Virus record (IMG/VR): IMGVR_UViG_3300004184_000007
Coordinates: 1 to 53,556 of that record
Reading direction: 5' to 3' (one strand)
DNA length: 53,556 nucleotides
Source of the DNA: a virus
Lineage: Duplodnaviria; Caudoviricetes
Position numbers and translations under genes: made by a program. The number at the start of each line of letters is the position of its first letter. Position 1 is the stretch's first letter. The notes below the pieces were generated by a model. The model worked only from the letters and a program-made list of their open reading frames with translations. It did no database searches and was not told where the DNA came from. Below, one piece after another: positions 1-53,556 of the stretch.

Positions 1-25
1 GGGTTCGAATCCCTCACCCCGAACC
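1..25 (+). tRNA. 3' end of a tRNA (T-arm plus 3' acceptor strand); probable att core, truncated by window start
   Basis: GGG-TTCGAAT-CCC T-loop, then TC-ACCCCGA-A-CC, directly downstream of a tyrosine integrase. Isotype cannot be determined from this fragment. Confidence 0.75.
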
Positions 26-1307
26 CAAATCTGACTGGTTTTGTAGGTGTTTTCGAGCGGGGGCCAGTCCCCTGGGACGTTCCCTGGGACGTTCGCTGCG
101 CTGCGGAGGGGGAGACGAGACACGCAGGGAGCGGGGGGAACACCTGCCCGAAGCCCGCGCGGAGGTTCTCCGCCTCGCGCACGTACCCCATCGTGGTCGC
201 GAGGTCCTTGTGCCCCGCCCGGTGCATGATCTTCAGGGGCTCGTCGCCACGGATCGCGGCCCACGTCGTGCCCGTCGCGCGCAGGTCGTGGAAGGTCAGC
301 TGCTTCCTCGTCGCGTCGCCCGCGAAGAGCTCGGCGCGCTTCACGCCGGCCGCCTTGAGGTTCTTCCGCAGCTGGCCCGCCCGGTAGCGGTGGAGGGGCC
401 AGGGGTCGAAGAGCATCACGGCGTCGGGGCGCTCGTCGCGCATCGCCCGCAGGAGCGGCAGTAGCTGGGGCTCGATCTCGAGCCGCCGGGTGGCCTTGCC
501 CTTCGTGCCGCGGATCTCGCCGGAGTCGGGGTCGACAGCCCGGTGCACGAGGGCGGAGCCGTGCTCGAGGTCGAGGTCCTCCCAGAAGAGCGCTTCCACC
601 TCGCCGGCGCGCGGGTAGAGGTAGACCGTGACCGCGTAGGCCCGGCGCTCCTCGAGAGGGATCGCTTCGCACGCCACCAGCTGCAGGAGCTCGTCGGGGT
701 AGAGGTAGGGCTTGCTCTTCTTCGCGCCCCGCTCGGGCGGCTCGATGTCCCGGCAGGGGTTGTCGGCGCGGCAGCGCAGGGCCTTGACCTTGCCCTTCGA
801 GGCCTCGTGCATCGCGCGGGAGAGCAGCCCCCAGGTGTTCTGCGCCGTCTTCCACGACAGCCGCTTGGCCTGCACCTGGGTGTCGATCCACTCCACCCAG
901 GCCTCGACGTCGGCGGAGGTGAGGGTCGCCACCTGCAGCGCGCCGAGGCGCGGCTCGACCCAGGTCTTCCACCGCCCCTTGTCGGACCGGGCGGACTTGA
1001 GCCCCCGGGCGGTGCGAGAGTCGAACCACCGGCCCGACCAGGCCGTGAGGGTCTCGCCGACGGCGGCCGCCGGGGAGGCCGGGGCCGCGGTGATCGACGG
1101 TGAGATCTTCCCCGACCTCACCCCGGCCGCAATGGTCAGGGCCGCCCGCTCTGCCCGCTTCCGCTGGTTGTACGTGATGGTGGCGGGGAGGTTGTGCCAG
1201 GGCCGCTTGCCGTTGTGGTTGACCCTGCAGCGCCAGTGGTCGGTGGGCTTCGGGTCGTCAGGGTTTCCGACCCATTCGAGGGACCCCGTGGTGCGCTTCG
1301 CTGGCAT
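1..1307 (-). CDS. int: Tyrosine recombinase / phage integrase; 3' end runs off the window through the att site
   Basis: Manual translation from ATG 1307 (MPAKRTTGSLEW...) gives catalytic motifs LYPRAGEV (R), TKG (K), FHDLRATG (HxxR), AGH and TMGY (Y). No stop before base 1 (...KPVRFGFGVRDSN), so it is absent from the ORF track. Confidence 0.93.
   Translation of the reverse strand, partial: MPAKRTTGSLEWVGNPDDPKPTDHWRCRVNHNGKRPWHNLPATITYNQRKRAERAALTIAAGVRSGKISPSITAAPASPAAAVGETLTAWSGRWFDSRTARGLKSARSDKGRWKTWVEPRLGALQVATLTSADVEAWVEWIDTQVQAKRLSWKTAQNTWGLLSRAMHEASKGKVKALRCRADNPCRDIEPPERGAKKSKPYLYPDELLQLVACEAIPLEERRAYAVTVYLYPRAGEVEALFWEDLDLEHGSALVHRAVDPDSGEIRGTKGKATRRLEIEPQLLPLLRAMRDERPDAVMLFDPWPLHRYRAGQLRKNLKAAGVKRAELFAGDATRKQLTFHDLRATGTTWAAIRGDEPLKIMHRAGHKDLATTMGYVREAENLRAGFGQVFPPLPACLVSPSAAQRTSQGTSQGTGPRSKTPTKPVRFGFGVRDSN
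70..93. repeat. 12-bp perfect tandem direct repeat CCCTGGGACGTT x2; candidate integrase arm-type sites
   Basis: Copies at 70-81 and 82-93, about 45 bp from the att core. Confidence 0.55.
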
Positions 1308-1320
1308 GGAGCCCGGGACG

Positions 1321-1719
1321 CTACCGCGGGTTGAGGCGCAACGTCCCGCCGCTGGCCGCGACGAGGCCTTCGAGGCTGTCGGGGTCGAGTAGGCCTGGGT
1401 TCGCCGCCGCCTCCCGACTCTCCGACGCCACCCACGCGAGCACGGCCTCCTTCGGCGCGAGCCACTGGCGCTTCCAGAGCTTCGCCCCGGGGATGGCGCC
1501 CGACCGACAGGCCTCGACGTAGGAGTCCGGGTGGATCCACGGGGGGAGGGTCTTCTGGCTGAGGTAGCCGAGGTCGCGCCCCTCCCGCTCGGCGCGCACG
1601 AGCTGCACCCGCACGACGGCATCGGCGATGCGCTCCGCCAGGGCGTCGATGAGCAGGTCCAGGACCCGCGCCGCCACCGACGGCCGCACGGGGAGGGCAA
1701 TCGCGTCACGGTCAGCCAT
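1321..1719 (-). CDS. Excisionase-like winged-HTH protein
   Basis: Adjacent to int; SYVEACRSGAIPGAKLWKRQWLAPKEAVLAW resembles the HTH_17/Xis signature. Start MADRD at 1719. Confidence 0.6.
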   Translation of the reverse strand: MADRDAIALPVRPSVAARVLDLLIDALAERIADAVVRVQLVRAEREGRDLGYLSQKTLPPWIHPDSYVEACRSGAIPGAKLWKRQWLAPKEAVLAWVASESREAAANPGLLDPDSLEGLVAASGGTLRLNPR

Positions 1720-1999
1720 CGGAGGCCTCCCTTCGGCGCACGGCCTCGGCGCCAGCATCGAGCATCTGTCGGCGGAGCATCCGGAGGCCGAGGCTGCGCT
1801 CGTCCCCTTCGAACGCGCCCGGAACTGCCCTCGACAGCCCGACGAGGACCGCGTCGAGAGCGGCGAGCGCGACGTCGCGGTCCCTCGTCACCCACGTGAG
1901 GTCGCTGGCGTGAACTCGGCGCTGCTCCTCGTCGGCCTGGTCGAGCGCGGCCAGGCGGGCGGCCTCAGCGGCGAGCTGCTCGGCGAACGAGTCAGCCAC
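1712..1999 (-). CDS. Hypothetical protein
   Basis: GTG start with GGGAGG SD; 8-nt overlap with the next gene. Confidence 0.6.
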   Translation of the reverse strand: MADSFAEQLAAEAARLAALDQADEEQRRVHASDLTWVTRDRDVALAALDAVLVGLSRAVPGAFEGDERSLGLRMLRRQMLDAGAEAVRRREASDG

Positions 2000-2087
2000 G
2001 GGACACCACCTCCCACCGGCGGTGGCTGCCATCGACGACGATGCGCCACGTCCAGCCGTACTTGTCGCGGATGAGGAGGTCAGCCAC
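1992..2087 (-). CDS. 31-aa micro-ORF (MADLLIRDKYGWTWRIVVDGSHRRWEVVSRG)
   Basis: Exactly fills the gap between two genes, with GTGGCTGA start/stop overlaps at both ends; below the ORF-track cutoff. Confidence 0.55.
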   Translation of the reverse strand: MADLLIRDKYGWTWRIVVDGSHRRWEVVSRG

Positions 2088-2391
2088 GGCGGGCCTCGAT
2101 CGCTGCGATGATGGCGGCTTCGAGTTCGTCCTCGGCGTCCTCGCGTGCTGCCGTCTGGAAGTCGTACTGGGTCACCTCGAAGGGCTGCTGACGGGCGCGC
2201 CGCACCGTCTGCACGAGGTCGATGATGCTCGTGCGCTCGGCCTTCGCCCCCGCCGCGCGGGCGTGGCTCAGGCTGTTGAGCACCCGTCGGAGGTCGGACT
2301 TCGCCACGCTGGTGGCGTCACCCTCGTAATCCACCGCTTCGAGGGCGCGGCGAAGGCGTGCGAGGGCCGCGGCGGTTCGCTCAGTCGCCAT
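2080..2391 (-). CDS. Hypothetical protein
   Basis: GC3-biased ORF coupled to its neighbours. Confidence 0.65.
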   Translation of the reverse strand: MATERTAAALARLRRALEAVDYEGDATSVAKSDLRRVLNSLSHARAAGAKAERTSIIDLVQTVRRARQQPFEVTQYDFQTAAREDAEDELEAAIIAAIEARRG

Positions 2392-2611
2392 CGCCCACCT
2401 CCACGTCCATCAGCCACCACATCTCGCGCACCGCCCGCGCCGTGCCCTCGCCGCGCACGGCCGCCGCGTCGACCGGCGGCTCGCCGACCGGCAGCCGCGT
2501 CGCGCGCACCGGTGCGCGCCGTCGGCGGGCGAGGCGGACCACTTCGAGGGTGCCCTGCTCGCGGGCCGCGTCGAGCTCGTGCGCCAGGGCGCTGTTGTCG
2601 AGGGGGGTCAT
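2381..2611 (-). CDS. Hypothetical protein (MTPLDNSALAHEL...)
   Basis: ATG overlapping the upstream stop; GGAGG SD. Confidence 0.55.
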   Translation of the reverse strand: MTPLDNSALAHELDAAREQGTLEVVRLARRRRAPVRATRLPVGEPPVDAAAVRGEGTARAVREMWWLMDVEVGDGD

Positions 2612-3594
2612 TGGAGAACCGCCTCTCGGGTGGGGGCGTCGACGAGTAGCGCTACTCCGAGGAGCGCGAGGTCGGCGTCGAGAGCACGCGCGGCCGCGAG
2701 GGACATCGGCCCGAGCTCGCGGTAGAGCGACCCCGCCGGGAGGTGGTTGGCGCCCGCGAAGATCTCGGCGCGCGCGGCGGGCGCCAGGGCCTGCCAGTCG
2801 GCGTCGAGCACCCATCGGGAGGTCTCGGCGGGAGGCTTCTTGGTGGGCTTCTTCGCGGGCGCCGCAGGCTTCTTGGACTTCGCCCTGGCCGCGGCGGCGA
2901 CGTGCACGGCCTCCCACCATCCGTCGGCCAGGTCGAGCCCCTTGTACAAGCCGCCGACGCGCAGGGAGAGCGCGCCGTCGACGATCTCGGCCGAGTCCGC
3001 CCAGGCCACCGGGCACACGTCGCCCTCGTCGAGCGCTACGCCCGCGCCGAGGTCTTCGTCGCGCACGAGGCCCGCGACCACCCGCCGCCCGATGGTGGTC
3101 ACCGCATCGTCGCCCACCCGCAAGAGGTGTGAGGGGGCCGTGGGCGCGCGCCGCTCGAAGCACCCGGGCGCGAGCGACTCCAGGCGCGCCGCGATCGACG
3201 CGGGTACCACCGTGCGCCAGCGATCGTCGGCGTCCGGGGCCGTGGACTCCGGGGTCCAGAGCACCAGTGTCTGCGGGTCGAGCGCTTCCTGGTGCGCGAT
3301 CGGCTCCCAGCCCTCGATGGCGACGAGCTCGACGAGGGGGTCGGCGTCCACCGCGGGTGACGGCGCGACCACCGGGGCCGGCGCGCCCACCATCGGGAGC
3401 GCGAGCTGCTGCGGCGGGAGGACGGCGCCCGCCCGGGTGCGGCCGGTGAAGGTCGCGACGGGCTCGCCGTCGGCCGCCCGCCACTCGATGTGCGTGCGGT
3501 CGGCGGTACTGCTCATCACGACCTCGACGCCCGGCAGCACGCCGCGGAGGGCGAGGGCGATGGCCGCCCGGAGGTCGGTCGCGTCGCCGCCCAT
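2608..3594 (-). CDS. Hypothetical protein (MGGDATDLRAAIAL...)
   Basis: Coding-like GC3 bias; TGATG coupling to the upstream gene. Confidence 0.65.
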   Translation of the reverse strand: MGGDATDLRAAIALALRGVLPGVEVVMSSTADRTHIEWRAADGEPVATFTGRTRAGAVLPPQQLALPMVGAPAPVVAPSPAVDADPLVELVAIEGWEPIAHQEALDPQTLVLWTPESTAPDADDRWRTVVPASIAARLESLAPGCFERRAPTAPSHLLRVGDDAVTTIGRRVVAGLVRDEDLGAGVALDEGDVCPVAWADSAEIVDGALSLRVGGLYKGLDLADGWWEAVHVAAAARAKSKKPAAPAKKPTKKPPAETSRWVLDADWQALAPAARAEIFAGANHLPAGSLYRELGPMSLAAARALDADLALLGVALLVDAPTREAVLQ

Positions 3595-4376
3595 CACGCC
3601 ACCGCCCGGATCTGCTCGACCTGCGCCACGAGCTGCTCGAGCGCGTCCAGGCCCCCCGCGCGCTTCACGATCCCGGCCACGCGGGCGAGGAGGTCGGAGG
3701 GAGGCGCCGGCGAGGGCGGGGCCGGAGGCTGGACGGGGGCAACGGCTTCGACGGGCGCCGGAGCGCGCTTCGCCCTCGACGGCTTCGCCACCCTCCTCGG
3801 TCCCCGCCCGCCCTGCGTCGCCCGCCCCGGCGGCGGCTCTCCGCTGGCCTCTGCCTTGGCGAGCGCCACGACCCACGCCCGCCCCTGCTCGGGCGTCTCC
3901 CGGTGCGCGCTCCTGCGCTTCTGCGCGCGGTCACGGTCCGCCGTGCAGAGGTCGCGCAGCGCCGCGTGCAGCTTGTCGCTGTAGGGCGCCGACGGGCTGC
4001 CGCAGGCCGCGCACGGGCCCATCGACGGATGCATGACGCGTCCGGCGATGGGGATGCCGGGGCCCGGCTCCTCGGGCGCAGGCCCGACGGCATCGACCGG
4101 GCGCATGGCCACCCGGGCGCGCGGCGGGACGGCCTTCACCGCCAGCGGCCCCGGGGGCTGGATCTCCGCGCCGCCCTGGGTCGCGAGCGTGGCCGAGAGC
4201 ACCGCCTTCTGGGCCGCGGTGATGCTGGGCGACCACGTGTGCACCTTCCCGTCGTGCACCAGGGCGGCGGGCACCTTGGAGGCGGTGACCGCCTTGCGCG
4301 CGGCGGCGGGATCGTCGAAGGACTTCGCGAGACCCGCCAGCTTGCCCGAGATTTCCCAGAGGTCGTAGGTGCTCAC
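3594..4376 (-). CDS. Hypothetical protein with CxxC motif
   Basis: GTGA coupling; CAACG...LC motif. Confidence 0.65.
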   Translation of the reverse strand: MSTYDLWEISGKLAGLAKSFDDPAAARKAVTASKVPAALVHDGKVHTWSPSITAAQKAVLSATLATQGGAEIQPPGPLAVKAVPPRARVAMRPVDAVGPAPEEPGPGIPIAGRVMHPSMGPCAACGSPSAPYSDKLHAALRDLCTADRDRAQKRRSAHRETPEQGRAWVVALAKAEASGEPPPGRATQGGRGPRRVAKPSRAKRAPAPVEAVAPVQPPAPPSPAPPSDLLARVAGIVKRAGGLDALEQLVAQVEQIRAVA

Positions 4377-4579
4377 GCGGCGGCCCTCCCAGTCTGCTCG
4401 GCCTGCCCGCCCTGCCCGTCCAGCACCGCCTCAGCCGCGAGCTCTTCCGACGACGCGCTCATGCGCCACGCCCGGCGACGCGACTCCAGCATCCGCCCCT
4501 CGGCCTGGCTCGCGCTGCACCCGAGGTGCGAGGCGAGCCATTCGGCCAGCGACTCCGTATATCCCTGCTCATTCGACAT
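4373..4579 (-). CDS. Small hypothetical protein
   Basis: AGGAG SD before ATG; coupled to the next gene. Confidence 0.55.
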   Translation of the reverse strand: MSNEQGYTESLAEWLASHLGCSASQAEGRMLESRRRAWRMSASSEELAAEAVLDGQGGQAEQTGRAAA

Positions 4580-4692
4580 CGGCCATTCTCCTGCTGCTGC
4601 TGTTACTGCTGCTCAGTCGGATATCGGCGGACCGGCGTGCCTATGACGACACCAGCGCCCGAGGCGCGGCCGGTCCTGGGGTCACACGGTCG

Positions 4693-5694
4693 TCAGCTCT
4701 CGGGCGTGCCGCGATAGACGATCACACCCGTCTTGCTGGTGAAGTCGGCCGCGGCGTCCGCCACCGCGTCCTCCAGGGCGAGGTCCGCCCGGTGGACGGT
4801 CAGCGTCCAGGCGCACCGCTGGCCCGCGATCTTCGTCGAGAGCCGCACGGGCAGCTTGTACGCGGCGCCGCCCTGCACCACCGGCACCTCGATGACGAGG
4901 AGCTGCGGGAGCGTGACGCGGCCTCGCTCCTCGCCCGTGCTCTCCGCCGTCGCCTCCGACTTGAAGATGATGTTGACGTTCCCGTGCGCGTCGCGCTCCT
5001 CGGTCGCGCGCGTCTCGACGTGCATCGAGATCCGGCGCGCGAGCCGCAGGAGCTGCGACGGCGAGGCGATCACCCGGCGGGCGGCGAGGTCGAGCATGTC
5101 GCCGTCGAGGGTGCCGTCGGGCGCGTCGTCGTCGCCCCCGACCAGGGCCCGCGCGATGTCCATCACCCGGGCGCCGGCCGCCTCGGGTCCGCGGATCTCG
5201 GTCACGCGCGACTCGAGGAAGGCCGCGAGTTCGGCCTGCCCCATCGGCTTGCCGCTCACGCCCTGCCACGCCTTCCACGGGTCGGAGAGCGGGAAGGCGT
5301 AGGTGGCCCGGTGGTCGCCGTGGCGGGCCTGCCCCTGGATGGTGTCGAGGTGCGTGTCCTGGCCGCAGTTGTAGTTGTAGACCACGGACAGCTTCGCGGC
5401 CGTCGCGCTCGCGTCGAGCCAGGCCACCGTGTCGCCGTCCTTGTGCCGCGCGACGTGGGCCTGGAGCGAGTCGAGGGTCTGGTGCTGGCTCGTGCCCTTG
5501 GCGCGGGCGGGGTACTCGCGGCGGGCGTCCAGCATCGGGAGCGGGTCAACCACCTGCATCCCATCGGGGATGACGAGGAGCGAGGCGCCATCGTGGTCGC
5601 CGCGCGAAGCCTCGATGCTGGTCGGCTCGTGCGCCTCGCGGCTGGCCTCGAATACCGCCGCCATATCGGACACATTCTCTTCGTTGATCGCCAT
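4693..5694 (-). CDS. DUF2303 (YfdQ-like) phage protein
   Basis: HRATYAFPLSDPWKAW...MGQAELAAFLE...IEVPVVQGG...VYRGTP pattern typical of DUF2303; AAGGAGG SD; follows a YfdP-like gene. Confidence 0.8.
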   Translation of the reverse strand: MAINEENVSDMAAVFEASREAHEPTSIEASRGDHDGASLLVIPDGMQVVDPLPMLDARREYPARAKGTSQHQTLDSLQAHVARHKDGDTVAWLDASATAAKLSVVYNYNCGQDTHLDTIQGQARHGDHRATYAFPLSDPWKAWQGVSGKPMGQAELAAFLESRVTEIRGPEAAGARVMDIARALVGGDDDAPDGTLDGDMLDLAARRVIASPSQLLRLARRISMHVETRATEERDAHGNVNIIFKSEATAESTGEERGRVTLPQLLVIEVPVVQGGAAYKLPVRLSTKIAGQRCAWTLTVHRADLALEDAVADAAADFTSKTGVIVYRGTPES

Positions 5695-5698
5695 TGAG

Positions 5699-6115
5699 CT
5701 AGACCTCCTTCGCCTTCCTGAACTCGCCGCCCTCGGACTCCGTGCTGGACTCGCGCCCACCGGCCAGCTTCTCCAGGGGAAGCCGCTTCTGCACCGGCGC
5801 CTCCGTGGAGAGGTTCCCGCCCTTGGTCACCCAGAGGTTGAGCTCGCGGCCCTTGCCCTTCGGCTCCTTCACATTGACGTCCGCAAGGATGTCCGCGTGC
5901 CCCTTGAGGACGCTGATCTTGAGCGAGAGCGTGAACTCGCCCGTGACCTTCGCGTCCTTCGCCGCGGACGCCGCGCGCAGCTTCGCGACGAGCTTCTGGA
6001 GCTTCTCGCTCGCCTCGTCGTTGAGGCTCTCCTCGCCCTCGTCGCGCATCCCCGCGAGGAGCACGGCGAAGGAGCGCGGGCCTTCCTTCAACGGATCAAA
6101 CTTCTCTTCCGCCAT
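5699..6115 (-). CDS. YfdP-like partner of DUF2303
   Basis: GEFTLSLKI...VKEP...LWVTKGGNLSTEAPVQKRL pattern and position upstream of DUF2303. Confidence 0.65.
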   Translation of the reverse strand: MAEEKFDPLKEGPRSFAVLLAGMRDEGEESLNDEASEKLQKLVAKLRAASAAKDAKVTGEFTLSLKISVLKGHADILADVNVKEPKGKGRELNLWVTKGGNLSTEAPVQKRLPLEKLAGGRESSTESEGGEFRKAKEV

Positions 6116-6153
6116 CGGCGTCTCTCCAATGAACATCGCCCGTGATTGAGCGG

Positions 6154-6256
6154 CGGCCCCGATGCGATTCGGACGCATCTCCACCCCCTCCAGCGTGTCG
6201 AGCGCCTTCGGGGGCGTATCCGGGTGCGCGACACAGGCCATATGGCGCGCGGGGCC
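6154..6256 (-). ncRNA. Candidate tRNA-like structured RNA
   Basis: GGCCCCG/CGGGGCC acceptor-like stem; ATGCG-TCCGAAT-CGCAT T-arm-like hairpin; GG-containing D-like loop; enlarged anticodon arm. Confidence 0.4.
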
Positions 6257-6303
6257 GGAGGTGCCCCGCCCATCCATGTTGGAAGAGCGGGGCGGGAGTC
6301 AGG

Positions 6304-6954
6304 TCAGAAGGGGATGTCGTCGCTCCCGGTGGCGTTGAAGTCGTCCACGGGGAAGTCGTCGCGGGTCGCCACCGGCCTCCGCACCTCCGGCCCCCGCGTG
6401 GGCTGCACGGGGGCGGGGCGGGCGGGAGCGGGGCGGGCGGGAGCGGGCGCCGGAGCCCCGGTCGCCTTCGCGCTCGCGGTCGCGGCCTGAGCGCGCGCCT
6501 TCATCTGGGCGAAGAAGGCCTTCTTCGCGTCGACCGGGGGCGGGGCGAACGCCTTGAGCGTCTGGCCCCCGCGCGGGGCGTTGATGAACTTCGCCTGCGC
6601 GTAGCCGTTCTGGTTGATCCCGATCACCACCTCGACGTCGCCCTGGTCGAGGCCACCCACGTCCTCGTCGATGGTGTCGAGGTCGCCCTGCAGGCCCATG
6701 GCGCGCAGCGCCTCCATGGAGCGGTCGGCCGTGGTGCGGCCGTTCTTGTCGGCCTTGTCGGTGTCGAAGTAGAGGCGCCCGCGCACCTCCTCGCCCGACG
6801 CGAGCCGCAGGATCAGCGCGAGGCAGACCCCGCCGCTCTGCGCGGTGTCCCACAGCCAGCGCACGGCGCGGGCGGGGTGCTTGGAGCCATCGAGGAGGCC
6901 CTGGGTGTGGTCGTATCCGATATCGGAAGGGCTGTTATCGTGTTCGGTCGTCAT
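6304..6954 (-). CDS. Single-stranded DNA-binding protein (DUF669-like, Sak4 partner)
   Basis: Compact beta-rich core, Pro/Ala linker, acidic C-terminal DDIPF tail; directly downstream of the AAA_24 gene. Confidence 0.75.
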   Translation of the reverse strand: MTTEHDNSPSDIGYDHTQGLLDGSKHPARAVRWLWDTAQSGGVCLALILRLASGEEVRGRLYFDTDKADKNGRTTADRSMEALRAMGLQGDLDTIDEDVGGLDQGDVEVVIGINQNGYAQAKFINAPRGGQTLKAFAPPPVDAKKAFFAQMKARAQAATASAKATGAPAPAPARPAPARPAPVQPTRGPEVRRPVATRDDFPVDDFNATGSDDIPF

Positions 6955-6981
6955 GGTCGTGGTCTTTTCTGCGTTGTGCGA

Positions 6982-8004
6982 TCAGGCGTTGGGGTTGCTG
7001 GAAGAGAGGGCGTTGTCGGTTGAGGCGGCCTCGCGCGTCGCGATGCCTGCGGTCACCCGCGAGAGCATCCCGGCGAGGCGCGCGGCGTCGTGGGGCGTGG
7101 ACTCGGCGGCCACGCGCGCGGTTTCCCCTGCGGTGGCGTCGAGGGCGGTCAAGCGCGCGATGGCGCTGGTGAGCTCGGCGCGGATCGCGTCGGCCACCTC
7201 ACGCGCGCCGCGGTTGAGCCCGTCCGCGAGCACGGACCAGGGGGCCTCGACGGGCATCTCGATCTGGGGCGGGAGCCGGTAGCGGTTCTTCGCAACCCAG
7301 CCGGGGGACTCCTCCGTCTCGACGACGCGCCGGTTGCCCACGCCCTTGGTGCGGCCCGTCTCGGTCTTCTGGCCGAAGGTCTCGCGCCGGGCGAAGAGCA
7401 CCGCGTCGAAGCTCTCGTAGAAGAGCCCTGCCACTCGCTTGTCGACCTTGAGCGTCCAGCGCTCCCAGTCCTCGCCGGAGGGATTGGGCACCTTCTCGAT
7501 CTTGCTGTGCGCGATCAGCACGATTCGCATCCGGCGCTTCGTGCGGAGCGTCTCCATCTCGCGAGCGAGGACGCGAAAGGCCTCGTAGGCTGCGACAAAA
7601 CCCTTGCCAAACCCGAAGCTTTCGATTGAAGACTTCCGCTCGGTCCGGCAGACGTGTTGCCAGCAAAGCCACTCGGCGCGGTCGAGGGTGTCGACCACCA
7701 GCGTCTTGAAGGGGTGCTCTTCGGTGATGAGCCACCGCACGGTGGCCAGGAGCTGGTCCCACGACTCGATGGTGTCGTCGCGGTCGACGTCGAGTTGCTT
7801 CGTCCCATGCTCCAGGTCGAGAAAGAACGGCGCGGGCGCGTCGGCGCAGAGCGTCGACTTCCCGACGCCGGGGGCGCCGTGGATGACGATGCGCTCGGGG
7901 TCGGCCTGGATACCGCGCGTGATCTTGGGCGCGAAGGGCACGGGCGCAGGACGGCTGTTCGTCTGTGGCGGGTTGTTCGGATTGTTCGTGTTCGGGGCGT
8001 TCAT
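6982..8004 (-). CDS. AAA_24 ATPase / Sak4-like ssDNA annealing protein
   Basis: Walker A HGAPGVGKST, FLDLEHG, Walker B LVVDTLD, GFGKG, LIAHS, AKNRY. Confidence 0.88.
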   Translation of the reverse strand: MNAPNTNNPNNPPQTNSRPAPVPFAPKITRGIQADPERIVIHGAPGVGKSTLCADAPAPFFLDLEHGTKQLDVDRDDTIESWDQLLATVRWLITEEHPFKTLVVDTLDRAEWLCWQHVCRTERKSSIESFGFGKGFVAAYEAFRVLAREMETLRTKRRMRIVLIAHSKIEKVPNPSGEDWERWTLKVDKRVAGLFYESFDAVLFARRETFGQKTETGRTKGVGNRRVVETEESPGWVAKNRYRLPPQIEMPVEAPWSVLADGLNRGAREVADAIRAELTSAIARLTALDATAGETARVAAESTPHDAARLAGMLSRVTAGIATREAASTDNALSSSNPNA

Positions 8005-8055
8005 CGGGCTCTCTTTCGTGTTCGTTGTGGTCAATGGACTTCGCGCGCTGTCGGC

Positions 8056-9213
8056 TCAGGCCGCGCGCGCGGGCCTCTGGATCTCCGCAGGCAGTTCCCC
8101 GTGCACCAGCGGCAATCGCCGGTAGCGGGTCACGTCCGCCGCGTTCGCCGTGCCTTCGCAGAGCGGCAGGTAGGGACAAGCCGCGCCGTACTTGAAGCAG
8201 GCGTCGGGGTTCTGCGGCACGGCGCGCACGTCCCCGCCCGCCTTCTGCACAGCCGCGCGCGTCTCTTCGATCTCGCGCACCGTGTGCCAGAGGGCCCAGC
8301 CGTGCGACTCAGACTCCTCCGCGCTCCGCACCACCTCGACGTGCGAGAGCGCGCCCTCCGGGCCGTCGTCGGCCAGCGCCATCATGCAGCGCTCCTGGTA
8401 GGCCTCGGGCGTCTCGTTGTGCTCACGCTGGCCCGACTTGAGGGCGCCGCCGGGGTCGGTCTGCACCCGACCGTCGGCGCACCATGCCCCGGCGTCGTCG
8501 TCGAAGTGCGGCGCGGGAGTGCTCTTCTTCTTCGCGCACTCCTTACAGGCGCGGTCCTTGGGCTTCGTGTACTCCCGACGATCCTCCGGCGTCGCGAGGA
8601 GCGGCCGCACGTCGGGCTTGCGCAGGATGTCCCAAAGGGCGAGGTCGGCCGGATGGCCCAGCGCCTCGCAGCCCAGGAAGTAGGTGCTCACCTGGGGGTC
8701 GAGCGTGAGGCGGGCGCGGTAGTCGGAGCCGGATCGCGTGTCCACCGAGGTGGTCTTGTGGTCGGCCAGCGCCACCCGCCCATCGGCCAGCCGCAGCACC
8801 AGGTCGATCTTCCCGGCGACCGCCCACGTCCGCGCGGCCTGCCCGGTGAGGGGGTGGCGGAGCTCGGTCGCGAAGGGCACCTCGACGCCCAGGACCGTCA
8901 CGCCGGCCGCCCAGCGGCTCCACCGGGCGTCGTAGGCCAGGAGCATGGCGGTGGCGCGGGCGTAGACGTAGGGGTCGGCCTGCAGCGGCTCGCTCGACCC
9001 GAGGGCGGAGAGGGCGCCCTCGAGGGCCCCGTAGCCGTCGACGTCCCGCCAGGCGCACCACCACGCCTCGAGGCCGCCGTGGATCGCGGTCCCGAAGGCG
9101 GTCGCGCCCGACTCCGGGGCGGTGCTCACCAGCCCGAGCTCGTACTTGTAGAAGTCCGCCCGGGGGCAGGTGCGCCGCAGCTTGATGCGCGAGCTGGTGA
9201 GCAGGTGCCTCAC
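8056..9213 (-). CDS. PD-(D/E)XK exonuclease, Cas4/AddB-like with Fe-S cysteines
   Basis: N-terminal CPR, FGTAIH, GKIDL...ADHKT catalytic motif, QVSTY, C-terminal C-x6-CPY-xx-LC. Confidence 0.85.
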   Translation of the reverse strand: MRHLLTSSRIKLRRTCPRADFYKYELGLVSTAPESGATAFGTAIHGGLEAWWCAWRDVDGYGALEGALSALGSSEPLQADPYVYARATAMLLAYDARWSRWAAGVTVLGVEVPFATELRHPLTGQAARTWAVAGKIDLVLRLADGRVALADHKTTSVDTRSGSDYRARLTLDPQVSTYFLGCEALGHPADLALWDILRKPDVRPLLATPEDRREYTKPKDRACKECAKKKSTPAPHFDDDAGAWCADGRVQTDPGGALKSGQREHNETPEAYQERCMMALADDGPEGALSHVEVVRSAEESESHGWALWHTVREIEETRAAVQKAGGDVRAVPQNPDACFKYGAACPYLPLCEGTANAADVTRYRRLPLVHGELPAEIQRPARAA

Positions 9214-9521
9214 CGCACCGCCCTCCGCTCGTCACGCCCCTCACGGTCGCGCTCGATCATCGCCTGCGCCACCATCACCATCGACTCCGACGTGAGCTGC
9301 GCGAGGGCGCGGCGCTCGGTCGCGCGGGCGCCCTGGAGCGCGTCGAAGGCCCGCAGGTAGACGGCCGCGAGCTCGGCGTCGGTGGGCGGCGGCGCCGGGA
9401 CGGTGGGGGCCGAGCGCGGGACGCCGTTCACCTCGTCGAGTCGGCAGAGGCCGCACTCGTCGGCGCCGACGGGGAGGCCCGCACGGTCGCAAGGGCAGCG
9501 GGGAGGGAGGGTGCTCAGCAC
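9210..9521 (-). CDS. Small Cys-rich (Zn-finger-like) protein
   Basis: CPC...CGLC; GTG start overlapping the upstream stop. Confidence 0.55.
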   Translation of the reverse strand: MLSTLPPRCPCDRAGLPVGADECGLCRLDEVNGVPRSAPTVPAPPPTDAELAAVYLRAFDALQGARATERRALAQLTSESMVMVAQAMIERDREGRDERRAVR

Positions 9522-9700
9522 GGCTGCACCTCGGCCCGCGCCACCTCTTCCGAGCGCTCCCAGAGCCGGTCGGCCTCGCGGTCGTACTGCGCCGCCTTGA
9601 GGGGGAGGCCTGCCATGTAGGCCTGCCACGCGAGCGACTCGGCCAGGAGCGGGCTCCGGCGCAGGATGCGGACGGACTCCGCGATGACGGCGCGGGTCAC
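9515..9700 (-). CDS. Small hypothetical protein
   Basis: GTGA coupling; GC3 bias. Confidence 0.5.
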   Translation of the reverse strand: MTRAVIAESVRILRRSPLLAESLAWQAYMAGLPLKAAQYDREADRLWERSEEVARAEVQPC

Positions 9701-10002
9701 GAGGCCACCTGCGCCGCGCTCGGGGCCTTCGCCGCCCACCCGTACCCGAGGCGCCACGTCTCGAGCTCCTCCTGGGCGTGCACCATCCCGGCCGCGCCCG
9801 CCGCCGCCATCCGCAGCGCAAAGAGCTCGCGCATCAGGTCGGGGCACTCGGCGACCACCATGGCCGCGGCGAGGCGCCCCTCGACGGCCGAGGCGATGGC
9901 GGAGGCCCGGGCGCCGGGGCGGGTGTAGGCGTCGGCCGTGTAGGCGAGCGCCGAGCGCAGGATCTCCCGCGCGAGCTCGTCGGGGTCGCGAAGCGCGCTC
10001 AT
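9697..10002 (-). CDS. Hypothetical protein
   Basis: ATGA coupling; GC3 bias. Confidence 0.6.
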   Translation of the reverse strand: MSALRDPDELAREILRSALAYTADAYTRPGARASAIASAVEGRLAAAMVVAECPDLMRELFALRMAAAGAAGMVHAQEELETWRLGYGWAAKAPSAAQVAS

Positions 10003-10403
10003 GACGCCACCCGGGCGCCGGCGGAGGGGAAGGTCGACGGCCGCACCGTCGCGACACCCGGCCGGGGCGCGTGCGGGTCGCTGCCCATGGTGGAGAGCCA
10101 GTCGATGAACTGCTCCCGGGCGCAGTCGAGGAAGGCGGAGACGTCTTCGTCGGCGCTCAACTCGGCGGCTGTGGGCTCCCCCTTATAGGAGCCGTACTCC
10201 GCGATCAGGCGGGCGCCGTCCGGGTCGGGCTCCTGGGGCGGGGTGGCGGCGCGGAGGGCGGCCATCTCGGCGGCGATCTGCTCGGCGGCGTGCTCCGCCG
10301 TGTAGTCGCCGTCGTAGGAGGCGGGGGAGTCGAGGTCGGCGGGAGGGTCGAGCTCGAGCCCTGGGAGGTGGTGAGCCTGGGTGCGGGGGAAGAACGTCGA
10401 CAT
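9999..10403 (-). CDS. Hypothetical acidic protein, first gene of the leftward early operon
   Basis: ATG 10403 with GAGG SD, downstream of the PL-like promoter. Confidence 0.6.
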   Translation of the reverse strand: MSTFFPRTQAHHLPGLELDPPADLDSPASYDGDYTAEHAAEQIAAEMAALRAATPPQEPDPDGARLIAEYGSYKGEPTAAELSADEDVSAFLDCAREQFIDWLSTMGSDPHAPRPGVATVRPSTFPSAGARVAS

Positions 10404-10446
10404 GGGCCTCGGGGCCCGGCGGGGGTTGAACCGCTGGGGTGCCCGA

Positions 10447-10499
10447 GGTGTAGCTACTGCGACGGTAGCCGTCAACAATATTTCGTCGCAAAAGCTACA
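10447..10499 (-). promoter_or_regulatory. PL-like promoter (TTGACG-17-TACACC) with two operators
   Basis: -35 at 10475-10470; operators at 10449-10464 (CGTCGCAGTAGCTACA on the - strand) and 10484-10499 (CGTCGCAAAAGCTACA). Confidence 0.7.
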
Positions 10500-10509
10500 G
10501 CCGAAAACT

Positions 10510-10995
10510 TTAGCGGGGGAGCGGCGAGCGGAGGGCGGCCGTCAAGGCCCACGCCGGGTAGAGATCAGCGCCCCCCTGGCTGCTCATGACACGGAGGAGA
10601 AACGCGGCCGTCGCGAGCCACCAGTCAGTCTCGTTGAGGTGCAGCTTCCTGCGCAGCCCCAGACCGTGCAGCAGCTCATGCAGGCACGACAGGTTGCGCT
10701 CGTAGATGTCCCCCTGCGACTGCACGAACAGCGTCGTGGCCGTCGAGGCGCCGCACCGGCCCGGGAGGTAGACGCTCACCACACGGAAGCCTGCGGCGCG
10801 GGCCAGTTCGAACGGGTCGGAGTCGAGCGGGAGCCCGCCGCACTCGCTCGGAAGGCGTTGAAGGAAGCCAGAGATCCAGCCAATCCCGAGCATCGGGCCG
10901 ACGAGCCCGATCAGCCCCCACTCGGCGCGAAGGATCGCCTCGACCTCTTCCTGCGCGGTCATGCAGGTGGGGGCTTCGGCCAGGTGGTCGTGCAT
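10510..10995 (-). CDS. ImmA/IrrE-family metallo-endopeptidase (anti-repressor)
   Basis: PLDSDPFELARAAG...ERNLSCLHELLHG...E...AAFL; HExxH motif; downstream of the XRE repressor. Confidence 0.75.
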   Translation of the reverse strand: MHDHLAEAPTCMTAQEEVEAILRAEWGLIGLVGPMLGIGWISGFLQRLPSECGGLPLDSDPFELARAAGFRVVSVYLPGRCGASTATTLFVQSQGDIYERNLSCLHELLHGLGLRRKLHLNETDWWLATAAFLLRVMSSQGGADLYPAWALTAALRSPLPR

Positions 10996-11069
10996 CCCCG
11001 GAGGGTGCCGCTGGGGCTGCGCGGCCGTCGATGTGGAATCCTTGACGCTGGACGTTCCCTGTCCGCGCC

Positions 11070-11549
11070 CTACTGGCCGCCCGCGTTGTCCTCGCGGTCC
11101 TGAAGGATCGCCTCGTACAGGCGCATCAGGAAGTCGACGGAGAGGACGGGCCTCGCGCGGCTCATCCCGATGGTCTGCATCTCCGCGATGGCCGATTCAT
11201 CGGCCGCGACGCCGCGACGCGCGAGTTTCGCCCGGAGTTCCTGCTCCCTCGTTGGGTAGAGCGGGTGCTGCCCGAGCTGGTCACCGCCGCGCAGCGCGGC
11301 CGGGTCGAGCTCGACGGACCGGCCGACGAGCGCGTCGAGACTCTGGCCCGTCACGTTCGCCATGCCGTCGAGGAGCTTCTGGCCGACGCCGCGCTTGCCG
11401 GAGAGCACGTCGGAGATCGTCGCGTGGCTCACTCCCAGGGCCTTCGCGGCGTGCGTGATGACACCGCCGAACCGCAGCGTGATCAGGTCGCGCAGGCGTC
11501 GGCGGAGGGCATCGTTCTGCGCCGCGGGGAGAGCTCGTTCGCTGGCCAT
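11070..11549 (-). CDS. XRE-family HTH immunity repressor (ImmR/CI-like, no S24 domain)
   Basis: HAAKALGVSHATISDVLSGKRGVG HTH; divergent from cro; TACGCT 7 nt upstream of ATG 11549. Confidence 0.85.
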   Translation of the reverse strand: MASERALPAAQNDALRRRLRDLITLRFGGVITHAAKALGVSHATISDVLSGKRGVGQKLLDGMANVTGQSLDALVGRSVELDPAALRGGDQLGQHPLYPTREQELRAKLARRGVAADESAIAEMQTIGMSRARPVLSVDFLMRLYEAILQDREDNAGGQ

Positions 11550-11573
11550 GCGGTGGAGCGTAAGCGGAGCGAG

Positions 11574-11792
11574 TGTCGCGGAAGCTACATCGTGCATGGC
11601 TCAACCCCTTTGGTGGCGGTAGCTACAATGCCGGAAGGTGTCGCAGAAGCTACATTGCGCATGGTCTAGCCCATTCGGAGGCGGTAGCTACGGCCGTGGA
11701 AGTCGTCGCGGAAGCTACATCGGGCGAGGCCCGGTCTTTCGGCAGCGGTAGCTACAGCAAAACTGTTGACCGATTCTGTAGCAGTAGCTACA
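11574..11792. repeat. Operator array: seven 16-bp TGTAGC-N4-GCTACA-type sites, six of them in a ~65-bp triplication
   Basis: Sites start at 11574, 11612, 11639, 11677, 11704, 11741 and 11777; the last has perfect palindromic arms (TGTAGCAGTAGCTACA). Confidence 0.85.
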
Positions 11793-11794
11793 AC
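11766..11794 (+). promoter_or_regulatory. PR-like promoter TTGACC-17-TACAAC, overlapped by an operator
   Basis: Mirror of PL; cro ATG lies 7 nt after the -10. Confidence 0.65.
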
Positions 11795-11801
11795 GCGGGT
11801 C

Positions 11802-12278
11802 ATGAGCAACCCGAACGACCCGGGCCCGCGTCTCGCCGCATGGCGCGCGGACCATGACCCGAAGATCACGCTCCAGTCCTGCGCCGACGCCGTCGGGGTG
11901 AAGCACCCGACGTGGCTGGACTGGGAAAACGGCAACCGATCCCCCGGCCTGGAGAAGGCCCTCGCGATCGAGCTCTTCACCGACGGAGCCATCAAGATCG
12001 AGGCATGGGGCTTCGACGCCAAGGTCTTCGAGACGATCCGCAGCGTCATCGCGCGGCGAGACGAGTCCGAGCCTGAGCCCGTCTTCAGCGACCTCCCCAC
12101 TCCGCCTGCCCTGCCACCTCCGCCCGCCGCCGACCCGGTCGCCGCGGCTTCCCTCGCCGCGGCGAGGGAAGCGCTCGCTGCGGATGACGCCCGGAGGAAG
12201 GACATCGTCATCAAGGCAGCGCTTGCGCGGAAGGCCGAGCGCGACGCGGCCGAGGCCGAGCGGAAGCGGGTCGCCTAG
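11802..12278 (+). CDS. Cro-like XRE HTH regulator
   Basis: TLQSCADAVGVKHPTWLDWENGNRSPGLEKALAIE HTH; first gene of the rightward operon. Confidence 0.85.
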   Translation: MSNPNDPGPRLAAWRADHDPKITLQSCADAVGVKHPTWLDWENGNRSPGLEKALAIELFTDGAIKIEAWGFDAKVFETIRSVIARRDESEPEPVFSDLPTPPALPPPPAADPVAAASLAAAREALAADDARRKDIVIKAALARKAERDAAEAERKRVA

Positions 12279-12446
12279 ATGCGCGCCTTCCTCACCCGCC
12301 ACGCCGCCGCCCTCTACATCGCGGGCGGCATCGCCCTCGTCGCGGGCGTCGCCATCGCCCTGCACGTCGCCCTGCTCGCGGGCGCCATCATCGCGGGCGT
12401 CGGCTGCGTCACCATGGGCGCCACGCACGGGCGGGTGGGGGCGTAG
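12279..12446 (+). CDS. Small membrane protein (55 aa)
   Basis: MRAFLTRHAAALYIAGGIALVAGVAIALHVALLAGAIIAGVGC..., hydrophobic; abuts both neighbours. Confidence 0.65.
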   Translation: MRAFLTRHAAALYIAGGIALVAGVAIALHVALLAGAIIAGVGCVTMGATHGRVGA

Positions 12447-12782
12447 ATGGCCCTCACCCCCGCCCAGCGCGAGGCCTCGCGCTACCTCGGGCTGCTGATC
12501 GACGAGGCGACCACATCCCGCCTCAAGATCCACGGCTTCCACGGCGCGGGCTTCGGCTGCGTCGCCCGCGGGATGGAGCCGCCCCGCTCGATCAGCAGCG
12601 CGCTGAGCGTGTGCATCGAGGAGGCCGCCGAGCCCGTGCGTCTGAGCGGCGTGGGCGGGTCGAGCGCTCAGGACGGCCCCGAGGCCGAGGGACAGGTAGA
12701 GCAGCACCAGGGCGAGGCGGGCGGCGTTCATGGAGCGAGCATCGGGCGCGCCTGCCGCAGCGGGGAGTTGGTGCCATCGTGA
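12447..12782 (+). CDS. Hypothetical protein
   Basis: TAG-ATG junction upstream, GTGA overlap downstream; C-terminal half is of doubtful coding quality. Confidence 0.45.
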   Translation: MALTPAQREASRYLGLLIDEATTSRLKIHGFHGAGFGCVARGMEPPRSISSALSVCIEEAAEPVRLSGVGGSSAQDGPEAEGQVEQHQGEAGGVHGASIGRACRSGELVPS

Positions 12783-13297
12783 AAAATCCAACCCCGCCCA
12801 CGGGCGTCTCGACCTTCGTCCCGGCGCGTGTCACCGGCCGCTACAACGCGGCCCGCGACCTCAAGGCCACCTCCCGCGCGCTGGTGAAGGCCGGGAACGC
12901 CTGGGCCTCCATCGCGCGCTGCGCGGAGATCCTGGGCATCAGCCCCGAGGGGTTCCGGCTCTTCACCGTCGACGGTGACCCGGCCATCGCGTGCGGCGAC
13001 GTGGAAGCCCTCGGCCCCCGCTTCGCTGTCCCCTTCTACCAGCGCCGCCTCGCGCGCCTCCAGGCGATGCTGCCCGCGACCCAGCGCGACCTTCGCGACC
13101 TCGCCGAGATGGCGACCGAGCGGTGCGCCGCGCTCATCAAGGGCGTGCGCGAGGCCCGCAAGGACGAGCACATCGACGAGGCCGAGTACGACGAGCTCGA
13201 CGCCCAGGCGCTGGCCGCAGAGGCCGACATCGCCGCGGTGCGCGCGGAGATCGCGCGGGGCCGGGCGGCGCTGCGGGCGAGGGAGGGCGCGCGATGA
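12779..13297 (+). CDS. CII-like phage regulatory protein
   Basis: N-terminal HTH (CAEILGISPE) and helical C-terminus with REARKDEHIDEAE, as in phage CII/CP76 proteins; located downstream of cro. Confidence 0.6.
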   Translation: MKNPTPPTGVSTFVPARVTGRYNAARDLKATSRALVKAGNAWASIARCAEILGISPEGFRLFTVDGDPAIACGDVEALGPRFAVPFYQRRLARLQAMLPATQRDLRDLAEMATERCAALIKGVREARKDEHIDEAEYDELDAQALAAEADIAAVRAEIARGRAALRAREGAR

Positions 13298-13497
13298 AGG
13301 CGAAGAAGCCCGCATCGCTCGTCGGCTCCCGCGAGTCCGCCCGCACCGCCCAGCGAGAGAAGGACACGCGCGCCTTCCTCGATACCGAGGTCGCGGGCCT
13401 CGACGACGGCGAGATGATCGACCTCGCCGACGACGCGGAAGAGGCCCTCCCGCTGACGGTGCAGATGCGCGGGATGCGCGCGGCGGAGGAGGCGTGA
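13294..13497 (+). CDS. Small hypothetical protein
   Basis: GGGAGGG SD; ATGA and GTGA coupling. Confidence 0.6.
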   Translation: MKAKKPASLVGSRESARTAQREKDTRAFLDTEVAGLDDGEMIDLADDAEEALPLTVQMRGMRAAEEA

Positions 13498-14252
13498 ACG
13501 CCCCCGCCAGCCGTCCGTCGAAGCTGCCCCCGGGCGGGCGCCTCTGGACCGATGCGGAGGAAGACCTCCTTCGCAAGCACTACCTGGAGCGCGGCCCTGC
13601 GTGGTGCGCGGAGCAGTTGCACCGCACCCAGGGGTCTGTCTGCAAGCGAGCCGAGAAGTTCAAACTCTATCGGCACTCCCGCCGGTGGACGCCCGAGGAA
13701 GACGCCATCCTGCGCCGGGAGTGGGGCGAGCTTGGGGAGCGCCGCCTGCGCGCCATCCTCCCCGGGCGCCGGTCGCCCGCCATCGCGCGCAGGGCAGAGA
13801 CGCTTGAGCTCGAGGACGCTGCGCAGGGGCTGGAGACGGTCACCGCCGCGATGAAGCGGGTCGGGATGAACCGCCGGCAGCTCCTTCGGGTGATCACCGA
13901 AGCGGGCGTCCGCGTGAAGCTTCGGGTTCGTGGGAGCGGGAAGCGGGCAACGAACCGCGGGCTCTACCGATGGCGCTGCGTCCGCCCCGATGACGTGACG
14001 GCGGCCGTCGAAGCGTGGCTCGCGCGAGGGCGCGCGACGCTCACCTGCCCCGAGGCCGCGGACCGCTGCGGCGTCTCGGAGACGACCATGCGGCGCGCGC
14101 TGCTGACGCTCGCGGCAGAGCGAGACGTCGACGGGATGCCGCAGGGGCGCCCGTGGTTCGTGTCGCCTGCGGACGCGGACGAAGCGCTGGCGCTCTACCG
14201 CTCGCGCCTCGTCGGCCGCTGGCCCGCGCATCGCGATGGAGGAGCCGCCTGA
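13494..14252 (+). CDS. DNA-binding protein with two Myb/SANT-like repeats and HTH domains
   Basis: WTDAEEDLLRKHY and WTPEEDAILRREW repeats; C-terminal EAADRCGVSETTMRR HTH. Confidence 0.7.
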   Translation: MNAPASRPSKLPPGGRLWTDAEEDLLRKHYLERGPAWCAEQLHRTQGSVCKRAEKFKLYRHSRRWTPEEDAILRREWGELGERRLRAILPGRRSPAIARRAETLELEDAAQGLETVTAAMKRVGMNRRQLLRVITEAGVRVKLRVRGSGKRATNRGLYRWRCVRPDDVTAAVEAWLARGRATLTCPEAADRCGVSETTMRRALLTLAAERDVDGMPQGRPWFVSPADADEALALYRSRLVGRWPAHRDGGAA

Positions 14253-14962
14253 TGTCGCGCTCCTCCCACCACCACTACCCGCCGCCCTCCCTCCCGCGCG
14301 CACCCCACGTCCACCCCGCGGTCGCGGAGCTGGTCGCGCAGCCGGTGGTGCAGGGCGCGGACGGGCTCGACCTGCTCCGCCAGAGCAGCAGGCCGAAGAC
14401 CACGCACGTCCTTGTCTTCGACACGGAGACCACGGGCCGCGACCACGACGCGCGGATCGTCGAGATCGCGCTGGCGAAGGTGTGCCTGGCTACAGGCGAG
14501 ATCATCAGCGCCCGCTCGTCGCTGGTGAACCCGGGCTGCGCCATCCCGCGCGAGGTGAGCGCCATTCACGGCATCACCGACGCGGCCGTCCGCCAGAGTC
14601 CCTCCATCGTCGACGTGCTCCCGAAGGTGCTCGCGCTGGCCGTCAAGAGCGGCCTCGTGATGGTCGCGCACAACGCGTCCTTCGACCTCGCGCGCATCCG
14701 CTACGAGGCCCAGCGCTGCGACGTCAGCCTCCCCGGCACCATCCCCGTCTACTGCTCGCTCAAAGCCTCCCGGCTGCTCCACCGCACCACCGGGCACGGG
14801 CTCGCGGTGGTCGCCCAGCGCTACGGCGTCACGGTGGCGGACGCGCACCGGGCCATGGGTGACGTCACCATGCTCGCGGCCGTGCTCCCGCACCTGCTGA
14901 AGAGGCCGGACGCGCAGGGGCGGGACTTCCGCGAGTGCTTCCCGCTGGAGGCGATGCTGTGA
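14252..14962 (+). CDS. DEDDh 3'-5' exonuclease (DnaQ/epsilon-like)
   Basis: ExoI VFDTETTG, IHGIT, ExoII AHNASFD, ExoIII HRAMGD. Confidence 0.92.
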   Translation: MSRSSHHHYPPPSLPRAPHVHPAVAELVAQPVVQGADGLDLLRQSSRPKTTHVLVFDTETTGRDHDARIVEIALAKVCLATGEIISARSSLVNPGCAIPREVSAIHGITDAAVRQSPSIVDVLPKVLALAVKSGLVMVAHNASFDLARIRYEAQRCDVSLPGTIPVYCSLKASRLLHRTTGHGLAVVAQRYGVTVADAHRAMGDVTMLAAVLPHLLKRPDAQGRDFRECFPLEAML

Positions 14963-15288
14963 GCGCGCAGCCGCTGGCCGAGGGCGTGAAGTACGACGCC
15001 GGGAAGGAGCCCTGGTCGCTCCTCCCGTGGGATGCCACGACGCTGGTCGTGCGCGTGCTCGACTTCGGCGCACGGAAGTACGCGCCCGACAACTGGCGCA
15101 AGGTGCCCGACGCGCCCTCGCGCTACTTCGACGCGTCCATCCGCCACCTCTCGGCGTGGCGTCGCGGGGAGAAGCTCGATGCCGAGACCGGGCTCCCGCA
15201 CCTCGCCCACGCCGCGTGCTGCGTGCTGTTCATGCTGGCGTTGGAGCACCCGATGCCGGTGGCGAGCACGGACGGCGGTGCGCCATGA
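14959..15288 (+). CDS. DUF5664 dATP/dGTP diphosphohydrolase-like protein
   Basis: GVKYDAGK...GARKYAPDNWRK...RHL...GEKLDAETGLPHLAHAAC. Confidence 0.88.
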   Translation: MSAQPLAEGVKYDAGKEPWSLLPWDATTLVVRVLDFGARKYAPDNWRKVPDAPSRYFDASIRHLSAWRRGEKLDAETGLPHLAHAACCVLFMLALEHPMPVASTDGGAP

Positions 15289-16649
15289 CCCTCCGCCCCT
15301 TCCAGCGGCAGCTCCGCAGCGACGTCTATCGCGCCATCGAAGGCGGCGCCGACTCGGTGCTGATGCAGTCGCCGACGGGTAGCGGCAAGACTTCCACCGT
15401 CGTCGAGGGCTTCATCGTCCCGTCGATCGCGCAGGGGCGGACCTTCGTCTTCGCGGCGCACCTCGAAGAGCTCATCGACGACACCGCGCAGCGCATCCGC
15501 TCCTTCGGCGTGCGCTGCGGCATCGTGAAGGCGGGGCGCGCTGCTGATCCGTCGGCGCCCGTTCAGGTGTGCTCGACGCAGACCCTCGCGCCGATGCTGG
15601 CGCGCGGGGAGCAGGTGCCGCCGGCGCACCGCTTCATCCTCGACGAAGCGCACCGCAGCAGTTCGACGACCAACAGACAGGTCATCGCGCACTACAAGTC
15701 CACGGGCGCGAAGATCCTCGGCCTCTCCGCCACGCCCTGCCGCGGCGACGAGCAGCCGCTGGATGAGTTCGACGCCCTCGTCACCGGCCCTTCCGTCCGC
15801 GAGCTCATCACGCAGGGCTACCTCGTCGAGCCGATCGTGCACGCACCCGCGAAGGTGCTCACGAGAGGCGTGGCCGAGGACCCTGCCGAGCTGGTGAACA
15901 GCCGCTGCATCGGCAGAAGGGCGGTCATCTTCGCCTCCACCGCCGCGCACGCGCTCGACATCGCCGCGCGCATCCCGGGCGCGGAGACCATCCTCGACTC
16001 GACGCCCTTCGACATCCGCAGCACCGTCCGCGATCGGCTGGCCACAGGCGAGACGCAGCACCTGGTCACCGTCAAGGCGCTGCTCGAAGGCTTCGACGCG
16101 CCCGTCCTCGACGTGGTGGTGCTCTGCGGCGCCTTCACGACCGTGACGCCGTACCTGCAGGCCATCGGTCGTGGGCTGCGGCCGTACACCTGCCCGATCA
16201 CCGGCCGGGTGAAGACCGACTGCCACATCTACGACCTCCGCGGCGCCGTCCACCTTCACGGCCTGCCCGACGATGCGCGGCGCTGGAGCCTGGAGGGCGC
16301 GCAGGGTCGCAGCCTCGTCGAGCGCCCGATGCCGCTTCGTCGCTGCGAGGCCTGCCACCACCTCTTTAGCCCGCGCACGGTCTGCCCCGCCTGCGGCTCC
16401 ATCCACCACTCGCCGGTGCGGCTCCTCCGGGTGCAGCGCGCCGCGCTCTTCGCGGCCTCCTCCATCCCCATCGGCGCCCGCGTCGCGCAGTGGGTCGACG
16501 GCGCCGTGCGCGCCATCACCGCCCGCCGCCCCGACATCTCGCCCGCCTGGGCCCGCGCCACCGTCCTCAAGAAGCCGCCCTCCTGGGTGCGCGAATACCT
16601 CGAAAACCAGTCTGTTTCATCGGTCGATGGAGAACGCCATGCCTCGTAG
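15285..16649 (+). CDS. SF2 DEAH-box helicase with C-terminal Zn finger (RadD/YejH-like)
   Basis: LRPFQ, SPTGSGKT, DEAH, LSATP, EGFDAP, QAIGRGLR, CEAC...CPAC. Confidence 0.92.
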   Translation: MTLRPFQRQLRSDVYRAIEGGADSVLMQSPTGSGKTSTVVEGFIVPSIAQGRTFVFAAHLEELIDDTAQRIRSFGVRCGIVKAGRAADPSAPVQVCSTQTLAPMLARGEQVPPAHRFILDEAHRSSSTTNRQVIAHYKSTGAKILGLSATPCRGDEQPLDEFDALVTGPSVRELITQGYLVEPIVHAPAKVLTRGVAEDPAELVNSRCIGRRAVIFASTAAHALDIAARIPGAETILDSTPFDIRSTVRDRLATGETQHLVTVKALLEGFDAPVLDVVVLCGAFTTVTPYLQAIGRGLRPYTCPITGRVKTDCHIYDLRGAVHLHGLPDDARRWSLEGAQGRSLVERPMPLRRCEACHHLFSPRTVCPACGSIHHSPVRLLRVQRAALFAASSIPIGARVAQWVDGAVRAITARRPDISPAWARATVLKKPPSWVREYLENQSVSSVDGERHAS

Positions 16650-17133
16650 CGCCGTCAACGCTCCCCCGAAGAAGACTCTGCGCAGCAACCCCGAAGCGCT
16701 GCTGCAGGCGCGGATCATGGCGGCGCTCGGGCAGATGTCCGGCGTGGTGGTATGGCGGAACAACGTGGGGACGGCCGTCTACGAGGGCGGCGCCCGCGTC
16801 GAGTACGGTGTCGGCGGCAAGGGCGCGCCCGACCTGCTCTGCGAGGTGCTCTACCACGGCTCCGCGCTGGCCCTGTGGCTGGAGGTGAAGACCCCCGACG
16901 GCGTCGTCGAGGAGCACCAGCGCAGGTGGCACACCACCGCGCGCCACGGGGTGCAGCGCCCCGACGGCCTGATCGTCGGGGGCGGGCGCAGCGTCGCCGT
17001 CGTGCGCTCCGTCGAGGACGCGGTGCGCGCGGTCGAGGCCGTGATGCGCTGCGGCTGCATCGTCGCGGGCTTCGAGGTCGAGCGGCCGGCGTGGATGGAC
17101 AGCGCGCAGATGGGGGAGGTGTCCCGTGGCTGA
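16639..17133 (+). CDS. VRR-NUC domain nuclease
   Basis: E..LQ..I...WRNNVG...GAPDL...LEVKTPDG...Q...VVRSVEDA. Confidence 0.85.
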   Translation: MPRSAVNAPPKKTLRSNPEALLQARIMAALGQMSGVVVWRNNVGTAVYEGGARVEYGVGGKGAPDLLCEVLYHGSALALWLEVKTPDGVVEEHQRRWHTTARHGVQRPDGLIVGGGRSVAVVRSVEDAVRAVEAVMRCGCIVAGFEVERPAWMDSAQMGEVSRG

Positions 17134-19306
17134 TGCCGCCCGCAAGCTCCCGCCCCCGAGCGCGGAGAACGTCATCGCGGGGCCATGGCTCAAGCCCACC
17201 CCCGCCACCCTCTCCGAGCGCACCGCCCGCGTCTTCACCGACGTGCTCCCCGCGCACTGGCCCGGCTACGCGCCTCGGGACGGGCAGATGGTGCTCACCA
17301 GGGCCATCGCAGACGCCATCGACCAGGGCGGCGCGCTCCTCGCCGAAGGGCCCTGCGGCACCGGCAAGACGCTCGCGTACCTGGTGCCGGCCATCCTCGA
17401 AGCCGACCGCACGGGCCGCACCGTGCTCGTGGTCACCGCCTCCATCGCCCTGCAGGAGCAGCTGGTGCAGCACGACCTGCCCGCGCTCGCGAAGGCCCTG
17501 GAGAGCGAGTTGCGCGAGCCGCTCACGTGGACGCTGCTCAAAGGCAGGGGAAACTACCTCTGCTCCAACACCCTCTCCGAGCCCGCACCGCACTTCCTCT
17601 CCTCTGACGAGCGCGCCGAGCTGCGTGCCATCGACACCTGGGCGCGCACCACGGAGACGGGCGATCGGCTCGAGCTTCCGATGATCGTGCGCGACGGCGT
17701 CTGGGCGATGCGCTCGGTCGAGTCCGACGACTGCCTGCGCGACGGCTGCGACCACTTCGACGCCTGCTTCGCTCGCAAGGCCAAGGCGAAGGCCGAGGGC
17801 GTCCGCGTGGTGGTCGTCAACTACCACCTGCTCTTCGCGCACATCTCAGTGAGAAGGGAGACCTTCCAGGACATCATCGTCCCCAAGACCGCGGGCAAGG
17901 ACAGCGGGCTCGCCTGGGACACCGTGCTCTGCGACGAGGCCCACGAAGCTGGGGACATCGCCCGCGACTTCATGGGCTGCGACATGACCGAGCGCATGGC
18001 GGCCAAGGTCAGCGGCTGGCTGAAGCGCAGCGACCGAGGGGGCAAGGAGGGCGCGGAGGGCGAGTGCATCGCCCTCTCGCAGCAGATCGAGCAGGCCGCC
18101 GCCGCCCTCTGGCGCGAGATGTCCGACCGGCTGCCCATCGTGCACCCGGGACAGCGCCAGGAAGCGCACCGCCTCCGCGAGGGCCTCCCGGCGGAGCACC
18201 TCGTCGGCCTGCTCGATCGGGCCGCGGCCATGGCGTCGAAGGTGGTGCGGAGCCTCAAGGCCCTCGGGAGCGACATCGACCCCGACCAGCGCAAGATCAT
18301 GCGCGCGGCCGAGAACGCCGAGAGGCGGGCGAGGAGGGTCCGCTCCTGGCTCGACGCCGCCGTCTGCCCCGACGAGGCGCCGCACACGGTGCTCTGGCTC
18401 GAGTCGCACACCGACAAGCGCGGCCACGAGCGCGTGCGCTTCTGCGGGCGGCTCCTCGACGTGGGCACAGTGCTGAAGGACGAGCTCTTCGCCCGGTCGC
18501 GCGCGGTCGTGCTCAGCAGCGCGACGCTCACCACGGGGCCGCTCCCGGCGCTCAACCGGGCGGCCCCGGCCTCTGCGTCGGATGCATGGCACTGGATTCG
18601 GCAGCAGCTCGGGCTCCCGGCCACCACGCCCGCCCTGGCCGTCGCCTCCCCCTTCGACTTCGCGACCCAGGCGCTGCTCTGCCTCCCGGCCGGGATGGGC
18701 GACCCGACGCGCGATCGCGAGGGCTTCGACGCCAAGGTCTGCGAGGCCGTCGAGGCTACGGCCCGTGCGGCCGGGGGCCGGACACTCGCGCTCTTCACCA
18801 GCACCCGGATGGCGAAGCGCGCGGCCGAGTACCTGCGCTCCCGTAATATAGGCGTCCCGGTCCTCTGCCAGGGAGAGCAGCCCCGGCCGCATCTCCTCGC
18901 CGCGATGAAGGCGCGCCCCTCCATCCTCTGCGCGACCACGTCCTTCTGGACGGGCGTCGATCTGCCCGGGGAGGCCGTCGTCGCCGTCGTCCTCGACAAG
19001 ATGCCCTTCCCGGTGATGGGCGACCCGGTGCTCGACGCGCTCTCCGAGCTCGCCTTCGCGCGCACGGGCGACCGCTGGACCGGCTGGCGGGAGGAGTCCT
19101 TGCCCAGGGCCACCCTCGCACTCCGCCAGGGCGCCGGGCGGCTGATCCGCAGCGTGACCGATTGGGGCGTGGTGGTCGTGTGCGACCCGCGCCTCACCTC
19201 GAAGCCCTACGGCGCGGGCGTCCTCAAGAGCCTCGCGATGCCCGCACAGGTGCGGACGATCGCGGCGATGCAGCAGTGGTTCCGCGCCCGGGGAGACGCA
19301 CGATGA
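17126..19306 (+). CDS. DinG/YoaA-family Fe-S helicase
   Basis: RDGQ Q-motif, GTGKTLAYL, LKGRGNYLC...C..DGC...CF Fe-S cysteines, VVNYHLL, DEAHE, SATL, SPF, LFTS, FWTGVD, QGAGRLIR, DPRL. Confidence 0.93.
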   Translation: MADAARKLPPPSAENVIAGPWLKPTPATLSERTARVFTDVLPAHWPGYAPRDGQMVLTRAIADAIDQGGALLAEGPCGTGKTLAYLVPAILEADRTGRTVLVVTASIALQEQLVQHDLPALAKALESELREPLTWTLLKGRGNYLCSNTLSEPAPHFLSSDERAELRAIDTWARTTETGDRLELPMIVRDGVWAMRSVESDDCLRDGCDHFDACFARKAKAKAEGVRVVVVNYHLLFAHISVRRETFQDIIVPKTAGKDSGLAWDTVLCDEAHEAGDIARDFMGCDMTERMAAKVSGWLKRSDRGGKEGAEGECIALSQQIEQAAAALWREMSDRLPIVHPGQRQEAHRLREGLPAEHLVGLLDRAAAMASKVVRSLKALGSDIDPDQRKIMRAAENAERRARRVRSWLDAAVCPDEAPHTVLWLESHTDKRGHERVRFCGRLLDVGTVLKDELFARSRAVVLSSATLTTGPLPALNRAAPASASDAWHWIRQQLGLPATTPALAVASPFDFATQALLCLPAGMGDPTRDREGFDAKVCEAVEATARAAGGRTLALFTSTRMAKRAAEYLRSRNIGVPVLCQGEQPRPHLLAAMKARPSILCATTSFWTGVDLPGEAVVAVVLDKMPFPVMGDPVLDALSELAFARTGDRWTGWREESLPRATLALRQGAGRLIRSVTDWGVVVVCDPRLTSKPYGAGVLKSLAMPAQVRTIAAMQQWFRARGDAR

Positions 19307-22300
19307 GTCGCGACTGGAAGCCCGTCTCCCACCGCGCGCCCTGTCGCATCTGCAAGAGCCCGAAGCGCTGCGCCGCGACCCTCGACGGCCGCGTGGCCAA
19401 GTGCTGCTACGCGATCGAGGGCGGCGTCGCGCGCGAAGACGAGGTCGGCGAGTACCGCCTCTTCTTCGCCGACAACGTCTCGCCGGCCGCCCGCCGCGCC
19501 CACGAGCCACCGCCCGCCGCGCCCCTCGCCACCGTCGACACGCGGCACCAGGTCTACACGGCGCTCCTCGGCGCCTGCCCCCTCTCGCCCGAGCACTCCG
19601 CCGGGCTCCTGGGTCGCGGGCTCACCGTCGAGGACGTCGCTGCCCGCGGCTACGGCACCCTCCCGCGTACAGCCAGGGAGCGCGCGTCCGTCGTCGCTAC
19701 CGTCCGCACGGCTCTCGGCGGCACCCTCCCGGGCGACGTCCCCGGGCTGCACCTCGGCAAGCTGCCCGACCTCGACGGCGTCCTGATCCCCGTGCGCGAC
19801 GCCGAGGGCCATATTGCAGCCCTCAAGGTCCGCCGCGATGGCACCGCGGACCCCCGCTACCTGTGGCTGAGCAGCGCGAGCCAGGGCGGCGCCTCGTCGG
19901 GGAGCCCTGCGCACGCGCCGCTCGGCGCCCAGGGGATGCTCTCTGCGGCTGTGGAGGCTGGCGGCCCCAGGGCAGTGCGCCTGACCGAGGGCCCGCTCAA
20001 GGCCGACGTCGCGACCACGCTCTCCGGCGTGGTCACCCTCGCGATCCCCGGGGCGATGGCCGCCCGGAGCGCGCTGCCCGTCCTGCGCGCCCTCGCCCCC
20101 GCCGCCATCCGCCTCGCGTGGGACGCTGACGCGCGGACGAACCCGCACGTCGCGGGGGGCCTCGAGCACGCGGCGCACCTGCTATGCGCGGAGATGCCCG
20201 GCGCCCAGCTCGAGGTCGAGACATGGGCCGCTGGACCCAAGGGCATCGACGACGCGCTCTCCGCCGGCGCGCCCCTCGCCGTCCACGCGGGCCAGGCCAT
20301 GTGGCGCGAGCTCGTCGCGATCCTGCGCGCCGCCGGGCGCGAGCCCCGGCCGGAGACGCTGGAGAGGGCGGGGATGGAGGCCGAGGACGAGGTCGACGTC
20401 TTCGCCCGCCTCGCCGCCGACCCCTCCATCGCCCTCGACGAGGGCACCGTCGCCGAATGCGCCGCGCTCGACGCGGCCGGGCTCACCCGCGCGAAGGAGA
20501 TCCTGCGCGCCGCGAACGTCCCGCTCCGGGCGTTCAATGCGGCGGTCAACGCCATCAAGGATCAGCAGGAGCGCGACCAGAGGCGCGCCGCCGCGACCGC
20601 CAGGGTCGAAGCCATGGCGGTCAAGAAGCCCGTCATCCGGCTCGGCCCCGACGAGGACCGCGTCGCCGACGAGGCCGTCGAGGCGCTCGCCCGCCACCCC
20701 GGCGTCTACCAGCGCGGCGGCGCTCTGGTCTACGTCCTCGCCGATCAGTCGCCCCTGCGCGGCATCACCCGACCTGCGGGCGCCTCGCGCATCGCCCCGC
20801 TCCCGCTGCCCACGCTCCGCGAGTACCTCTCCGGCGCCGCGGCGTGGGTAACCGAGACCGAGGACGGCCCCAAGGTCGCTCACGTCCCGAGCACCTGCGT
20901 TCAGGCCGTCGCTGCCCGCGGGCAGTGGCAGGGCCTGCGCGCCCTCGAGGGCATCGTCGACTGCCCGATGCTCCGCCCCGACGGGAGCGTCATCGAGGAG
21001 CCCGGCTACGACCCGGCCACAGGCGTGATCTATGTGCCGTCGCGGGCGTACCCGGCCGTGCCCAAGAGCCCCACCCAGGCCGACGCCCAGCAGAGCATCG
21101 CTCTCCTCGCCGACCTCTTCTGCGACTTCCCCTTCCGCACGCCTGCCCACGCTTCGGCGGCCATCGCCGCGCTGCTGACGCCGCTCGCGGTCTACGCCTT
21201 CAGCGGGCCGAAGCCGCTCTTCCTCTTCGACGCGAACACGGCCGGCGCGGGCAAGGGCAAGTGCGTCTCCCTGGTCTCCGAGGTGGTCGCCGGGAGGCCC
21301 ATCGCCGTGATGGCGCCCGTCGAAGACGACGCCGAGCAGAGGAAGCGCATCACCGCGCTGGCGATCGAGGGCGCCACGCTGGTGCTCATCGACAACATCG
21401 TCGGCTCCCTCGGCGGGCCCTCGATGGACGCGGCGCTGACCGCGACCGAATGGTCCGACCGCATCCTCGGCTCCTCGACCACCATCAAGCTCCCGCTCGC
21501 GATCACCTGGTTCGCCACCGGGAACAACGTCGCGCTCATCGGCGATATGCAGCGCCGGGTGCTCCACGTGCGGCTGGAGTCGCCCGAGGCGAACCCCGAG
21601 GACCGCACCGGCTTCCGCCATGGAGACGTCGAGGCCTACGCCCGAGAGCATCGCGCGCAGCTGGTGACGGCCGCTCTCACCGTCCTGCGCGCCTACGCCC
21701 TCGCCGGCCGCCCGCGCGACCGGCTCCCGTCCTGGGGCAGTTTCACCGGCTGGTCCGACCTGATCCGGGGCGCCATCGTGTGGTGCGGGCTCCCGGACCC
21801 GGCCGAGACGCGCCAGGAGCTGCGCGCCGAGGCCGACTACACCGCGGGCGCGCTCCGGGGGCTTATCCTCGGCTGGCCCGAGGTCGCGAAGCGCTACGGC
21901 GGGCACTGCACCGCCGCCCAGGCGCTGCGGGAGCTCGACCGCGACGACCGCGACGCCTTCGGGCAGCAGCGGCCGGTGATGTACGCGGCGCTGAGGGAGG
22001 CGCTCGCGGAGCTCATCGCGACGGGCCCGGGGAAGCTCCCGAGCACGCGGCAGCTCGGGACGGTGCTCAGGTCCTACAAGGGACGCGTCGTGATGTGCGC
22101 AGACGGGGTGCTGCGGGCGCTCTCTCTCGCGAAGAAGGGGAACGAGGGCGTCATGTGGTGCGTCCGGGAGTCGGGGCGAGGACCGGCCCGGGTCCAGGCG
22201 CTGCCCCGGGAGAGTGACGATGGTGACGATGGTGACGATGTTTCCGGCTACCCCGTGCGAGAAAAGTCATTTTTTACGGGTATGAGCGCGCATGAGGGCG

Positions 22301-22452
22301 CGCACGTAAATAATAGGGAGCCAGAAGGGCTAGGGGCTGAAACACAGTCACTACCGTCACCATCGTCACTCGCCACCCCCGGCTTCGACGACGACCTCGA
22401 TTGGGGCGAGGTGAACCTGGGTCCCGTGGTGCCGGGAGGGCTGCACTCATGA
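19303..22452 (+). CDS. Primase-helicase (Zn finger, Toprim/DUF3854-like domain, P-loop ATPase)
   Basis: CRICKSPKRC; TEGPLKAD; LAWDAD; KGIDD; GAGKG Walker A; LIDN; TGNN; RR. Confidence 0.88.
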   Translation: MSRDWKPVSHRAPCRICKSPKRCAATLDGRVAKCCYAIEGGVAREDEVGEYRLFFADNVSPAARRAHEPPPAAPLATVDTRHQVYTALLGACPLSPEHSAGLLGRGLTVEDVAARGYGTLPRTARERASVVATVRTALGGTLPGDVPGLHLGKLPDLDGVLIPVRDAEGHIAALKVRRDGTADPRYLWLSSASQGGASSGSPAHAPLGAQGMLSAAVEAGGPRAVRLTEGPLKADVATTLSGVVTLAIPGAMAARSALPVLRALAPAAIRLAWDADARTNPHVAGGLEHAAHLLCAEMPGAQLEVETWAAGPKGIDDALSAGAPLAVHAGQAMWRELVAILRAAGREPRPETLERAGMEAEDEVDVFARLAADPSIALDEGTVAECAALDAAGLTRAKEILRAANVPLRAFNAAVNAIKDQQERDQRRAAATARVEAMAVKKPVIRLGPDEDRVADEAVEALARHPGVYQRGGALVYVLADQSPLRGITRPAGASRIAPLPLPTLREYLSGAAAWVTETEDGPKVAHVPSTCVQAVAARGQWQGLRALEGIVDCPMLRPDGSVIEEPGYDPATGVIYVPSRAYPAVPKSPTQADAQQSIALLADLFCDFPFRTPAHASAAIAALLTPLAVYAFSGPKPLFLFDANTAGAGKGKCVSLVSEVVAGRPIAVMAPVEDDAEQRKRITALAIEGATLVLIDNIVGSLGGPSMDAALTATEWSDRILGSSTTIKLPLAITWFATGNNVALIGDMQRRVLHVRLESPEANPEDRTGFRHGDVEAYAREHRAQLVTAALTVLRAYALAGRPRDRLPSWGSFTGWSDLIRGAIVWCGLPDPAETRQELRAEADYTAGALRGLILGWPEVAKRYGGHCTAAQALRELDRDDRDAFGQQRPVMYAALREALAELIATGPGKLPSTRQLGTVLRSYKGRVVMCADGVLRALSLAKKGNEGVMWCVRESGRGPARVQALPRESDDGDDGDDVSGYPVREKSFFTGMSAHEGAHVNNREPEGLGAETQSLPSPSSLATPGFDDDLDWGEVNLGPVVPGGLHS
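22212..22371. repeat. Putative replication origin: 3x 9-bp direct iterons facing 3 inverted copies across an AT-rich spacer
   Basis: GTGACGATG x3 at 22214-22240; inverted, partly degenerate copies at 22343-22369; GAAAAGTCATTTTTTAC and TAAATAATA lie between. Confidence 0.7.
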
Positions 22453-22745
22453 GCGCCATCTCTCAGGCGTTGACGCCCCATCCGGCGTCCCTGCCCCTCG
22501 CCGCCTCTCCTGAGCCTCCCGGGGCCCTCGACGATGGCAGCGCCGCTCCCTGGCTCGCGCCCTCGACGAGCATGGCGGCAGGAGCGGGCAGGCGGCTGGT
22601 CACCCGGCTGCGCCTCCCCAGCGCCGCCGAGCACTGCGCCCTGCTGCTGGCCGGGTGGAGCACGACGGGCACCCGCGGCGTCTACGAGCGCGGCGGGCGG
22701 CGGGTGTGGTGGAGCCGCGTGGCGGCGGGAGGAGCGAGCGAGTGA
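22449..22745 (+). CDS. Hypothetical protein
   Basis: ATGA coupling with the primase stop. Confidence 0.5.
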   Translation: MSAISQALTPHPASLPLAASPEPPGALDDGSAAPWLAPSTSMAAGAGRRLVTRLRLPSAAEHCALLLAGWSTTGTRGVYERGGRRVWWSRVAAGGASE

Positions 22746-23545
22746 GCGCAGAGCAGGTAGCCGGTGTCCCTCTTTGTCCCGACGCGGAGGCTCCCCGCCT
22801 CTCCCTGGTGTCGCCGCGCGTCGCCGCCAGCGACTGCGACGGGTGCCCGCTGGCCGAGGCGCGCTACCTCGACGACGGCACCCCGCAGGTCTGCTGCTGC
22901 GGCCGGGTGTACGCCGACGAGGACTGGACCTGGCCCGCGCGGCCGTCGTGCGTGGTCGAGCTCGCGCCGCCCGTGCGGGAGCTGGCGGTCGCGATCGAGG
23001 AGCTGCGCACCCTGCGCCAGTGGGTCGGCGAGGAGCGGGACCGCACCCGCATCCCGGTGCGCCGCGACATCAACCCCATCGGCCGCATGATGGGCCTCGC
23101 CGGGGGCGCCTCCTCGGATGCCACCGACGACCAGGTGCAGAACCTCGTTCGGCTGGTGTTCTCCCCCATCAGCACGATTGGCCGCCGGGCCCGCGCGGAC
23201 TTCATCGTCGAGCTGCTGCGCTACTGCGACGAGACCTCGAGGCCCCTCAACGAGGAGCCCGTCGCCGCGGAGGTGGGCCGCGCCCTCGCCGCTCGCCTCG
23301 CCGCGCTCCCGGCCGAGCCCGCTCGGGTGCTGCGGGTGCTCGGTCGCCGCTGCGGGCTGTCCACGTCCTGGGAGGAGGCGGTCGCCGTCGTGGTCGACGA
23401 GCTGCTCCCGCGCCCGGTGGTGCAGGTGTACCGCGCACCGGGGAGGCCGCGGATCGACCGGGCGACGGTGCCGCCGGAGGTGCAGCGGGAGGCGGAAGCG
23501 GAGGCGCGGCTGGCGGAGGCGGTGCGTGGGTGGTGCGGGGCGTGA
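22742..23545 (+). CDS. Hypothetical protein at the end of the early-right operon
   Basis: GTGA coupling; Cys-containing N-terminus; GC3 bias. Confidence 0.6.
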   Translation: MSAEQVAGVPLCPDAEAPRLSLVSPRVAASDCDGCPLAEARYLDDGTPQVCCCGRVYADEDWTWPARPSCVVELAPPVRELAVAIEELRTLRQWVGEERDRTRIPVRRDINPIGRMMGLAGGASSDATDDQVQNLVRLVFSPISTIGRRARADFIVELLRYCDETSRPLNEEPVAAEVGRALAARLAALPAEPARVLRVLGRRCGLSTSWEEAVAVVVDELLPRPVVQVYRAPGRPRIDRATVPPEVQREAEAEARLAEAVRGWCGA

Positions 23546-23568
23546 GGGACGATTTCGGAGGCGGGGCA

Positions 23569-23593
23569 TTGACGGCGAGGTTTTCGCCATCAA
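23569..23593. promoter_or_regulatory. Inverted repeat TTGACGGCGA-N5-TCGCCATCAA containing a -35-like TTGACG; candidate late-control site
   Basis: 10-bp arms with one mismatch, in the gap before the late genes. Confidence 0.45.
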
Positions 23594-23664
23594 CCCTCCC
23601 TCTACCGCCCCTAAGTCGACTTGTGCCCGCCGCATGGCAAGCACCTCGACAGGGCTCCTCCACC

Positions 23665-23904
23665 ATGGACGTCGAAGCCCTCGCCAGAGCGCTGCGTGCT
23701 GCCGGTCTCGGCGGCTCGGAGCGCACCGCGCATCGCTACCTGACGACGTGGTTCGACCGCCAGGAGATCGACCGCAACGTCCCGCGTGTCTCCCTTGCGA
23801 AGCCGGGTCCCGGGTCCCGCGGTGGCCGCCCCTCCTACCGCGTCGAGCCGGTCTCCTTCGTTCGCTGGCTGCGGGGCACGTCGCGCGCGGCGATCGCAGC
23901 GTGA
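23665..23904 (+). CDS. Small winged-HTH-like protein
   Basis: MDVEALARAL...SERTAHRYLTTW...GGRPSYRV. Confidence 0.55.
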   Translation: MDVEALARALRAAGLGGSERTAHRYLTTWFDRQEIDRNVPRVSLAKPGPGSRGGRPSYRVEPVSFVRWLRGTSRAAIAA

Positions 23905-23907
23905 TGT

Positions 23908-24330
23908 GTGGCCTCCCGCAAGCATACCTTCTCGCGTAATCACAGCGACGCGCAGATCGCCCGCGCGCTGCTCGATGCGCAGCTCTTCGGCGACAAGCGC
24001 GCGGCGGAGCTGCACGGGGTCTTCTTCAAGACCATCGTGGGCTGGCGCAGACGCATCACTCCCGCCATCAGCGAGGCGATGGACCGCCTCCGGGTCGAGG
24101 CCCGCCAGGGGTGGATCGACGAGGCCCGCGATGCCCGCCGTGCCCTGGTGCAGCTCGTCCTCGAGCGGGCGCGCGGGTCGAAGAACCTCCGCGCCACGAC
24201 GGAGGCCCTGCGCCGCGTGAACGAGGTGGTGGTCGCGCACGAGATCCTGAACGACCCCGATGCTGAACCTGACCTCCCTGATCAACCAGAAGATCAAGGC
24301 GAGGCTGAGGGCGAGGGCGGAGAAGCGTAA
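23908..24330 (+). CDS. Probable terminase small subunit
   Basis: HTH (RAAELHGVFFKTIVGWRRR) immediately upstream of the large terminase. Confidence 0.6.
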   Translation: MASRKHTFSRNHSDAQIARALLDAQLFGDKRAAELHGVFFKTIVGWRRRITPAISEAMDRLRVEARQGWIDEARDARRALVQLVLERARGSKNLRATTEALRRVNEVVVAHEILNDPDAEPDLPDQPEDQGEAEGEGGEA

Positions 24331-25801
24331 CCAGGTCCGCGCGAAGGTCATCAGCTCCGAGGCCCTCGCCGACCCCGTCGTCTTCGCCGAGCAGGTGTTC
24401 GGCCTCAGGGTCTGGAAGCGCCAGCGCGAGGTGCTCCACGCCGCGCGCGACCACGAGCGGGTCTCGGTCCGCTCGGGCCACAAGGTCTCCAAGTCCACCA
24501 GCGCGGCCGTCATCGGCTGGTGGTACACGGCCGACCCGGTCGCCCGCCCCGCGGCGCGCGCGATCGTCACGGCGCCGACGGGGCGCCAGGTCGCCGAGAT
24601 CATCTGGCGCGAGGTCGTCGCGCTCCACGCCCGGGCCACGCGCCGCGGCTACCGCCTCCCGAAGCCCGGCAAGCGCCCAGGCACCGGCGTCCGCTGGGGC
24701 GACGGCCGGGAGTTCATCGGCTTCACGATCGACAACAGCCAGCCCGAAGCGATCGCGGGCTTCAGCGGCCCGTTCCAGAAGTTCATCATCGACGAGGCGA
24801 GCGGCGTCGAGCGCCCGGTCTTCGAGGCCCTGGACGGCAACGCCGCCGCCGGCGCGACCTTCTTCCTCATCTCCAACCCGACGCAGACCTCGGGCGCCTT
24901 CTACGACTCCCACCAGCCCGGGAGCGATTACCACCCGCTGCACATCGACAGCCGCGAGTCGCCCAACATCACGGGCGAGGCGGTGATCCCGGGCCTCGCG
25001 ACCCAGGGGTGGGTCGACAAGATGATCACGAAGTACGGCGCCGACAGCCTCTTTGTGTCGGTACGCGTGCGCGGGGAGTTCCCGACCTCGGGCGACGACG
25101 AGATCTTCGGCGGCGAGCTCGTGCGCGCCGCGATGGCCTTCACGGCCGAGGCGGACGGCCCCCTGGTCGCAGGCCTCGACGTCGCGGCCTTCGGCGGTGA
25201 CTCCAGCCGTCTCGCACCGGGCCGCGGCCGCCGCGGACTCCCGCTCGTGGTCATCGAGTCTGGGGACTCGCCCGCAGTCGCCGGGCGCACCTTGCGGGCG
25301 CTGCGGGCGCTGCGCACCGAAGAGGAGCGCTGCCGCGGCCTGGTGCCGGTGGTGAACATCGACGCGAACGGCGTCGGCTTCGGCGTGTGGTCGCTGCTCG
25401 CGGGCGAGGGCTTCACCTGGGACGACGAGGCCTTCGAGCCCACCGCCGAGTGCAAGGCCGTCGCGGTCAACACCGGCGAGGCGGCGGACGACCCCGAGAG
25501 CTACGCGAACCTCCGCGCCGAGCTGCACTTCACTGCGAAGGAGCGCCTTCGGGATGGCGCCTCGCTGCCTGACGACGAGGACCTGAGCCAGGACCTGCGC
25601 GCCCCGCGCTACTCGCTCGATCGCTACAACCGAATCCTCGTCGAGCCGAAGCTGAAGATCCGCGCTCGGCTCGGACGATCGCCCGACGCGGGAGACGCGA
25701 CGCTGCTGCGCTTCTACGAGCCCGACGTGTCGACCCCGCGCCTCCCCGTCGCCCATGACGACGTGCTCGGCACCGAAGACTTCTCGCCCTTCGCGGGCTG
25801 A
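24260..25801 (+). CDS. terL: Terminase large subunit
   Basis: RSGHKVSKS Walker A-like, TAPT..Q, IIDEASG, ISNP, GLDVA..GGD, IDANGVG, GRSPDAGDA nuclease motifs. Confidence 0.92.
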   Translation: MLNLTSLINQKIKARLRARAEKRNQVRAKVISSEALADPVVFAEQVFGLRVWKRQREVLHAARDHERVSVRSGHKVSKSTSAAVIGWWYTADPVARPAARAIVTAPTGRQVAEIIWREVVALHARATRRGYRLPKPGKRPGTGVRWGDGREFIGFTIDNSQPEAIAGFSGPFQKFIIDEASGVERPVFEALDGNAAAGATFFLISNPTQTSGAFYDSHQPGSDYHPLHIDSRESPNITGEAVIPGLATQGWVDKMITKYGADSLFVSVRVRGEFPTSGDDEIFGGELVRAAMAFTAEADGPLVAGLDVAAFGGDSSRLAPGRGRRGLPLVVIESGDSPAVAGRTLRALRALRTEEERCRGLVPVVNIDANGVGFGVWSLLAGEGFTWDDEAFEPTAECKAVAVNTGEAADDPESYANLRAELHFTAKERLRDGASLPDDEDLSQDLRAPRYSLDRYNRILVEPKLKIRARLGRSPDAGDATLLRFYEPDVSTPRLPVAHDDVLGTEDFSPFAG

Positions 25802-25807
25802 TCCTCT

Positions 25808-27271
25808 ATGGCACCCACCCTCCTCACGCGCCTCACCGACGTCGCGGCCGGCTACCTCGAAGCCGCCGCCACCCGTCTGCGCTCGGCGCGTAGCGAGTCC
25901 CTCGCGATCCCCGGTCCCTGGACCGACCGCGAGTCGGACGTGCTGGGCGTGAACATCACGCCCGAGGCGCTGGGGCAGCTCCTGCGCCGTCGCAACGAGG
26001 GCCACCTCGAGGCCTGGGCCGACCTCGCCGACCACGCGCGCCGCACGCACCCGCACCTGCACACGCAGCTGCAGAACCGCGAGCTCAGCGTATCCGAGAC
26101 GGAGTTCGAGGTGGTGGCCCCCGAGGGCGGTCCCAAGGGTCGCACCGACCGCGCGATGGGGGCTTGCAAGGAGCTCTTCGCGGAGTGGGATGAGCGCGGC
26201 TGGTCGACCTGGTCCGCCGAGATGGTGGGCGCGAAGTACTACCCCGCGGGCCTGCAGGAGGTCTCCTGGGAGCGCTGGCAGGGCTGGGTCGCCCCGGTCG
26301 CGCTCACCCGCATCGCCGAGCGCCGCCTGTCCTACGCCTGCGACCGCTTCGACCCGGACCCCTGGGCGCTGCGGATCTGGGACGCGCAGGACTCCTCCAG
26401 CCCCTTCGGCGGGATGTACGGCGTGAAGGTTTCCGACCTGCACCCGGACAAGTTCCTCGTGCACGAGCCGCGCGTCGCAGGCGGTCACCGCGCGAGCGAG
26501 GGCCTCTTCGCGGTCTGCTGCTGGTACTGGCTCTTCGGCGTCTACTCCTGGAAGCACCTGATGGCGCTCCTGGAGACCTTCGGGCGGCCGCCGGTCATCG
26601 GCTACTTCAACGCGGGCGGCGCAGCGGCCGACGGCGCGGTGAAGAAGAGCAACGGCGACCGGAAGGCTACGGCCGACGACGTCGCCGCTGGAAAGCGCGC
26701 CATCGCTGCGATGAGCGGGTCGCTGCGCGCGATGCTCCCCGACACCGTCCGGTTGGAGGCGCTCAAGTTCGAGATGCCCGCCAACCCGGCGCAGATCCTC
26801 ACGTCGGACAAGGTCGACGCGTACCTCTCCAAGGCCATCAACGGCACCACCGGCGTGACGGACATCGTCGCCGGCGCGCGGGCCTCGCACGAAGTCGCCG
26901 CCCGCCAGGCCATGACGCCCTACCGCGCCGACTGCCGCGACGTGGGGCGCGCGGGCACCGAGCTCTTCCGCCGCTTCATCCGCGCCAACCCCGACTACTT
27001 CGGCGCCAACTGCCCGGTGCCGCGTCTGCGCGCTTCCCACGAGGAAGCGCTCGACCTGCAGGTGTTCACCGGCGCGATGAAGACCGCGCGAGACGCTGGC
27101 GCCCGCATCCCGGAGCGCTGGTTCAACGAACAGATCGGCGTCCCCGAGGCGGTGGAGGGCGAGCGCCTGCTCGGCGACCCGATCGCCAGCCAGCCCGCGC
27201 CGAAGCCCCTCGGCGTCGACCCGGCGAAGGCCGTCGACCCCAACGCCCTCCCACCGAAGAGCACTCCATGA
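25808..27271 (+). CDS. Portal protein (DUF935, Mu gp29-like)
   Basis: Follows terL; H....LQNR, LETFGRP.VIGY, SKAING, EQIGVPE motifs. Confidence 0.85.
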   Translation: MAPTLLTRLTDVAAGYLEAAATRLRSARSESLAIPGPWTDRESDVLGVNITPEALGQLLRRRNEGHLEAWADLADHARRTHPHLHTQLQNRELSVSETEFEVVAPEGGPKGRTDRAMGACKELFAEWDERGWSTWSAEMVGAKYYPAGLQEVSWERWQGWVAPVALTRIAERRLSYACDRFDPDPWALRIWDAQDSSSPFGGMYGVKVSDLHPDKFLVHEPRVAGGHRASEGLFAVCCWYWLFGVYSWKHLMALLETFGRPPVIGYFNAGGAAADGAVKKSNGDRKATADDVAAGKRAIAAMSGSLRAMLPDTVRLEALKFEMPANPAQILTSDKVDAYLSKAINGTTGVTDIVAGARASHEVAARQAMTPYRADCRDVGRAGTELFRRFIRANPDYFGANCPVPRLRASHEEALDLQVFTGAMKTARDAGARIPERWFNEQIGVPEAVEGERLLGDPIASQPAPKPLGVDPAKAVDPNALPPKSTP

Positions 27272-29001
27272 ACCTCCTCCCGCTCCTCGTCGAGCTCGCT
27301 GCCCGCCCCCAGGCCCAGAGCTACGGCCTCCCCGTCGAGCTCGCGGTGCCCCCCTCCGACGCGGCCGGTGGCCCCTGGTGCGTGCTCGCCTACGAGGTCG
27401 AGCTGAAGGGCTACCGGATGCGCGACGGCTCCCACGCGAAGGTTACCAGCGCCGACATCGACGCGATGGTGAAGAACTTCGCGTCCTACCCCAAGGTCCC
27501 ACTGGTCGTGGAGCACGCGGACACCCGCGGCGGCCCCGTGGAGTGGGCCGAGCCGCGCGGGTGGATCGTCGAGCTGCGCCGCGGGTCGATGACCCGCACC
27601 GTGGCGGGCCTCTCGAAGACCGTCGCGACGCTCGAAGGACGCCTGGACGTGAGCGACGAGGTGCGCCTCTCCATCGTCGGCGACGAGACCACGAGCGCGC
27701 CGCCCACCTGGCCCTTCTGCTCCGTCACCACCGCCGCCGGCGTCTCCGAGGAGACCGGCCTCGCGCTCGGCACGGTGCTGCACTCGGTCTCGCTGACCGC
27801 GCACCCGCGCCTCGCGGACCTGCCGCGCCTGGCGGCCTCGAAGGGCGCGGAGCTCGGCTACTGGTACGGCGACATCGAGAGCCGCGGCGACGTGCTCGCG
27901 ATGCTCCGCTGCGTGCTCGACCTGCCGGTGGTGAGCACCGAAGCCGACACCCTCGCCGCGCTCGACAAGCTGGAGACGCTCTCCGGTCAGACCGAGGAGG
28001 CGAGCGGCGTCGACACCGACGACCTCGTCGGCCAGATCCGCCGCGCCCTCGGCCTCGACGCGCTGAAGAGCGCCACCGAGGTGATCGCCACCGTCCGCAC
28101 CGCCCTCACGACCCTTCCCGGTGGCGCCTCCTACGCAGTCGGCGACCGCGTGCGCGTGAAGGGCACGCCCCACATGGCAGGCCAGTCCACCGGCACCGTC
28201 ACGCTCGTCGAGGGCACCGCCTACGGGATCGTGTTCGACGGGATGGAGTCGATGGGCACGCACCGCTGGTACGTCGCCTCCGAGCTCTCCCCGGCCCCCG
28301 CGCCCGACCCAGTGTCCATGTCCCGCGGCAGCGCCGCCCCCAACACGGAGAATCCCATGCTGAAGTTCCTGGAGCTGGCCGCGGAGATGAAGATCCCGGC
28401 CGCCAACGAAGACGCCGCGCAGGCCGCGATCGTCGCCCTCGCCCGCGACGGCGCCGCCGTCCGCGCCACCCTCTCGCTCGTCGCCGACGCGCCCCTCGCC
28501 GGGCGCCTGGCCGAGCTCGTCACCGCCAGCGCCGAGCTGCCGAAGGTGAAGACCGAGCTCGCGACCCTGCAGGCGGCCGAGAAGACCCGCAGCGAGGCCG
28601 AGGCCAAGGCCGCCGCCGAGCGCGCCGAGGCCGAGCTCTCGCGCCGCGTCGACGAGGTGTGCCTCGCCAAGGGCTGGGACAAGGACGACGTCGCCCCGGC
28701 GCTCCTCGCCCTGGGCCGCACCGACCACGCGCAGTTCGACGCGAAGTACCCCGCCGCGAGCGTGACCGAGCTCGCCCAGCGGTCGCAGGACGCGGCGCGC
28801 ACGACCACCATCGCGGCCTCCACCAAGACCAGCGAGACCCCGAAGACCCCCGGCGCGAAGGTCGAGCTCTCGCAGCAGATCAGCGACCTCCAGGGCGTCT
28901 ACGCCGAGGCTGGCTACGGCCTCTCGGTCGCCGAGGCGATCGACCACCTCCAGCGCGGCGAGACGGCCGACTCCGCGCGCGAGGCCCTGCAGCTCGCCTG
29001 A
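27268..29001 (+). CDS. Mu gpI-like prohead protease-scaffold with an inserted SH3-like domain
   Basis: MVKNF...LVVEHA...GWI...LHSVSLTAHP protease motifs; coiled-coil C-terminus. Confidence 0.8.
   Translation: MNLLPLLVELAARPQAQSYGLPVELAVPPSDAAGGPWCVLAYEVELKGYRMRDGSHAKVTSADIDAMVKNFASYPKVPLVVEHADTRGGPVEWAEPRGWIVELRRGSMTRTVAGLSKTVATLEGRLDVSDEVRLSIVGDETTSAPPTWPFCSVTTAAGVSEETGLALGTVLHSVSLTAHPRLADLPRLAASKGAELGYWYGDIESRGDVLAMLRCVLDLPVVSTEADTLAALDKLETLSGQTEEASGVDTDDLVGQIRRALGLDALKSATEVIATVRTALTTLPGGASYAVGDRVRVKGTPHMAGQSTGTVTLVEGTAYGIVFDGMESMGTHRWYVASELSPAPAPDPVSMSRGSAAPNTENPMLKFLELAAEMKIPAANEDAAQAAIVALARDGAAVRATLSLVADAPLAGRLAELVTASAELPKVKTELATLQAAEKTRSEAEAKAAAERAEAELSRRVDEVCLAKGWDKDDVAPALLALGRTDHAQFDAKYPAASVTELAQRSQDAARTTTIAASTKTSETPKTPGAKVELSQQISDLQGVYAEAGYGLSVAEAIDHLQRGETADSAREALQLA
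28357..29001 (+). CDS. Nested in-frame scaffold protein (Mu gpZ-like)
   Basis: In-frame ATG (MLKFLELAA) preceded by ACGGAGAATCCC SD. Confidence 0.55.
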   Translation: MLKFLELAAEMKIPAANEDAAQAAIVALARDGAAVRATLSLVADAPLAGRLAELVTASAELPKVKTELATLQAAEKTRSEAEAKAAAERAEAELSRRVDEVCLAKGWDKDDVAPALLALGRTDHAQFDAKYPAASVTELAQRSQDAARTTTIAASTKTSETPKTPGAKVELSQQISDLQGVYAEAGYGLSVAEAIDHLQRGETADSAREALQLA

Positions 29002-29043
29002 TCGGCGCGCCCTGTCCCTCCCCACCTTCACCGGAGAACGACC

Positions 29044-29487
29044 ATGATCGGACCCGTCCGCACCCCCGCCGCCGAGCGCATCAAGCCCGGCGTGAACCGC
29101 TCGGGCAGCACGCTGCCCACCAACAAGCTCGTCGGCTACGGCACGCCCGACGGCAACGAGCACGCGATCGACTCGCTGCACACCACGGGTGTCGGCAAGA
29201 TCGCGGGCGCCATCCAGCACAGCGTGGTCGACGACGACGCGATCGACGTCTTCACCGACGGCGACCTGGTGCTGGAGTCCGACGGCACCGGCACGATCGC
29301 CGTGGGCGATCAGCTCTACGCCGTCGCCGGGGCCTCGCTGGCCGCGGGCGGGCGCGTGAAGGCCATGCCGGGCTCCCCGACGCCCGGGACCAACTACGAG
29401 ATCGTCGGGCGCGCGCTCACCGCCGCGGCCGCGACCGCCGGCGCCCAGGTCGTCGTGCGCTGGGAGCGCTTCACCTACCAGGGCTGA
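29044..29487 (+). CDS. Capsid decoration / cement protein (DUF2190-like)
   Basis: Between scaffold and MCP; IAVGDQL...GRV...IVGRALTAA...QVVV pattern. Confidence 0.75.
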   Translation: MIGPVRTPAAERIKPGVNRSGSTLPTNKLVGYGTPDGNEHAIDSLHTTGVGKIAGAIQHSVVDDDAIDVFTDGDLVLESDGTGTIAVGDQLYAVAGASLAAGGRVKAMPGSPTPGTNYEIVGRALTAAAATAGAQVVVRWERFTYQG

Positions 29488-29528
29488 TCCCCTGACCACC
29501 CGCTGACCATCCACAGGAGATCAACTCA

Positions 29529-30653
29529 ATGCTCATCAAGGACACCGCCCAGCGTCGGCGCGTGAACGCCCCCAACACGTTCGGTATGAACCCCTTTGCC
29601 GCCGAGCGCCTCCAGTCGTTCGGGCAGGACCCTCGCGAGACCGCCGAGCGGATGCGCGCCATGGGCCGCACCGAGGGGCGTCGTCGACTGCCTCAGCAGA
29701 ATCCCAACCCGGTCGTGAGCGAGCTCTCGATCGACTACCGGGACGTCACCACGCGGGTGATCCTGCAGCAGGCCGCCCTCGGAGCCTACGAGGCCGAGTT
29801 CCTCGCCGAGGAGATCGCCCCCTCGGCCTTCGTCGACCAGATGAAGGGCACCGTCATCCTCGAGGACTCTACCGAGGAGCGCCGCGAGGTCGAGGACACC
29901 GCCTCGGCGCGCGGCAAGTCGGGCGAGGCCCCCTCGTCCGTGCTCACGGTCGACTACAGCTGCGTCGAGCGCGTGCTGGAGGACTACCAGTCCCGCTCGG
30001 ACGCCGAGAAGGCGCCGTCGCTGCTCTCGATCACCCGCCTCGTCGAGAAGCTCTCGCGCAAGGCCAAGCGGCAGCACGAGATCCGGGTGAAGAGCGCCGT
30101 CACGCTCGCCACCAACTACGCGTCGGCCAACCGCCGCGCCCTCACCGGCACCACCAACTGGAACGGCGGCGTCACGGCCGATCCCTTCGCCGACATGCAG
30201 TTCTGCCTCGGGGCGATGTACGCGCCCGCGACGCACGCGGTGATGAGCCTGGAGGCCTGGCAGGCCGCGCAGATCAACGACGACCTGCGCGCGGTGCTGG
30301 CGAGCCAGAGCACCAACGGCGGCGTCCTGCAGCCCCAGGACTTCGCGAACTACTGGGGCATCTCGAACGTCATCGTCGACGAGCAGCGCTACACGCCCAT
30401 CGGGACCAGCGCGCAGGCGCGCCTCTACCCCGCGGGCACCATCGCGCTCGCGCACGTCTCGCCCAACCCCGAGATGCGCACCTTCCTGCGCAACTTCATG
30501 CTCCGCGGCGGCGCCGCGGGCTTCACCACGCTCGCCTGGTTCGACGAGGGCCTGGGGCCCAAGGGCTCGGACCGCGCGAAGGTGTCCTACTCCAACAGCC
30601 TCTCCGTGGTGGACGCCACCTACGGGGCGATCATCACCGGGATGCGCTCGTGA
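29529..30653 (+). CDS. Major capsid protein
   Basis: Position, size, strong AGGAG SD; AEEIAP...HEIRV...W...ADP..D motifs of HK97-fold/gpE-like capsids. Confidence 0.85.
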   Translation: MLIKDTAQRRRVNAPNTFGMNPFAAERLQSFGQDPRETAERMRAMGRTEGRRRLPQQNPNPVVSELSIDYRDVTTRVILQQAALGAYEAEFLAEEIAPSAFVDQMKGTVILEDSTEERREVEDTASARGKSGEAPSSVLTVDYSCVERVLEDYQSRSDAEKAPSLLSITRLVEKLSRKAKRQHEIRVKSAVTLATNYASANRRALTGTTNWNGGVTADPFADMQFCLGAMYAPATHAVMSLEAWQAAQINDDLRAVLASQSTNGGVLQPQDFANYWGISNVIVDEQRYTPIGTSAQARLYPAGTIALAHVSPNPEMRTFLRNFMLRGGAAGFTTLAWFDEGLGPKGSDRAKVSYSNSLSVVDATYGAIITGMRS

Positions 30654-31138
30654 GCCGAGGCTCCCGCAACCATCTCGGGGCCGTGGCCGCGCTCGCCGTG
30701 ATGGCCACGGCCCCGCCCGTCGCGGCCGAGGCGGATGCGCCGCCCGGGCTGCCCCCGATCCCCGAGGGGCCGCCGGAGTCGATCCACGCCGAGGCGGTGT
30801 TCGTCGAGAGCGACGTCGTCGCCGAGAACCGGCAGCTCCGCGAGCGCCTGGAGTCCCAGCGCGTGTTCTTCGAGACGCGCCTGCAGGAGCAGGCGGAGAT
30901 CTTCGACGCGTCGTGGGCCGAGCGTGAGCGGGAGATCGCCACGCAGCTCCAGGCGCCCCCATTCGCCGAGGCGATGGCCTCGCTCGACCGCCCCCGCCGC
31001 GCCGTCTTCGACGCGAGCGTCCCGCTCACCGTCGCGGGCAAGCGCGTGACCTACGGCCCGGGTGACCCGGTGCCGCCCCACATCGACCCCGCGACGCTCC
31101 CCGTGGGCGCCGTCCGCTACCTGCCCGAGGAGGGCTGA
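30650..31138 (+). CDS. Hypothetical head-associated protein
   Basis: Coupled to the MCP stop; C-terminal GKRVTYGPGDPV (Mu gp35-like position). Confidence 0.55.
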   Translation: MSRGSRNHLGAVAALAVMATAPPVAAEADAPPGLPPIPEGPPESIHAEAVFVESDVVAENRQLRERLESQRVFFETRLQEQAEIFDASWAEREREIATQLQAPPFAEAMASLDRPRRAVFDASVPLTVAGKRVTYGPGDPVPPHIDPATLPVGAVRYLPEEG

Positions 31139-31141
31139 TCC

Positions 31142-32101
31142 ATGAGCAACTACCTGTACTGGCGGCTGCGCAAGCTCGTCGCCGCGGGCAAGGTCCTGAT
31201 CCGGGACGGCAACACCTTCCGCGGCATCCTCCCCGAGGACGTGGCGACCACGGTCGACGTCGACCCGGCCACCGACGGTGACCTCGACCTCGGGAGCGAC
31301 GCCTCCCACCGCTGGCGCACGCTGCGGCTCGCGACGTCGCTCATCCTGAGCGCGTCGGGCACCCTCGTCGCCGGGAGCAACACGCTCGTGGGCGCGGTCG
31401 CCAACAAGCTGAACGCCGCGCATCTCGCGATCGCGTCGCAGGTCATCGGCGACCTGCTCTACGCCGACAGCGCCACCACCTTCGCTCGCCGCGCCGCGGT
31501 CGCCCTCGGCCAGGTGCTCAAGAGCGGCGGCGTCGGCGCGGCTCCCACGTGGGGCGCCATCGGCGGCTCGACCGCGGCCACCGCGGCTGCGGCCTTCGGC
31601 GCCTTCGCGGCACCCGCGGCGGCGGGTGTGGACGTCCACGCGGCCATCGCCAGCGACAACGGCGCGCCGGTCACCACCGCGCTCACCAACCCGGCGATCC
31701 CCCGCACGGTGCAGGTCGTTTTCGCGGCCCTCTGGGACGGCGGGGACGTCACGGTGGTCGGCACCGATCAGTTCGACGCCGCGGTCACCGAGACCATCGC
31801 CGACGTGGCCGGGACCACGGTGCAGGGCGTCAAGGTCTTCAAGACCGTGACCTCGATCGCCACGCAGACCGTCGGCGCTGGCGGCGCCCTCACCGCCACG
31901 GTGCAGACCGGCGAGAAGCTCGGCCTCGCCGCGCTCCCCTCGGCCCCCGGCGCGCTCGCGACGGTGGACGGCACGAACACCACCGCGGCGCTCAACACCA
32001 CCTACGGGTCGGTGCTCTTCGGTAGCGCCCCCGACGGCATCAAGAACTTCGTGCTGGCCTACGCGAGCACGCACGTCCATTCGGGCACCGGCCTGACCTG
32101 A
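31142..32101 (+). CDS. Putative head/collar fibre structural protein
   Basis: Ala/Gly/Thr-rich; P.TDGDLDLGS...RWR and GDLLYA...GQVL...PTW fibre motifs. Confidence 0.6.
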   Translation: MSNYLYWRLRKLVAAGKVLIRDGNTFRGILPEDVATTVDVDPATDGDLDLGSDASHRWRTLRLATSLILSASGTLVAGSNTLVGAVANKLNAAHLAIASQVIGDLLYADSATTFARRAAVALGQVLKSGGVGAAPTWGAIGGSTAATAAAAFGAFAAPAAAGVDVHAAIASDNGAPVTTALTNPAIPRTVQVVFAALWDGGDVTVVGTDQFDAAVTETIADVAGTTVQGVKVFKTVTSIATQTVGAGGALTATVQTGEKLGLAALPSAPGALATVDGTNTTAALNTTYGSVLFGSAPDGIKNFVLAYASTHVHSGTGLT

Positions 32102-32110
32102 TCGGAACCG

Positions 32111-32608
32111 ATGGCCACCTCCCTGCGCTACCTGGGCACGACCACCGCCGAAGCCGTCACCTACGTCCGCGAGGCCGTGGGCGACGATGTGTTTCTGCGG
32201 GTGTTCGACCTGGATAGTGACGGGGCGGTGGCCACGGCCTCGGCCGACGAGAAGGCCTTCGTGCGCGCCGGGTGCGCCGCGGAGACCGAGATCGACGAGA
32301 TCCTGTCCGCGAGCCACGGCACGCCCTTCTCCGGGACGATCCCCGACAGCGTGCGAGAGATCGCGGCGCAGCGGATGTTCTGGTGCGAGGTGCGCCTCCG
32401 CTCGATGGCGGGCGACGTGCGCGCCCCCTACCGCGCCCTCTACGACGACACGACCGCGCGGCTGAAGCGTCTCGCGGCGGACAACCAGGCGCGCATCCCC
32501 ACCGTCGGCGCCCCGCAGCCCGTCGCAGGGCTCGCGGGCGACGACGACCCGCCCGCGACGCCCTGGTCGGACATGGCCAACGGCACGACGCTCGTGGGTT
32601 TCGGATGA
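32111..32608 (+). CDS. Head-tail adaptor (Mu gp36/DUF1320-like)
   Basis: A..EID..L...PF...P...YDD....LKRLA pattern. Confidence 0.7.
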   Translation: MATSLRYLGTTTAEAVTYVREAVGDDVFLRVFDLDSDGAVATASADEKAFVRAGCAAETEIDEILSASHGTPFSGTIPDSVREIAAQRMFWCEVRLRSMAGDVRAPYRALYDDTTARLKRLAADNQARIPTVGAPQPVAGLAGDDDPPATPWSDMANGTTLVGFG

Positions 32609-33000
32609 AGCTCTCGTTCGAGTTCGACGCGACCGCCCTCGCTCGCGGCCTCGAGCGTCTCCCAGGCGCCCTCGACACGGAACTCGAGCGCTGTCTCCGC
32701 AAGGCGGGTCGCCTCATCGCCGGAGAAGCCCGCCGCTCGCACGACTACACCGACCGCACCGGTCGGCTCACCCGGTCGATCCTCCCCGTGGCACCCACCG
32801 GCCGCTTCACCGAGGACACCCTCGAAGGCGGCGCCGGCGCGATCGCTCCGTACGCGGGCTACGTCGAGGAGGGCACCGAGCGCATGCACATCCACGGCGG
32901 GTACCGATTCCTTCGCCTCGCGGCCGCCACGAAGTATCGCGAGATCGAGGCGGTCTTCCACGACCACGTCGAGGCCGCCGTGCGGCGCGCGGGGTTCTGA
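32605..33000 (+). CDS. Neck protein (HK97 gp10 / Mu gpG-like)
   Basis: DRTGRLTRSI...YAGYVEEGT...RFL. Confidence 0.75.
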   Translation: MKLSFEFDATALARGLERLPGALDTELERCLRKAGRLIAGEARRSHDYTDRTGRLTRSILPVAPTGRFTEDTLEGGAGAIAPYAGYVEEGTERMHIHGGYRFLRLAAATKYREIEAVFHDHVEAAVRRAGF

Positions 33001-33626
33001 TGGCCGCAACCCTCGACGCCATCGAGAGCGCGTTCATGACGACGCTCCAGACCCTCTTGCGCTCGGCCACGCCTGCGGGCCCGTTCGTGATGGTCGACCG
33101 CTGGGCGGGCGAGGTGACCCAGCAGGAGGGCGTCGACGAGGCCACGCTCGGCAAGAGCCCGTCGGCCCTGCTCGCCTTCGAGAGCTCGACCGCCCTGGGC
33201 GAGGACGGCGCGTACGAAGAGACGCTCCTCCGCGACATCGAGGTGGTCGAACGCCACGTCTTCCGGGTCTACGTGACCGTGAAGGACGCACGCACCGTCA
33301 CTGCCGGCACGAAGGGCACCGTCGGCCAGCCTGGCGTGTTGCGCTGCGCGCGGCTCGTGAAGGAAGCCCTGGCGGGCCTGGAGATCGCGGGGCTGCACGC
33401 CGGTGACGTCGTGCGCTTGGTGGACCATCGACCGTGGTCCGTGCAGCGCGAGAGCCACTACACCCACCTCGTTCGATTCAGCGCACGCGCCGCGCTCCCT
33501 GCGACGACAGACGCCACCCCTGGCGAGCCGTTCGAGGGCATGAACACCACCCTCACCGACGCGCCCTCGAGCGAGGGCGGCACCCCCATGCCTCTCGCGG
33601 CCGTCCGTGCCGTTCCCGTTTCCTGA
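33000..33626 (+). CDS. Tail terminator (Mu gp37-like)
   Basis: Position before the sheath; V..WAGE...P..L pattern. Confidence 0.6.
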   Translation: MAATLDAIESAFMTTLQTLLRSATPAGPFVMVDRWAGEVTQQEGVDEATLGKSPSALLAFESSTALGEDGAYEETLLRDIEVVERHVFRVYVTVKDARTVTAGTKGTVGQPGVLRCARLVKEALAGLEIAGLHAGDVVRLVDHRPWSVQRESHYTHLVRFSARAALPATTDATPGEPFEGMNTTLTDAPSSEGGTPMPLAAVRAVPVS

Positions 33627-33652
33627 CCCCTCCACCCTTCCGAGGTCCACCG

Positions 33653-35179
33653 ATGACTTTCCCGGCCCCGAGCGGCTACACCGCTTCGCTCGTCCCCGTC
33701 ACCGCGATCGCCGTACGCCTTGGGTACGGCGCCGTCGCTGCCCCCACCGCTACCCTCAAGGCGGTGATCCTCGGCAACCCGACCAGCGTCGCGACGGTCG
33801 CGGTCAGCACCCCCACGCGGATCCCTTCGGCCGAAGACGCCGCGACGTACTGGGGGGCCCGCAGTGAGATGGCGCAGATGGCCCGCGCCTGGTTCCGCAA
33901 GGCCCCCCGCGGCCTGCTCTACGGCGTCTCCGTGGCCGAAGGCTCGACCCCGGTCGCAGCCACGGCGACGATCCTCTTCGCGGGCACCGCGACGGGCGCG
34001 GGCGTCGTCCGCGGGCGCGTCGCCGGGCAGCTCATCAACGAGGTCGCGGTCGCCTCGGGCGCCGTCGCCGCGACGGTCGCCGCGGCCCTCGAGGCCGAGC
34101 TCGACCGCTGGCTGGAGATGCCCGCGACGGCGGGCGTGTCGACTGCGACGGTGACCCTCACGGCCGCCAACGCCGGGCCGCGCGGCAACAGCCTCCGCCT
34201 GGTGCTGGAGTGCACGGCGCCGGGCATCACCATGGCGCTCAACGGCACGACGGCCGCGGCGGTGGTACGGGGGAACTTCGGTGCGGACTCGGCGACCCCG
34301 GGATCGGTCGCGGACAACTTCACGGCCGCGCTCGCGGCCATCCAGGCCACCCGCTACCACCGGATCATCGCGGCCTGCGACGACGACACCAACCGCGGAC
34401 GGGTGAAGACCCACCTCAACACGGTGTCCGGCATCAACGCCGGGCGCCGCGCGATGGCGATCTGCGCGTCGGTCGAAACCACCGTCGCTACGGCCGAGGC
34501 GGATGCCACGGGGCAGCAGGAGGCGCGGCTCACGATCGTCTACGGGCGCAAGAGCCCGCGCACCCCCGGCGAGATCGCGGCCAACTATGCGGCGGCGCGC
34601 ATCTACGGCGACGGCGTCCGCCAGGGCGAGTCGCAGTACAAGGCCGCCAAGCAGAACGGGCTGCAGCTGGACATCGAGGAGACCGAGAACGAGGACCTCC
34701 TCTCGGACAACGACATCGCCGCGTGCCTCGCGGCGGGGCTCACGCCGCTCGTCCCCGACCCTCTCAACCCCGGCTACATGCGCGTCGTGCGCCCCGCGAC
34801 CACGCGCACCACCAACGTCGCCGGGTCGACGTCCTACCGCGTCCTCGACCCGGCGAAGGTCGCCGTCGCGGACGAGGTCGCCGACCGCATCGAAGCGTTC
34901 GCCGGCGTGGCCTACGCGACGAAGAACCTCGTGCCCGAGCCCGACCCCGACGCGCGCGTCAACGGCGACGTCATCTGGCCGAGCGCGGTGCGCGAAGACA
35001 TCCTGGCGATCCTCCGTGCCATGGAGGGGGAGGGCCTGCTCGTGCGCGTCAACGACCTCGCCGACCAGGTGCTGGTCGAGCCGATGACCGGCGACGACAG
35101 CTTCCTCGTCGCGACCGTGCCGATCGACGTCATCGAGCACTTCCACGGGTTCCTCGTCGAGGTCCTGCAGCAGGGCTAA
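33653..35179 (+). CDS. Contractile tail sheath (Mu gpL-like)
   Basis: A..YWG..SEMA.M; VTLTA.NAGPRGN; L.AGLTPL; VR..TT; ~508 aa. Confidence 0.9.
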   Translation: MTFPAPSGYTASLVPVTAIAVRLGYGAVAAPTATLKAVILGNPTSVATVAVSTPTRIPSAEDAATYWGARSEMAQMARAWFRKAPRGLLYGVSVAEGSTPVAATATILFAGTATGAGVVRGRVAGQLINEVAVASGAVAATVAAALEAELDRWLEMPATAGVSTATVTLTAANAGPRGNSLRLVLECTAPGITMALNGTTAAAVVRGNFGADSATPGSVADNFTAALAAIQATRYHRIIAACDDDTNRGRVKTHLNTVSGINAGRRAMAICASVETTVATAEADATGQQEARLTIVYGRKSPRTPGEIAANYAAARIYGDGVRQGESQYKAAKQNGLQLDIEETENEDLLSDNDIAACLAAGLTPLVPDPLNPGYMRVVRPATTRTTNVAGSTSYRVLDPAKVAVADEVADRIEAFAGVAYATKNLVPEPDPDARVNGDVIWPSAVREDILAILRAMEGEGLLVRVNDLADQVLVEPMTGDDSFLVATVPIDVIEHFHGFLVEVLQQG

Positions 35180-35212
35180 CGCGCGCCCACGGGCGCGGAA
35201 AGGCATACGATC

Positions 35213-35584
35213 ATGGCACGCAAGGAATGGGCACAGGGCTGCCGAGGATGGCTCAACGGAGCGCTCATCGGTGACGCGCTCGAGATCTCCCTGAAGATCG
35301 GCGAGGGCGGCCAGCGCATGAACACCCTCGGCGGGAACACGGGCACCACCGTCGCCGACCCGACGCACCTGACGGCGTCGATCAAGCACGCCGTCGCGAA
35401 GACGGGGACGGACGTCCGCAAGATCCGCCGCTTCCGGACCGACAAGACCGAGGTCACGCTCAAGGTGCAGATCGGGCCGGAGGTGTTCACGGCCGTGGGC
35501 AAGATCCTCACCTGCAACCCGAGCGGGTCGCCCGGCAAGGCGGAGTTCGACTTCGACTTCGACGGCGACGAGCAGACGGTCTGA
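35213..35584 (+). CDS. Tail tube protein
   Basis: 123 aa, directly after the sheath; acidic/aromatic C-terminal strand (EFDFDFDG). Confidence 0.7.
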   Translation: MARKEWAQGCRGWLNGALIGDALEISLKIGEGGQRMNTLGGNTGTTVADPTHLTASIKHAVAKTGTDVRKIRRFRTDKTEVTLKVQIGPEVFTAVGKILTCNPSGSPGKAEFDFDFDGDEQTV

Positions 35585-36174
35585 TGGCGCGCGACGACGA
35601 CGAGGTTGAGACGCGGGTCTCGAACTTCGCGCGGCGGCGCGCAGGCCGTAAGCGCCCCGATAAGCTGGTCCCCTTCCCGGGAGAGCCCGGGCAGAAGGCC
35701 CGCCTCTGGGTCGCGCGGGACGAGGACGAGCAGGCCGCCGAGGTCGCGACGCGGCAGCACCTCACCAAGGGCCTGAAGCTCTCGGCGCTCGACCTCTCAC
35801 TCACCGCCGAGCAGAACCTCTACCGGGCCGAGTACGAGCGACAGCTCCTCTTGCTGCTCGTGCGTGACCCGGACGACGCCAACCAGCAGCTCTTCGAGAG
35901 CGCTGGCGAGATCCGAGAGGAGCTCGAAGCACCGCAGCGCGAGGCGCTCCTGCGCGAGATCGCTCTCTTCCGGGTCGAGCGCTACCCCGAGCTCACGATG
36001 GAGGAGCTGCCGGAGGATCGCCGAGAGGGCCGCGGCCTGATCGAGTGGATGACGGAGGTAAAAACCGCCGGGGCGCTTTCGACGTACTGGGCGTCCTTCG
36101 GAACCGATACGCAGTACGCCATGCTCAACGCACTCATCGCAGCATCGACGATTGCGACACCACCGAGCTCCTAG
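35584..36174 (+). CDS. Tail assembly chaperone (G)
   Basis: Between tube and TMP; contains the slippery GGTAAAAAC. Confidence 0.7.
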   Translation: MARDDDEVETRVSNFARRRAGRKRPDKLVPFPGEPGQKARLWVARDEDEQAAEVATRQHLTKGLKLSALDLSLTAEQNLYRAEYERQLLLLLVRDPDDANQQLFESAGEIREELEAPQREALLREIALFRVERYPELTMEELPEDRREGRGLIEWMTEVKTAGALSTYWASFGTDTQYAMLNALIAASTIATPPSS

Positions 36175-36263
36175 GCTACCTGGGCGAGGAGTGGCTGGAG
36201 CACGAGCTCGAGCTTCGCGGACTCCTGCCTCCTCGCCGTCCTGAGCCAGATCCGGAGCGCTGA
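36057..36263 (+). CDS. -1 frameshift extension of the tail assembly chaperone (GT)
   Basis: Open -1 frame from the A5 run at 36060-36064 to a stop at 36263, 6 nt before the TMP start. Confidence 0.6.
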   Translation, partial: GKNRRGAFDVLGVLRNRYAVRHAQRTHRSIDDCDTTELLGYLGEEWLEHELELRGLLPPRRPEPDPER

Positions 36264-36269
36264 CATCCC

Positions 36270-38483
36270 ATGGGCACCGTAACCACCGCCATCCTTCGGC
36301 TCGACGTGGAGGGCGGCAGCGCCGTCACGTCCGAGATCCGCAAGGCCGCGACGGACATCCGGAACGCGCAGAAGGAGATCACCAAGGCCTCGGTCGACGC
36401 GGTCCAGGCGATCGAGGCTGCCCAGCAGAAGGCCAGCGAGCGAGCGAAGGGACGCCGACGCAGGGACGCCGTCGAGACCGTCCGCGAGACCGCGCAGGTG
36501 GTCGGCCAGCAGGGCGGGATCTACCGCCAGGGCGCCGCCGTCGCCGAGCGCACCGAGCAGCTCGTCACCCGGTCGAAGCTGAAGGAGCTCGCCAAGCAGG
36601 GCGATGCCCAGAAGGCCTGGGTGGCGCTCTACACGGACGCCCACAAGCGTGCGACGGCGGCGTTCGAGGCCGAGGTCGGCAAGCGCGGGAACCTCTCCCA
36701 GCGCGAGCGGTCGCAGATCGAGACCGTGGCGCTGGCCATCGTCTCCGAGCACGAACAGGCCGAGCGGCGCCGCACGGCCGCGACCGCGCACGAAGGCGAG
36801 AGGCGGGTGGCGCGCGAGCGGGCCAACGCGGCTGTGGTGCGAGAAGCGTGGCGCGGGGTGCGCGACGGTGCTTCGGCCGTAGGGCAGGGCGCCACGCAGT
36901 ACGGTACCCAGGCCCATGCGGTGATCCAGGACGCGACCCAGCGGCGCAACGGCATCCAGGCCACTGTTGCTGATGCGCTGTCGCAGGTCGGGGTCAACGA
37001 TGCGGCCTCCATCAACCGCTACACCGACCAGGTCATCCAGGCGGGTGGAGGCGCAAACATGCGCCCCGAGCAGATCGCAGAAGCGATCCAGTCGGCACAG
37101 CAGCGCACCAACCTCATCGGCCGCATGAGTGGGCTCCAGGGCGGCGCCCGCGATGCGGTCTTCACCGACGCGATCGGCACCGCGGTGCGCGGCCGGAACC
37201 TTGGCCTCGACCCGAGCGAGTTCACCGAACTGCACGGGATGCTCGGCAGCCGCGGCCTGACTGAGTCCGACCGCGCCGGGCTCGAGACGTGGTCCGTGGG
37301 CGCGCAGGATCGCGGCGCACTCGACATCTCGACGCTCCTGCGGCAGTCCAAAGCCGCGATCACGCAGCGCATGGCCGCCGCCAGCAACGCGCTCCCTGCG
37401 AACGCGACGCGCGAGCAGCGCTCGGCAGCGGAGGCCGGGGCGTTCCGTCAGGCCGTGGCCGAGGTCGAGGTGCTCAAGGACGCGGGCATCAACGCCGGCG
37501 TGGGGTCCAACGCCATGGCCACCTACGAGCGCGTGCTGAGCAACACCGGCACCCAGGCCAAGATGAGGGAGAACATTTCGCACATCCCCGACCGGGCGCT
37601 CCGGGCGCGCGTGACCGAGACCCTCTTCGACGCGAACGGCCTGCGAGAGGGGCTCACCAACCCGCTGATGTTCACCGGCGCGCTCCTGCACGCCGGGATG
37701 ACCGACCCTACGGCCACGGCCAACATCTTCGCCGGGACCGGCGCGGGCAACCCGCAGTCGCTCGCTGCGAACGTCCGCCGGATGCAGACGGCGCTGCAGG
37801 GGCGCGACGCCGACAACCGCAGCGGCGTCGACCGGGTCGGCGCGTACCTCGCCCCTGGCGTCGCGATCACCCCAGAGGAAGAGGCGCGCCGGGCTGCGAT
37901 GCGCCGCAGCCTGGGCGTCAACGTCGCCGAGGGCGAGTCCGTGCGAGGGATGACCAACACCCTCGGCCACGGCACCCAGGCGAGCATCTCCGACGCCGCG
38001 GCGCGCGCCGCGCGCACCAACCCCCTCGGCATGGTCGCCCTGGGGGCGTCCGTCCCCGCGCTCGGCGCGCTCGTGGCGAAGGTCCCCGGCGCCGCCAACG
38101 TGCTGGGTGGGCTCGCGCTCATGAAGTCGGTCGTCACGGGCACAACGGTGGACGGCACGCAGCTCTCGACGGGTGACCGCGTGCGTCGCGGCGTCGGCTA
38201 CGCGGCCGGCGCGGCGGTCGCCGCGGCCTCCCCCTTCCTCGCGGCCCCGATCGCGGCCATGGCGCTCATGCCCGGCCTCATGGACGTGGGCCGGGTTGGC
38301 ACCAACCAGTTCCGCGGGTCGGGGATGCGGGAGGCGGTGGGCCAGGGGATCACGCGCGCGTTCCTCGACGCGCTCCCCGACAGCATCGCTCGCGCGATCA
38401 GCCGCGCCACGATCACGGTCACCGTCAGCCCGACCGAGGGCGTACACCGCGAGACCGCCCACGCCGGGAACGGCGGTCGCTGA
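36270..38483 (+). CDS. Tape measure protein
   Basis: 737 aa, Ala/Gly/Gln-rich helical with hydrophobic segments; follows the chaperone. Confidence 0.85.
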   Translation: MGTVTTAILRLDVEGGSAVTSEIRKAATDIRNAQKEITKASVDAVQAIEAAQQKASERAKGRRRRDAVETVRETAQVVGQQGGIYRQGAAVAERTEQLVTRSKLKELAKQGDAQKAWVALYTDAHKRATAAFEAEVGKRGNLSQRERSQIETVALAIVSEHEQAERRRTAATAHEGERRVARERANAAVVREAWRGVRDGASAVGQGATQYGTQAHAVIQDATQRRNGIQATVADALSQVGVNDAASINRYTDQVIQAGGGANMRPEQIAEAIQSAQQRTNLIGRMSGLQGGARDAVFTDAIGTAVRGRNLGLDPSEFTELHGMLGSRGLTESDRAGLETWSVGAQDRGALDISTLLRQSKAAITQRMAAASNALPANATREQRSAAEAGAFRQAVAEVEVLKDAGINAGVGSNAMATYERVLSNTGTQAKMRENISHIPDRALRARVTETLFDANGLREGLTNPLMFTGALLHAGMTDPTATANIFAGTGAGNPQSLAANVRRMQTALQGRDADNRSGVDRVGAYLAPGVAITPEEEARRAAMRRSLGVNVAEGESVRGMTNTLGHGTQASISDAAARAARTNPLGMVALGASVPALGALVAKVPGAANVLGGLALMKSVVTGTTVDGTQLSTGDRVRRGVGYAAGAAVAAASPFLAAPIAAMALMPGLMDVGRVGTNQFRGSGMREAVGQGITRAFLDALPDSIARAISRATITVTVSPTEGVHRETAHAGNGGR

Positions 38484-39367
38484 TGACCATCGACGCGCTC
38501 AAGGAGCACCTCTCTCCGTTCGCCTTCGAGGGCGTGGAGTTCCCGGGGCTCGACACCTCTCTCGTCGGCGGCCACGACTCGGCCAAGCACGCGGGATACC
38601 GCCAGCGCGGCGCCGACGTCGAGACCACCGGTCCGAAGGCCAAGGTCATCAAGGTCAAGGTCCCGCTCTACAACAGTCTGCGCTGGCCCACGCCGCTCTT
38701 CCCGGGCGTCTACGCGGACCTCGTGCGGGTGCTTGATGCGCGTGGCGAGGGCCTCCTCACGCACCCGACGCGCGGCCTACTCACCGTGCACGTCGACGAG
38801 TGGACCGAGCAGATCGACGGGAAGACGAAGGACGGGCTCACGCTCGAGATCACGTTCACCGAGCAGCGGGGCGAGGCCACGCTGGTGGACTTCAACACCC
38901 CCGCTGCACCCGCCGACCTCGCGATCGCTGGGGCAGTCGCCGTCGAGGCCGCCGCGGTCGAGCTCAGCCTCGTCGACCGCTTCCTCGGCTTCGTCGACGA
39001 CGTGACCGCCGTGATGGACGAACTCGCCTCGGCGGACGCCTCCATGACGCAGGCCATCGCCACCGCCGACGCCCTCGTGCGCCGGTGCGAGGAAGATCTC
39101 GCGGACCCGGCGTTCGCCGCATCGCAGTACTTCCCCCTCCGGAGCGCCCTTGGGGCCACCACTGCGGCCGTCGTGGCGCGCAGGGCCGAGCGCGCCGGGG
39201 ACCAGCCAGGAACCTTCCGTCTGCCGGTCGCCATGTCGATCGCGGAGGTGGCCGCGCACCCGGACGTCTACGGTGACGCCTCCCGCATGGGCGAGCTGCT
39301 CGAGGTCAACGCCCTCGCCGACCCGAGCGAGATCCCCGCGGGCACCACGCTCCTGGTTCCGGTCTGA
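38483..39367 (+). CDS. DNA circularisation protein (Mu gpN-like) with LysM-like C-terminus
   Basis: FEGVEF...GG...H.Y..R.GADVE..G...G.LTHP..G; VYGDASR..ELL..N...DP..IPAGT.L. Confidence 0.85.
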   Translation: MTIDALKEHLSPFAFEGVEFPGLDTSLVGGHDSAKHAGYRQRGADVETTGPKAKVIKVKVPLYNSLRWPTPLFPGVYADLVRVLDARGEGLLTHPTRGLLTVHVDEWTEQIDGKTKDGLTLEITFTEQRGEATLVDFNTPAAPADLAIAGAVAVEAAAVELSLVDRFLGFVDDVTAVMDELASADASMTQAIATADALVRRCEEDLADPAFAASQYFPLRSALGATTAAVVARRAERAGDQPGTFRLPVAMSIAEVAAHPDVYGDASRMGELLEVNALADPSEIPAGTTLLVPV

Positions 39368-39369
39368 TC

Positions 39370-40515
39370 ATGGCGCAGTCGCACGAGGTCGAGCTCACCA
39401 TCGGCGGGCGCTCGCTGACGGCCTGGGACGAGGTGGTGCTCACACACGACCTGCTCACCGCAGGCTCGGCCCTTACGGTCACGCTCTGGCGCGGCCGGCA
39501 GACGCCCGCGATGGCCGCGCGGGCCCGACGCGTCCTCACCCTGTTCGCGCCGATGGAGGTGCGCGTCGACGGGGCGTTGCAGTTCGTTGGCACCGTCGAG
39601 CGGGTGCGGTCTGGCGCCGACCGCGAGGGCGCCAAGCTCATCGTCTCGGGCCGCGACCTCTCGGCGGCGATGCTCGTGTCCGACGTCGACCCGCGGCTCT
39701 CGCTGCACGACCTCACGATCGCTGAGGCCATCACCCGGGCCGTCGCCCCCCTCGGCCTCCCGCTCGTTGTCGCCGCCACGGCGGCCGATGCCCGGGCCAT
39801 CTCTGCGGGGCGCGCCCACCCTCGCGGCACGCCCAAGCGCGACACCCGCCGCGCCCACGTCGACCAGTGGAAGCCCCGGCCCGGCGAGAAGATCTGGGCG
39901 TTCTGCGAGCAGCTCGCGCGGCGTCACGGGTTCCTGCTCTACGTGGGCCCCACGGCCGCGGGGCAGGGGCTCATCCTCGACAAGCCCGCCTACGACGCCG
40001 AGCCCCTCTACGACCTCACCCGGATCGCGGTCGGCGACGGGTACGAGGGCAACCTCCTCGCGGGCTGGGAGGACACCAACGGCACCCAGGTCCCCACGGC
40101 CGTGACGGCGTACGGGCACACCTCGCTCCTCGCGGGCGAAGACGCCCGGTCCGAGGCGCGCCAGGAGAACCTCGCCCTCCAGAGTGACCGGGTTCAGTCG
40201 GCCCCGGCGCCGCGCCCGCGGTACGTGCACGACCCGCGCGTCCGCTCGCTCGACCAGGCGCGCCAGCGAGCCCGCAGCGAGATCGCACGGGCCAACCAGC
40301 AGCTCTTCGCCTACGAGGCGACGGTGCAGGGCTGGGGGCAGGCGCCCTTCCTCTATGCGATCAACGCGACTGCCAACCTCCGGGACGACCTCGAGGGGAT
40401 CCGCGACCGGCGTCTGATCACCAAGGTCGACCTGCGCCGCTCCCGCACCGGGGGCCACACGAGCACGCTCTCACTCTCGCCGCGCGGCACGATCGTCCTG
40501 GAGCCCGAGTCATGA
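39370..40515 (+). CDS. Baseplate hub (Mu gpP/gp44-like)
   Basis: VELTIGG....W; V.VDG...F.G.V; SGRD..A.L; PGE..W.F...LAR..G. Confidence 0.85.
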   Translation: MAQSHEVELTIGGRSLTAWDEVVLTHDLLTAGSALTVTLWRGRQTPAMAARARRVLTLFAPMEVRVDGALQFVGTVERVRSGADREGAKLIVSGRDLSAAMLVSDVDPRLSLHDLTIAEAITRAVAPLGLPLVVAATAADARAISAGRAHPRGTPKRDTRRAHVDQWKPRPGEKIWAFCEQLARRHGFLLYVGPTAAGQGLILDKPAYDAEPLYDLTRIAVGDGYEGNLLAGWEDTNGTQVPTAVTAYGHTSLLAGEDARSEARQENLALQSDRVQSAPAPRPRYVHDPRVRSLDQARQRARSEIARANQQLFAYEATVQGWGQAPFLYAINATANLRDDLEGIRDRRLITKVDLRRSRTGGHTSTLSLSPRGTIVLEPES

Positions 40516-41087
40516 GCTTCCCCCAGAAGGTGGTGCGCGCGGCCTACGGCGCCGTCTCCAAGCTCCTCGAGCTCCAGCTCCGGGGCGTCGGCAACGAGGC
40601 TGACGACGACACAGCGGCGCCGACGGACGCCGCGGCGTTCCCTCAGTCGATGGGCCTGGCGGTGCTGCCCGTGATCGCCGCCACCCTGCGCGCCCACGTC
40701 GAGCAGGGCGGCGACGAGCCGTACGTCAAGAGGCTCTGGGACAAGGCCCGGACGCCCACGGACCTCGTCGCGGGCGAGACCCGCCTCTACGCCGTGGGGA
40801 ACATCGCGCGGATGCTGCGGCTCCTCACGGACGCCGCCGTGCTCGAGGCGCCGTCGATCAAGCTCGGTGCCGCGGCAACGAAGAAGGTCAACCGCGAGGG
40901 CGACGCGGTCGACTGCGGGACGCTCACGTTTGCGTTCACGCCCGGCTCGGCTGCGGCGCTCAGCATCACCTACACGCCGCCCGCGGGCAGCGGCGCAGGG
41001 TCCACGGTGCTCGCCGCCGGGTCGGGCGACATCTCGCTCATCGGGCGCACCGGCCCCGGCTCCAACAAGGTCCGCGCGGAGGATTGA
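40512..41087 (+). CDS. Baseplate spike (Mu gp45-like)
   Basis: Q.MG...P; R.P.DL.AGE..LY; IKLG..A...V.R.GD.V. Confidence 0.8.
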   Translation: MSFPQKVVRAAYGAVSKLLELQLRGVGNEADDDTAAPTDAAAFPQSMGLAVLPVIAATLRAHVEQGGDEPYVKRLWDKARTPTDLVAGETRLYAVGNIARMLRLLTDAAVLEAPSIKLGAAATKKVNREGDAVDCGTLTFAFTPGSAAALSITYTPPAGSGAGSTVLAAGSGDISLIGRTGPGSNKVRAED

Positions 41088-41452
41088 TGGCCACCGTCGC
41101 CCGCTTCATCGACCCCGTGACCGGCGACGTCGCCCTCGACGGCCGCACCTGGCAGCGCGCGCTCACCCCCGAGCTCGCGATCGTCGTGAACGTCCTGCGC
41201 ACCCCGCTCGGCTCGGCCGGCCGCGATCGCACCTACGGCGTCGAGGAGGTGGACAACGAGACCCCCAACGCCGTCGCTCGCTGGAAGGCCGCCGTCGCCG
41301 TGGCGTTGAAGCGCTGGGTCGACCGCGGCACGATCCGCGAGCTCGTCGTCGAGGCGCGCACCGAGGCCGCCCCCACCGGCACGGTGCTGCGCTCCACCGT
41401 CACCTTCCGCGGGCGCGATGGGCGCTCGCAGTCGATCGAGATGGAGCGGTAG
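41087..41452 (+). CDS. Baseplate wedge protein (Mu gp46 / gp25-like)
   Basis: DPVTGD...LRTPLGS..RD..YG...ALKRWVD.G. Confidence 0.75.
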   Translation: MATVARFIDPVTGDVALDGRTWQRALTPELAIVVNVLRTPLGSAGRDRTYGVEEVDNETPNAVARWKAAVAVALKRWVDRGTIRELVVEARTEAAPTGTVLRSTVTFRGRDGRSQSIEMER

Positions 41453-41483
41453 GCTCGAGCTGGCGTTCCGGTATGCTCGGCCG

Positions 41484-41921
41484 ATGGACAAGCTCGACGG
41501 GCTGATACATTGGGCGAGCGGCATCGATCGTTCTGCACAGTTCGAGGTCATCCGCCGACTGACGGCGATCGCGCCGGGGGCGATGATCGCCATCCCGAGC
41601 GAAGTGAACGATCCGAAGCGGTCTCCTGCCGCCGCCGTGCTGAACGAGCTCGCTCGCTGGTCGCCGACCCCGCTTCAGCGCGACGGGCTCTTCCTTGCCC
41701 TAGCGTCGTGGCTCGACGTGTTGATGCGTGTGGACGGGGCAACGTTTTCAGAACAGATCCAAGGCGTCCCGATTCGCGCGGCGACCGGGTCCGCTGCCCC
41801 GGTCACCGACGAGGTGCTCGCTGCCTTCATGCCTCACCAGATGATGGCCGCTGCCAAGGCGGCGAACCAATGGGCCAGCGCGGTCGGTTCGTGGAAGGAG
41901 TTTCGCCGTGGAGCGACTTGA
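41484..41921 (+). CDS. Accessory hypothetical protein (moron 1, gene A)
   Basis: Interrupts gp46-gp47 synteny; weaker GC3 bias; TATGCT 6 nt before the ATG. Confidence 0.6.
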   Translation: MDKLDGLIHWASGIDRSAQFEVIRRLTAIAPGAMIAIPSEVNDPKRSPAAAVLNELARWSPTPLQRDGLFLALASWLDVLMRVDGATFSEQIQGVPIRAATGSAAPVTDEVLAAFMPHQMMAAAKAANQWASAVGSWKEFRRGAT

Positions 41922-42132
41922 GCGGGTGTCGGAGATCGAGATCGGTGCCTTCCTGGCTCGCTGCGCCTCGGGCCGCGCGACTCCCGACGACGAGATCGTC
42001 CAGGCGCTGTCCTGGCGTATGCCGTGTCTCCTCGCCGAGTTGCTGGCGCTCTCGCCGGGGCAGCGCGCGAGGCTGCTTGCGTCCCTCGCCGCGCCCCGAG
42101 TTGCCGCGCCCGCCATCGCCTCCGCCGCCTGA
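41908..42132 (+). CDS. Accessory small protein (moron 1, gene B)
   Basis: AAGGAG SD, GTG start overlapping gene A. Confidence 0.6.
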   Translation: MERLERVSEIEIGAFLARCASGRATPDDEIVQALSWRMPCLLAELLALSPGQRARLLASLAAPRVAAPAIASAA

Positions 42133-42174
42133 CCCCGCGCGGTCTTCGCAGCCTCTGTCCCCAGGACAACACCC

Positions 42175-43704
42175 ATGCCCTTCACCCCCCGCATCGCCGC
42201 GACCATTCGCGACGCGCTCCTGGCCGACTGGCGCGCCCGCTACCTCGCGCTCTCGCCCCCGCAGGACCTCTCCATCGAGGAGGGCAGCGACGCGTACAAC
42301 GCCGCCGATGCGTGGTCGAAGTCGTTGGAGCCGACGGAGTACCTCGCGGGACAGGCCTCGGCGCGGGTGCTCGTGCGCGGGCAGTTCGGCACGGAGCTGG
42401 ACACCTCGGCGTCCGACGACGGTACGCAGCGCAAAGCCGCGACGGCCGCGCAGCTCTCCGTGCCGGTGACCGGCCCGGCGATCAACGGCACCACGGCGAC
42501 CAACGGCGCCACCCTCTCATCGTCCGACGGCCTGCGCTTCGTCCCGATCGACCCCGATACCGGCGCCGCCCTCACGTCCGTCACCGTGGATGGCAGCGCT
42601 CAGGCGACCCTCACCGTCGAGTGCACGACCCTCGGTACCGACGGGAACCTCCCGACGCCCACGACGCTGACCTGGTCGACGGCGCCCATCGGCTTCGCGG
42701 CCACTGCAGCAACCAGCGGCATCACCCGGCAGGGCACCGCCACAGAGAGCGACACCGCGCTCCAGGCCCGGCTCATCGAGCGGCGGCAGGCGCGCCCGGG
42801 CAGCGGCAACCCCGCCGACGTCCGCCAGAAGCTGCTGGAGTACGCCGGGGTCGACGAGGTGTTCGTGCACCCGTGCATGGCGCCCGACGGCACCTACGCG
42901 CTCGGCTGCATCACCGCGGTGGTGCTCGGCCCCGCGGCGGGCGACTCGACGGCGCCAGGGATCTTCTTCGACGCGCCGACGGGCTCGCCGCGCACGCAGG
43001 CGCTGATGAAGCGCTTCCTGCTGGGGGAGGTCGACGCCGACGGCGAGGAGATCCTCGAGGCGGAGCGGGAGGGGTTCCTCCCGGCGCCGATCCACCCGGA
43101 CAACGTAACGGTGGTGTCGCCTGGAACCGTCGCGTCCGAAGTGGTCGTCACGGTCACGACCTCCGTCGACTACCCGCCGAGCTTCGTCGGGAGCTACGTC
43201 GTGGCGGCCGCGCCCGCGCCGACGACCACGACCTTCTCAACGACGACCCCGATCGACGGGACCGGCCCGGGGAAGATCGAGCCGGACAACATGATCGCGA
43301 TCAACGTGAGCACGCCCGCGAAGCGCGGGGGGTTCACGCGGGGGAAGGTCCTGACGGCGGCGGGAACGAGCGTGATGCTGGCCGAGGCGCTCCCGGCCGC
43401 GCCAGTCGCCGGGACCACCATCTACCCGACCACGGCCGCATGGCAGGGCATCCGCGACGCGGTGTTCGCGACCTTCGACGCGCTGGGCTCTGGCAACCCA
43501 GTCATCATGCCGTCGCGGGAGCAGCGGTTCCCGGCCGAGTCGTGGGGGCGCCCTGCCACCATCCGCGCCTCGCAGCTCATCGCGGCGATCATGGCCGTCC
43601 CTGGGGTGACCGACGTGACCGTAACGATCAGCGGGGGCACGGGGGCGACCGGGTCGATCCGGCACGTTGTCTGGCTCTCGACGCTGACGATCGTGCCGGG
43701 GTGA
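42175..43704 (+). CDS. Baseplate J-like protein (Mu gp47)
   Basis: RKAATAA...G..GN...G...ESD..L.ARL......PGSGN..D...GV....V.P. Confidence 0.88.
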   Translation: MPFTPRIAATIRDALLADWRARYLALSPPQDLSIEEGSDAYNAADAWSKSLEPTEYLAGQASARVLVRGQFGTELDTSASDDGTQRKAATAAQLSVPVTGPAINGTTATNGATLSSSDGLRFVPIDPDTGAALTSVTVDGSAQATLTVECTTLGTDGNLPTPTTLTWSTAPIGFAATAATSGITRQGTATESDTALQARLIERRQARPGSGNPADVRQKLLEYAGVDEVFVHPCMAPDGTYALGCITAVVLGPAAGDSTAPGIFFDAPTGSPRTQALMKRFLLGEVDADGEEILEAEREGFLPAPIHPDNVTVVSPGTVASEVVVTVTTSVDYPPSFVGSYVVAAAPAPTTTTFSTTTPIDGTGPGKIEPDNMIAINVSTPAKRGGFTRGKVLTAAGTSVMLAEALPAAPVAGTTIYPTTAAWQGIRDAVFATFDALGSGNPVIMPSREQRFPAESWGRPATIRASQLIAAIMAVPGVTDVTVTISGGTGATGSIRHVVWLSTLTIVPG

Positions 43705-44589
43705 TCATCGCGGGCACGACCACGACGTTGTCGTGTCCGCGGCGCAGTTGCAGAAGCTCTGAACCATGGTGGGGCTGGTTCGGTACGTCCCGCACCGCTG
43801 ACACGCCAGCGTGTTGGCGGCATACCGCTGAAGCAGCATCACGTCGGGCGTGCGCGAGGCCACGCACCGGGCGGTGCCCTGCCATGTCCGCTCGCTTGAG
43901 CTGAAGTGGCGATCCTGAAGCGTCAGGCAGTACGCGTTGAGCTCCGCACTGCCCGCGCTGTCCTCGGTCCCGTCGCAGTTGTCGTCGAACCCGTTGCATC
44001 GTTCCGTAGCCCCGGGATGGCGGTCGCGGTCGGTATCGTCGCAGTCCATCCCTCCGCACGCCGGGATCGTCGCCCCGTCCCCATCGGCATCGCAGGCCAC
44101 GCAGGCAGATGCGAAGCACCCACGGCCCGCAGCGCACGCTGCCCCGCAGGCGCCGCAGTTCGCCCCGCTGCTCCGCAGGTTCGTCTCGCAGCCGTTGGCC
44201 GGGTTGCCGTCGCAGTCGGCGAGGCCTTCGGAGCACACGCCGACCCCGCAGCGACCACTGAGGCACGCTGCGCTCATCGCGCCAGCGGGTGTCACGCAGG
44301 CCACGCCGCAGCAGTTCCCGACCGTGGCGGAGGTACATCCAGCCGGAAGAACGTCAGCGGGCACGTCCACTCCCACGTCCCCCGGCCCGGCATCGGGCAG
44401 CGCGGGCCGATCCTCGCCGACGTCCGCCGCGGGCGCGTCCCCGCCACCGGCGTCGATCGCCACGCAGGCCCCGCCGCTGCACACCGTCCCGACGCCGCAC
44501 GCGCTCGAGCAGGGGCCCGAGTCGGGGAGCAGCACAGGGTCAGCGGCGCAAGCGGCGAGGGTGAGGCAGAGCAGGAAGAAGGATCGCAT
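43705..44589 (-). CDS. Cys-rich lipoprotein with myxobacterial-type repeats
   Basis: Signal MRSFFLLCLTLAA-C (lipobox); DCDGNPANGCETNL...NCGACG.AC repeat; DADGDG...DCDD.D...HPGATERCNGFDDNCDG putative metal-binding motif. Confidence 0.85.
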   Translation of the reverse strand: MRSFFLLCLTLAACAADPVLLPDSGPCSSACGVGTVCSGGACVAIDAGGGDAPAADVGEDRPALPDAGPGDVGVDVPADVLPAGCTSATVGNCCGVACVTPAGAMSAACLSGRCGVGVCSEGLADCDGNPANGCETNLRSSGANCGACGAACAAGRGCFASACVACDADGDGATIPACGGMDCDDTDRDRHPGATERCNGFDDNCDGTEDSAGSAELNAYCLTLQDRHFSSSERTWQGTARCVASRTPDVMLLQRYAANTLACQRCGTYRTSPTMVQSFCNCAADTTTSWSCPR

Positions 44590-44644
44590 CCCCGGACGGT
44601 AGCTCAGCCAGGCGCCGAACGAACAACCCACGGAGACCGAGAAC

Positions 44645-44818
44645 ATGAACATCGAAGCCCAGGCCCGATCCGCAGCCGTCGCGACCACCGCGTGCCGCTA
44701 CCTCCGCCCCGTCGTCGAGCGGCGGGTGCTTCGCGCCCTGCGCGCCGCGGTCCGCAACGGCCAATCCGCCGAGCGCATCGCCGCGCTGGCCGCGGCCCTC
44801 ACGGCGCTGAAGGGGTAA
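44645..44818 (+). CDS. Small basic protein (57 aa, MNIEAQARS...)
   Basis: GGAG SD; clean ORF below the track cutoff. Confidence 0.5.
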   Translation: MNIEAQARSAAVATTACRYLRPVVERRVLRALRAAVRNGQSAERIAALAAALTALKG

Positions 44819-44823
44819 GCCCC

Positions 44824-45060
44824 CTACGTCGCGCGGCTGCCCTTCGGGGTGACCCCGGCGCAGATGCGGTCGACTTCCGTGACGACGTCCGCTGGCGCCC
44901 TTGGGGGCGCACCCCGCTTCGCATCGAACGCGGCCACCGCGAGCACCGCCCGGATGCGTGCGGAGACGACATACTTCATGTCGCCCGGCACCTCGATCTT
45001 CTCGCCCACCGATGCCTGTAGGTACGCGGACAGGTAGTGGCTGAACTCTTCTTCGCTCAT
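44824..45060 (-). CDS. Small hypothetical protein (78 aa)
   Basis: GGAGGTG SD and TACCGT -10 upstream. Confidence 0.6.
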   Translation of the reverse strand: MSEEEFSHYLSAYLQASVGEKIEVPGDMKYVVSARIRAVLAVAAFDAKRGAPPRAPADVVTEVDRICAGVTPKGSRAT

Positions 45061-45150
45061 CGGGAATCACCTCCGATCCGACGGTAAAGGCGGCGGACAG
45101 AGCTCCCAAGGCTCCCCGCGCTGCTCTCTAGCCTCCGCAGGAGCTCTCCC

Positions 45151-45339
45151 ATGAACATCCTCTCCACCGCCCCCACGCGCGCCGGCGCCGCCGGGGATGT
45201 CGCCCGCCGCCTCGCCTACTGGATGGGTCCGGCCATCCGCGCGGCGGACAGGGCGGCGGACCTTCGCTGCGCGCTCGGCCGCAGCCGCTCCGTCCACGCT
45301 CCCGTGGTACAGACCCCGCCCTCTGGTACGCTCCCGTGA
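45151..45339 (+). CDS. Small hypothetical protein (62 aa)
   Basis: AGGAG SD before ATG. Confidence 0.4.
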   Translation: MNILSTAPTRAGAAGDVARRLAYWMGPAIRAADRAADLRCALGRSRSVHAPVVQTPPSGTLP

Positions 45340-45352
45340 TCGAGGCCTCCTG

Positions 45353-46159
45353 ATGACCCTGCCCCTCACCAAAGCCGAGCAGCTCTACAACGAGGCGGTC
45401 GCGCGTCTGAACAACGAGTGGGACGTCATCGATCCGTTCACACTTCGCCGGTGGCTTCGGGATGGCCGGGGTCTACTGGACCACGCTGACGACTTTGGGC
45501 GGTGGCAGCTCTGGACGATCATCGGACACTGCGAGTTGCGACTTGCCATGGTGGCCCCGAGCGCGCGCGCCCGGCTGGAAGCCGCTCACGCCGCGTACGA
45601 AGAGGCGCACCGCATCCGGCCGTCGAACCCGCACTCCATCGTCGACGTGGGCCGTGCTCTTGGTCATCTCGGCCGACCCCGGGAGGCGCTCCCCTACTTC
45701 GAGCGGGCCGAGCAGATCTACGCGCCGGACTCGGTGGAGCGGGTCATCGTCCAGGCGAATCTGGCAATGGCCCACTACAGCCTGGAGGATTCACCCCGCG
45801 CCAACGTGTTTCTTCGGCGGGCGATCAAGAGCGTCCGGCCTGACGATGCGCACACGCTCCTGCAGCTCGCTCAGACGGCGGCGCAACTGGGGCACGAGGA
45901 CGACGCGGCGGAGATCTTCGTGCGGTTTCTCGCGGCATCGCAGCGGCGCGAACGAGGCGACGCACCGGCGGCGGACGTGATCCGGCGCACGCCGTCCGAA
46001 GTGATGCTGCGCGCTGTACGGGCGAATGCGCTTCGGGATGCGCTGGTCAACGTGCTCGCACGCGCTGAGGAGCCCATTCCCGACGACATGGCCACGTCCG
46101 CGGAGCGAGTGCTGTCGCCGGAGGGCTGGGCCCGCTTTGAGAGTTTGGTTGAGGCGTGA
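45353..46159 (+). CDS. TPR-repeat protein with DUF1778/TacA-like C-terminal tail; candidate antitoxin
   Basis: TPRs (AHAAYEEAHRIRPSN...VGRALGHLGRPREALPYFERA...NLAMAHYSL...LAQTAAQLGHEDDAAEIF); tail RAEE...RVLSPEGWARFESLVEA; GTGA overlap with the GNAT gene. Confidence 0.8.
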   Translation: MTLPLTKAEQLYNEAVARLNNEWDVIDPFTLRRWLRDGRGLLDHADDFGRWQLWTIIGHCELRLAMVAPSARARLEAAHAAYEEAHRIRPSNPHSIVDVGRALGHLGRPREALPYFERAEQIYAPDSVERVIVQANLAMAHYSLEDSPRANVFLRRAIKSVRPDDAHTLLQLAQTAAQLGHEDDAAEIFVRFLAASQRRERGDAPAADVIRRTPSEVMLRAVRANALRDALVNVLARAEEPIPDDMATSAERVLSPEGWARFESLVEA

Positions 46160-46695
46160 GCGCGGCCATGGAGGTGCGACGGCTGCTCTCGAAGGACATG
46201 ATTAGCGACTTCAGCTGTGGCACGTCGGCGCTGGACGACTACCTCTCGAAGCACGCGCGCGAGAGCGCGGGTCGGCAGTGGAACGCGACGTGGCTCGCGA
46301 TCGACACCGAAGGCGACGACGCGATCGCCGGGTACGTGACGATGGTCCCCGGTTCGGTCCGAAGCGCGCTCCTGAAGCCGCTCATACCCCGGCTCCCGGG
46401 ATATCCCGCGCCGGTGCTGCTGCTCGCGAAGATGGCCACAGACCTCCGGTTCCGGGGTCGGGGCGTGGGGACCCGGCTCCTGCGGGAGGTCTTCCGTGCG
46501 GCCCTCACCCAGGCCGAGCAGGTCGGCTGCGTGGGCGTGTTCACCGACGCCAAGCCCGATGCCGTGGCGTTCTACGACCGGCAAGGGTTCGTGCTGGTCG
46601 AGGCGCCCCAGGCAGAGGTCGGCACGACGGCGATGTTTCTGACGATGCCCGCGGTCCGGGAGCGGCTCGTGGCGCTCGCCGACGCGCCCCAGTAG
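46156..46695 (+). CDS. GNAT acetyltransferase toxin (TacT/AtaT-like)
   Basis: DFSCGTSALDDYL..HA; IAGYVT; PGYPAPVLLLAKMATD..FRGRGVG..LL; GCVGVFTDAK..AVAFY...GF. Confidence 0.9.
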   Translation: MSAAMEVRRLLSKDMISDFSCGTSALDDYLSKHARESAGRQWNATWLAIDTEGDDAIAGYVTMVPGSVRSALLKPLIPRLPGYPAPVLLLAKMATDLRFRGRGVGTRLLREVFRAALTQAEQVGCVGVFTDAKPDAVAFYDRQGFVLVEAPQAEVGTTAMFLTMPAVRERLVALADAPQ

Positions 46696-46792
46696 TCCCC
46701 GCGGCGCTGCCGTTCCGACTGCCCGTCCCTGATCCCTCCGCGGCCCGTCGCCCCACCTGGCGCGCGGGCCGCGCTCGTTCTGGAGCCCCCAT

Positions 46793-47398
46793 ATGACCCA
46801 GTCCCTCCCATCCGGCTCCACCGCGGCCGACCGGATCGCCCGTGAGCTCGCCCGCCTCCGCGGCCCAGAGATCTCCCCCTCCGACGGCACCCTCGTCGCT
46901 GAAGACCTCCGCGCCCAGGGCGGCGCCGCGGCCCTGGCGCGTGCGACGATCCAGCGAGCGATCGCCCAGGCCCACCCGAGCACCGCGACCGACCTGCTGC
47001 CGGAGCTCGAGGCAGAGTACGGCCTGCCGAGCGGGTCCGCGCTCTCGACCTCCGCGCGCCAACTGCGGCTCCTCGCGAAGTACCGGGCGCGGGGCGACGG
47101 CTCGCTGAACGCGCTCGCTGTCACCGTGCGGACGCTCGTGCCGACGGCGACGCTGCTCGCCATCGCCGCAGCCGCCGTGGCGGACACCGCCCCCGACGCG
47201 GTGTTCAACCTGGTAGTGCTGGTCCCGCTCGCCACCATGGACGACGCGAACGTCCTCGCCGAGCTCGACGCGCTCCTCGGCCAGCAGGTCACCAGCTACG
47301 CGAACTGGACCTACGGCCGCGGCGCGGGCCCCGACATCGACCCCTTCCTCTGCGACCGCACCGACTCGCAGTGCGACGTCGACCTCCTCGCCTCGTAG
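46793..47398 (+). CDS. Baseplate protein (Mu gp48 / DUF2313-like)
   Basis: P.TATDLLPELE..YGLP...RQ.RL.AK.RARG. Confidence 0.8.
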   Translation: MTQSLPSGSTAADRIARELARLRGPEISPSDGTLVAEDLRAQGGAAALARATIQRAIAQAHPSTATDLLPELEAEYGLPSGSALSTSARQLRLLAKYRARGDGSLNALAVTVRTLVPTATLLAIAAAAVADTAPDAVFNLVVLVPLATMDDANVLAELDALLGQQVTSYANWTYGRGAGPDIDPFLCDRTDSQCDVDLLAS

Positions 47399-47422
47399 CC
47401 CCCTCCACCGATCGGAGCCCCC

Positions 47423-48283
47423 ATGTCCGGAGCCGCCTTCAGCGCAACCCCGAGGTTGCAGCAGCCGGTCTCGCCTGCGCTTCCGCAGGGTGACCCGAGC
47501 AACCTCGCCCTCGCCCGCGAGCTGCTCGACAACCGTGCGCTCTTCCTCGCGGTGGCGCGCGGGCACTCCCCCGGCGACGTCCGCGTCACCGTGGGCGGAG
47601 ACGCCGCGGCGCCCTCGCTCGCCGTCACCGACGCCGAGCCCGTCCCTGTGCGCGACGAGGACCTCGTGTGGCGCGCGGCCGGCCCCCTCGCAGGGACCGT
47701 GCTCCCGGGCGCGCTCGCCGCCTCCACGATCCACTACCTCTACCTGCGCTCGGCGACGGACGGGACGATCAGCTACGTCGTCTCGACGACGGCGCCGACG
47801 ACGGGCAGCTACCGGGCCACCGGGGACGAGCTGCAGCGCCACGTCGCGACCTTCGCCACGGGCCTCCTCGGCTTCCCCCTTCCGGCCGTGGTGGGCACGC
47901 GGAGCGGGAAGTACATCGCGAGCGGCAACCGCAACGAGCTCTACGTGCTCAACAACGCACAGGCTACGAGCTGGGCCCCGGTCGACCTCTCGGCCCTGGT
48001 CCCGCCTTCGGCCACCACGGCGTGGGTCATGGTCCGGGCCTACCGGGCCGCGGCGGATGCGGGCGTTCGGGAGGTGCAGCTACGCCGGGCCACGGCGGAT
48101 GCGGGCTCGTTCATCGCCGCTGCGGCGCACCCATCGAGCGCGGGCGGCATCGACATCGACACCTACGACGAGAAGCTCGTGGCCATCCCGCTCACGGCAC
48201 AGGCCTTCGAGTACCAGCTCAACGCGGCCGTCACCGTGGGCGCGCCCTACGGCGCTCGCTTCATCGTCGTGGGGTGGGAGTAG
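47423..48283 (+). CDS. Tail fibre / baseplate-distal structural protein
   Basis: After gp48; LAAST.HYLY, W..VDLS.LVP..AT motifs of tail-fibre proteins. Confidence 0.65.
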   Translation: MSGAAFSATPRLQQPVSPALPQGDPSNLALARELLDNRALFLAVARGHSPGDVRVTVGGDAAAPSLAVTDAEPVPVRDEDLVWRAAGPLAGTVLPGALAASTIHYLYLRSATDGTISYVVSTTAPTTGSYRATGDELQRHVATFATGLLGFPLPAVVGTRSGKYIASGNRNELYVLNNAQATSWAPVDLSALVPPSATTAWVMVRAYRAAADAGVREVQLRRATADAGSFIAAAAHPSSAGGIDIDTYDEKLVAIPLTAQAFEYQLNAAVTVGAPYGARFIVVGWE

Positions 48284-48286
48284 GCC

Positions 48287-49204
48287 ATGCAGCGCGCAGG
48301 AACCTTCGCCCGCGGGAGCCACATCCCGGGAGCCACGCTCAACCGCATCCAGGACGAGGCGGCGGGGCTCAAGACCGCCACCGGCACGGTCACGGGCACC
48401 GTCGCCCTCGCCGGTCGCGACGGCCGCTACTGGTCGTCTCCCGACGCGGGGGTGGCGGACGGCGCCATCGCCGTGATCGATGCCTCACGCGACTGGAAGA
48501 GCCACCGGGTGCGGGGCACCTTCGTCCGCCTGACTGCAGCCGACCAGCGCCTGCATGGCGCCGCTGCCTGGAAGCGAAACGACCCCACGCAGGCGATCGC
48601 GGTCCGCTCCTTCGACGACGGCTGGACCGGCGTGAACACCGTCGCGATCGCCGCGGCTCCCGTGATCGGTGCGGGGGTCTTCGCGATCATCCTCGACGAG
48701 CTCGGCGATGGTGTCGACCGCGTCTTCCTCTACGCCCGCGAGTCGGACGGCGCGCTCTGTCTCTTCAACGACACCGGCTCCGCGCTGCACGCGGAACTCG
48801 ACTACGAGGCCTCGGGCGCGAGCACGTCGACCGCGACGGCGCCCACCGTCCCCGGGTTCCTCTTCGGCGACCTCGACACCACCGACGCCACCTGGACGAC
48901 GGTGCCCGGGTGCAACGCGACCCTCGCGCAGTCCTCGACGGTGACCTTCCAGGGGATGGTCTCGGCCATCCGCGACGACGGCACCGAGGGCGGGAGCTGG
49001 ACCTTCACGGCGCGCGCTCGCCGTCCCGCGAGCGGCGTCCCGGTGATGGGCACGGTGCTCTTCGGGCTCGTCGATGCCGACGACGCGACCTGGGACGTGC
49101 GGGTGCAGGTGAGCGGCTCGGACGTGGTGGTGCAGGTGATGGGCGCGGCCGCGAAGAACGTGACCTGGCGCGCTGAGATCCAGACGACGGAGGCGGTGAT
49201 CTGA
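48287..49204 (+). CDS. Tail fibre / receptor-binding-like protein
   Basis: LNRIQD N-terminal fibre motif; beta-rich C-terminus (VQVMG.AA.NV.W). Confidence 0.6.
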   Translation: MQRAGTFARGSHIPGATLNRIQDEAAGLKTATGTVTGTVALAGRDGRYWSSPDAGVADGAIAVIDASRDWKSHRVRGTFVRLTAADQRLHGAAAWKRNDPTQAIAVRSFDDGWTGVNTVAIAAAPVIGAGVFAIILDELGDGVDRVFLYARESDGALCLFNDTGSALHAELDYEASGASTSTATAPTVPGFLFGDLDTTDATWTTVPGCNATLAQSSTVTFQGMVSAIRDDGTEGGSWTFTARARRPASGVPVMGTVLFGLVDADDATWDVRVQVSGSDVVVQVMGAAAKNVTWRAEIQTTEAVI

Positions 49205-49626
49205 TGGCCAACCGATACGCAGCAACCAGCGCCACCCCCAACACCGACGTCGACAGCCTCGGCGGGGGCGCGACCCCCGACACGATCACCCCAACGCTCA
49301 CGCCCGGGGGCTGGACCTCGGGGCAAAACACGGTGCTCGTCACGGTGACAGACTCCCTCGGGGCTCCGCGGATCGGGACGCCCGTGCGCCTGACGCACAC
49401 GTCCACGGGCGGAGCGTACAGCGCGCCCACGCTCAACCTGGGCGTGCAGCTCGCGGCGCAGCAGAACGCGGCGAACGACGGCGGTCACCTGCTCGCGGTG
49501 ACCGACTACCTCGGGCGGGTGCAGGCGCTGTGGAATTCCCCCACGGGCACCACCACCACCGTCACCGCGGTGGTGCTCTCCGAGGCCCCCGCCTCGCTCA
49601 CCCTCACCCCCTTCGTGTCGCCGTGA
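49204..49626 (+). CDS. Thr-rich Ig-like structural protein
   Basis: VTVTD..G.P..G..V...TD..GRV pattern, Big-1-like. Confidence 0.55.
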   Translation: MANRYAATSATPNTDVDSLGGGATPDTITPTLTPGGWTSGQNTVLVTVTDSLGAPRIGTPVRLTHTSTGGAYSAPTLNLGVQLAAQQNAANDGGHLLAVTDYLGRVQALWNSPTGTTTTVTAVVLSEAPASLTLTPFVSP

Positions 49627-49886
49627 CCCCCCAGCTCGTCCAGATCGCCATCGGGCTCATCGGCGCGCTCCTCGGGATCGCGGTCACCTGGGGCTCGCAG
49701 CGCCGCACCGTCGACCAGCTCACCGAGGCCGTGAAGGAGCTCACGAAGAAGATCGAGCTCATCGCGGCGCTGGAAAAGGCCGACGCGCTCCACGCCCAGG
49801 AGGCTGTGCACCAGCGCGAGGCCTACGCGCGCCTGGAGTCCCGCGTCGACCGCCTCGAAGAGCGCGTCTCGTCGCTGCCCCGCTGA
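49623..49886 (+). CDS. Single-TM coiled-coil protein (holin/antiholin-like)
   Basis: IAIGLIGALLGIAVTW TM segment, then RLESRVDRLE coiled coil. Confidence 0.55.
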   Translation: MTPQLVQIAIGLIGALLGIAVTWGSQRRTVDQLTEAVKELTKKIELIAALEKADALHAQEAVHQREAYARLESRVDRLEERVSSLPR

Positions 49887-49933
49887 CCCCTGCGGGGGTC
49901 TGCCGCCTTTCTGCCACCCGAAGGAGCCCTTCC

Positions 49934-50431
49934 ATGTTCTCGACCATCCTCCACGCCCTCACCGCCTTCGTCGCCGCACACCCCGGCGGCGCCGCGTGGC
50001 TCGCGGCCACCCTGCTGGCGATCTACCGCACACGCACCCCGGCGCAGTGGGTCGCTCTCGGCGAGTCCAAGGCGCGCCTCCAGGGCCTCTTCAAGATGGC
50101 GCGCGGCGCGGGCTTCGACCCGACCCGCGTGCTCGACGGCGCCGTGCAGACCATCACCGGCCATCGCATCCCCGACCCGCGGGAGCTGGTGATCGCCTCG
50201 CAGGCCGCCGAGCTCGCGCAGCTCCGCGCCGAGCTCGCGGCCTACCAGCGCCGCGTCGGCGAGTCGCACGCGGTGACGCAGCCGATGGGTGATCCGACCG
50301 CACAGGCCAGCGGTTCGCGCGCGGGCAGTCCGCCCAGCTTCGACCCGCAGCAGCGCCAGACGATCGCCCCCGAGGTCGCCGCGCAGCTCGCTGACGAGGT
50401 GGTCCCCCGCGACCCATCCGCCACCCGCTGA
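49934..50431 (+). CDS. Membrane protein, holin candidate
   Basis: AAGGAG SD; hydrophobic N-terminus. Confidence 0.5.
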   Translation: MFSTILHALTAFVAAHPGGAAWLAATLLAIYRTRTPAQWVALGESKARLQGLFKMARGAGFDPTRVLDGAVQTITGHRIPDPRELVIASQAAELAQLRAELAAYQRRVGESHAVTQPMGDPTAQASGSRAGSPPSFDPQQRQTIAPEVAAQLADEVVPRDPSATR

Positions 50432-50472
50432 CCTCTCCCGCTCTTACTCACCCACGTAAGGAATCCACGCCC

Positions 50473-51063
50473 ATGAAGAAGCTCATCCTCCTCGCCTTCC
50501 TCGCCGTCGCCTCCCTCGCGAGCTGCACCCCGCCGCCCCCGCCCGCCGACGGCGGCGTCCCGGTGGTCACCCCCTCGGACTGGACGCGCACCGCGCACCT
50601 GTCCGTCACCGTCGGCCGCGGCCTCATCGTCGTGGCGCGGCCCATCGTCGAGGCCCTCGCCGTCGACCCGGGGCGCACCCGCGCCCGCCGCGCCTTCGAC
50701 GCCGCCGACCAGGCGCTCCTCGGGCTCGACCACGCGCTCTCGGCCTACGAGGCCCGCGGCGGCGACCGCTGCGCGGCCTACGCGGCGACGGGCGGGGCGA
50801 TCGTCGCGCTGCACGAGCTCGCGCAGGTGCTGGCCGACAACGGCATCGCGCTGGGGGTGCCCCTCGGTCGCGTGGTCGACCTCGTTGCGTCGGTGGCGGA
50901 CACGCTGGTCCCTGCCTGTCAGGTGGATGCTGGCTTCGCGTCGGCGGGCGGCCGGGTCAACGGGCAGCTGCGGGCCATCGAGGATGCCGCTCGGCTGCGG
51001 GGCGTGATCCTGCGGCGGGACCTCGACGGGATCGCGCCGGCGCTCGACGGGGGTGTGCGGTGA
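50473..51063 (+). CDS. Lipoprotein (possible spanin-type lysis component)
   Basis: MKKLILLAFLAVASLAS-C lipobox; helical body. Confidence 0.7.
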   Translation: MKKLILLAFLAVASLASCTPPPPPADGGVPVVTPSDWTRTAHLSVTVGRGLIVVARPIVEALAVDPGRTRARRAFDAADQALLGLDHALSAYEARGGDRCAAYAATGGAIVALHELAQVLADNGIALGVPLGRVVDLVASVADTLVPACQVDAGFASAGGRVNGQLRAIEDAARLRGVILRRDLDGIAPALDGGVR

Positions 51064-51260
51064 AGGAGCATATCCTCCAGTTCTTCGCGTGGTCGCACCT
51101 CCCGGAGCGCCTGCAGGCCGTGTCGCGTCCGTTCGGTGAGTTGGCCGATACCATCGTCGCGACGCTGCCGCGGAACCCCGAGCGAACCGTCGCGCTCCGC
51201 AAGCTCCTCGAAGCGAAGGACGCTGCTGTGCGCGCCGCGCTCGCGAAGGAGGATGCCTGA
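51060..51260 (+). CDS. Small helical-hairpin protein, Acb2/Tad1-like candidate nucleotide sponge
   Basis: FFAWSHLP..LQ.VS.PF.ELA..I...LP.NPERTVALRKLLEAKD.AVRA; resembles the RE.s.A.tkLe.a hairpin of Acb2/Tad1-type proteins. Confidence 0.6.
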   Translation: MKEHILQFFAWSHLPERLQAVSRPFGELADTIVATLPRNPERTVALRKLLEAKDAAVRAALAKEDA

Positions 51261-51580
51261 TGGTCGCCATCGACCTGCGCCGCACCTGCCCCGTCACCGT
51301 CGTCGAGGACATCGACGCGCCCGGCACCGCGCCGGGCTCCATCGAAGTCCGTGGCGCGGGCACCGAATATGGCGGCTACGGCTACGCCTGCCCGGGCTGC
51401 GGCTCGCTCTCCTTCCTCGCGATCGGCTCGGAGAACCCGTCGCCGCGCTGGCGCGTCACCGCTGGCGACGTCGCGAAGCCCGAGACCGTCTCCCTCTCGC
51501 CGTCGATCCTGCACAGCGTCGAGCGCGGCGGCTGCGGCTGGCATGGCTACCTCACCAACGGAGTCCTCGCCCCATGCTGA
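51260..51580 (+). CDS. DUF6527-like Zn-binding protein
   Basis: CPGCG...W...SLSPSIL....GCGWHGYLTNG. Confidence 0.7.
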   Translation: MVAIDLRRTCPVTVVEDIDAPGTAPGSIEVRGAGTEYGGYGYACPGCGSLSFLAIGSENPSPRWRVTAGDVAKPETVSLSPSILHSVERGGCGWHGYLTNGVLAPC

Positions 51581-52329
51581 ACACTCCCCGCGCCCTCGGC
51601 TGGCACCCGCCCGAGTCCCGCGGTCGCGCCCCTCACCAGGGCCTCCGCGTCGCCACCCCAGGCGGCTTCGCCGCGCTGCGCCCCGAGGTGCTGCTCGAGC
51701 ACCTGCCGCCGGTCTACGACCAGGGCTCCGTCGGCTCCTGCACCGCGCAGGCCCTCGCGTGCGCCGTCGAGGCGCTGCTCCCGCGCGCCGGGTACGCGGC
51801 CGAGCGGCCCGACCGCGCGATGCTCTACCGCCGCGAGCGCGACATGATCGGCACGCCCTACGAGGACTCCGGCGCGATCCTCGCCGACGGCGTCGAGGCG
51901 CTGCGGCGCGGCTGGGAGCCCGAGGCCATCGAGCCCCCGCCCTTCTTCGACCGCAGCTGGCGCGAGCAGGCACCCACCCTCCCGGCGACGGCGCCGCGGC
52001 TGGTGTCCGCCGAAGCGCTCGACTTCGACGCGTTGACGATCGCGACGGAGCTGGACGCGGGGCACGTCGTCGTGGTCGGGCTCAGCGTCACCGAGCAGTG
52101 GTCTGCGGCCTGGGGCGTCGAGGCGCTCCCGGAGCCCGGCGGCCGGGTGATCGGCGGGCACGCCGTGGCGCTGGTGGGCTACAGCCTCCCGCGCCGCTGC
52201 TGGGTCGTGCGCAACAGCTGGGGCCCGCAGTGGGGCACGGGTGGCAGCGCGCTCCTCCCGTGGGCATGGACGGAGATGCCCTGGTGCGGCGAGGCGCACA
52301 GCCTCCGCGCCGTGCGGAGGGCATCGTGA
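51574..52329 (+). CDS. C1 (papain-like) cysteine protease
   Basis: DQGSVGSCTA (Q, C), GGHAVALVGY (H), VRNSWG..WG (N). Confidence 0.92.
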   Translation: MLNTPRALGWHPPESRGRAPHQGLRVATPGGFAALRPEVLLEHLPPVYDQGSVGSCTAQALACAVEALLPRAGYAAERPDRAMLYRRERDMIGTPYEDSGAILADGVEALRRGWEPEAIEPPPFFDRSWREQAPTLPATAPRLVSAEALDFDALTIATELDAGHVVVVGLSVTEQWSAAWGVEALPEPGGRVIGGHAVALVGYSLPRRCWVVRNSWGPQWGTGGSALLPWAWTEMPWCGEAHSLRAVRRAS

Positions 52330-52526
52330 GGCGCGCCCTCGTGCTGGCGCTCCTGCTCTCGGGCTGCGCCGACGCCGTGCGCATCTCCGTTGCCGCGGGC
52401 CGGGTGGTCTGCGGCGCCCTCGGGTGCCCGTGCACGTCGGCCGCGTCGAGCGGCGGCGCGCTGCTGGGCTTCGACGTGTACCCCGACGGCGGGGTGCGGC
52501 CGGTCTACGCGGGAGAGGGACGATGA
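52326..52526 (+). CDS. Small lipoprotein (o-spanin-like candidate)
   Basis: VRRALVLALLLSG-C lipobox; GTGA and ATGA coupling. Confidence 0.6.
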   Translation: MRRALVLALLLSGCADAVRISVAAGRVVCGALGCPCTSAASSGGALLGFDVYPDGGVRPVYAGEGR

Positions 52527-53556
52527 ACATCAACACCGTGATCGAGTCGGCCGAGAGCGTCGTGCAGGAGCAGCTCCGCAAGAGCGCTCCGCCGCGACCG
52601 CTCACCCGCCGCCACGCGCTCACCCTCTGGTCTGGCGACGGCCTGCCCTCGGCCGTGCAGGTCGCCACGCCGCTCCTGCTCGACGCGCGCCCCGCCGTCG
52701 TCCAGCTCCATGCGGGGCCCCAGGGCCTGCGCGACCACCTGCGCGCCGCGGCCTTCCGCGTGCGGGCGACGCTCCCCGACGTCGCGCTCTGGGTGGGCGT
52801 CGCCTGGGACGGCTGGGTGGACGAGGTCACCGCGGCGACGGTCGACCGCGTGATCGAGCGCGTGTACCTCCCGGCGGCGAAGGCCGCGCGGGACATCGGC
52901 GCCGAGCTGCTGGTGATCAACTCGGAGGCGGCGGGCAAGGTGCACCCCAAGGCCGCGCGGCTGCTCGCGTGCGTGGCCATCGACCGCATCCGCGCCGAGT
53001 GCCCGGGGCTGGCGATCGGCCACACGGCCTACGACCACCCGCACTACCACCCCGAAGAGCGCGACCACGGCGGGAAGATCGACCCCGACGAGGAGGGCTA
53101 CCCCTGGTCGGCCTACCTCGGCGGGGCGCAGGCGAAGGCCGCCGGCGTCGAGCTCCCGAAGAGCGGCCCCGTCGACCTCGAGCTGCCGCAGCGGTACGCC
53201 GCGCCCGCGAAGCCCGAGGGGCGGCCGCAGCCGATGGCGGGCGTCGGGTCGCTGCAGCGACGCATCGCGGGCTCCCGCGCCAGCTTCGCCCGCGCCGCGG
53301 CGCTTGGGTGGATCGACCCGGCCGTCCCGGTGCTCAGCTACGTCCAGGCGCACCACGTCGACGCGCGGGACACCGCGGCGGTCGGGGCCTCGCAGCCGCT
53401 GGCGCTCTGGGCGGCGCCGACGCGGCTCGACGACCACGGGCGGCGGGCGCTCCGGGTGCTCTGCGCGGCTGAGCGCGGGGAGCTCGGCGCGGACCTCGGG
53501 CAGACCGACTGGCCGGTGATCACCGCCTGGGCGCAGGGGCGCGTCGGGGCCGTGGG
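52523..53556 (+). CDS. Probable endolysin (TIM-barrel glycoside-hydrolase-like), truncated by window end
   Basis: ATG 52523 with GGGAGAGG SD, open to the end. LLVINSE, YPW.AY and LPQRY resemble GH25-like barrels; ends at AWAQGRVGAV, where a PG-binding domain could start. Confidence 0.55.
   Translation, partial: MNINTVIESAESVVQEQLRKSAPPRPLTRRHALTLWSGDGLPSAVQVATPLLLDARPAVVQLHAGPQGLRDHLRAAAFRVRATLPDVALWVGVAWDGWVDEVTAATVDRVIERVYLPAAKAARDIGAELLVINSEAAGKVHPKAARLLACVAIDRIRAECPGLAIGHTAYDHPHYHPEERDHGGKIDPDEEGYPWSAYLGGAQAKAAGVELPKSGPVDLELPQRYAAPAKPEGRPQPMAGVGSLQRRIAGSRASFARAAALGWIDPAVPVLSYVQAHHVDARDTAAVGASQPLALWAAPTRLDDHGRRALRVLCAAERGELGADLGQTDWPVITAWAQGRVGAV

Follow-up and report, generated by a model that had tools for sequence, protein, structure and literature searches.

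The window analyzed here, a viral record of 53,556 nucleotides (IMG/VR IMGVR_UViG_3300004184_000007), is a temperate-type myophage of soil or sediment myxobacteria (Myxococcota) and carries repressor-type HTH genes at 11070–12278. Between two of its baseplate genes, as the first-pass annotation had recognized, a gene for a TPR protein and a gene for a GNAT protein have been inserted side by side. The pair is flanked on the left by a Baseplate_J/baseplate wedge gene (42175–43704, plus strand; Pfam E 9.5e-23, phrog_6 E 2e-30) and on the right by a Mu gp48-like baseplate wedge gene (46793–47398, plus strand), which matches phrog_203 with an E-value of 2.4e-9 and Phage_Mu_Gp48 (PF10076) at 31.3 bits, below the cut-off of 37.4. 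The inserted block spans approximately 3.1 kb and, besides the pair, contains two genes on the minus strand: one (43705–44688) encodes a Cys-rich protein that has a lipoprotein-like N-terminus and a metal-binding motif of the MopE type (PF11617, E 4.7e-10) and that we do not claim to be part of the toxin–antitoxin (TA) pair, and the other (44824–45060) is a 78-aa ORF that diverges from the TPR gene and has no family match. The GC3 of the TPR and GNAT genes is 0.81 and 0.91, respectively, against 0.92–0.94 for the flanking baseplate genes, a difference that we count toward moron status. When the Baseplate_J protein was used as a query for related loci, none was found.

The first gene of the pair (45353–46159, plus strand) encodes a 268-residue putative antitoxin (P0001) that, in line with its earlier description as a protein made of TPR repeats, contains the tandem 34-residue helix-turn-helix units that are the hallmark of this fold. 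Six Pfam models (TPR_12, TPR_2, TPR_1, TPR_14, TPR_8 and TPR_19) exceed their cut-offs over approximately residues 70–200. The AF2 model (pLDDT 87.5) is all-helical and has no strand: residues 1–239 form a TPR solenoid with a cap, residues 240–255 a low-confidence, acidic and Pro-rich linker (pLDDT below 50 at positions 246–254), and residues 256–267 a terminal helix. Foldseek searches with this model returned generic TPR folds, including CTPR, MamA, KLC, PEX5 and OGT. The acidic stretch of the linker (codons 240–251, EEPIPDDMATSA; 46070–46105, plus strand) is conserved across the TPR family, with P241 and P243 nearly invariant, and is predicted to be disordered.

The start codon was placed at ATG 45353 because three homologues begin at the same M..PLT motif and because a GAGG Shine-Dalgarno-like element, read from the sequence (45342–45345, plus strand), lies 7 nt upstream. 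A longer ORF opening at ATG 45197 was rejected: over its 52 additional codons the GC pattern (0.69/0.81/0.73) resembles that of non-coding DNA, and the start shared by the homologues corresponds to 45353. The pair had also been credited with an extended -10 of its own. The letters of this candidate element, TGGTACGCT, are indeed present (45324–45332, plus strand), inside a direct repeat of 11 nt (ACGCTCCCGTG, with copies at 45296 and 45328), but a consensus scan of positions 43500–47000 found 0 sigma-70-like promoters (0.1 expected), so the candidate stays unsupported. A scan for inverted and direct repeats upstream of the TPR gene yielded short two-copy repeats and nothing else.

The two genes meet in a GTGA start/stop overlap (46156–46159, plus strand), in which the GTG of the GNAT gene (46156–46158) overlaps the TGA of the TPR gene (46157–46159); this arrangement, also noticed in the first reading, implies translational coupling and recurs at a related locus (L004, described below). 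A public gene call (P0007) starts the GNAT at ATG 46168 instead, giving a protein of 175 aa; under either start the genes are 0–8 nt apart.

The second gene (46156–46695, plus strand) encodes a 179-aa GNAT (P0002), a putative aminoacyl-tRNA acetyltransferase toxin of the TacT/AtaT/KacT/GmvT family (phrog_1758, E 3e-22). The reading frame is intact and carries the RGRGVG acetyl-CoA loop together with both of the flanking motifs expected of TacT and AtaT, DFSCGTSALDDYL and DAKPDAVAFYDRQGF, and the Pfam families Acetyltransf_7, Acetyltransf_1 and Acetyltransf_10 score above their cut-offs. Searching the PDB with phmmer gave 26 sequences with E-values of 1 or less; the first 16 (E 2.8e-15 to 6.8e-6) are all toxins of the tRNA-acetylating type, titled TacT1-3, AtaT, AtaT2, KacT, GmvT or "bacterial toxin", and AAC(3)-XI follows at 2.9e-4. 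The fold gives the same answer: with the AF2 model (pLDDT 95.9) as the Foldseek query, ranks 1–38 among the matches listed are all such toxins (E 2.5e-14 to 1.7e-10, TM 0.71–0.89), followed by a gap to Ard1 at 2.3e-7. By either measure, sequence or fold, the closest relatives of solved structure are thus all tRNA-acetylating toxins, which bears out the family assignment made at first sight. At the residue level, G101, G103 and G105 of the acetyl-CoA loop (P-loop consensus R/Q-x-x-G-x-G/A) are invariant in 8/8 aligned sequences, including a KacT-like protein and two Salmonella toxins, and so is Tyr140, which aligns with KacT Tyr145; the equivalent tyrosine is mutated in the PDB structures titled KacT Y145F and AtaT Y144F. 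By homology, its expected activity would be acetylation of aminoacyl-tRNA at the amino group, which would shut down translation. Among GenBank phages, tblastn with the GNAT found 14 records, all below 60% identity.

In the textbook type II TA family to which such toxins belong, GNAT/DUF1778 (TacAT, AtaRT, KacAT), the antitoxin has two tasks, neutralization of the toxin and, through an RHH domain, repression of the operon. The partner encoded in the window has no such domain, as the first reading had stated: Pfam finds neither RHH nor PF08681 in it, the model has TPR-like helices throughout residues 1–239, and a six-frame search of the whole record for PF08681 gave nothing at E≤10. PF08681 is likewise not among the 25 most frequently matched of the 48 Pfam families found for the 26 proteins of its family. 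What the first-pass annotation had noticed by eye, however, is that the protein ends in ERVLSPEGWARFESLVEA, which resembles the toxin-binding segment of DUF1778 antitoxins. This resemblance stood for the first half of that segment, betaB–alphaC, and fell for the second, since the PPxP linker and alphaD are missing and the chain ends at A268, directly after alphaC; the window protein thus retains just half of the neutralization segment. The putative toxin-binding stretch (codons 252–268, RVLSPEGWARFESLVEA; 46106–46156, plus strand) comprises betaB (RVL, 252–254) and alphaC (residues 256–267), and places W259, F262, L265 and V266 in line with KacA W61, V64, A67 and I68. According to passages of PMC6698736, these four KacA residues contact F70, F133 and F162 of KacT, and alphaD of KacA is positioned at the acetyl-CoA site. 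W259 is nearly invariant across the TPR family.

Profile comparisons, which the first-pass annotation had proposed, support this homology statistically. When a profile of the tail was aligned by hhalign to four DUF1778 antitoxins, the match over 31 columns reached P-values of 5.8e-6, 2.3e-5 and 4.8e-6 (probability 85, 76 and 86%), and the real score of 31.0 exceeded both the maximum of 150 column shuffles (14.9) and the score of the reversed alignment (6.8). The core alone, with the extension columns removed, scored 20.4 (P 4.5e-4; maximum of 100 shuffles 15.3) and, when the 9 extended members were left out, 19.1 (P 1.1e-3; maximum of 100 shuffles 14.1), the core-only probability being 20–33%; a profile built from just four family members gave a P-value of 0.029 and a probability of 1.7%. 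Searches with the window protein's tail or with a HMMER profile of the family were negative: the window tail matched nothing in Pfam at E≤10, phmmer of the 58-aa tail against the PDB retrieved epoxide hydrolases only (E 0.045–0.11) and no antitoxin, and a HMMER profile of 25 tails found no antitoxin in the PDB at E≤10. Taken by themselves, these last results and the modest core-only probability would fit a generic amphipathic W-x-x-F helix that arose by chance or convergence, in which case any binding of the GNAT by the TPR protein would go through the repeats. We consider this very improbable, since the full profile (P ~5e-6) lies far above its shuffles, the aligned positions coincide with the contact residues of KacA, and clear full-length homologues carry the PPxP–alphaD continuation. 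Moreover, the tails of two of these homologues, P0073 and P0083 (the only two relatives searched in this manner), matched just AtaR and KacA when compared with the entire PDB: each gave 4 matches at E≤10 among 177,635 sequences, all four of them DUF1778 antitoxins, namely the AtaR C-terminal fragment 6gtq_C (E 0.006–0.007), AtaR 6ajn_C and 6ajm_C (0.017–0.02) and KacA 5zgn_A (0.07–0.5).

The distribution of the continuation within the family points in the same direction. Searching 1.84 billion representatives with a 70-column tail profile at E≤1e-3 recovered 26 proteins, 24 of which we judged to be family members and two (P0085 and P0090) spurious repeat proteins; the family thus amounts to approximately 24 representative clusters, from Myxococcales wherever a name exists. 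The PPxP linker and alphaD are complete in three of the 26 aligned members (P0073, P0083 and P0089), reduced to stubs in six and absent from 17, and the complete forms group with two stub-bearing members in one well-supported split (99/98). Mean pairwise identity is lowest in the central TPR region (0.27), begins at 0.30 in the other parts and reaches 0.38–0.41 in the linker and tail.

The pairing of such a TPR protein with a GNAT recurs outside the window, as the first reading had required. Direct adjacency was seen in only two loci, the window itself and L004, a distant metagenomic locus where a longer TPR protein with an equivalent tail overlaps a 177-aa GNAT by the same GTGA. Three more pairs were inferred from contigs of equal length and shared source (P0003/P0008, 9064; P0078/P0010, 4296; and P0087/P0011, 25306), so that these observations cover five of the approximately 24 family representatives. 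Other searches for related loci returned little: a second GNAT homologue search (query P0006) gave 7 proteins and no further pair by contig match, the TPR protein found just one irrelevant Lachnospiraceae TPR among genome contigs and had no tblastn match in GenBank phages, and alignment A1 found nothing among viral contigs. The GNAT alignment (A4) found three distant GNAT loci among viral contigs, in one of which (L009) no TPR partner of the GNAT was present. As a side observation, a protein-atlas search returned only generic TPR clusters; in one neighbour cluster, 23% of members carry HEPN_LA2681, a lead at most.

On this evidence, we read the pair as a variant of the GNAT/DUF1778 type II TA family with a TPR module in place of the RHH, and favor the view, with a probability of roughly 0.68, that it is a non-canonical type II TA module, a moron within the baseplate operon of this temperate-type Myxococcota myophage. 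We infer that the GNAT would be toxic and that the TPR protein would bind and neutralize it. In the mechanism that we propose, the N-terminal RHH domain of a DUF1778 antitoxin, which serves DNA binding and dimerization, would have been replaced by the helical TPR module of approximately 240 aa, while the first half of the neutralization segment would survive as the very C-terminal end, carried by a flexible acidic linker. The disordered tail would fold onto the GNAT, as betaB–alphaC of KacA and AtaR does. Because alphaD has been lost in this lineage, we propose that the remaining inhibition would come from the TPR body tethered to the tail, possibly by sterically blocking GNAT dimerization or the tRNA surface. 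A prediction of the complex from the GNAT and TPR alignments gave ipSAE values of 0.08 and 0.02 and a mark of 0.32; it was run without controls and is counted neither way on binding. As for the biological role, a lysogen could benefit through retention of the prophage or through protection from other phages.

The missing alphaD can also be turned against a TA function: as this element sits at the acetyl-CoA site in KacA, binding of the shortened tail might not inhibit the enzyme. The GNAT might then be a regulated acetyltransferase used during infection, for example on host tRNA or proteins, and the TPR protein an adaptor whose tail would grip the enzyme and which would guide it to a substrate or site. 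The pair is co-oriented with the late baseplate genes, from which read-through is possible, and the absence of a DNA-binding antitoxin domain means that it has no classical autoregulation; in passages of Bikmetov et al. (PMC9177977), moreover, GNATs outside the "true TA clade" may have other functions. We nevertheless regard such a role as unlikely, given that the nearest solved relatives are all TA toxins separated from other GNATs by at least 3 orders of magnitude, that the partner's tail derives from the toxin-binding segment of an antitoxin, and that an upstream partner joined by a 4-nt overlap is the layout of a type II TA operon.

A more specific proposal, close to the one made at first sight, is that the TPR domain acts as a sensor: its groove would bind either a superinfecting phage's protein or a host protein that infection has altered, the contact between tail and toxin would loosen, and the GNAT would stop translation in an abortive infection. 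Precedents for this logic exist: in CapRel SJ46 it is the antitoxin domain that senses the capsid, and in Avs proteins TPR-like repeats do so for phage proteins. The setting fits as well, as the pair lies on a (pro)phage that has repressor-type HTH genes and occupies an accessory slot next to the gene of a putative surface lipoprotein. As modules, TPR domains bind peptides and proteins, and KLC, PEX5 and OGT, among the fold matches, are ligand-binding ones; the Pfam family TPR-S (PF20308) is matched below threshold (17.7 bits against a cut-off of 27.6), with 8 of the 26 family members at E≤10 and a best E-value of 0.0014. The low conservation of the central TPR region would fit a sensing surface too, but the difference is small (0.27 vs 0.30–0.41) and a scaffold would show it as well. 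Also against a sensor, PADLOC matches the TPR protein only with the generic PDLC01171 (E 4e-6) and the GNAT with 0 families, leaving the pair outside the known defence systems as judged by a PADLOC model or by TPR-S above cut-off, and family members also occur on contigs of 118–449 kb, hence the family is not phage-specific. Overall, we view the sensor as a tentative, rather doubtful extension of the TA reading. The version of it that we would put forward, with equal reserve, is that the TPR domain would directly capture a competing phage's structural or early protein, or a perturbed host factor, and so pull the half-length tail off the GNAT. A tRNA-acetylating toxin of the classical persistence type would in this way have become an abortive-infection switch encoded by a prophage; the proposed weakening of the grip by the loss of alphaD is what could allow such a switch to trigger.

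Returning to the pair as a type II TA module, its likeness to the GNAT/DUF1778 systems (TacAT, AtaRT, KacAT, GmvAT and ItaRT) extends from the toxin family, fold, acetyl-CoA loop and tyrosine to the upstream, translationally coupled antitoxin gene and to the predicted disordered end of the antitoxin, homologous to the toxin-gripping betaB–alphaC. It differs in that the antitoxin is approximately three times longer, lacks the PPxP linker and alphaD (as do 17 of the 26 aligned members) and has the TPR module of approximately 240 aa where the RHH would be, so that neither operator binding nor an RHH-mediated tetramer is to be expected. A precedent comes from passages of Bikmetov et al. 2022 (PMC9177977) on VcaA–VcaT, a DUF4065 (PanA-type)–GNAT pair in which a GNAT clade swapped its DUF1778 antitoxin and still shows TA behaviour. 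In that pair an unrelated domain, DUF4065 rather than TPR, took over from the entire antitoxin, whereas in the window only the N-terminal domain was exchanged and the ancestral toxin-binding segment was kept. CapRel SJ46 and the Avs/STAND proteins resemble the pair in the proposed logic only, with a protein-binding domain tied to toxin release and carried by a prophage; unlike them, it has no NTPase and no fused toxin. In agreement with the first-pass annotation, which knew of no account of this architecture, our literature search, supplementary files aside, found no published description of a TPR antitoxin for a GNAT toxin, and no passage of relevance in PMC10865869 or PMC10440598; additional types of partner may be listed in Supplementary Figures S4 and S5 of PMC9177977.

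If the TA reading is correct, the locus would present a neutralizing peptide that has parted from its DNA-binding domain and been joined to a scaffold for protein interactions, within a family whose tail shortens stepwise from a full alphaD through stubs to none. This natural series could be used to approach the minimal toxin-binding element, TA control without autoregulation, and the manner in which repeat scaffolds might make antitoxins into sensors. It would also add a Myxococcota- and phage-borne branch to the GNAT/DUF1778 family, which to our knowledge has been studied almost exclusively in enterobacteria, and, should the sensor proposal be true, connect toxins that acetylate tRNA with defence against phages through a directly testable mechanism.

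The locus itself was encountered in other samples. A metatranscriptome library (X5) holds one 151-nt contig at 46348–46498, by itself no sign of transcription. A groundwater study (X3) contains pieces of the TPR and GNAT genes, 151–244 nt long and with 1–6 differences, and a second sediment sample (X2) yielded identical contigs spanning 44275–47965.

The downstream gene of the pair (46156-46695, + strand) encodes a 179-residue GNAT carrying every motif listed in the first-pass annotation (FSCG..LD.YL, RGRGVG and DAK..A..FY...GF). A phmmer search of the PDB with this protein returned 26 sequences at E≤1; the best 16 fell between 2.8e-15 and 6.8e-6, and the 17th was the aminoglycoside acetyltransferase AAC(3)-XI (2.9e-4); its PHROG match was phrog_1758 (E 3e-22). 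Among the Foldseek matches listed for the AF2 model (pLDDT 95.9), ranks 1-38 are all tRNA-acetylating TA toxins (TacT, TacT2, TacT3, AtaT, AtaT2, KacT, GmvT and a '7byy bacterial toxin'; E 2.5e-14 to 1.7e-10, TM 0.71-0.89), after which comes the Ard1 N-terminal acetyltransferase (2.3e-7). In an eight-sequence alignment of the window GNAT, three close relatives (P0006, P0008 and P0009), two Salmonella toxins, a KacT-like toxin and a GNAT of a mycobacterial prophage, the acetyl-CoA loop G-x-G-x-G and the tyrosine equivalent to KacT Y145 (Y140 here) were invariant throughout. Sequence and a predicted fold could hardly place this putative toxin more securely in the tRNA-acetylating toxin family.

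The upstream gene (45353-46159, + strand) encodes, as described, a repeat protein of 268 residues ending in ERVLSPEGWARFESLVEA. Pfam recognizes TPR families only (approximately residues 70-200), and the Foldseek matches are generic TPR proteins (CTPR, MamA, KLC, PEX5 and OGT). The AF2 model, derived from an alignment of 4 sequences (pLDDT 87.5), consists of an unbroken helical solenoid up to residue 239, a linker in which residues 246-254 fall below pLDDT 50, and a terminal helix (256-267, pLDDT ~58). The protein has no strand, no RHH and no match to PF08681 (DUF1778), in agreement with the proposed absence of an RHH, and a six-frame PF08681 search of the whole record returned nothing at E≤10.

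The tail of this protein had also been likened by eye to the toxin-binding segment of DUF1778 antitoxins, a resemblance that is upheld by the profile of the deep family and not by the window tail alone, which matched nothing in Pfam at E≤10 and, in a phmmer search of the PDB, only epoxide hydrolases (E 0.045-0.11). To define the family, the C-terminal 70 residues of the window protein and of its counterpart in the related locus L004 were made into a profile and searched against 1.84 billion representatives, yielding 26 proteins at E≤1e-3, none of any length being a TPR-GNAT fusion; two (P0085 and P0090) were excluded as unrelated repeat proteins. The 24 accepted members, described as TPR proteins of Myxococcales wherever a source names them (one GNAT relative is from Polyangiales), have the entire architecture in common: 18 are 256-277 residues long, two are longer, and four of 101-174 residues may be fragments, one of them having a 260-residue cluster mate. 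The two longer proteins, P0066 (398 residues) and P0070 (371 residues), contain an internal duplication of a TPR-plus-'RGD..A.DV' cap module, and carry the toxin-binding tail in the last copy only.

Using hhalign, we compared these tails with four DUF1778 antitoxins drawn from annotated records (L005-L008). A four-member family alignment reproduced the proposed register exactly but was negative, at P 0.029 and a probability of 1.7%; the deeper-family tails gave significant P values of 5.8e-6, 2.3e-5 and 4.8e-6 (probabilities of 85, 76 and 86%) over 31 aligned columns. The real score was 31.0, as against a maximum of 14.9 in 150 trials with column-shuffled DUF1778 alignments and 6.8 with the alignment reversed. 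The score remained above all 100 shuffles when the extension columns (20.4, P 4.5e-4; shuffled maximum 15.3) or the nine extended members (19.1, P 1.1e-3; shuffled maximum 14.1) were left out. An independent check used the tails of family members P0073 and P0083 as phmmer queries against all 177,635 PDB sequences; each had four matches at E≤10, all DUF1778 antitoxins, namely 6gtq_C, a C-terminal fragment of AtaR from a crystal structure with AtaT (E 0.006-0.007), AtaR (0.017-0.02) and KacA (0.07-0.5), in alignments spanning antitoxin residues 51-82. A HMMER profile of 25 tails, with the extension columns as inserts, found no antitoxin.

In KacA, as described in the KacAT-DNA structure study (PMC6698736), strand βB (52-56) pairs with strand β3 of KacT, and helix αC (57-70) touches KacT F70, F133 and F162 through W61, V64, A67 and I68; after the linker 71PPAP74, helix αD (75-86) touches E110, M111, H115, M117, R147 and Y163, a site that a figure legend equates with that of acetyl-CoA. 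The hhalign register places window residues R252-L254 on βB and W259, F262, L265 and V266 on KacA W61, V64, A67 and I68, and the predicted helix 256-267 coincides with αC; the window protein therefore retains βB-αC, without the linker and αD. In the 26-row alignment, 17 sequences end as the window protein does, six have a short Pro-rich stub and three are longer (P0073, P0083 and P0089 run on with PPxPS.ALRRL.H.R). In a maximum-likelihood tree built from 22 members, the three αD-bearing and two stub-bearing proteins fall on one side of a well-supported split (99/98), with the window protein among the 17 on the other; this unrooted tree is consistent with a single loss of αD.

The window contains a toxin-family GNAT with an upstream, translationally coupled partner that is devoid of a DNA-binding domain and whose flexible C-terminus is homologous to the toxin-gripping part of DUF1778 antitoxins. 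We consider it probable (roughly 0.68) that the two form a TA pair and that it is the tail by which the GNAT is neutralised. This segment would fold onto the GNAT in the manner of βB-αC and, without αD, the tethered TPR body would add the rest of the inhibition by blocking tRNA access or GNAT dimerisation (KacA prevents KacT dimer formation, as stated in PMC6698736); control would be exerted via protein turnover or a ligand, and not by operator binding. The first-pass annotation had gone further, casting the TPR region as a sensor and the pair as an abortive-infection device. Such a role is compatible with a tail-neutralised TA pair but seems rather unlikely. Mean identity in the central TPR region (0.27) lies only a little below that of the remainder (0.30-0.41), and neither PADLOC nor Pfam TPR-S gave a match above threshold. 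The observation underlying that annotation is confirmed, and its interpretation is partly supported.

Among known systems the GNAT/DUF1778 modules come nearest, and the window GNAT qualifies for their toxin family. The partner carries a homologous half of the neutralisation segment but lacks the defining RHH and any match to the Pfam model, and is therefore not a DUF1778 family member. In one GNAT clade DUF1778 is swapped for DUF4065, with VcaA-VcaT validated, and GNATs with unrecognised upstream ORFs have also been noted (Bikmetov et al., PMC9177977); the available text of that study makes no mention of a TPR partner, and a full-text search of main articles turned up no account of a GNAT toxin with a TPR protein as its antitoxin. 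The putatively tail-neutralised pair offers a clean, testable example of antitoxin domain replacement, and its family includes a naturally occurring series of truncated forms of the neutralising peptide.

The pairing recurs elsewhere. Direct adjacency is seen in L004, a 2.5-kb metagenome contig in which a longer family member with the same tail (P0066 at full length) is joined by a GTGA overlap to a 177-residue GNAT, 47% identical to that of the window. Indirectly, of the six GNAT relatives nearest to the window protein, three match TPR clusters (one each) in sources and longest-contig size (P0003 and P0008, 9064; P0078 and P0010, 4296; P0087 and P0011, 25306). The TPR-GNAT element is also present in another sediment sample, and a groundwater study yielded fragments that are near-identical to it. 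Separately, in the unrelated IMG/VR contig L009 (2783-3516), a 179-residue GNAT is preceded by a 60-residue ORF that by eye (LSGKEADRF...KPNPAAK) resembles the C-terminal half of DUF1778 only, with no RHH, and may be another truncated-antitoxin variant.

The GTGA start/stop overlap of the window genes (46156-46159) was correctly placed, and the junction is identical in L004. The TPR start at ATG 45353, which has GAGG 7 nt upstream, is supported by three homologues that share its M..PLT beginning. For the GNAT, a public gene call (P0007) uses ATG 46168 instead of the GTG, while the homologue P0008 has MSAALEV as its first residues and so lines up with the GTG start. The proposed extended -10 can be read in the sequence, but no sigma-70-type promoter emerged from a consensus scan of 43500-47000, and the promoter of the pair is a guess. 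Just upstream of the TPR gene (45296-45347), the 11-nt sequence ACGCTCCCGTG occurs as an exact direct repeat, its two copies 32 nt apart; both abut GGTAC, and the second shares positions with the SD and with the proposed -10. The repeat might be bound by a regulator acting in trans, or might be due to chance.

The window (53.6 kb, 72% G+C) encodes a large terminase, major head protein, tail sheath and baseplate hub together with divergent HTH repressor-type genes (11070-12278), and is therefore read as a temperate-type myophage or prophage. The pair lies in a 3.1-kb four-gene block between Baseplate_J (42175-43704; Pfam E 9.5e-23, phrog_6 E 2e-30) and a Mu-gp48-like wedge gene (46793-47398; phrog_203 E 2.4e-9, PF10076 31.3 bits, below its cut-off), preceded by a Cys-rich MopE-motif protein (43705-44688, - strand) and a 78-residue ORF (44824-45060, - strand). 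The G+C content of the TPR and GNAT genes (67.7% and 70.2%, versus 72-74% in the flanking baseplate genes) and their GC3 (0.81 and 0.91, versus 0.92-0.94) fit acquired cargo. The Cys-rich protein (MopE metal-binding motif, Pfam E 4.7e-10) is a CxxC-repeat protein, as is its Cys-rich counterpart on the opposite strand beside the L004 pair (1780-2460, - strand); their similarity is weak and repeat-driven (BLASTP E 2e-05), and they could be shared cargo or merely a common myxobacterial protein type. Two small overlapping ORFs (41484-42132), with no Pfam match at E≤0.01, form a second accessory slot of the same operon, between Baseplate_J and the gene upstream of it. Lastly, a groundwater contig (run X3) aligns with the beginning of the gp48-like gene (46793), and the 107 nt that precede this match are absent from the window; the sample may contain a relative with another junction or cargo at this slot.
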